Source: Candidatus Nitrospira inopinata (GTDB lineage Bacteria > Nitrospirota > Nitrospiria > Nitrospirales > Nitrospiraceae). Taken from it: a DNA stretch of 32,000 bases. Made by a program: the position numbers and the translations under genes. Below the pieces are notes generated by a model. The model made no database searches and was not told the origin of the DNA. It was given only the letters and a program-made list of their open reading frames with translations. This document shows positions 1-32,000 of this stretch, piece by piece (position 1 is the stretch's first letter; every line of letters begins with the position of its first letter). The stretch is taken from assembly GCF_001458695.1 (NCBI RefSeq), contig NZ_LN885086.1, positions 630,001-662,000 of the forward strand, written 5' to 3'.

Positions 1-47
1 GCGAACACCAGGGCGATGATCGCAAACCACAGTTCATCGAGCGACAT
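1..47 (-). CDS. cydB: Cytochrome bd oxidase subunit II, N-terminal fragment running off the window
   Basis: Minus-strand ATG at 47-45 reads MSLDELWFAIIALVF, the typical CydB N-terminus. It overlaps the cydA stop (34-36) by 14 nt. Confidence 0.6.
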   Translation of the reverse strand, partial: MSLDELWFAIIALVF

Positions 48-1437
48 ACATTCCTTCTTCGCGTAAACCGGCCTTTCCGGAAGAAGCCCGTGAGGCGTCG
101 ACACCGCCGGGACCTCGCGAGATCGTCTCGAAGAACAAAAACAGAAACAGGAGCCCGATCAGCAGATAGAGACCGAGATACCCCAGCAACGTGAACAGAA
201 CATTACCCGACCCCACCAGCGGCGAGTTGCCGTCGGCCGTTCGCAACAGGCCATACACGAGCCAGGGTTGCCGTCCCAATTCGGCGGTCATCCAGCCGGC
301 GGTCGTCGCGATATAGGGAAACGGCGCGAACAACATGAGCGTCCACAACATCCACCTCGCCTGAAACAGCCGTCCCCGCAGGAGCAGCAGCAGCGCCGTC
401 ACCATCACCGGAATGAAGATCGTCCCCAACCCGACCATGATGTGATAGGTGTAGTAGAGCAACGGCATGGTGTCCGGCCATTCGTCACGGGGAAAATCGG
501 TCAGCCCTTTGATCTCCGCGCCGAAGTGCTTATAGATGATGAAGCTGAGCATCTTGGGGAGCACGAGGGGATTGTCGATCGTGAGCGTATCCATGTTGGG
601 CTGGCCCATCAGCACCAGATCGGCTCCGGCTTCCGTATAGAAGTGACCTTCAAACGCGGCGCCCTTGATCGGCTGATGCTCGAACACCTGCAAGGCCGCG
701 TGGTGGCCGGTTGGAAACAACATCAGACTGCTCGCCATCGCCCCGGCCACGACGCCGGTTTTGAGAAACGTCTTCGCCGCGTCGACGTGAATCCCAGACA
801 ACAGATAATAGGCGCCCACCGCCGCCATCACGAACGATCCGGTCACCACCGCGGCCGTCATCGTGTGGGCGTACTGCCAGACGATCCAGGGATTGGTCAG
901 GAGCCCCCGGAGACTTGCGACGTGCACCGACCCCTCCGGATCGACCACGTAGGCTACCGGATGTTGCATCCATGCGTTCGTCGCGATAATGAAATAGCCA
1001 GAGAGCCACGAGCCCACGAACAACATCAACGTCGTCAGCCACAGGACAAAGGGGCTGAACATCTTGCGCCCATACAACAGAATCCCCAGGAACGTCGATT
1101 CGAGGAAAAACGCGAAGAGGCCCTCCATCGCCAACGTCTGGCCGATGACGCCGCCGGCGAACCGGGAGAACTTAGCCCAGTTCATGCCAAACTGAAACTC
1201 CAAGGGAATGCCGGTGACGACGCCGAACGCGAAGCTTAAGGCGAAGATCTTCGTCCAGAAATGGGCAACGTCATCGTAGTGAGGATCGCGCAACCAATAG
1301 GCTCGGCTCTTGAGATACAGGATCAAGGCCGCCAACCCCATTGTCAGTTGGGGAAAGAGGTAGTGGAACGTCGCCGTGACGGCGAACTGCAACCGATCGT
1401 AGAACAACGCGCTGTTCAAGGTGACCGTTTCGTCCAT
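34..1437 (-). CDS. cydA: Cytochrome bd ubiquinol oxidase subunit I
   Basis: 467-aa ORF with a CydA-like N-terminus (LSRLQF-type DRLQFAVTATFHYLFPQLTMGLA) and GRQPW near the C-terminus. Polytopic membrane profile; ATG at 1437. Confidence 0.93.
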   Translation of the reverse strand: MDETVTLNSALFYDRLQFAVTATFHYLFPQLTMGLAALILYLKSRAYWLRDPHYDDVAHFWTKIFALSFAFGVVTGIPLEFQFGMNWAKFSRFAGGVIGQTLAMEGLFAFFLESTFLGILLYGRKMFSPFVLWLTTLMLFVGSWLSGYFIIATNAWMQHPVAYVVDPEGSVHVASLRGLLTNPWIVWQYAHTMTAAVVTGSFVMAAVGAYYLLSGIHVDAAKTFLKTGVVAGAMASSLMLFPTGHHAALQVFEHQPIKGAAFEGHFYTEAGADLVLMGQPNMDTLTIDNPLVLPKMLSFIIYKHFGAEIKGLTDFPRDEWPDTMPLLYYTYHIMVGLGTIFIPVMVTALLLLLRGRLFQARWMLWTLMLFAPFPYIATTAGWMTAELGRQPWLVYGLLRTADGNSPLVGSGNVLFTLLGYLGLYLLIGLLFLFLFFETISRGPGGVDASRASSGKAGLREEGMYVAR

Positions 1438-1745
1438 GGGACCTCTGGGACCTCGCTTGCGGTTGACGGATCGTTGCTCTTGCCTCCCTTGCGACGGGAT
1501 GCCTTCTCATAAGCAAACAGAAGACTCTCGTCTCACGCCGCGCGGCTGCATGTCGGCTCTTGTTTTCACTATATGGTGAAGCTGGCGTCACTGCAACCCC
1601 GATTCGGCTCGATCGGATACGGCGGTTTACTTTCGCAAGGCAAGCGCTTGCTCGACATGGTCGCTGAAAGATTGCGCTCATCCAACAACGGCGGCGTCCG
1701 ATTGGAGTCTGCTCTGACGTCTGGTTTTCTTTTCCAATTCGCCGC

Positions 1746-1982
1746 TCATCCGAAGCGATCCGATCTGGCCCGCCAGGCCGCCCACAATAAATAGAGAAAC
1801 CCCATCACCCCCAGCAGCTCCAGAATATGAACCAGGTGCCACCCCTCCGTAAGTTCGACCTCCAGCATCACCAGCGCCGCCGTCGCCACAAGAAACACCA
1901 CGATGTGGCGCCTGGGCATGCCGAGCATTTCCCGGAGCAAGGCGCCCATCCACGTCGGCTTGTGCCCCAACTGTTCAGCCAT
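1746..1982 (-). CDS. Small hypothetical membrane protein (about 78 aa, two hydrophobic segments)
   Basis: Internal ATG at 1982 (MAEQLGHKPTWMG...) of ORF 1746..2081. Two TM-like stretches (IVVFLVATAALVMLEV and LLGVMGFLYLLWAAW). I recognise no family. Confidence 0.35.
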   Translation of the reverse strand: MAEQLGHKPTWMGALLREMLGMPRRHIVVFLVATAALVMLEVELTEGWHLVHILELLGVMGFLYLLWAAWRARSDRFG

Positions 1983-2419
1983 CGGCGTGTCCCCTCTCCG
2001 TCGTGTTCCCAAACAAGCACCGCAAACCTGATACCAGAGAAGCAACGAGGCAATTCTTCCTATCACTTGCACAGCAGCCATAAATTCTCTGGAACACTCA
2101 CGATCAAATTGGGGGAAGACGTTCGCTGTCGCATTCTGGGACTATGCGGCAATTCCCGCTGTCGCCGGGCGCCACAATGTCGCCAGCCGGTTTGGATTCG
2201 TCCGTGGCAGCTTTTTAGTTGCCGATACAGCAACCATCTCTTGGTTCATTTCGGCTTCGATAGGTCGAATGACGAAGACCGCTCCGGAACTCAAATGCTC
2301 GAGTCATGCGATTCCCGGCAATGGCCTGGGAGCGGGGAATGGTGTCGGCGTTTCGTTGATTGAATAGACCCCCTGTTTGTGGCATAAGCCCTGGGATCGA
2401 ACGACCGGATCTCTTGTTC

Positions 2420-4204
2420 ATGAGCATCGCACGCCTCTCCTCACTCGGACCCTGCTTCTCGAAAGCCGGACTGTTGGCCGGGCTTATCCTTGCGTGCCCA
2501 TGGGATGGCCCCTCGCCCGTGGCCGGACAATCGTTATCGGATCCTCCGACTGAGGACACGACGATCGAGCAACCCGTTCAACGCACCGATGAAGTCATTC
2601 GACGGCTGGAACAAGAGGAGCCTGGAAGAGTCGAGGATGCTCAGCCCATCGCTCCGCTGCCGAGGCAGAAGCAAAAGGCAAAGGACCAGCTTCACCGGCT
2701 TGAAGAGCAGCGGGCGCGAGAACGAGAGATGGAACGAGAGACCCAGGGTCCCAAAGAACGGGCCCGTGAACAGGTGAGAGAGTTCGAGCAACTTGCGCCG
2801 CCGGACGAGCCGCAACCCGCACCGTCGGTCTTGGATCGATTGTTCGGAGACTGGTTTAAAACGGCCGGTGCATCGAGCGAGGAAGGAATCTCTCCTCGGC
2901 CGGAAGCGACGACGCGGGTCAAGTATCTCCTTGGCGTGTACGAAACTCAGATCGGCATTTACGACGAGATTCTAGACAAAACCAAGGTCGGACCCGGGTT
3001 GTTGCATCGGGCGCTGGGCGCCCCAAGTTGGCTGGTTCTGGGAGGAGAACACCGCACACGCTACGAAGGACTGGACGGCTCATGGCGGACGAACGACCCG
3101 AACGGCGGTCAGGCACTCTCTCTGCGGACCAGACTGCAGGTCGGCATCCAGAAAATCTTTGATCCTCTGCGGCTCCTGATTGAAATCCAGGATTCACGCC
3201 TGCCGCTAAGCTCAACAGGCGCCTACGCGAATACCAACAACGCCAACCATTTCGATATTCAGCAGCTTCACGCGGACCTCTACACTAACAACCTCTTCGG
3301 CATCGGTCTTCCTTCGGTTCTCAAGGTCGGGCGGATCAACATGGACCTCGGACGAGGGCGGTGGGTGGCCCGCAATCAGTTCCGCAATGCGACGAACGCC
3401 TTTGACGGCGTGGAGTGGCAATTGGGCGGCGAGCGGCGGTGGCAACTCCGTTCGTTTCTCGTCCGACCGGTCCGGCGATTCATGCAGCGGCTCGATCCCT
3501 GGCTGGCAACCGAAAACGGCACGTTCTGGGGCCTCTATCTCGAGTCGCGAACCCTTCCATGGTTCGAGACAACCTTCCACTACTTCGGACATGCTGACGA
3601 GGGGCCGGGACGCGATTTCAACATGGTGGGGGGACGGATCCGAAAACCACCGGCGGTCGGCTCATTCGACTATGAGATCGAGTCGTCCTTTCAATTCGGG
3701 AACATCAATCAACAAACCAGATTCGCCCAGTTCTACCACGGTGAGTTGGGCTACACGTTCGATTTCCCTTGGAGGCCTCAGGCGCTGGTCAAGTTCGACT
3801 ATGCCGGCAACGGGTTCGACATCTTGTATGGACGACGGTCTTTTGAGCTGACTCCGACGGGAATTTTTGGACCATTCCAGCGCAGCAACATGACCTCTCC
3901 AGGCGCGAGACTTCTCGTCAAACCGTTCGACCGGGGCTACGTCTTTCTTCAATACCGGGCCTGGTGGCTGGTCGATAGTGCGGGATCCTGGGTGGGGACG
4001 GGACTGCGCGATTCGACCGGCCGTTCAGGAACCTTTGTCGGGCACACATTTGAAGTGCGCGCCCGCTGGGGACTGAACGAACAGACGTACCTCCAAGCGG
4101 GCTACACCCATTTCGCGTTCGGCCCATTCGCCGAACGTGCGCCTGGCAGTCCGGTCACCCGAGACGCTCATTACGGATACATATGGACTGAGTTCATGTT
4201 CTAA
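2420..4204 (+). CDS. Outer-membrane beta-barrel porin, alginate-export (AlgE-like) family, with a long charged N-terminal extension
   Basis: First ATG of ORF 2360..4204 (2360 is TTG). Signal-peptide-like MSIARLSSLGPCFSKAGLLAGLILA. Alternating beta-strand pattern and C-terminal TEFMF (aromatic terminal residue typical of OMPs). Motifs RYE..., NAFDG and GR(I/L)NMDLGR are shared with its neighbour. Confidence 0.8.
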   Translation: MSIARLSSLGPCFSKAGLLAGLILACPWDGPSPVAGQSLSDPPTEDTTIEQPVQRTDEVIRRLEQEEPGRVEDAQPIAPLPRQKQKAKDQLHRLEEQRAREREMERETQGPKERAREQVREFEQLAPPDEPQPAPSVLDRLFGDWFKTAGASSEEGISPRPEATTRVKYLLGVYETQIGIYDEILDKTKVGPGLLHRALGAPSWLVLGGEHRTRYEGLDGSWRTNDPNGGQALSLRTRLQVGIQKIFDPLRLLIEIQDSRLPLSSTGAYANTNNANHFDIQQLHADLYTNNLFGIGLPSVLKVGRINMDLGRGRWVARNQFRNATNAFDGVEWQLGGERRWQLRSFLVRPVRRFMQRLDPWLATENGTFWGLYLESRTLPWFETTFHYFGHADEGPGRDFNMVGGRIRKPPAVGSFDYEIESSFQFGNINQQTRFAQFYHGELGYTFDFPWRPQALVKFDYAGNGFDILYGRRSFELTPTGIFGPFQRSNMTSPGARLLVKPFDRGYVFLQYRAWWLVDSAGSWVGTGLRDSTGRSGTFVGHTFEVRARWGLNEQTYLQAGYTHFAFGPFAERAPGSPVTRDAHYGYIWTEFMF

Positions 4205-4230
4205 TCGGCGAACGGGCCGTTTACCATTCC

Positions 4231-5916
4231 ATGCTGCTTCTTCGGACATGCCGGACGCCACGAAGCACGTGCTTCGTGGCGCGCTCCGTCGTTTTCGCCA
4301 CCTTCCTCCTTGCCACTTTTGCCATCGCCCCGTCCCAGGCGTCGGCGGCACAGGATGACCCGAGTGAGGCCATCAGAAGGTTGGAGCGACAACATGAAAC
4401 GATTAGAGGGGAACTGGTCTCTCCGGGGGAGGAACAGGAACAGGAGCATGACTCGCCCGATCAACAGAAGAGCCCTCGCGAGAAGGCGCTCGACCGAATC
4501 AAACGGCTCGAGGAACGCACGAAAGAGCGAGTCGGCCCCCCTCCTGAAGAGCCGGCCGTCGAACAACACCTTCCGACCGTTCCACGGGAACGAACTCAGT
4601 TTCTTCTGAATCTGTTCGGCGCCATCGCCCGCATCTACGACGAGATCCTCGTCCAGACGGGAAGGGTGGGACAGTATTACGATGATCTCTTGGATACAGC
4701 CGTCGCCGCCCCACGCCTGTTGCACCGTCTGTTGAACCAGCCGGAAGGATTTCGGTTCGGCGGCGAGTATCGGATCCGCTATGAAACGTTGGAGGGGCGA
4801 TGGCGAAGGGGCGAAGCAGGCAGCGACCAACAGGTGGCCCAACGCACCAGATTCTACTTCAGCATCAAGGACATCGCAGACCCGTTGCGAGCGGTGCTGG
4901 AATTTCAGGACTCCAGAACCTGGTTGACCGACCAGGGGTCGTTCGTCAACAACACCCATGTCAATCATACCGACATCCAGCAGTTGCACGTGGATCTGGT
5001 CTCCTCGAATTTCTTTGGTTCCGGTCTCTATACCGAGCTCAACGTCGGACGGCTCAACATGGACCTGGGACGACGCCGATGGGTGGCGAGAAACAGCTTC
5101 CGCAACACGACCAATGCGTTTGACGGAATCAGTTGGCTGCTCGGGAAAACCGAGGTCTGGAGCCTTCGCGCCTTCGTCGTCGCGCCGGTCGGCCGATTCT
5201 TGCGCCGCCTCGACGAGCCGGATACGGAACGCCGGCTTTGGGGCCTCTACTACGAATCCCACCACCTCTCCCGGATGAGGACGGACCTCTACTACTTCGG
5301 CCACAGGGATCGCGGCCCCTTCCGAGATTTCGACATGGTGGGAACGAGGATTCGGAAACGACCGGCAGCGGGAACGTTCCACTACGAAATCGAATCGGCC
5401 TATCAGTTCGGCGACGTGAGCCGGCAGGGGCGATTCCAGCACTTTCAGCACGCCGAGGGAGGATTCACGTTCGACGCACCCTGGATTCCTCAGATCGTGC
5501 TCCAATTCGATTACGCCAGTCGGGGGTTCGATTCGCTCTACGGGGCCCGCGTCTTCGAGTTCGCCCCCACCGGCATCTTCGGACCGGTGGTCCGTACCAA
5601 CCTCCTTTCCCCAGGGCTGCGCCTCCTGGCCAACCCCACCGACAAACTGTCGCTGTACCTCCAACAACGGGCCTTGTGGCTGGCGGACGGCCGGAGTCCT
5701 TGGGCCGGCAGCGGTCGTCACGACCCCACCGGCGCAGCCGGCACATTTGTGGGCCATACTTCTGACCTCCGCGCCGGCTACAGAGTCACCGACAATCTGT
5801 TTCTTCAGGTGGGATTCGTCCACTTCGCCTTTGGAGGCGTCCCCAAACGGACGCCCGACTCCACCGGAGATCGACGCGCCATCTATGCCTACACGTCGAT
5901 AGACGTGCTTTTCTGA
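4231..5916 (+). CDS. Outer-membrane beta-barrel porin, alginate-export family, tandem paralog
   Basis: Roughly half of the barrel residues are identical by eye to ORF 2420..4204 (GGEYRIRYE, DIQQLHVDL, VGRLNMDLGRRRWVARNSFRNTTNAFDG, PTGIFGP). Signal peptide ends SQASA|AQDD; C-terminal IDVLF. An alternative in-frame GTG start lies at 4276. Confidence 0.8.
   Translation: MLLLRTCRTPRSTCFVARSVVFATFLLATFAIAPSQASAAQDDPSEAIRRLERQHETIRGELVSPGEEQEQEHDSPDQQKSPREKALDRIKRLEERTKERVGPPPEEPAVEQHLPTVPRERTQFLLNLFGAIARIYDEILVQTGRVGQYYDDLLDTAVAAPRLLHRLLNQPEGFRFGGEYRIRYETLEGRWRRGEAGSDQQVAQRTRFYFSIKDIADPLRAVLEFQDSRTWLTDQGSFVNNTHVNHTDIQQLHVDLVSSNFFGSGLYTELNVGRLNMDLGRRRWVARNSFRNTTNAFDGISWLLGKTEVWSLRAFVVAPVGRFLRRLDEPDTERRLWGLYYESHHLSRMRTDLYYFGHRDRGPFRDFDMVGTRIRKRPAAGTFHYEIESAYQFGDVSRQGRFQHFQHAEGGFTFDAPWIPQIVLQFDYASRGFDSLYGARVFEFAPTGIFGPVVRTNLLSPGLRLLANPTDKLSLYLQQRALWLADGRSPWAGSGRHDPTGAAGTFVGHTSDLRAGYRVTDNLFLQVGFVHFAFGGVPKRTPDSTGDRRAIYAYTSIDVLF
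4256..4281. repeat. Perfect 26-nt palindrome CGCCACGAAGCAC|GTGCTTCGTGGCG
   Basis: All 13 base pairs checked by hand. It lies 52 nt after the porin-1 stop and covers the alternative GTG start (4276) of porin 2. Centre is CACGTG. Confidence 0.9.
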
Positions 5917-5940
5917 GAAAGAAGTCGAGGCGGACGGCCG

Positions 5941-7062
5941 TTATCGAGGCGCTCCGTCTTTCGTGACCGACCAAATCACCCGTCCCGTTTTATCGCGCAG
6001 CCTCATTGAGGGTTCACCCTCCGGGTCCAGGTAAACGCTGGCCCGCTGCTTGTTGGACTCATCGAGCAAATCGAGGGCCATTTCATTGTTTTCGCGCAGG
6101 CCGAGAAAGGCGCTGTGCTTTCCTTTCTTGCTGCTCAGAAGCAAGCTCGGTCGATTCTCCCCCTCAATACTCAGGAAGATGCCGTCGTCGCCGGTCCGGT
6201 CGATCAGGGAGAGAAGCGGTCGATCCCGAAGAATCAGATTGGGGCGCCCGGCCTCATCGAGATTCAAGCCGGCCCGCAGCGCGTCCTTGTCGTCGTACAT
6301 CGCCAGCAGCGGTGCCTCTTTCTTAGGCAAGGCTTCGACGGAGAGGCTGACCAATCGACGACCTTCTTTATCCTTCATGGTCAACCGCGGCTCCCCGGTG
6401 TCCAAAATTTCGAGCCGGGCACGAGACTGGCTTTCGCCGTTGATCAGCTCCAGCCCTTCCATCATCAAGCCGGTTCGCGGTTTTCCGCCTTGGTACAACA
6501 CCAACCCCGCCTTCTCCTCAACAGCCGATAAGACGGCGTTCACGTGACCTTTTGGGTCCTCAAGAAATATGCGCGGCGCGCCATCCACAAACATGAGCGT
6601 GGCCTCGGCGGTTCCTTCCTTGCCCTTGAGACGCATCTCCGGCCAGCCTTCCGGCGAAAGACCGAGGCTCGCCAACACTCTCCCGTCCCGCTCCATGGTC
6701 AAATCCAGCCTCGGCTCGCCCTTGCTCAACACCGCGAGTCTCACTCGCGGATCGCCGTCCCTGTTATTCAGACGCACTTCGGCCCCGCCTTCCTTCGTCA
6801 GCGCGAGCGTCAGCCGAGACTTGCCGGACTTGTCCGCAAGATCCAGCCGCGGCTCTCCCTCTTCCGAGACGGCAAGCTGCGCGCGAGCCTTGCCGTCCCT
6901 GTCCGTCACAATCAACCTCTCAGTCGTGATCATCCTCCTGTCCGGCGCGGCTTCCTGCGCAACGACCGGATCGGTCAAGAGGATCCGATTCCCGACCACG
7001 CCCCCGATCAAACCGGCCACCAACGCCCACACCACGACACTTCCGGACCCCTGTTGTGCCAT
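5941..7062 (-). CDS. N-terminally membrane-anchored repeat protein (about 14 copies of a 20-23 aa unit), function unknown
   Basis: ATG at 7062 is preceded by AAGGAGG with 6-nt spacing, so the track start at 7098 is probably too long. TM helix VVVWALVAGLIGGVVG. Then repeated units such as EPRLDLADKSGKSRLTLAL, EPRLDLTMERDGRVLASLGL and EPRLTMKDKEGRRLVSLSV. Confidence 0.75.
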   Translation of the reverse strand: MAQQGSGSVVVWALVAGLIGGVVGNRILLTDPVVAQEAAPDRRMITTERLIVTDRDGKARAQLAVSEEGEPRLDLADKSGKSRLTLALTKEGGAEVRLNNRDGDPRVRLAVLSKGEPRLDLTMERDGRVLASLGLSPEGWPEMRLKGKEGTAEATLMFVDGAPRIFLEDPKGHVNAVLSAVEEKAGLVLYQGGKPRTGLMMEGLELINGESQSRARLEILDTGEPRLTMKDKEGRRLVSLSVEALPKKEAPLLAMYDDKDALRAGLNLDEAGRPNLILRDRPLLSLIDRTGDDGIFLSIEGENRPSLLLSSKKGKHSAFLGLRENNEMALDLLDESNKQRASVYLDPEGEPSMRLRDKTGRVIWSVTKDGAPR

Positions 7063-7378
7063 ACGGAACCTCCTTGTATCTTCCCTCAAACGTGGCAAGT
7101 CTCCCTGGAGAACGCCGGCTGTTCCTCAAAGGACACAACCGGTCGGAAGGTATTCGCTCACGAGTCCGCTCGCGGGACCGATTCTCTCCCATGAGGCCCT
7201 GGCGCAGCAAGAATGTTTTCCGGCGCCGGCCGGCACGATGTTATTCGGAACCGCTGTTTCGGAAATGCCTCGGATCAAAGGGAAGGGGGACGTGCTCGAT
7301 TTCAAGCTGAAGGTTCACATCAGCATGGTGCGTGCTGCTCCCCGCGACGGAGCGGCGAGGCAAACTGACTCATGGCAG

Positions 7379-8740
7379 TCATGGCGATTCGCCGTGAAGA
7401 GCCAATTGGCCCAGTCTCGCGTCATCGATCGCCTCGCCAAGAATCCGCGCCGCCTCCTGTGGCGCGTGGAACCCCATCGAATTTTCCGCCTCGACGAAGT
7501 CCACCATGAACTGGGCTTTCCGCTGCAACGCCTGGGCGGTGCTCACCGCCTGGTCGCTTCGGCCGGCCGTTCGGGCCGCGGCAAGGTCGCGGATCAGCGC
7601 AATCAGCGCGTCCATGGCGCGATTGCGCAGCTCGAAGGTCCGCTGCTGAATCGTTTCCGCGCGATCCTTCAATTCGGCCTCCGGCCACTTATGGCAGGTT
7701 TGGCAGGCCCGGTTGATGTTGAGCAGGGGACTGCGGACATGGTGATCGCTGATCTTCATCGCACCTTCACGCTTGTACGGCATATGACAATCGGCGCAGG
7801 CGACACCCGAGCGGGCATGAATTCCCTGGTTCCACATTTCAAATTCCGGGTGCTGCGCTTTCAGCACTGGGGCGCCGGTTTCGGCGTGCGTCCAATCGGA
7901 AAATCGCATCTCTTCATAATAGGCGAGCATGTCATCGACACGAAGTCCCTTGGCCCAGGGAAAGACCAAACGTTTCTCCGGTCCCTGAAAATAATATTCG
8001 ACGTGGCATTGGCCGCAGACGAACGAGCGCATCTCCTGTCTGGTCGCCATCCGGTTGACGTCGTAATTCTTGACGCCTTCGTGGGCTTTCAACGCCTGCA
8101 ATCCCTCGATAAAGGCCGGGCGCGTCACGCGAAGCTGCATGGTGTCGGGATGGTGGCAATCGATGCAGGTGACGGGATGGGTCACGTGCGGCCGCGCCTC
8201 GGCGTAGGGCATGGCATTGAGCTTGGCGAACCCGGCAAAGATATCTCCGTCACCCAGCCGTTTCATCGCCGTATAGACGGACGAGTGGCATTGGAGACAG
8301 GTTCCAGGCTGCGGAGTGACGACCTGACGTTCGGTGTACGTCTGATCCTCCAGCATGTAGGCGTGGCCCCGTTCTTCACGAAAATCGTGGGCGAAGGCAT
8401 AGCCGGCCCACATGGTTTTGAGCCGGGGGTCTTCTTCCAGTCTCGATTGCGCGACCACGGAGCGGGGATCGGCCTCGGTCGGGGTCCGTGGAATCGCCTC
8501 GCTGCCGCCGAACCGAGTCCGCACTTGATCCACGGTTCTGGTGTAGGCGTCGTACTGGAACGGGAAATTCTTCCCCCATAGAGCAGGGTCGTCGGTGTCG
8601 TCGGTCAATTCGACGACGCGGAAGAACAGGGTCTTCTCTTCCTGCTTGCGCTGAAAGATCGTCACGAGCAAGGCGGTCGCCGCCACGGTCGCGATCGTCG
8701 CCAAAAGAAGCGCCACGATGAGTTTCGCTGTCACGTTCAT
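7379..8740 (-). CDS. nrfA: Pentaheme cytochrome c nitrite reductase (ammonia-forming) NrfA
   Basis: Five heme motifs in NrfA order: CLQCH, CIDCH, CGQCHVEYYF, CADCHMP, CQTCH. KAQHPE(F/Y)E motif present. ATG at 8740 with a GAGGGA SD, 14 nt after the nrfH stop. N-terminal TM/signal anchor. Confidence 0.92.
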   Translation of the reverse strand: MNVTAKLIVALLLATIATVAATALLVTIFQRKQEEKTLFFRVVELTDDTDDPALWGKNFPFQYDAYTRTVDQVRTRFGGSEAIPRTPTEADPRSVVAQSRLEEDPRLKTMWAGYAFAHDFREERGHAYMLEDQTYTERQVVTPQPGTCLQCHSSVYTAMKRLGDGDIFAGFAKLNAMPYAEARPHVTHPVTCIDCHHPDTMQLRVTRPAFIEGLQALKAHEGVKNYDVNRMATRQEMRSFVCGQCHVEYYFQGPEKRLVFPWAKGLRVDDMLAYYEEMRFSDWTHAETGAPVLKAQHPEFEMWNQGIHARSGVACADCHMPYKREGAMKISDHHVRSPLLNINRACQTCHKWPEAELKDRAETIQQRTFELRNRAMDALIALIRDLAAARTAGRSDQAVSTAQALQRKAQFMVDFVEAENSMGFHAPQEAARILGEAIDDARLGQLALHGESP

Positions 8741-8754
8741 CGTTCCCTCGCGAG

Positions 8755-9231
8755 TTACTGATGCCCGACGTCCCCATGACATCGAAGACAGGACAAGTCT
8801 TCCCGACCGACGCCGGTTACGGTCATTGCCTGCACGATGGCTGCATGGCATTTTAGACAAGCCTGTTCGGTCAGCCGGTGCATGGGCGGTGTAATTTGGA
8901 TTTCATCGAGGAAGTAACCGGTCGTAAAGGCGTAGGCATGCAGAAAACCGTACTTCGCCTTGGCGACGTATTTTTCAACGGGGCCGTCCGGCGTATGGCA
9001 GTCGTTGCACACGGCCACCGACCGGTGACTACCCTTCACCCAGCCGGCGTATTGCTCGCGCATCACGTGGCAGTTCACGCAGGCTTCCGGCTTGTCGGTC
9101 AAGTACGAGCCGCCGCGGGCATAGACGAACGTATAGACGCCGATACCGGTGAATACCCCCAGTGCGATGGCCACTGCCCAGGGCAGCAGCGGCAACGATG
9201 GCCTCCGAGCCGGCCGCCCGTTACGGATCAC
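8755..9231 (-). CDS. nrfH: NapC/NirT-family tetraheme cytochrome c quinol dehydrogenase NrfH
   Basis: Four CXXCH motifs (CVNCH, CNDCH, CLKCH, CLRCH) after one TM helix. The best start is GTG 9231-9229, which forms a GTGA overlap with the phosphoketolase stop (9230-9228). The track ORF start at 9363 would overlap the upstream gene by 136 nt. Confidence 0.88.
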   Translation of the reverse strand: MIRNGRPARRPSLPLLPWAVAIALGVFTGIGVYTFVYARGGSYLTDKPEACVNCHVMREQYAGWVKGSHRSVAVCNDCHTPDGPVEKYVAKAKYGFLHAYAFTTGYFLDEIQITPPMHRLTEQACLKCHAAIVQAMTVTGVGREDLSCLRCHGDVGHQ

Positions 9232-11711
9232 ACCACGACCTCCGGAAGAATGACGCCGTGCGGACTCCGTGCGCCGTCGAGCGCCTGCCGTTCCTCGGCG
9301 CTCAACAGGTCCGCTTCGGAGAGGTGCAAGAGCCGCGCGGTCTCGCGGATGCAATGGGCCCAACTTGAACGGTTGACGAACAGCATGCCCGGCGTGCTAA
9401 GCGTGCCACCGTGATTGATGTAGCCCAATCCCACCGTTGCAGGGCCCGTGTGCAAGGGGCCAAGAACTCCGAGGATCGTTTCCGGTCTGGTATGGGTCAC
9501 AAAGAGCCGAGCCGGCACATCGGTCGGGAAGAGATGGGCCATCACTTCCGGCGAGGCGCCATGTGCCCCTTCGTGCTCGGAGCGAGGCGCCCGGAATCGT
9601 CCCGGCTCGAGCAAATAGACGACGGTATGAGCGATCATTCCTTCCGCCAACCGGCGGGACGCCCGGAGCACTTCCATCAACTGGTATGAACCGACGGCGG
9701 TCAGAATGATGCGCGCTTGCCGATGGTGATAGCCGGTCCAATCCAGCCGTAGGCCGCCGTCTTTGACCAACGTTCGCGCTTCGCTTGGCGTGAACAGATC
9801 GGGGATGACGTCCGCCTTGGGCACGACCAACGTCCAGATCTGGCCATGCGTCTTGTAGAGCCGCTCCATGACGGCGGCCGCACCGTTGAAATCAGGAGGA
9901 AACAGGACCCTTGACACATGCGACGGTTCGCCGAGCATCGCTTCCGCCATACTGGGATCTTGATGCGACTGTTCGTTCTTGCCGTTCTCCCACGTATGGG
10001 AGGTCAAAACCAGCGGCATGGAGAGCCACCGTTGCGGGCGGCCCGCTTCCAGACAGTGGTTGGCGAAGATGATCTCCTGCCGCACTGCGCCGTGCATCTT
10101 GCTCCCGAAAGCCTCGTAAGTATGCACCAGATTGATGCCGCCCTTGTTGGCCAGTGCGGCGGACACCACCGCCTCCTCGTTCAGCGCGGTGATAACCGCC
10201 CCGTCCACGGATTCCGGCACCGCCGGCTCCGGGTCCGTGACGCGAAACTTGAGCCGTGCCAACGTCGAGACCAGTCGGTTCGACAACATTTCATCAGGGT
10301 TGCCGACACGCGGGCGCAGGCGAGGATTGGCATCCAGAATGGCGACGAACGTGCGGTCGATCGCCGTCATCGGAGAGGCCGTGGCCCAGTCTTCCAAGTT
10401 GCGTCGCGCGTCCTCGGAGACCTGCCTGAACGGCAGCTCCGGGATGGCAGACTCCGGCACGTCGCGGTGAGCCAACACGTGATCCCGTTCGCGCGCGCGG
10501 CCGGATGCTTCGTGTCGTTGAAAATGCGGGATCGCCTCGACCAGTTCGTTCGACGACACCCAGAGACGTCTCGCCCCTTCGTTGAACAGATCCGCCGCGC
10601 GGTTCTCGACGCGCGGATTGGCCATCAAAGGGAGATTGTGAGCCAAGTTGGTCCCCTCGCCGGGGAAGCCGGCGCCTTTCGGCGCAATGGCGATTCCATA
10701 GGGGAGCGGAACAGGATACCGGCCTTTCCCTTCCTTGACCGATTCGGCGGCGGCTTCGAGCCTATGTTCCATCTCGATGATCGCCCACAAAAAGGCGGCA
10801 GGATCTCGGCCGTCAAGGATGATCGGATCGAATCCATTTAATCTGAGATGCTCGCTGAACCAAGCCGCTCCTCCCTGCTGCGACATCGTCGTCCGCTGAT
10901 CGATCCGTCTGCCGTTCTTGATCATGATCGGCGTCACCAAGCCGCAATCCTCGACCCGCCACCAGCGAGGAGCCCAATCGCTGCCCCGCTGTTCTTCAAA
11001 AGCCCCGTCGGAGAGAAACGCCACCAGCCGCTCGCCGGGTAGCGGCATGTGGACGTACTGCAATTCGGCGAAGCCCAGATAGCCTCCTTCCGACAGTCCG
11101 CCGGCCGTATGGACGTTGACGTGGCTTCCCAAAGGCGAATCCTGTCGCCCATCGTCTCGCAGTCGATACGAGTAAAAGTCTCGTACGTATCGACTCAGCC
11201 CTTCGTCCGTGACGGAATACCGTGCGGCATGAGCCTCCGTCATGTTGCCGACGAGCAGATTCAACGAGTCGATCGCGGCGACACAGTGCCCTTGCCCCAT
11301 CAGCCATCCGCGCGTGTGGCCGGTCACCACATTGGCGGCAAGATAACCGGCATAGGCCGGCACCATGTTCAGCGCGCCGCCGGTGTGGCCTTCGGGACGA
11401 ACCTTGAAGTCCTCGGTATCGAGCGGCCTGCCGTCGAGATAGACATTGCGAGCATAGGTTTGATGAACGACCAGCCACAGGCCGGCGCTGGTCAGCCGGT
11501 CAAGCGCTATCAGGAGATCATAGAAAGCGACCTTGTCTCCCGTCGTGCTGCGGCTTGCCAGACGGCGCGCCAACTCATGGACACGGACCTGCGTCTCATC
11601 ACTGTGCTGGATGACTCCATAGCCCTCGGCCCAACGGGCGAATGACGGGTCATCGTTACGGCATTGCGCTGCGTGCTCCGTCTCAGACTGTGCGGTTTCC
11701 ATCTCCTTCAC
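9228..11711 (-). CDS. xfp: Phosphoketolase-family protein (divergent XFP)
   Basis: 827 aa, with the length and architecture of XFP. EGGYLGF and SDGAFEE lie where the canonical EGGELGY and GDGE signatures sit. GTG start at 11711 is preceded by AGGAGG at 6-nt spacing and overlaps the ackA stop (GTGA). It sits directly downstream of ackA. Confidence 0.82.
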   Translation of the reverse strand: MKEMETAQSETEHAAQCRNDDPSFARWAEGYGVIQHSDETQVRVHELARRLASRSTTGDKVAFYDLLIALDRLTSAGLWLVVHQTYARNVYLDGRPLDTEDFKVRPEGHTGGALNMVPAYAGYLAANVVTGHTRGWLMGQGHCVAAIDSLNLLVGNMTEAHAARYSVTDEGLSRYVRDFYSYRLRDDGRQDSPLGSHVNVHTAGGLSEGGYLGFAELQYVHMPLPGERLVAFLSDGAFEEQRGSDWAPRWWRVEDCGLVTPIMIKNGRRIDQRTTMSQQGGAAWFSEHLRLNGFDPIILDGRDPAAFLWAIIEMEHRLEAAAESVKEGKGRYPVPLPYGIAIAPKGAGFPGEGTNLAHNLPLMANPRVENRAADLFNEGARRLWVSSNELVEAIPHFQRHEASGRARERDHVLAHRDVPESAIPELPFRQVSEDARRNLEDWATASPMTAIDRTFVAILDANPRLRPRVGNPDEMLSNRLVSTLARLKFRVTDPEPAVPESVDGAVITALNEEAVVSAALANKGGINLVHTYEAFGSKMHGAVRQEIIFANHCLEAGRPQRWLSMPLVLTSHTWENGKNEQSHQDPSMAEAMLGEPSHVSRVLFPPDFNGAAAVMERLYKTHGQIWTLVVPKADVIPDLFTPSEARTLVKDGGLRLDWTGYHHRQARIILTAVGSYQLMEVLRASRRLAEGMIAHTVVYLLEPGRFRAPRSEHEGAHGASPEVMAHLFPTDVPARLFVTHTRPETILGVLGPLHTGPATVGLGYINHGGTLSTPGMLFVNRSSWAHCIRETARLLHLSEADLLSAEERQALDGARSPHGVILPEVVV

Positions 11712-12973
11712 GGTTGTCCTCCTTTCGGGTGTCGCAGACAGCGCAGGGTTTCCCGCGCGATCCAGGTTTCTTCATCAACGGCCGTGACATAGGCTGGCAC
11801 TGTCGCCTCATCCGGGCTGATACAGACGGCGGAGCCGGCCTGGAGTGTGACCGCCGCGCTGTTTTTCTGTTCGTCAAGCCGAAGCCCGCACCAGTCCATC
11901 CCTTCACAGATTCGAGCGCGGATCAGCGGCGACCGCTCGCCGATTCCTCCGCTGAACAAGACGGCGTCGGCTCCACCCAACACCGCCAGATAGGCGCCGA
12001 TGTATTTGCGGACCCGATAGCAGAAGACGGCCACCGCCAGTTCGGCACGCTGATCGTCAAGCTCCCTGGCTTTTAAGATCTCCCGCATGTCCGACCACCG
12101 GCCGGACAAGCCCAGGAGGCCGGACCGTTCATTGAGCAGACGATCGATCTGCTCCACCGTCAGTTCCGTGTGGCGCGCGAGGTACCCCACCAGTCCCGTG
12201 TCGCAGTCGCCGGCCCTGGTCCCCATCACCAACCCTTCCATCGGGGTAAACCCCATGGAGGTATCGATCGAACACCCATCGCGGATCGCCGTCGCCGAAC
12301 AACCACTCCCAAGGTGCACCGTGATCAGCCTGGTTCCCTCAAGCGATCGTCCCACAGTCTCGGCATAGGCGGCGGCGGACGAGGCATGCGCGATCCCGTG
12401 GAACCCATAGCGCCGCACGCCGTATTTCGTCGACCATTCCTCCGGAATCGCGTAGGTCGCCGCGTGGTCTGGAATCGTCCGATGAAAGGCGGTGTCGAAG
12501 ACCGCGACCATCGGCACGGACGCGCCGGCGACGGCGCGAGCCGCTTCGCGCGCCGCGTTGATCGTCGCGAGACAGGCCCGGTTGTGCAGCGGCGCCAAGT
12601 CCGTCACCAGTGCGATCTTTTCCAAGACCCCTTCGTCAATCACGACCGTGTCCCGAAACCACGATCCTCCGTGCACGACCCGGTGCCCCATGGCCTCCAC
12701 CGGCACATCTCTTGATTGCCCCAACGAGTCAAAAATCCACTCAACGGCGATCCGATGATCGGGGACATCCCGCTCGCGAATTGGTTCTTGCGTTCCACCA
12801 ACTGTCATGGTGAGGGTCGCGGCACCACCGATCCGCTCGATCACGCCACGGGCAAGATGAATTCCTCGGCCCACAGGTATCTGCTCGCCACCCGTTTCTC
12901 CGTCACCCAATGGATATCGGATCAATAGAAACTTGAGCGACGAACTCCCGCTGTTCAACACCAGGATGTTCAT
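11708..12973 (-). CDS. ackA: Acetate kinase
   Basis: MNILVLNSGSSSLKF N-terminus, plus HRVVHGG, AVFDTAFH, RRYGFHG and GIGE motifs. The ATG at 12973 overlaps the atpG stop (ATGA). Confidence 0.94.
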   Translation of the reverse strand: MNILVLNSGSSSLKFLLIRYPLGDGETGGEQIPVGRGIHLARGVIERIGGAATLTMTVGGTQEPIRERDVPDHRIAVEWIFDSLGQSRDVPVEAMGHRVVHGGSWFRDTVVIDEGVLEKIALVTDLAPLHNRACLATINAAREAARAVAGASVPMVAVFDTAFHRTIPDHAATYAIPEEWSTKYGVRRYGFHGIAHASSAAAYAETVGRSLEGTRLITVHLGSGCSATAIRDGCSIDTSMGFTPMEGLVMGTRAGDCDTGLVGYLARHTELTVEQIDRLLNERSGLLGLSGRWSDMREILKARELDDQRAELAVAVFCYRVRKYIGAYLAVLGGADAVLFSGGIGERSPLIRARICEGMDWCGLRLDEQKNSAAVTLQAGSAVCISPDEATVPAYVTAVDEETWIARETLRCLRHPKGGQP

Positions 12974-13943
12974 GTGAGCCCCTCAACCTGCGACGGTGCA
13001 TGATCCGGATTCTTCCCATCCGCAACCAAGCTCGTAGAGCAGATCATCCCGTCATGCGCCGGCGCTGCCTGCACCAAACCGGTCCCGTTCTCCCCAACGG
13101 CTTCGGCGCTCAGCATGATGACCGCAATTTCCTGTGTGATCTCTTCTTGCCGGAGCACATGGTACTTCCGCGTCAACCCCTCGGTCTCCTTCTCCAATCG
13201 TTGGAGCGCCTGGTCCATATGTTGAAACCGACTGCGATTTTCCGCCATCAGCGAGGTATAGAACATCTCGTGCAACACCGAGAAGAGATAGTGATCGAGC
13301 AATCGGGTCGCCACCTCGACCGGCGGCATGGTGAGGAGAGGGGGATGAGCATACTGGGTCCGAGGCCGGCCGAATTCACGAAAGGGGCGCCGGACGATGA
13401 CGGCTCGACCATTGTCGGCGCTTCTGTCGCCACTCCTATCGTTGCCCCCGTCACCGCTCCCGTGAGACAGCACGGTCACGTCCAGTCGAGTCCCAGCGGG
13501 GCGATTCCGCTGTAGCTCGCGCAGCGCTTCCACCACTTGAACCAAGACCGACGGCACCTCCTCCGTCACACTGGGGCCCGATAACGCCACATCCGGTTTG
13601 AGGCCGCCGATTTTCATGGCCAACTTATGGCCGACCGTTACGACCAACGGGAGCGGATCGCCCTTCCCCGTCATTTCCCTCGCCCGACACCGATCGAATT
13701 CGGCGAGCAAGGATTCATTGAAGTCCCCGCAGAATCCCCGTTCTGATCCGATCAAGAGAAAGACCGGACAGGCTCCCTCCATCGATGGGAGCAAGGCCGG
13801 ATAGCAATGGAAGAAATCCGCGGCGGCTTCTTCGATGCCGCCGACAACCCGCTGTTGCGCCGAGAGGAAGCGGCTCAGTTTATGGACCTCCATCAGCGCC
13901 AGGTTTTTCATGGCATTGAGGATTCCCTTGATGTCGCTCAACG
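12970..13943 (-). pseudogene. atpG: N-ATPase gamma subunit, 3' part (codon 13 onward), separated from its start by the transposon
   Basis: Gamma-like sequence (SDIKGILNAMKNLALMEV..., C-terminal QEEITQEIAVIMLSAEA). No ATG or GTG start remains; the track start at 13941 is a TTG that is Leu14 of the reconstructed protein. An in-frame stop lies at 13990-13992 inside the transposon. Confidence 0.85.
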
Positions 13944-13951
13944 CGTGAATC
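13944..13951. repeat. Target-site duplication, left copy (CGTGAATC)
   Basis: Identical 8-mer directly abutting the outer edge of each terminal inverted repeat (13944-13951 and 15921-15928). Confidence 0.9.
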
Positions 13952-13969
13952 GGCAGTGCATCAGTTTGA
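13952..13969. repeat. Left terminal inverted repeat (IRL)
   Basis: GGCAGTGCATCAGTTTGA matches the reverse complement of 15903-15920 at 16 of 18 positions. It starts GG(C/T)(A)GTG, similar to IS1 ends. Confidence 0.85.
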
Positions 13970-14017
13970 ATTATTCCCCGATTGAAAACCTATCAAGCCT
14001 GTGGCATGCTTAGCGGT

Positions 14018-14254
14018 ATGCAGCGCCCTAAGCGGCCACGCGACCCCAACCAACTCGGCAAGCTCATTGTAGACCTGAGTGTCGGCGAAGCCGATGACTC
14101 TAAGAACCTGCCAGATGAGAGCGGGAAAGATCCGGCGGCTGTTGCCCTTGGTAAGAAAGGCGGTGCGGCACGGGCAAAGAAACTGTCCTCAAAAGAGAAA
14201 TCCTCCATTGCGAGAAAAGCGGCGAAAGCACGCTGGAAATCTCGCGTAAAATAG
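14018..14254 (+). CDS. Small lysine/arginine-rich protein (about 78 aa), passenger gene
   Basis: MQRPKRPRDPNQLGKLIVDL...DPAAVALGKKGGAARAKKLSSKEKSSIARKAAKARW. This resembles a widespread family of small basic hypothetical proteins. The start is uncertain (ATG 14006 or 14018; the track start 13982 is TTG). Confidence 0.55.
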   Translation: MQRPKRPRDPNQLGKLIVDLSVGEADDSKNLPDESGKDPAAVALGKKGGAARAKKLSSKEKSSIARKAAKARWKSRVK

Positions 14255-14356
14255 CCGTACCTTGGTTATCCACAGCCATCCTGAAAAGATCATCACCCAC
14301 ACCGCACTAGCACCACATTTCGCATTGACAGAAAAACATTAAGAGGGTAAAAGGGT

Positions 14357-14383
14357 CTCCAGGTCATAATACACCACCTGGAG
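14357..14383 (+). promoter_or_regulatory. 8-bp perfect inverted repeat CTCCAGGT-N11-ACCTGGAG overlapping a CATAAT box and the SD of the downstream ORF
   Basis: Arms at 14357-14364 and 14376-14383. The loop contains CATAAT (14365-14370). The right arm overlaps the GGAGGGG SD for the ATG at 14392. A TTGACA lies at 14325-14330. Confidence 0.4.
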
Positions 14384-14391
14384 GGGTGCCA

Positions 14392-14748
14392 ATGCCTGAG
14401 CCAGCACAAGATCTTGAGGTTTTACAAGCTCGCCTTCTTGCGGTCGAGAAAGAACTGGAGAAACTTCGGTTAGAACTTGCTTGTTCGCGCAGTGGAAACT
14501 CATGGACACATAACTCTAAGGTTGTCCCAATCGGTTATTTGCGTCCCTCCCAAGCCATTATCGCAAGCCTGCGCGAATTTGATAGACCTGTTGGAGTAGG
14601 AGTGCTTCGCCAACGGTTAGAGTCGAAGGGGTATCCGATGGAGAAATTCGGACCCACGAAAAATTATTTCTATACTCTGATCTGTCGATTAGCTGAATCA
14701 GGGAAGATCGCCCGATTAGAAGGGGATGAAGTTATGCTGGCAGGATAA
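14392..14748 (+). CDS. Hypothetical protein, N-terminal coiled-coil plus possible winged-helix-like C-terminal half, passenger gene
   Basis: ATG 14392 lies 5 nt after GGAGGGG. LEVLQARLLAVEKELEKLRLEL is heptad-like. A strong hairpin follows. No recognisable family. Confidence 0.55.
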   Translation: MPEPAQDLEVLQARLLAVEKELEKLRLELACSRSGNSWTHNSKVVPIGYLRPSQAIIASLREFDRPVGVGVLRQRLESKGYPMEKFGPTKNYFYTLICRLAESGKIARLEGDEVMLAG

Positions 14749-14750
14749 GC

Positions 14751-14796
14751 AAATGCCCCGTCAGATCCATTCGCAAGAGAACCTGACGGGGCATTT
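14751..14796 (+). terminator. 14-bp perfect stem hairpin (AAATGCCCCGTCAG-N18-CTGACGGGGCATTT)
   Basis: Starts 3 nt after the stop at 14748. GC-rich core, with the stem ending in TTT. There is no long U-tract, so the terminator call is tentative. Confidence 0.5.
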
Positions 14797-14815
14797 GTAA
14801 GAACGATCAACCGAA

Positions 14816-14911
14816 GAGGGGGTGTACCGAATGGTAAGGTGACCTGATTCGCAAACAGGTCGCAGATGCTAGCACATCTGCTTGCGGGTTCGAGCCCCGC
14901 CCCCCTCTCCA
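14816..14911 (+). tRNA. tRNA-like gene, class-II architecture (long variable arm), encoded CCA, atypical anticodon loop (UUCGCAA)
   Basis: Hand fold. Acceptor GAGGGGG/CCCCCTC (7 bp perfect). D arm TACC-GAATGGTAA-GGTG, with GG. Anticodon stem CCTGA/ACAGG with a terminal A-A mismatch and loop TTCGCAA. Variable arm is a 7-bp stem, GCAGATG/CATCTGC. T arm GCGGG-TTCGAGC-CCCGC. Discriminator T, then CCA. Confidence 0.6.
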
Positions 14912-15036
14912 ACCCTCTAGAAGGCAGGTTAAATATACCAACCCTCACGGCCCTGTCAACTCCGCTCAGTTACTTAGACATTCATTCCCATTACGGGGAT
15001 ATATGCAGGCCCATCATTATAACTGAACATTTATGC

Positions 15037-15065
15037 TTGACGATAAGCATAGACGGTAGTATAGT
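15037..15065 (+). promoter_or_regulatory. Sigma70-type promoter TTGACG-17 nt-TATAGT for the transposase, predicting a leaderless mRNA
   Basis: -35 at 15037-15042 and -10 at 15060-15065, with exact 17-nt spacing. The ATG at 15072 lies 7 nt after the -10 box. A TATGCTT/AAGCATA inverted repeat flanks the -35. Confidence 0.55.
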
Positions 15066-15071
15066 ATGGGC

Positions 15072-15911
15072 ATGAACAAATTGAATCATGCTAAGCGAGT
15101 CCAGATCATCAACTTGCTCGTTGAAGGCAACAGCATGCGGGCGACGGCGCGCATTGCAGATGTGGCGTTCAATACAGTTGCCAAACTGTTTATCGACACG
15201 GCGCGAATGTGCGCCGATTATCAGGATCGGACATTCCGCAAACTCACTTGCAAGAAATTGCAGCTGGACGAGATCTGGAGCTTCGTCTATGCCAAGCAAA
15301 AGAATGTTCCTGACGAGAAGCGCGGCCAAGCTGGAGATATCTGGACCTGGGTTGCGATTGATGCGGACAGTAAGCTTGTTCCTTCGTGGAGGATTGGAAG
15401 CAGGGACGCACGGACAGCCTGTGAGTTTGTCGATGATCTGGCAAGCCGTCTAGCCCATCGGGTGCAGATTACATCAGACGGATATAGGCCCTATCTGCAA
15501 GCCGTTGAAGGCGCGTTCGGAAGCAATGTTGATTTTGCCCAGCTTGTGAAGTTGTATGGCGATACGGTCGAGGGACAGAAACGGTACAGCCCACCTGTCT
15601 GCACTGGCGCGGTAAAGTCCGTCGTGATGGGCAACCCTGACGCCTGCTGCATCAGTACATCATATGTGGAACGGCAAAACCTCACGATGCGGATGAGCAT
15701 CCGACGCTTTACCAGGCTCACCAACGCCTTCTCAAAGAAGATTGAGAATCATGCGCTGTCAGTGGCCTTGCATTATATGCACTATAATTTCTGCCGGGTA
15801 CATAAGACGCTTCGGGTTACTCCGGCCATGGCCGCTGGTGTCTCAGATCATGTCTGGACGATTGATGAGATCGTGGCCCTTGTCGAACAAGCCGAGGCTC
15901 AGTCAAAATGA
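15072..15911 (+). CDS. IS1-family DDE transposase (single-ORF type)
   Basis: MNKLNHAKRVQIINLLVEGNS HTH region, then DEIWSFVYAKQKN, WTWVAIDADSKLVPSW, ITSDGYRPY, STSYVERQNLTMRMSIRRFTRLTNAFSKK and HYMHYNF. From memory these match proteins annotated as IS1 family transposase. The 3' end runs into the IRR. Confidence 0.88.
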   Translation: MNKLNHAKRVQIINLLVEGNSMRATARIADVAFNTVAKLFIDTARMCADYQDRTFRKLTCKKLQLDEIWSFVYAKQKNVPDEKRGQAGDIWTWVAIDADSKLVPSWRIGSRDARTACEFVDDLASRLAHRVQITSDGYRPYLQAVEGAFGSNVDFAQLVKLYGDTVEGQKRYSPPVCTGAVKSVVMGNPDACCISTSYVERQNLTMRMSIRRFTRLTNAFSKKIENHALSVALHYMHYNFCRVHKTLRVTPAMAAGVSDHVWTIDEIVALVEQAEAQSK

Positions 15912-15920
15912 TGCACTACC
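15903..15920. repeat. Right terminal inverted repeat (IRR)
   Basis: TCAAAATGATGCACTACC; see IRL. It overlaps the transposase stop codon (15909-15911). Confidence 0.85.
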
Positions 15921-15957
15921 CGTGAATCCGCCCGGAGAGTTCGTGGCGTTTGCTCAT
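15916..15957 (-). pseudogene. atpG: N-ATPase gamma subunit, 5' stub ([12 protein letters not shown] + G + stop)
   Basis: ATG 15957-15955 overlaps the atpA stop 15956-15954 (ATGA). The reading frame runs into the IRR and ends at a TAG (15918-15916). Confidence 0.8.
15921..15928. repeat. Target-site duplication, right copy (CGTGAATC)
   Basis: Identical to 13944-13951 and directly adjacent to the IRR. Confidence 0.9.
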
Positions 15958-17444
15958 GATTCGGCCTCTCGACCGATCCAGCTCTTGACGGCTTCTTCCC
16001 AGCGATCGGCCGAATCCTCAAGAGTCAGACCGCTTTCGCTCGCAGCAGTCATCAGTCGATCGAACACTCCTTTCACCTCAGGAATCGGCACGCGATCAAA
16101 GTGTCCACGGTTGAACGCCACCAACCAGGCCATGTGCGCCTCGATGGGGAGGGGAGCCAAGCGTGGCTGTTTCAAGATCTCGCGCAGAATGCGGCCTCGG
16201 TTGATCTTGGCTTCGATCGAGGCTTCAAGCTTGGCGCCGAACCGCGTAAACACCTCCAGTTCGAGAAACTGGAGATAGTCAAGCTTCATACGCCCCGCCT
16301 GCTCTTTGATGCGAGGATGCTGGCCCTTTCCACCGATCCGCGAGACGGATCGTGTGACGTCGATGGCGGGCAGGATCCCGCCGGCGAAGAGGTTCGCGTC
16401 CAGATAGACTTGGCCGTCGGTGATCGAGATCAGATTCGTCGGAATGTAGGACGCAATCTCGCCCTGCGCGGTCTCGACGATCGGCAACGCCGTCATGCTG
16501 CCGCCGCCGGAGGAGGCGGCCAGACAGGTCGACCGTTCCAGCAGGCGTGAATGGAGGTAAAAGATATCGGCCGGATAGGCCTCACGTCCCGGCGGGCGGC
16601 GCAGGAGGAGCGACAGCTCTCGGTAGGCCTGTGCGTGGGTGGTCAGGTCGTCGAAGACCACCAACGTATCTTTTCCCTGCCACATCCAAGCCTCAGCCAG
16701 GGCGCAGCCGGCGAACGGGGCCAGATACTTGAGACCAGGCAACGCCGTGGCGTCGGCGACGACGATCGTCGTGTGGGCCATCGCGCCATGGGCACGGAGC
16801 GTCTCGATGACCTGCACCGCCGTCGATCGTTTCTGGCCGATCAACACGTACACGCAGAGCACGTTTTTCCCCCGTTGATGGATCACCATGTCCAACGCGA
16901 GCGATGTTTTCCCCACGCCGTTGTCGCCGATGATGAGTTGCCGTTGCCCCTTCCCGATCGGAATCAACGTGTCCACCACTTTGTTGCCTGTATAGAGGGG
17001 CTTATGCACAAAATCCCGCGCGGTGATCGGCGGAGCGGGAGTGAAGAGGGGGCGACGCCCCATCGATTGGGGAATCGGTTGTCCGTCCAGCGGACGTCCA
17101 AGCGGATCGACCACTCGTCCGAGCCATGCGTCTCCAACAGGGATGCTGAGCGGCCGGCCGAGTCGATAGGCGGTGGTCTCCGAGGTCAGGTTGTCCGCCC
17201 GCTCCAATAAGATTGCGCCCACCAGTTGCCGTCCTAAGTGAAAGGTCAGTGCCAGACTCCCACCATCGAACACCAATAGTTCATCCATCGCGACGGAAGG
17301 AAGCCCATCCACCCAGACGATCCCATCCCCGACCGAGCGCACGACGCCCCGCTCCGCCACGCGCAAGGCGAATCGATAGTGCTCCAGCCAAGCGGCCTGC
17401 CGGGCGATCGGCGAAGCGGCTTCAGAGTACGGCGTCAACAGCAT
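15954..17444 (-). CDS. atpA: F1 ATPase alpha subunit (N-ATPase type)
   Basis: 496 aa. Walker A GDNGVGKT, plus [28 protein letters not shown] and ITDGQVYL. Confidence 0.93.
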
Positions 17445-18180
17445 GGGCGGCCTCGGTAAATCCTTTCAACTCTTCCCGGAGATTGGCGGCAAAGATCCAC
17501 GGCCCGACACTGACCTGCACCCCCGCAAACAGCGAAGTATCTTCGGTCCAAATACAAGTCACGGTTCTTCCCGCCAACTCTCCCAACGCGGCCGATAAGG
17601 CTTCCCGCTGAGACTCATCCAATTGATGGGCGGAGGACACGGAGGCGACCGCGTCTCCGTTCCGGCAGATGGCATGGATCGTCTGACGCCGTTCCTCAGG
17701 CAGGGCCCGCAGTTCTTCGATAGCCAGGGCGACCAATTGCGTCGTCAAGTGTGGATGCGCCAATCGTTCCAACAGGCGAGCGGCAAACCGAGCGCCCAGC
17801 GCCAGCCCCGCCTCTTCCGCCTGATGCCGGAGTTCTTGGCGATGCCGTTCCTCCAACGTTTTGGATTTTTCCCGTTCTTGTGCCACCGAACGGTGCACCT
17901 CTTCCAGTAGACGTGCTCGTTCTTTGTTGAGCTCTTCGTGAAGGCGGGCTCGGGCCTGTTGCTTCTCCTGTTCCCATTCGGCCAACCGGCCTTCATACCG
18001 TTGTTTGAGGGTTTCTCCTTCGGCTCGCAACCGTTCCGCCTCAGTTCGCAATCGCTCCATGGCCGCCCGGCGGTCGGCGATGACCGTGAAGACCGGTTTG
18101 TACAAAAACCGCTTGAGCAGCCAGACGAGGACCAGGAAGTTCAACACCTGAAGGCCGAACGTCGACCAATCAAGCTCCAT
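17422..18180 (-). CDS. atpF: Fo subunit b with a delta-like C-terminal extension (b-delta fusion typical of N-ATPases)
   Basis: ATG 18180 is preceded by GAGGAG at 6-nt spacing (the track start 18213 is TTG). It has an N-terminal TM helix and a long charged helix. The C-terminal [22 protein letters not shown] resembles the delta/OSCP C-terminus. No separate atpH gene is present. Confidence 0.82.
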
Positions 18181-18280
18181 GAGCATCTCCTCTTGAATGT
18201 CTCCGCCCGCCAAGGACTGGAATCCGTCCGCGGGCCCATTCAGCCGCTCGCCATTCCTTGCCGACCGTCATTGCCGACTC

Positions 18281-18547
18281 TTATCTCAATAGATATTCCA
18301 GCAGCGGGTTGCGGAACAGGATGATCAGCACCACGACCAAACAATAAATCGCCAACGACTCAATCATGGCCAGGCCGATGAGCAGAGTCCTCAGGATGGA
18401 CCGTTCGGCCTCCGGCTGCCGCGCGATAGCCTCAAGCGCCTGGCTGATCGCCCGTCCCATCGCCACGGCCGGCAACATCGTCCCCAGCGCAATGGCCAGG
18501 GCGGCAACCACGGTGGAGCCGAGAGTGAAGAGTGTCAGATCTTGCAT
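18281..18547 (-). CDS. atpE: Fo subunit c
   Basis: 88-aa hairpin protein with ARQPEAE in the loop and IESLAIY in helix 2 (carboxylate E). Confidence 0.9.
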
Positions 18548-18549
18548 GG

Positions 18550-19233
18550 TCAGGCAGCCTCCTTTTGCTGCGATTGTCTTCTGTGCTCTTGAGTCTGAAT
18601 GGCGCTCCCGATGTAGATCAGCGCCAACATGCCGAAGATGAATGCCTGAAGCAGCCCCTCGATGATGTGAAGCGCCAACAAGGGGATCGGCACCAAAAAA
18701 CCGGCGACGACGAGCACCAGCACCAACGCCATCTCCAGACTCATGACGTTGCCGAACAGGCGCATGGCCAAGGCGACGGTGCGTGTGAACTCGCTGATCA
18801 AATGAAACGGCAACATCACGGGGGTTGGGCGCAGGTAATGGCGCAGGTAACCGGTGAGCCCTTCAATCCGAATCCCAAACCAGGGCACGGACAGGAACAC
18901 GAGAATGGCCAGCGCCGCGGTCGCGGAGAGGTCGGCGGTCGGAGAATGGAGCCCCGGCACAATCCCGGCCAGATTGGCGACAGCTAGAAAGATCCATAGG
19001 GTGGCGATGAGCGGGAACACCCGCTCCGCATGAACCGGGATCACCGACCGGACCGTGTGATCGATCGCGCCGATGATCCCTTCAATAGCCACTTGCAACA
19101 ATCCCGGCTCCTGACTCAGGCGACGAGAAAGAAACCAGGCAAACCCGACCAGGGCGGCCATGATGAGCCACGTCATCGTCACGGTTTCCGTGATGCGGAA
19201 CGGCCCGATTTCGACGATCGTTTTAATCGGCAT
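18550..19233 (-). CDS. atpB: Fo subunit a
   Basis: 227 aa, polytopic, with the conserved Arg in LAMRLFGN. Lies 2 nt upstream of atpE. Confidence 0.9.
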
Positions 19234-19524
19234 CGCGCTCTTCTCTTTTCTATTCTTTCACCAGCAACAGATAGACGTTGACGGCGCCGACCCCGACGCC
19301 GAGCAGGATCAGACTGATAGTCCAGCGGATGGAGTACCCCTCGACCATCCCGTCGATCCAGCGGCCGATGTAGGCGCCGGCCACAATCGGCACGGCGAAC
19401 AGCAGCCCGACGGTTCCCAGGTACACGGTCTGGGCCAGCAACGTCCGCTTGCTGCGCTCGGCGTCGCGGAGACGTTCGACGTCCCGCTCGACTTCATGTT
19501 TCAGCCGTTCCTGGTCCTTCACCG

Positions 19525-21371
<1,847 letters not shown>

Positions 21372-21719
21372 TTAGACCCTTCAACCAGTAAAGAGGGCTG
21401 GGGGAGCGACACTCCTCCAGCCTCAGACGCCCAGGCTCCACCCTTTGCCGACTCGCCATGCCCCGTTCCAACGACACATCCATCTTTTTCCAACAATGGC
21501 ATCAACCAAAAGCCGCAAGCCTGATGCCAGATCAAACAGCCGGATGAGGCCGAATTGACATTCAGTCTCGATGTGAGAGTTCTTATGTCATCTCCGAAAG
21601 GGAAGAAGGTTCAGCCTGTGGCACACCGCGACAGGAATGCCGTTCCCATTGTCGCCAAATGCCACGGCACAGGAGGAGTGCTCGCGAAGCTGTATCGGCC
21701 TGTTGAGGGCAGCCCCTTG

Positions 21720-21944
21720 TCAGCAGTTCGACAGAGAAATTCGACGGTTTTCCAGAATCAGCGGATCGATCCGCTCGCCGCAATTGACGCACCGCCAGCC
21801 CGACAGGCCGAGCCAGGGCCCCGTAGTTTCATCGCAACCATCAAGGCTGATCGGCACCATGAATCCTTGACAACGGGGGCAAGTCCCGTTGTGTTTCTCA
21901 ATCCGACTCAAGAGACGGCCGCTCCCCCGCTCTGGTACGGTCAT
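21720..21944 (-). CDS. Small zinc-ribbon protein (CPRC...CVNC), hypothetical
   Basis: 74-aa ORF with two CxxC pairs about 27 residues apart. It lies 370 nt upstream of atpD on the same strand and is divergent from the sensor kinase. Weak SD. Confidence 0.4.
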   Translation of the reverse strand: MTVPERGSGRLLSRIEKHNGTCPRCQGFMVPISLDGCDETTGPWLGLSGWRCVNCGERIDPLILENRRISLSNC

Positions 21945-22327
21945 CAGTTACGATCTCTCTGTTGGAGATTCCTTTCCCGCTCACATCGATATGGCATGAA
22001 GTCGCACCGTACCGAACGTGCTTGTCTCCCACTACTAGGAAATGTCCTGAAACGCGCCCGATATTCTCCCGGCGTGTTTCAGGGATGGGAAGTCTTGTCC
22101 CCTCCGAACGAAGGCCGTAGATCTCATCAGCGACGTTGCCGTTGCCCTCTGACTAGGGATTGACATGGAACGGAACGAAAAGATTACCGGAAGAGCGTTC
22201 TTGTGATGGTCGGGGCCATCTCAACCCTTGCGAGAGCTGAGACCGAAGCCTATGATCGCCCCTCGTGGAATCCCGCGCCGGCGATCACGGAGACCGGATA
22301 GATCCGCACGCGACGGAACAGTCCTCG

Positions 22328-23917
22328 ATGACGTCGGGACTCGATCTGTTGGCGCCGCTGCTGCTCTACCTTGCCGTCTTCGCGGTCTTCGTTCTGGACT
22401 GGTTCATCCCGCTCGGCTTCTCCGTTTCGATGTTGTACATCCCGATCTGCCTGGCCGGCCTTTGGCTCAAAGGTTGGCGATTTGCCTGTATCATGGGAGT
22501 TCTTTGCTCTGGGCTGATGGTGGCGGGTCTCTTCGTCTCGCCGCCCGGCGGTCCCCTCTCATGGTCCATTGTGAATCGCAAGATCGCCTTCATCGCTCTT
22601 TGGTCAGTGCTGTGGGGCGGAAAACTTTTCGCACAACGCACGGCCGACTTGGAACGCACAAAAACGACGCTTCAGCAGGCGATCGCCCAGCGCCGGCAGG
22701 CGGAACAGGCCTTGCTCGTTATCAATGAACAATTGGAGTCCCGCATTGCCCGCCGGACCGAACAGCTCCAAGCCGCCCTTGATCGGTGGGAGCTTGTCAC
22801 GCAGGCGACGCACGACGGCGTGTACGATTGGGACTTGACGACCAACCGAGTCGTCTATACGTCGCACTGGAAGGCAATGCACGGGTTTTCCAATCAAGAC
22901 GATGATGAGTCGCCCGCACAGTGGTCGGAACGGATCCATCCGGACGACCGCCCCCGTGTCCTTGGCCGTCTGGATGAATACCTGGCCGGCAACCGGCCCG
23001 AGTTCAGCGAGGAATATCGCATTCGTCGACGCGACGGACGCTGGATCTGGGTCCTGGACCGAGGCATCGCGCTTCGGGATGCAACGGGCCTGGCCGTTCG
23101 TCTGGTCGGATCGGAGAAAGACGTCACAGAGCGGAAGCGGGCGGAAGAGACGCTACGCCGGCAGAACCTCCAATTCGAGGAGTTGACCGCGAAACTGCTC
23201 ACCGCTCAAGAGCACGAGCGGCAACGGATCGCTCGCGAATTACACGACGATGTGACACAGCGGCTGGCCGCGCTGGCCGTCGATTTGGGCTCGCTCGTGC
23301 GGGCGTACCCTTCTGATCCACAGTTGCAGGCCCGCTTGCGAACGGTCCAAGAGACGGCCGGACAACTGGCCGACGACGTCCATAACTTCGCCTATCGCCT
23401 GCACCCCTCGCTGCTTGAACACTTGGGATTGGAGGCGGCGATCCGCGATCACGTCGATGAATTCCGCCGGCGCACCGGCTTGGCGGTGCGATACGTCAAG
23501 CGGGGAATCCCGCAAACTATTCCGCTGGACGTCGCCACCTGCCTGTATCGCGTGGCGCAAGAAGGGTTGCAGAACGTTCAGAAACACGCGGCGGCCTCGG
23601 ACGTCTTGGTCGCACTGCTCGGCACGGCCAAGGGCGTCGGGGTCTGTGTTCGGGACAATGGAAAAGGCTTCGTGTACAAGCCGGGAGACGTTCGTCACAC
23701 AGGCTTGGGGCTCGTCAGCATGGAAGAGCGGATTCGCCTCATGAAGGGCACCTTCCGTCTCCGCACTCAACCGGGAAAGGGGACGGAAATCCACGCCTGG
23801 GTCCCGCTGCCCGACGCAGCGCCCCAGGATGCGTGCCAAGAGGAAACGGCCAGCAAGCCGATCGCGGGGCCGCCCGCCATGCCTGAGGAACAAGACGTCA
23901 AGGAGGAGACTCGATGA
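22328..23917 (+). CDS. Membrane-bound PAS sensor histidine kinase (HisKA_3/NarX-DegS class)
   Basis: First ATG (MTSGLDLL); the track start 22265 is GTG. About 4 TM segments, then a PAS-like domain (IHPDDR...YRIRRRDGRWIWV), H-box RIARELHDDVTQ, and HATPase motifs (QEGLQNVQKHA, DNGKGF, GLGLVSMEER). Confidence 0.88.
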   Translation: MTSGLDLLAPLLLYLAVFAVFVLDWFIPLGFSVSMLYIPICLAGLWLKGWRFACIMGVLCSGLMVAGLFVSPPGGPLSWSIVNRKIAFIALWSVLWGGKLFAQRTADLERTKTTLQQAIAQRRQAEQALLVINEQLESRIARRTEQLQAALDRWELVTQATHDGVYDWDLTTNRVVYTSHWKAMHGFSNQDDDESPAQWSERIHPDDRPRVLGRLDEYLAGNRPEFSEEYRIRRRDGRWIWVLDRGIALRDATGLAVRLVGSEKDVTERKRAEETLRRQNLQFEELTAKLLTAQEHERQRIARELHDDVTQRLAALAVDLGSLVRAYPSDPQLQARLRTVQETAGQLADDVHNFAYRLHPSLLEHLGLEAAIRDHVDEFRRRTGLAVRYVKRGIPQTIPLDVATCLYRVAQEGLQNVQKHAAASDVLVALLGTAKGVGVCVRDNGKGFVYKPGDVRHTGLGLVSMEERIRLMKGTFRLRTQPGKGTEIHAWVPLPDAAPQDACQEETASKPIAGPPAMPEEQDVKEETR

Positions 23918-24573
23918 AAAAACCGCGGGTGCTGTTGGCCGATGATCACGCACTGGTGCTGGCCGGATTACGCCGCTTGGTCGAAGATTCTTGCGAAGTC
24001 GTGGGGACCGTCGAAGACGGCCGCTCGCTCATTGAGGCGGCTCAGCGCCTCGAACCGGACTTGATTCTGTTGGACATCGCCATGCCGCTGTTGAACGGCA
24101 TCGACGCCGCGCGCCAGATTCGCAAACTGTGTCCCGACACCAAGCTCATTTTTCTGACCATGCAGACCAGCCCCACCTACGCGACCGAGGCCTTTCAAGC
24201 CGGCGCAAGCGGTTACCTCCTGAAACGATCGGCTCCGATGGAACTGCCGTTGGCCATCGAGGCCGTCCTGCGAGGCCAACACTATCTGACTCCCGCGATC
24301 GCCAAACCGGTGTTGGAAAGGGCTCTCAAACCGGACGATCCGTCGACGCTTCCCATCAAGGGATCTCCCGCCGATCTCACTCCGCGCCAACGCGAAGTGT
24401 TGCAGTTGATCGGGGAGGGAAAAGCGACCAAGGAGATCGCCGCCCTGCTCAACATCTCGGTCAAGACGGTCGAGTTTCACAAGGCCCGCCTGATGGAGGA
24501 ACTGGGCTTTCACTCCACCGCGGAATTGATGCGCTACGCCATCGCGCAAGGGCTGGCCAATTCCGAGCTGTGA
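23914..24573 (+). CDS. NarL/FixJ-family response regulator (REC + LuxR HTH)
   Basis: VLLADDH and LILLDIAMP (phospho-acceptor Asp). C-terminal LTPRQREVLQLIGEGKATKEIAALLNISVKTVEFHK. ATGA overlap with the kinase stop. Confidence 0.93.
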   Translation: MKKPRVLLADDHALVLAGLRRLVEDSCEVVGTVEDGRSLIEAAQRLEPDLILLDIAMPLLNGIDAARQIRKLCPDTKLIFLTMQTSPTYATEAFQAGASGYLLKRSAPMELPLAIEAVLRGQHYLTPAIAKPVLERALKPDDPSTLPIKGSPADLTPRQREVLQLIGEGKATKEIAALLNISVKTVEFHKARLMEELGFHSTAELMRYAIAQGLANSEL

Positions 24574-24640
24574 CAGGCGTCTCCATCCGCCGACACCGCG
24601 CCGATACCGATGGATCGGGCCTGGAACCTTCTTGCGACAA

Positions 24641-25528
24641 CTAGGCTCCCGTCCGAACGATCGCCGGCGGCGCCTGCCCCTCTCCCCAGTAGAGGGTCCG
24701 ATGGGGAAATGGAATCTCGATCCCCTTGGCATCGAACGTCTTCTTGATCCGCCGATTCATTTCGCGTCCGACCCGCCATTGTTTACTGGGCATGGTCTTG
24801 ATCCGGCACCGGATGATCACGGCGGAATCGTCAAAACGATCGACGCCGAGCATTTCCAACGGTTCCAGAATGTCCTCCGCATACAATGGGTCGGCCCGCA
24901 GCTCCTCGGCGATTTCAACCAGCACGGCCATCACGCGATCGACGTCCTCCTTGTAGGCGACCCCGACGTCAAAGACGTAAAACGAAAACCCTTTTGTCAT
25001 GTTCTTGACCCGATCCACGATCCCGTTCGGAACCACGTGGACGCTGCCGGACACGTCGCGCAATCGGATCGACCGTAATTTGACTTCCTCCACAAGGCCG
25101 CTGACGCCGGCGATCTCCACGACGTCGCCCACGGCGATGGAATCCTCCAAAAGGATAAAAAATCCGGAAATCACGTCCTTCACCAGACTCTGAGCGCCGA
25201 AGCCGATCGCCAATCCGCCCAGGCCGGCGGCGGCCAAGAGCGGCTTCAGATCGATGCCGATTTCCGACAGCACCATCATGGTCCCGACGGCGACGACGAA
25301 CACACGGGCCACGTCGCGGAGCACCTGGGTCAGGGTTTCGGCCCGCTGGCGCTGAGCCGGAGTCGGCAACGCCCCCTCGAGCAGTCGCCGGACACGGGCC
25401 AAGGCCTGCCTGATGACCGCGAGCAGAAAGAGCATTCCGAGACAGATCAGCACCGCGCGAATACCCGAGCTCATGCCCCATTGAATCGATCGCTCGATCA
25501 ACTGTGCGACCCATGCTTCTTGTGTCAT
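24641..25528 (-). CDS. Small-conductance mechanosensitive channel (MscS family)
   Basis: ATG 25528 is preceded by AAGGAGG. TM helices, then GFGAQSLVKDVISGFFILLEDSIAVGDVVEI, typical of MscS TM3 and the beta domain. Confidence 0.88.
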   Translation of the reverse strand: MTQEAWVAQLIERSIQWGMSSGIRAVLICLGMLFLLAVIRQALARVRRLLEGALPTPAQRQRAETLTQVLRDVARVFVVAVGTMMVLSEIGIDLKPLLAAAGLGGLAIGFGAQSLVKDVISGFFILLEDSIAVGDVVEIAGVSGLVEEVKLRSIRLRDVSGSVHVVPNGIVDRVKNMTKGFSFYVFDVGVAYKEDVDRVMAVLVEIAEELRADPLYAEDILEPLEMLGVDRFDDSAVIIRCRIKTMPSKQWRVGREMNRRIKKTFDAKGIEIPFPHRTLYWGEGQAPPAIVRTGA

Positions 25529-25551
25529 ATCTCCTCCTTGAGACTCCGTTC

Positions 25552-26808
25552 TCACGTTGGGGATGTCGTCGCGGTTGACGAACCCTCCGACCCTCCCACC
25601 ACCCGACTGATTGTCAGCCCCTGCACAAGAATGGAAAACACCACGACGACATAGGTGATCGTCACCACGGCGTCCCGCTCCGGACCGGAGGGCAAGGAGA
25701 GGGCCAGCGCGACGGAAATGCCCCCGCGCAACCCACCCCACGTCAAAATCCTCACTGTCTTGTCGCTGAACTCGCGAACGAGACTAAACCCTCCCACCTG
25801 CAACAGCACGGTGATCCAGCGCGCCGCCAGCACCAGCGGCACGGCGACGAGCCCGGCGATCAGATAGGACCGTTGAAAACTCAGCGCGAGCACCTCCAGG
25901 CCGATCAGCACGAACAAGACGGCGTTTAACAACTCATCTAGCAACTCCCAGAAACTGTCGAGCCGTTCCCTCGTTGTCTCGGACATGGCCCACTGTCGTC
26001 CATAGTTCCCGATCAGGAGGCCAGCCACGACCACCGCGATCGGACCGGACGTGTGCAACAGATCCGCCAACGCGAACCCGCCCATGACCAACGCCAACGT
26101 GATGAGGATCTCCACCTGATCATGGTCCACGGAGCGGAGCATCCGATAGGCGACGTAGCCCAGAGCCAGCCCCAACGCCGCGCCGCCGATCGCCTCCTCC
26201 ACGAACAGCCACAGGATGTCGGCAGCGTGAACCGTTTCTCTGGGCAGGAGATTCAAGAGGACCAGAAAGATCACCACGCCGACACCGTCGTTGAAGAGCG
26301 ACTCTCCGACGATCTTCATCTCCAGCGCCTTGGGCAGGCGGGCCTGACGGAGCACCCCCATGACGGCGATCGGATCGGTGGGCGAGATCAAGGCGCCGAA
26401 CAACAGGCAATAGAGAAAGGGCAGCGGCAGGCCGACCCAATCGAACACCACGTAGCCCAGCAGGCCGATGATCGCGCTGGAGAGCAGCGTCCCGACCGTC
26501 GCCAAGGTGCCGATCACCCACTTGAGATCGAGCAGTTCCTCCAATTTGACGTGCAGCGCGCCGGCGAACAACAAAAACCCCAACATCCCGTGCATCAGCG
26601 TTTCGTTGAAATCGACGGCGCTGATGAGCCGCTGCGCCTCGGCTCCGACGCCGAACCCCAATTTCCCCAACGCCAGCAAACTCAACGAACACCCCAGCGC
26701 CACCGCCATCAGCCCGATGGTCATCGGCAGTTTGAGCAGCCGATGGTTCACGTAGCCGAACAGCGCCGCCAGGCAAATCAGGATCGTGAGCGTGTAAATC
26801 AACGGCAC
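25552..26808 (-). CDS. Na+/H+ antiporter, CPA1 (NhaP-type)
   Basis: 418 aa, polytopic, with FGALISPTDP and ESLFNDGVGVV motifs typical of CPA1 exchangers. Confidence 0.88.
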   Translation of the reverse strand: MPLIYTLTILICLAALFGYVNHRLLKLPMTIGLMAVALGCSLSLLALGKLGFGVGAEAQRLISAVDFNETLMHGMLGFLLFAGALHVKLEELLDLKWVIGTLATVGTLLSSAIIGLLGYVVFDWVGLPLPFLYCLLFGALISPTDPIAVMGVLRQARLPKALEMKIVGESLFNDGVGVVIFLVLLNLLPRETVHAADILWLFVEEAIGGAALGLALGYVAYRMLRSVDHDQVEILITLALVMGGFALADLLHTSGPIAVVVAGLLIGNYGRQWAMSETTRERLDSFWELLDELLNAVLFVLIGLEVLALSFQRSYLIAGLVAVPLVLAARWITVLLQVGGFSLVREFSDKTVRILTWGGLRGGISVALALSLPSGPERDAVVTITYVVVVFSILVQGLTISRVVGGSEGSSTATTSPT

Positions 26809-27227
26809 GGCTCACACCTCTTCTTCTGCCAAGGGAACGCCACGGTGTTCATGACTGAAGCCCCCCATGGCCGGCGCCGCCCCCTGTTCCCCTCGCGACG
26901 GGGTCGCGCAAGACTCCCCATCCCGTTCACTTTCCTCATGAGGGTCGTCCGAACCGGTGCTAACGCGCAAGCGCAAATCGCAAGGCCTGCCGGATTTGGG
27001 ACATGCGATCGCTGCTTAAGGTTGTGATGAGCGATCCGACTGACCGACTCTTCGTTGAGCGTCATCCGTACGGTTCTGATCCGTTTTCCGATGCACGAAT
27101 GGCTCCGCCGGGAAACGTTCTTAACGGCATCGCTGGGGGAATGCAAGCTTTCGGCTCAACCGGGCGCGATCAGAGCAAATTGGAGCGATGCCTCACGGAG
27201 CCAGGCGTAGATGCGCGGGCGTTGGTC

Positions 27228-28699
27228 CTATCGGTCTGGCCCGGCGCCCTTGAGAATATCGCGAAGCCGGGCGGACGACTCGTGATCGGCGGACACCCAA
27301 AGCACATCACCGGCCTCCAGCACGGTGTTGCCGTCCGGAACAAAGCACCGGCCGTTCCTTCCGATCAGGATGATGAACGCCTCTTTGGGCAAACCGAGAT
27401 CAAAGAGCCGCTTGCCGACTGTGCGGAGGTGGGGGTGATCGTCATCTCGATCAGCCTGTTTCTGGGATCGATCGGCCTGTCGGGGATGGCGGCGATCTCG
27501 GCGGATCGCTCAAGAGGAACATCAACCTGAAGCCAGCGGGCGACCAAAGGAATGGATGTGCCTTGGAGCAGCACGGAAGTCAAGACGATGAAGAACACAA
27601 GGTTGAACATCATCGGGGCCTGCGGAATGCCGGCCAAGAGCGGGAAGGTGGCGAGAATGATCGGCACGGCTCCCCGCAAGCCGACCCACGCGATCATGGT
27701 CTTCTCTCTCACGGTGAGCCTCGTGAACGCCAAGGTCAGAAAGACGGCGACGGGCCTGGCGCACACCATCAAGAACAGCGCAAAGAAGAATCCGATCCCC
27801 GCGACCGACAGGAGTTGCGAGGGGAAGACCTGCAGACCGAGCACCAGAAACATCGCAATCTGCATCAACCAGGCAAGCCCGTCATGAAACCGCAACAGGC
27901 TGCGTTTGTGGAGAAAGTCCCGGCTCCCCATGATCAGCCCGGCCAGATAGACCGCCAGAAATCCGTTTCCTCCCAGCCAGGCGCTGCCGCTGTAGGTCAG
28001 CAGGACCAAGGACAGGGTGAGCACCGGATACAGCCCCTCATATTCCAATCGCAATCGATTGACCAGCTCCACCATCAGTTTGCCGGTCCCATACCCGATC
28101 GCCGCGCCGACGACCATTTGCCGAACAAACAGGGGAACCAGATCGATCACCGACGTCGACGCCCCCGTCATCAAGCTGATCAGTCCGATCGTGAGGAACA
28201 CCGCCATCGGGTCGTTGCTGCCCGATTCGAGCTCGAGCAACGGCTTCAACGGATCGCGCAGTCTGACCGACCGCGATCGCATCACGGCGAATACCGCGGC
28301 GGCATCAGTGGAGGAGACAATGGCGCCGATCAGCAGTCCCTCCAACCATGAAAACCCGACGACCGTCGTGGCGAACAGACCGATCAGCCCGGCCGTGATC
28401 ACCACGCCGACGGTGGAGAGCGCCACGCCTCGCCCAAGCTGCGATCGAACGACGACCCAGTCAGTATCCAACCCGCCGGCAAACAAAATGAACGTTAGCG
28501 CGAGAACTCCGATCGATTGCGCCAGGAAGGGATTGTCAAAGTGAATGCCGCCGGGACCGTCGGAGCCGGCCAACATGCCGATGGCCAAAAACAGCAACAG
28601 CGCCGGCACACCCAATCGACCCGATGCCGTGCTGGACAGGACGCTCAGCAACAACAAGACGGATGCGCCGAGCAGAAGCTGTTCGATCGTGACGTCCAT
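27228..28699 (-). pseudogene. K+/H+ antiporter NhaP2/CvrA-like (CPA1 + C-terminal TrkA-C) with an apparent 1-nt frameshift near 27420
   Basis: The 444-aa transporter ORF (27365..28699; [16 protein letters not shown]) ends ...[26 protein letters not shown] second frame continues from about 27419 as [47 protein letters not shown]..., a TrkA-C sequence, to the TAG at 27230-27228. Confidence 0.65.
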
Positions 28700-28731
28700 C
28701 GGCCGCTGCCCTCCGTCCTGCTGAACCCTTC

Positions 28732-29625
28732 CTAACGATCACCCTCGTTGAGCAGCGTGTCGGCGGACCTGACCACCAGCACCGGGCAACCGGCCCGTCT
28801 CAAGACTCCTTCCGCGACACTGCCCAACAGGAGGCGGGACAACCCTCGGCGGCCCTGCGTGCCGACCACGACGATGTCTGCTTCCCATCGGCCGGCCTCC
28901 TCCACAATCGTCTCGACCGGATGGCCCACTCTGCAGATCCCTTCTGCCTGAACGCCTCGGTCTCGAAGAGCCTGAATCAGCCGATCCAACCGCCGGCGTC
29001 CATGCTGGATGTCATCCTCCATCGAGTGAGCATGCACGACCAGCACCCTGGCATCCGTGAGTTGGGCCAACCGTGACACGACCCGCTGGGCCTGCCGGGC
29101 GCAGGATGAGAAATCGGTACCCAACACGATCCGGCTCAATTTCACGCGCGCGGGCTGCCGGACGGCGTCCCCCGCCACCCCGCCGTGGACGGCCAACACC
29201 GGGCAATCCGCCCGACGGACCAACATCTGCGCGGTGCTGCCCAAACGCAAACGATCCCACCCGGTTCGCCCCTCGGTGCCCATGACCAGCAGCTTGGCCC
29301 GCTCCTGCCGGAGACGGCGCAGAATACATTCGTCCGGCACGCCGAAATCGACGATCGGCTCGGCCTCGACCCCCGCGTCCTTTGCCAGCCGCGCTAAGCG
29401 CCCCAGTTCGAGCAGGGCCGACGTCCGCATCATGCGCGCGTAGCGGGTGTCCGGGGGCAGGTCCTCGTCATCGGATGGCAGCTTGATGACATGGAGCAGT
29501 TTCAGTCTGGTTTGGAGCAACCGGGCCACGGCGAGTCCATACTTGAAAGCCCGTCGCGCCGGCTGTTGGAAATCCGTCGGGAGCAAGAGACAAGGACTGA
29601 TGTGTCTGGATCGCGGCATGATCAA
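28732..29625 (-). CDS. Universal stress protein, tandem UspA domains
   Basis: Two USP domains ending [34 protein letters not shown] and [34 protein letters not shown]. Confidence 0.88.
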
Positions 29626-29677
29626 AGAGAAACGGTCTGAAATGGGACAGGAGGACTCTCTGATTTCTCGAACTCGC

Positions 29678-31066
29678 TCATGTTTCCTTCAAGGCCTTCA
29701 CGATTGCTTGTACCATGTCCCGCGCGTCCCCGAACAGCATGATCGTCTTGTCGTTCGCAAAGAGGGGATTGGGAATCCCCGCAAAACCCGGGCTCAGGCT
29801 CCGCTTGACGACGACGATCGCCGCCGACTTGTCCACATCGAGGATCGGCATGCCGGCGATCGGGCTGGCCGCGTCAGTCCGCGCGATCGGATTCACCACG
29901 TCATTGGCGCCGATCACGAGGGCGACATCCGTCCGATCAAATGACGCGTTGCTTTCATCGAGATCTTTCAGCAGCTCGTAGGGCACGTTGGCCTCCGCCA
30001 GCAGGACGTTCATATGGCCCGGCATGCGGCCGGCGACCGGATGGATGGCGAATTCCACCTCCACGCCGCGAGCCCGCAACAGAGCCGCGAGCTGCGCCAC
30101 CGCATGTTGCGCTTGAGACACGGCCATCCCGAATCCAGGCACGATCACAACCCGGCGCGCGGCGTCAAACAAGAGGGCGACTTCCTCCGGCGAGCCGGTC
30201 TTGACCCGTCCTTTGTAGATGTCGTCGGCCTTTCCATCGCGAGGCTCGGACGGCGTGATCCCCGCCAGGACGTCGATGAGCGACCGATTCATGGCCCGGC
30301 ACATGATCTGCGTGAGGATGAAGCCCGAGGCTCCCACGAGCGAACCGGCGATGATGAGCACATTGTTATCCAACACAAATCCCGTCGCCGATGCCGCCAA
30401 GCCTGAACAGGAATTAAGCAGCGCGATGACGACCGGCATATCCGCCCCGCCCACCGGCAGCACCAGTAAGAGCCCGAGCAGCGACGACACGACGACGACA
30501 AACCAATAGACCGCACACGGAGCCGGAACGAGCACCAGCCAGAGTCCGAGTCCTGCGGCCGCTGCCGCCAAGGCGAACGTAACGACACGCTGGCCGGGAA
30601 CCCGAACCGACTCGTCCGCGATCAGCTCTTGCAACTTGGCGAAGGCGATCACACTCCCCCAAAAGGTTACGGCGCCGACGATCCCTGAGATCACCGCGGC
30701 CACGGTGAAATGATGCAGCGCGGAAACCTCCGCGTTTCGGACCTCCAACAGGCCGACGCCCGCCACGAAGACGGAGGCGCCGCCTCCCAACCCGTTGAGC
30801 AACGCCACCAACTGGGGCATGGCGGTCATGCGGATCTTCACCGCCAAGGTCGCGCCGATGACGGCCCCCAACGCCAGCACCACGACGATGGACTGCATAT
30901 TCACGATGCGCCGGTCGAGCAACGTCAGCCCCACGGCGATCAACATGCCCGTCGCGCCCATCACGTTGCCGCGCGGCGCACTCCTCGGATGCGCCAGCCC
31001 CTTCAGCCCGGCGATAAAGAGGGCCGACGCGACCAGATAACCCAGATTGATGAGGGCCTGATTCAT
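29678..31066 (-). CDS. pntB: NAD(P) transhydrogenase subunit beta
   Basis: 462 aa. N-terminal membrane domain, then the C-terminal dIII domain (VPGFGMAVSQAQH, HPVAGRMPGHMNVLLAEA, GANDVVNP). Confidence 0.94.
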   Translation of the reverse strand: MNQALINLGYLVASALFIAGLKGLAHPRSAPRGNVMGATGMLIAVGLTLLDRRIVNMQSIVVVLALGAVIGATLAVKIRMTAMPQLVALLNGLGGGASVFVAGVGLLEVRNAEVSALHHFTVAAVISGIVGAVTFWGSVIAFAKLQELIADESVRVPGQRVVTFALAAAAAGLGLWLVLVPAPCAVYWFVVVVSSLLGLLLVLPVGGADMPVVIALLNSCSGLAASATGFVLDNNVLIIAGSLVGASGFILTQIMCRAMNRSLIDVLAGITPSEPRDGKADDIYKGRVKTGSPEEVALLFDAARRVVIVPGFGMAVSQAQHAVAQLAALLRARGVEVEFAIHPVAGRMPGHMNVLLAEANVPYELLKDLDESNASFDRTDVALVIGANDVVNPIARTDAASPIAGMPILDVDKSAAIVVVKRSLSPGFAGIPNPLFANDKTIMLFGDARDMVQAIVKALKET

Positions 31067-31356
31067 TGGTCGTGTCGCGCTTGTCCTCGAAACATCCTCA
31101 ACATCCGATGGGTCACGAGAAAACCGCCCACGACGTTGATCGTCGCGAAGAGCAGGGCGGCCAACCCCAACCAGTTCGAGACAGGGTCCCGCTCCGATCC
31201 GGCCGCCAATAGGGCACCGACGATCGTGATGCCGGAGATGGCATTGGCGCCCGACATGAGAGGCGTGTGGAGCGTGGGCGGCACCTTGGTGATGATCTCA
31301 AACCCTGCGAACAACGCCAGCACGAACACCGTCAAGCCCGCGATAAAGGTATCCAT
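31063..31356 (-). CDS. pntAB: NAD(P) transhydrogenase subunit alpha part 2 (membrane)
   Basis: 97 aa with HTPLMSGANAISGITIVGALL. 4-nt overlap with pntB. Confidence 0.9.
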   Translation of the reverse strand: MDTFIAGLTVFVLALFAGFEIITKVPPTLHTPLMSGANAISGITIVGALLAAGSERDPVSNWLGLAALLFATINVVGGFLVTHRMLRMFRGQARHDQ

Positions 31357-31484
31357 CTTGTTCTCCTCCGGCGTTTTCTATCCAAAACTCGTCCAAATCT
31401 CGTCGGATCTCACGGACCTCAACAGACCGGAAACGGCGCTTGTCGGCGAACAAGGTTCCGTCCGCCGCGGCTCGCCGTTTCCTC

Positions 31485-32000
31485 TCAGCCTGCTTCCAGC
31501 AACGTGTTCACTCGTTGATGCACGACGCCGCCGCTCCGCGCGACGAGGATCTCCTTCACAATTTCATCATCGGCCGTCGGACCAACATCGCCTTCCTGGC
31601 CAAGCCGAGGCAGCAGATACTGCAACAGACTGACGAGATTCTTCCCATAGAGCTGGCTGGCATGCGTGGGAACGAGGGCAGGCAGATTGGTGGGGCCCAG
31701 CACGGTCACGCCGCGATGGACCACCGTCTCGTTCGGACAGGTCATTTCGCAATTCCCCCCTCGATCCGCTGCCACGTCCACCACCACGGCCCCTCGGCCC
31801 ATCCGCTGGATCATCTCTTCCGTGATCAGGATCGGTGCCTTGCGACCCGGCACCGAGGCCGTCGTGATGACCACGTCGCTGGCCTCCACCACCGGAGCCA
31901 ATCCAAGCCGTTGCCGCCTATAGGTCTCCTCGTCCAACGCCTTGGCATAGCCGCTCGCCCCTTCCACGTCGCGCATATCGATCGGAAACTCGACGACCTT
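31485..32000 (-). CDS. pntAA: NAD(P) transhydrogenase subunit alpha part 1, C-terminal portion (gene continues past the window)
   Basis: The frame stays open to the window edge (KVVEFPIDMRDVEGASGYAK...). VVITTASVPGRKAPILITEEM, VVVDVAADRGGNCE and ASQLYGKNL match PntA dI. Confidence 0.9.
   Translation of the reverse strand, partial: KVVEFPIDMRDVEGASGYAKALDEETYRRQRLGLAPVVEASDVVITTASVPGRKAPILITEEMIQRMGRGAVVVDVAADRGGNCEMTCPNETVVHRGVTVLGPTNLPALVPTHASQLYGKNLVSLLQYLLPRLGQEGDVGPTADDEIVKEILVARSGGVVHQRVNTLLEAG

Follow-up and report, generated by a model that had tools for sequence, protein, structure and literature searches.

To our knowledge, natural tRNAs that break the codon table are limited to a few cases, i.e. 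the allo-tRNAs, tRNAProX and the Ser/Leu CUG tRNAs of yeasts. The G3:U70 pair is the determinant recognized by AlaRS, and the expected discriminators are G73 for tRNA-Ser and tRNA-Sec and A73 for tRNA-Leu and tRNA-Tyr. Allo-tRNAs are defined by a 12-bp acceptor branch that is split 8/4 or 9/3 between the acceptor and T arms (Mukai et al., Nucleic Acids Res 2017, PMC5389517); they insert Ser, Ala or Cys whatever the anticodon and are associated with toxin-antitoxin systems and transposons (PMC5389517). Most variants of allo-tRNA(UAU) are inactive in translation and two are lethal (Mukai et al., PMC5389517). The tRNAProX species (tRNAProA/T/N) of Streptomyces and Kitasatospora mistranslate, have Ala, Thr or Asn anticodons and a base other than U at position 33, and are toxic in E. 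coli (PMC10404621). Finally, CreT is a mini-ORF RNA toxin that sequesters a tRNA and the toxicity of which is suppressed by over-supply of the cognate tRNA (PMC8501985).

The locus described here lies in a window of 32,000 nt, i.e. the whole stretch of DNA that was analysed, from Candidatus Nitrospira inopinata. From comparison of homologous sequences we propose that the segment 14816-14911, cargo of a 1969-bp transporter IS of the IS1 family, is a genuine, selectively maintained, irregular class-II tRNA gene. The features of this element are:

13944-13951, unstranded: left 8-bp target-site duplication CGTGAATC, a direct repeat abutting the left inverted repeat.
13952-13984, unstranded: left terminal inverted repeat (GGCAGTGCATCAGTTTGA...), from the inverted-repeat search.
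14006-14254, plus strand: orfA, 82 aa (KRPRDPNQL...DPAAVALGKKGG...ARW), an accessory gene of the IS1 subfamily, from the ORF listing and tblastn.
14325-14353, plus strand: putative weak orfB promoter, TTGACA-17 nt-TAAAAG, read by eye.
14392-14748, plus strand: orfB, 118 aa, with a long N-terminal helix, a CxxC motif and a C-terminal winged helix, from AF2 and Foldseek.
14750-14797, minus strand: perfect 15-bp hairpin with an 18-nt loop, an inverted repeat and predicted antisense terminator and 3' stabiliser of the orfB mRNA.
14816-14911, plus strand: irregular class-II tRNA-like gene, from ARAGORN, the fold, Rfam tRNA-Sec at 33.2 bits and covariation in six homologues.
14932-14959, minus strand: convergent sigma-70-type promoter, TTGACA-16 nt-TGg-TATATT, from the promoter scan, pointing into the tRNA 3' end.
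15037-15065, plus strand: transposase promoter, TTGACG-17 nt-TATAGT, from the promoter scan, with the palindrome ATGCTTGACGATAAGCAT overlapping the -35.
15072-15911, plus strand: IS1-family DDE transposase, 279 aa from the ATG at 15072 (ORF listed from 15066), from Pfam.
15888-15920, unstranded: right terminal inverted repeat (...AAAATGATGCACTACC), from the inverted-repeat search.
15921-15928, unstranded: right 8-bp target-site duplication CGTGAATC, a direct repeat.

The carrier is an intact, cargo-carrying insertion sequence that has inserted between atpA and atpG of the N-ATPase operon. The tRNA-like gene had been described as transposon-borne, and the imperfect inverted repeats of 33 nt, the 8-bp duplication and the DDE transposase of IS1 type bear this out. 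The inverted repeats are 73% complementary overall and nearly identical over the outer ~20 nt, the element ends are GGCAGTG... and GGTAGTG..., and the three ORFs are uninterrupted. The combination of GGnnnTG ends with a target duplication of 8-9 bp is what we take to define the IS1 family. The related element L026 has equivalent ends and a different 8-bp duplication, CAAGAATA. The transposase matches Pfam DDE_Tnp_IS1 (PF03400) with 33.1 bits against a cut-off of 24.1, its plasmid relatives are annotated as 'IS1 family transposase', gene callers place its start at the equivalent of 15072, and its promoter block is conserved in L026, L027 and L028. With a single-ORF DDE_Tnp_IS1 transposase, GGnnnTG ends and an 8-bp duplication, the element resembles the ISMhu11-like single-ORF IS1 group ('transporter IS'), and with extra genes between the left end and the transposase it resembles the passenger-gene elements of the IS1 family; IS1-family features with passenger genes are as in the ISfinder descriptions. 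We found no report of tRNA genes as passengers of the IS1 family in the searched literature, which omits most subscription-journal papers. In a plasmid collection the similarity was confined to the transposase, and the tRNA and orfB were not found. The IS1 subfamily comprises at least 590 copies, and 80 related IS loci were counted; by tblastn, orfA is present in about 60 of these 80 loci with or without a tRNA and whatever the cargo, which rules it out as a tRNA-specific partner. orfA has no Pfam family, and none of the PADLOC defence models matched orfA, orfB or the transposase.

The tRNA gene encodes a 96-nt cloverleaf in which the acceptor and T arms are divided 7/5 and the anticodon CGC occupies 14850-14852. 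The acceptor stem is 7 bp long (GAGGGGG/CCCCCUC), the D loop contains GG (G18G19), the T arm is GCGGG-UUCGAGC-CCCGC with a T loop of the UUCGAxx type, the variable arm has a 7-bp stem (GCAGAUG/CAUCUGC), the discriminator is U73, and CCA is encoded in the gene. The anticodon arm can be drawn in two versions, one with a 7-nt loop UUCGCAA closed by an A31.A39 mismatch and one with a 6-bp stem GACCUG/CAGGUC and a 9-nt loop AUUCGCAAA. Every one of the details listed in the sequence-only reading (the stems, the GG, the T arm, the CCA, the U discriminator, CGC and the choice between an A.A mismatch and a 9-nt loop) is present in the sequence. ARAGORN calls exactly 14816-14911 (+) as tRNA-Ala(cgc), draws the A.A version and finds no second tRNA in the window. 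Minimization of the free energy yields the cloverleaf with the 6-bp anticodon stem and the 9-nt loop, at -44.9 kcal/mol (z = -3.93); among 200 shuffles, one is equally stable. Together, ARAGORN, the minimum-free-energy fold and covariation point to a canonical tRNA structure with regard to the 7-bp acceptor stem, the 5-bp T stem, the T loop UUCRANN, G18G19 and the 3' CCA; the gene departs from it in lacking a 2-nt acceptor/D connector and a 7-nt anticodon loop with a standard 31-39 pair. Aligned in register with L010, L118 and L124, the gene has a 3-nt connector, UGU, which is one nt longer than the UG of the closest relatives.

Rfam gave no match at gathering score, i.e. 29 bits for tRNA (RF00005) and 47 bits for tRNA-Sec (RF01852), either in the whole window or in the 126-nt stretch 14800-14925 alone. 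In the sub-threshold scan the best match was tRNA-Sec with 33.2 bits (E = 4.8e-5), which out-scored the tRNA model, and the other low-scoring matches were miRNA or snoRNA noise on the hairpin. ARAGORN's tmRNA search and Rfam detected no tmRNA.

Six distinct homologous sequences were identified in all (the window copy, L010, L118, L124, L107 and L109), and all five stems are kept in them. In the four stems counted by the tool, 99.2% of the cells are paired and 16 of 22 pairs show double compensatory changes; none of 500 shuffles reaches the pairing and covariation of the family, and slid controls pair at about 50%. The anticodon stem was left out of this count, the model-guided alignment A9 being unreliable in that arm; parsed by hand in five homologues, it shows complete pairing in each. 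MAFFT alignments of the tRNAs did not reproduce the structure of the anticodon and variable arms and were discarded. In the 7/5 register all 12 acceptor and T pairs are standard in the six sequences, with double changes in 5 of 7 acceptor pairs and 3 of 5 T-stem pairs, and all seven pairs of the variable-arm stem, which is 7 bp in the window copy and 5-8 bp in the relatives, covary. Although the acceptor stems differ at up to five of the seven pairs, U73-CCA, G35 and A37 are invariant; the anticodon loop consensus is N-Y-Y-G-Y-A-R, and CGC, UGC and CGU are the only anticodons. The proposed union of a class-II fold with an Ala-type anticodon holds, with an Ala- or Thr-type anticodon conserved in the relatives, and a check on other copies finds the tRNA kept intact with compensatory stem changes. 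The minus strand was ruled out as a structured RNA: six G.U cells become C.A mismatches on it, and the T loop, the GG and the CCA read only on the plus strand.

The sequence-only reading had also staked its proposal on covariance models. The window copy itself falls below threshold, which, taken literally, goes against the reading; among the relatives, however, L107 (49.3 bits), L124 (46.4 bits), L118 (43.5 bits) and L010 (43.4 bits) pass RF00005, and L109 fails. Because four relatives pass at 43-49 bits, we regard the window copy as the most deviant member of a real family and not as a chance fold. Its anticodon arm, with a 9-nt loop or an A.A mismatch, stands against 7-nt loops in the five relatives, that of L124 being a canonical CUCGCAA; three relatives in turn carry C33 in place of the near-universal U33. 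The lineage of the window copy is represented by one sequence only, identical in all assemblies. A pattern scan of JGI metagenomes yielded 14 matches, of which 13 were ordinary Cys, Gly, Lys, Thr or Ser tRNAs and one, L118, was a member of the family. IMG/VR held no match to the tRNA pattern. A 16-mer of the antisense -10 region had 98 matches there, but among the 80 viral loci listed for it none matched the tRNA model, so that these matches are put down to chance; a viral or phage origin was rejected.

The identity elements of this family do not follow its anticodon. Neither of the tRNA-Ala determinants G3:U70 and A73 is present in the window copy or its relatives: position 3-70 is G-C in the window copy and C-G, G-C or U-A in the relatives, with G3:U70 in no member. 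From tRNA-Ser the family has the long variable arm and lacks G73, all six members having U73; we know of no class-II tRNA identity set that U73 fits. With tRNA-Sec (RF01852) the family shares the long variable arm and, in the window copy, a 6-bp anticodon stem; unlike tRNA-Sec it has a short D stem, and the 8/5 arms, the UCA anticodon and G73 are all absent. Given 33.2 against 47 bits, 7/5 arms, CGC and U73, tRNA-Sec was ruled out. A shifted Cys identity, with GCA at 35-37 and U73, was considered in light of the shifted-anticodon observation for HisRS (PMC5389517) and set aside; L107 has GUA at these positions, and no alternative stem register puts GCA at 34-36.

The likeness to allo-tRNAs and other 'irregular tRNAs' of Acidobacteria and soil metagenomes extends to the long variable arm, an anticodon unrelated to the body type, a lengthened anticodon helix (the possible 6-bp stem of the window copy), extra nt between the acceptor and D stems in some members, detection as sub-threshold tRNA-Sec matches, neighbours that are transposon-related and toxin-antitoxin-like genes, and the suspicion that they are missense or nonsense suppressors or non-translational RNAs. 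Nevertheless, the kinship to allo-tRNAs that had been suggested fails: the 8/4 or 9/3 split is absent, all six IS-borne members being 7/5 with the backing of covariation. Moreover, allo-tRNAs have a long D stem with a tetraloop whereas the IS-borne family has an ordinary D stem of 3-4 bp with a loop of 8-9 nt, and the IS-borne family differs further by its invariant U73, its hosts (Nitrospira and soil or freshwater bacteria), its defined IS1-family carrier and its conserved antisense promoter. As in tRNAProX, a common body is combined with anticodons of Ala or Thr type, distinguished by base 36 only, identity elements for the amino acid that the anticodon calls for are missing, a non-U is tolerated at position 33, and software annotation follows the anticodon. 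tRNAProX, however, is a class-I tRNA with the C1:G72 proline identity element and A34 anticodons that is encoded in a chromosomal operon with a dedicated ProRSx and not in an insertion sequence, whereas the IS-borne family has a class-II body, C or U at position 34, and no synthetase gene in the element.

The surroundings of the tRNA suggest that it does not travel alone. Every residue of orfB agrees with a hypothetical protein of Candidatus Nitrospira inopinata (100% identity); orfB has only 11 homologue clusters in the database and no Pfam or PADLOC family. Its AF2 model (pLDDT 79.5) has its best Foldseek matches in the winged-helix domains of Fur/Zur, histone H1 and Zalpha (E about 0.02). 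The putative orfB promoter was missed by the consensus scan because the last -10 base is not T; a similar TTGACA-18-TACAAA lies upstream of orfB in L026. Among the 10 homologue clusters of orfB with downstream DNA read (the eleventh contig ends just past the gene), six have the hairpin and the tRNA next to the gene; in distant orfB loci, the tRNA slot holds a strong SD, a mini-ORF AUG-ACG-ACG-stop and stem-loops. The hairpin ends 18 nt upstream of the tRNA 5' end, its stem is kept in L010 through compensatory changes, and a U-rich tract lies on its minus-strand side in the window copy, L118 UUUUUAUUU, L107 UUUCGUUUUAU and L037 UUUUUAUU; the consensus terminator scan did not call it at 14750-14797. 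The convergent promoter matches 11 of 12 consensus positions and has an extended -10 TG. It is equally placed in L010, L118 and L124, with the -10 ending 18-23 nt from the tRNA 3' end, weaker convergent promoters are present in L107, L026 and L099, and the conserved blocks of the alignment of the window copy with L010 coincide with its -35 and -10. It predicts a cis-antisense RNA of about 130-175 nt that would begin near 14925 and end at the hairpin. The promoter scan of the window and the relatives found no sense sigma-70 promoter between the hairpin and the tRNA.

The same layout of hairpin, tRNA and convergent promoter surrounds the unrelated irregular cargo tRNAs of L037 and L099, and in L118 the unit sits behind a different gene, which is ImmA/IrrE-like. 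We suggest that the hairpin, the tRNA and the convergent promoter are a portable unit that is usually located 3' of a small winged-helix gene. The sequence-only reading overlooked three parts, namely the antisense promoter, the hairpin as a terminator and the winged-helix gene linked to them, and these alter what the locus is likely to do. A common protein family upstream of cargo tRNAs was sought and rejected, as comparison of the orfB profile with the proteins of L086 (HARE-HTH) and L099 by hhalign was not significant. The three proteins share only an architecture of coiled-coil and winged helix.

Combining these data, we tentatively suggest that the gene encodes a tightly repressed, mistranslating tRNA of dual identity, which would resemble allo-tRNAs and tRNAProX in concept and belong to neither. 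In this model, the plus strand encodes an L-shape-competent cloverleaf that is preserved by compensatory changes; having no sigma-70 promoter of its own, it would be transcribed by read-through from orfB and released by RNase P and 3' trimming. Charging would be by a synthetase that is blind to the anticodon, and no obvious route other than SerRS, recognizing the long arm, presents itself. U73 departs from the tRNA-Ser consensus and counts against this route; AlaRS would be excluded because of the lack of G3:U70. The CGC anticodon would read the very common GCG codon (40 per 1000 in 12 host ORFs of the window) and the UGC and CGU anticodons of the relatives would read Ala and Thr codons; insertion of a non-alanine residue at GCG would therefore make the RNA a mistranslating tRNA of dual identity. 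The cis-antisense RNA running from the convergent promoter at 14959-14932 to the hairpin at 14797-14750 would hold the level of the tRNA down, and the winged-helix protein orfB probably also represses it. In total, the cassette would act as a small, potentially harmful and tightly repressed module similar to the toxin-antitoxin-like cargo of mobile elements. The decoding efficiency of the window copy may be low or altered. Against this model, a tRNA that efficiently misread a codon with a usage of 4% would impose a heavy cost; the family is rare, with six distinct sequences and one new member from the JGI metagenome scan; and the aberrant anticodon arm, the failed gathering scores, the relatives with C33, the off-set U73 and the lack of a sense promoter directly upstream also count against it.

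Alternatively, the RNA could be a tRNA-like molecule that does not decode and that forms a sense/antisense pair, jamming translation or titrating a tRNA-binding factor until it is neutralised by the antisense RNA, with orfB as an added repressor, i.e. IS cargo resembling a type VIII system. We consider this possible but somewhat unlikely. The conservation around the family of the convergent promoter and the hairpin in minus-strand orientation, likewise found in L037 and L099, is expected for such a pair, as is the movement of the unit as a block to a position behind the ImmA/IrrE-like gene of L118. Several cargo tRNAs have damaged anticodon stems and perfect acceptor, T and D arms, allo-tRNA(UAU) provides the precedent of variants that are mostly inactive in translation with two being lethal (PMC5389517), and other cargo in the subfamily is toxin-antitoxin-like (MqsA-like and ImmA/IrrE-like genes). 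The locus shares with CreT-type and type I/VIII RNA modules a small structured RNA aimed, by prediction, at the translation apparatus, an adjoining repressor-like gene, and a convergent promoter with a predicted shared hairpin terminator; the CreT design of SD, AUG-ACG-ACG mini-ORF and stem-loops (PMC8501985) is matched in the tRNA slot of the distant orfB loci. This link is, however, an analogy of position and not homology, and the IS locus has no CRISPR repeat or CreA-like guide. Unlike CreT, the RNA is a complete tRNA cloverleaf and not a mini-ORF, and its toxicity and the antisense transcript are predictions, the promoter and the terminator being consensus matches only. Moreover, the family conserves U73-CCA, a 7-nt loop in which G35 and A37 are fixed, and the full set of elbow nucleotides, as required of a tRNA that is aminoacylated and bound by the ribosome; a decoy would need less.

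Quite unlikely, in our view, is a decaying passenger, i.e. that the window copy was once functional, has since suffered an insertion where the acceptor meets the D stem and a rearrangement of the anticodon arm, and is now idle in N. inopinata. The failure at RF00005, otherwise seen only in L109, the UGU connector in place of the UG of the closest relatives, and the 9-nt loop or A.A mismatch in place of the 7-nt loops of five relatives would all fit decay, and the single sequence of the lineage, identical in all assemblies, offers no variation in which purifying selection could show. Yet none of the 27-28 stem pairs has been lost, and U73-CCA, the T loop and G18G19 show no damage; the surrounding element is likewise intact with regard to inverted repeats, duplication, the three ORFs and conserved promoters; and the deviations leave a stable 6-bp anticodon helix, which is a feature of tRNA-Sec-like tRNAs.

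We give still less weight to a helper or counter-measure tRNA that is harmlessly charged and, in the manner of phage tRNAs, tops up GCG and ACG decoding or resists or out-titrates a toxin directed at tRNAs, for example an anticodon nuclease or a tRNA-sequestering mini-ORF RNA. The restriction of the anticodons to CGC, UGC and CGU, which read GCG, GCA and ACG, fits a helper, but GCG and ACG are abundant in the host and not limiting, and the members with CGC or UGC lack G3:U70 and A73, so that charging by AlaRS is not expected. L026 has an ordinary-looking class-I tRNA-Thr(CGU) of 53.5 bits in the equivalent slot, and the AUG-ACG-ACG mini-ORFs of the distant orfB loci would draw on tRNA(CGU), and over-supply of the cognate tRNA suppresses CreT toxicity in the published system (PMC8501985); the long variable arm and U73 are nevertheless foreign to tRNA-Ala and tRNA-Thr, and it is difficult to see why a beneficial tRNA should be held down by an antisense promoter. 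It is equally improbable that the tRNA is a processing or insulation element, at which RNase P and 3' processing cut read-through transcripts, so that the orfB mRNA would terminate at the hairpin and outside transcription would be kept from the transposase gene: the absence of a sense promoter of its own, a hairpin at 18 nt from its 5' end, the position of the tRNA between cargo and transposase promoter in seven elements (the window copy, L010, L026, L037, L072, L086 and L099) and the established principle of tRNA-like punctuation of transcripts agree with this function, but it leaves the conserved discriminator, the encoded CCA, the constrained anticodon loop and the reversed cargo tRNA of L082 and L046 unexplained, and 70 or more of the 80 subfamily loci manage without any tRNA.

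Returning to the repressed, mistranslating tRNA, the element may carry a mobile tRNA that misreads the genetic code, with a long-arm body mismatched to its alanine anticodon, and that is checked by an antisense RNA. The family is tied to a defined transposable vehicle and to compact control signals (the convergent promoter, the terminator hairpin and the winged-helix gene), and Candidatus Nitrospira inopinata is a culturable complete ammonia oxidiser; expression, charging and decoding are therefore directly testable. If the RNA is not used in translation, it may represent an RNA/antisense-RNA module of a new kind that is carried by mobile DNA.

Whether the locus reflects a wider pattern can be approached from the other cargo of the IS1 subfamily. 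This includes class-II bodies of Leu and Ser type with a UUA (ochre) anticodon and canonical anticodon arms, and decoding-competent recoding tRNAs are, by inspection of anticodon versus body as the sole basis for calling cargo tRNAs mistranslators, a recurrent predicted cargo of the subfamily. It is a speculative and rather improbable extension that this widespread subfamily would be a vehicle for 'genetic-code-bending' tRNAs, each packaged as an RNA-only addiction or regulation unit in which the mis-decoding tRNA is toxic, the cis-antisense RNA is the antidote and a winged-helix repressor is sometimes added. If true, such units would form a new toxin-antitoxin-like class, and environmental bacteria would have in them a mobile means of regulated mistranslation and of stop-codon suppression; insertion sequences would be an overlooked route for suppressor or mistranslating tRNAs between phyla, and anticodon-based annotation as 'tRNA-Ala' would mislabel such tRNAs. 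Further cargo tRNAs in the subfamily combine a body of Leu or Ser type with UAG, or a class-I body with one of the two Ser anticodons GCU and ACU.

The segment 14816-14911 (+), GAGGGGGUGUACCGAAUGGUAAGGUGACCUGAUUCGCAAACAGGUCGCAGAUGCUAGCACAUCUGCUUGCGGGUUCGAGCCCCGCCCCCCUCUCCA as read in the window, is called by ARAGORN as tRNA-Ala(cgc) with exactly these ends, and this is the sole tRNA call in the 32 kb.

Parts of the window tRNA-like gene in the ARAGORN drawing
Acceptor stem: 7 bp
D stem: 4 bp, with one G.U pair
Anticodon stem: 5 bp, with A.A as the loop-closing pair
Anticodon loop: UUCGCAA
Variable-arm stem: 7 bp
T arm: GCGGG-UUCGAGC-CCCGC
3' end: U73 and an encoded CCA

Thermodynamically this cloverleaf is also optimal, except that the anticodon stem then has 6 bp (GACCUG/CAGGUC) and closes a 9-nt loop, AUUCGCAAA; the fold energy is -44.9 kcal/mol (z = -3.93 against dinucleotide shuffles). 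As the drawing and the optimal fold match the description in the sequence-only reading, every feature described there is present, i.e. the cloverleaf, the long arm, the CGC loop, the A.A pair or its 9-nt alternative, U73 and CCA. Neither the whole window nor the 126-nt stretch by itself gave an Rfam match at the gathering score; the best match is to tRNA-Sec (33.2 bits, threshold 47, E = 4.8e-5) in an alignment that uses the 6-bp anticodon stem and two inserted loop bases. Identity as tRNA-Sec, tRNA-Ala or tmRNA was rejected, as was identity as tRNA-Ser, for which G73 is missing.

The gene lies to the right of orfB, the product of which is 100% identical to an NCBI protein of Candidatus Nitrospira inopinata and for which only eleven homologue clusters were found among 5.8 billion proteins. 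DNA fetched around these clusters, together with a DNA-pattern scan of JGI metagenomes that yielded L118, gave five more distinct long-arm tRNA-like genes in the same position (L010 with near-identical copies, L107, L109, L124 and L118); in L026, a related element, the slot holds a 76-nt class-I tRNA-Thr(cgt) instead. In a model-guided alignment of the six long-arm sequences, standard pairs occupy 99.2% of cells in the acceptor, D, variable and T stems, and both sides have changed in 16 of the 22 pairs. The stems in other copies, which the sequence-only reading had proposed to compare, are thus kept by compensatory changes. The observed pairing values were reached by none of 500 shuffles, and sliding the partners by 1-3 columns reduces pairing to ~50%. 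Because the alignment is unreliable in the anticodon stem, this stem was parsed by hand and is fully paired in five sequences (ACCUG/CAGGU, AGGGG/CCCCU, GGCGA/UCGCC, GGUAG/CUACC); that of L124, read later, is GGGGG/CCCCC. Six G.U cells are compatible with the + strand only and, therefore, the structured product is the + strand RNA. U73, CCA, G35 and A37 are invariant across the six, though as many as five of the seven acceptor pairs differ between them. The loops (UUCGCAA, CUCGCAA, GUCGCAG, CCUGCAA twice and UCCGUAA) carry the anticodons CGC (three), UGC (two) and CGU (one), which are Ala- or Thr-type and in none of the six members of Leu, Ser, Tyr or Sec type; G3:U70 and A73 are absent from all six. 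The long-arm tRNA family is real.

An IS1-family element of 1969 bp, with atpA on one side and atpG on the other, carries the window copy. Its right-hand ORF is a DDE_Tnp_IS1 transposase, the plasmid relatives of which are annotated as IS1 family transposases, and the carrier has the characters by which membership in this family was tested. All N. inopinata assemblies retrieved have the element at this site and in identical form; around it lie the N-type ATP synthase operon and the acetate kinase and phosphoketolase genes, and the G+C content of 14001-16000 is 51-52% versus about 60% in the flanks.

Boundaries and content of the element
13952-13984: left inverted repeat, 33 nt, imperfect, starting GGCAGTG
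15888-15920: right inverted repeat, 33 nt, imperfect, starting GGTAGTG
Flanking both inverted repeats: perfect 8-bp target duplication, CGTGAATC
Left to right: orfA (82 aa), orfB (118 aa), 15-bp hairpin, tRNA-like gene, ~150 nt non-coding, transposase

The insertion point is the 37-nt spacer from the atpA stop to the start codon of atpG, a TTG at 13941 on the minus strand (window 13942-13951 and 15921-15956), and the duplicated target stops 2 nt short of this codon. The insertion should uncouple atpG from the transcription and translation signals of the operon, and possibly also the acetate kinase and phosphoketolase genes downstream. At the transposase gene (window 15037-15075), the conserved ATG start at 15072 comes so soon after the promoter -10 (TATAGT, last base 15065) that the mRNA is probably leaderless; a palindrome, ATGCTTGACGATAAGCAT, with the look of an operator overlaps the -35 and is also conserved in L026 and in two transposase-relative loci (L027 and L028).

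At least 590 transposase relatives are found in GTDB species representatives from many phyla. Among the best 80 (L027-L106), orfA accompanies the transposase in ~60, and orfA belongs to the element and not to the tRNA. This ~80-aa product (window 14006-14254) has the motifs KRPRDPNQLAK and NPAAVALGRKGG(L)KGGKARA..L..E.R.EIA.KAA.ARW, matches no Pfam family and, though uncharacterised, probably has an accessory or regulatory role in the element. The DNA that separates orfA from the transposase gene is a variable cargo slot with ImmA/IrrE-like, XRE/MqsA-like and HARE-HTH genes among its contents. Of the 80 loci, seven, which represent six distinct elements, have a tRNA gene in the slot, in each case with a mismatch between body and anticodon (first six rows below). 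With L052 and L104, listed in addition, these tRNA-bearing members of the subfamily come from several phyla.

Cargo tRNA genes in the IS1 subfamily
L086, 3831-3917: Leu-type class-II body, A73; anticodon UUA (ochre)
L082, 2742-2830 (-): Ser-type class-II body, G73; anticodon UUA (ochre)
L099, 3625-3718: Ser-type body, G73; anticodon UAG
L037, 3851-3925: class-I body; Ser anticodon ACU
L072/L075, 3822-3898: class-I body; Ser anticodon ACU
L046, 664-742 (-): class-I body; Ser anticodon GCU
L052, 2676-2750: body and anticodon disagree
L104, 3130-3203: Trp(CCA) tRNA with a C.C mismatch

With the Rfam tRNA model these cargo tRNAs reach 50-67 bits, compared with 64-75 bits for ordinary host tRNAs that lie in the same loci but not in the elements; several of the cargo tRNAs, including those of L026, L037, L072 and L104, have anticodon-stem mismatches. 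In the most distant orfB loci (L023 ~630-720, L021 ~4465-4560, L108 ~1885-1965, L020 ~4365-4420) the tRNA position is taken by a strong Shine-Dalgarno sequence, a mini-ORF of 3-4 codons (ATG ACG ACG AAC TAG; ATG ACG ACG TGA; ATG ATA GTC TAA) and one or two covarying stem-loops. The codon ACG is that of the CGU anticodon in the L026 and L107 tRNAs.

On the 3' side of the tRNA, conservation between the window copy and L010 falls in blocks that correspond to the -35 and extended -10 of an opposite-strand promoter.

Convergent promoter
14959 to 14932 (minus): TTGACA, 16 nt, TGgTATATT; 11 of 12 positions match the consensus

The same promoter lies 18-23 nt past the tRNA 3' end in L010, L118 and L124, and weaker versions are present in L107, L026 and L099. 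By its position, a transcript from it would cross the whole tRNA antisense and run to the hairpin at 14797-14750, which in most relatives has a U-rich tract on its minus-strand side (L118, UUUUUAUUU; L107, UUUCGUUUUAU). A natural reading is a putative small antisense RNA gene with a promoter, a ~130-175 nt transcript and a terminator. In L037 and L099, too, a hairpin with its U tract on the minus strand precedes the tRNA, and a promoter-like site is oriented convergently. In L118 an ImmA/IrrE-like gene and not orfB precedes the unit, so hairpin, tRNA and promoter travel together. A promoter scan found no sense-strand sigma-70 promoter between hairpin and tRNA; transcription that reads through from orfB is the probable source of the tRNA. 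In the predicted structure of OrfB (pLDDT 79.5), a long N-terminal helix and a CxxC motif are combined with a winged helix at the C terminus that weakly resembles those of Fur/Zur, histone H1 and Zalpha; from this model, OrfB would most simply be a small dimeric nucleic-acid-binding regulator. The 8-mer AUUCGCAA is present both in the 18-nt loop of the hairpin (14769-14776) and in the tRNA anticodon loop (14847-14854); the terminator loop of the predicted antisense RNA would therefore be complementary to the anticodon loop, and a kissing-loop contact is possible. Relatives have only GCAA in common between the two loops, so the match may be due to chance or be lineage-specific.

Conserved elbow nucleotides, the encoded CCA, the invariant discriminator and a constrained 7-nt loop (five of six members) are what passage through RNase P, a synthetase, EF-Tu and the ribosome needs. 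Two precedents bear on such a tRNA: tRNAProX species with mismatched body and anticodon are mistranslators toxic in E. coli (PMC10404621) and likewise have anticodons of Ala and Thr type, told apart by position 36, and a base other than U at position 33; and allo-tRNAs, noted beside toxin-antitoxin and transposon genes, insert Ser, Ala or Cys whatever the anticodon (PMC5389517). On these grounds we favor, tentatively, a tRNA of dual identity: it would read GCG, a codon that accounts for 40 per 1000 in the host genes of the window, with an amino acid other than Ala, and its dosage would be held low by the antisense RNA and probably also by OrfB. Serine is the default guess for this amino acid because of the long variable arm, although tRNA-Ser, unlike the window copy, does not have U73 as discriminator.

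The main rival, a non-decoding RNA that forms one half of an RNA/antisense-RNA module, is doubtful; it gains from the distant orfB loci, the layout of which is the published design of the CreT RNA toxins, which sequester a tRNA (PMC8501985); these loci favor the idea that RNAs targeting translation have their place in this slot. Decay of the window copy is improbable. This copy is the most deviant of the family: its acceptor/D connector is UGU versus UG in its closest relatives, and its anticodon helix is longer and has a 9-nt loop (or the A.A pair) where other members have loops of 7 nt; in the covariance-model comparison proposed in the sequence-only reading it stays below the Rfam thresholds, whereas four of its five relatives exceed that of the tRNA model, with 43-49 bits. 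A helper or counter-toxin tRNA and a mere processing signal are each quite unlikely.

The dual-identity tRNA would work like the allo-tRNAs without being one of them, membership having been rejected because neither the 8/4 nor the 9/3 acceptor/T arrangement is found. It may be placed with an already known kind, tRNAs on mobile DNA that are natural but non-canonical and potentially mistranslating. The searchable literature, the coverage of which is incomplete, yielded no report of IS1-family elements with tRNA genes as passengers, or of an irregular tRNA that comes together with a cis-antisense promoter.

The sister element L026 (81-3031, 2951 bp, 8-bp duplication CAAGAATA) contains orfA, orfB, the hairpin, its tRNA-Thr with two C.A mismatches in the anticodon stem and, ahead of the transposase, a two-gene pair, the second product of which has a zinc ribbon and HTH_3 (antitoxin-like, MqsA type); the slot can thus accommodate the tRNA unit next to a toxin-antitoxin-like pair. 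At L076 (5625-5712) a Leu-type class-II tRNA (A73, 57.7 bits) with the proline anticodon UGG lies ~800 nt outside the IS copy, convergent with an NYN/LabA-like RNase-domain gene; it is a further body-anticodon mismatch and not obviously within the element. L107 (958-1085) and L109 (754-880) have an orfA-like gene on the opposite strand and, 3' of the tRNA, three hairpins kept by compensatory changes (GUACG...CGUAC; GGCUGGA...UAGCCAG followed by ACCNCCACCA; GUACUUGA...UCAAGUAC), the last of which may be a bidirectional terminator.
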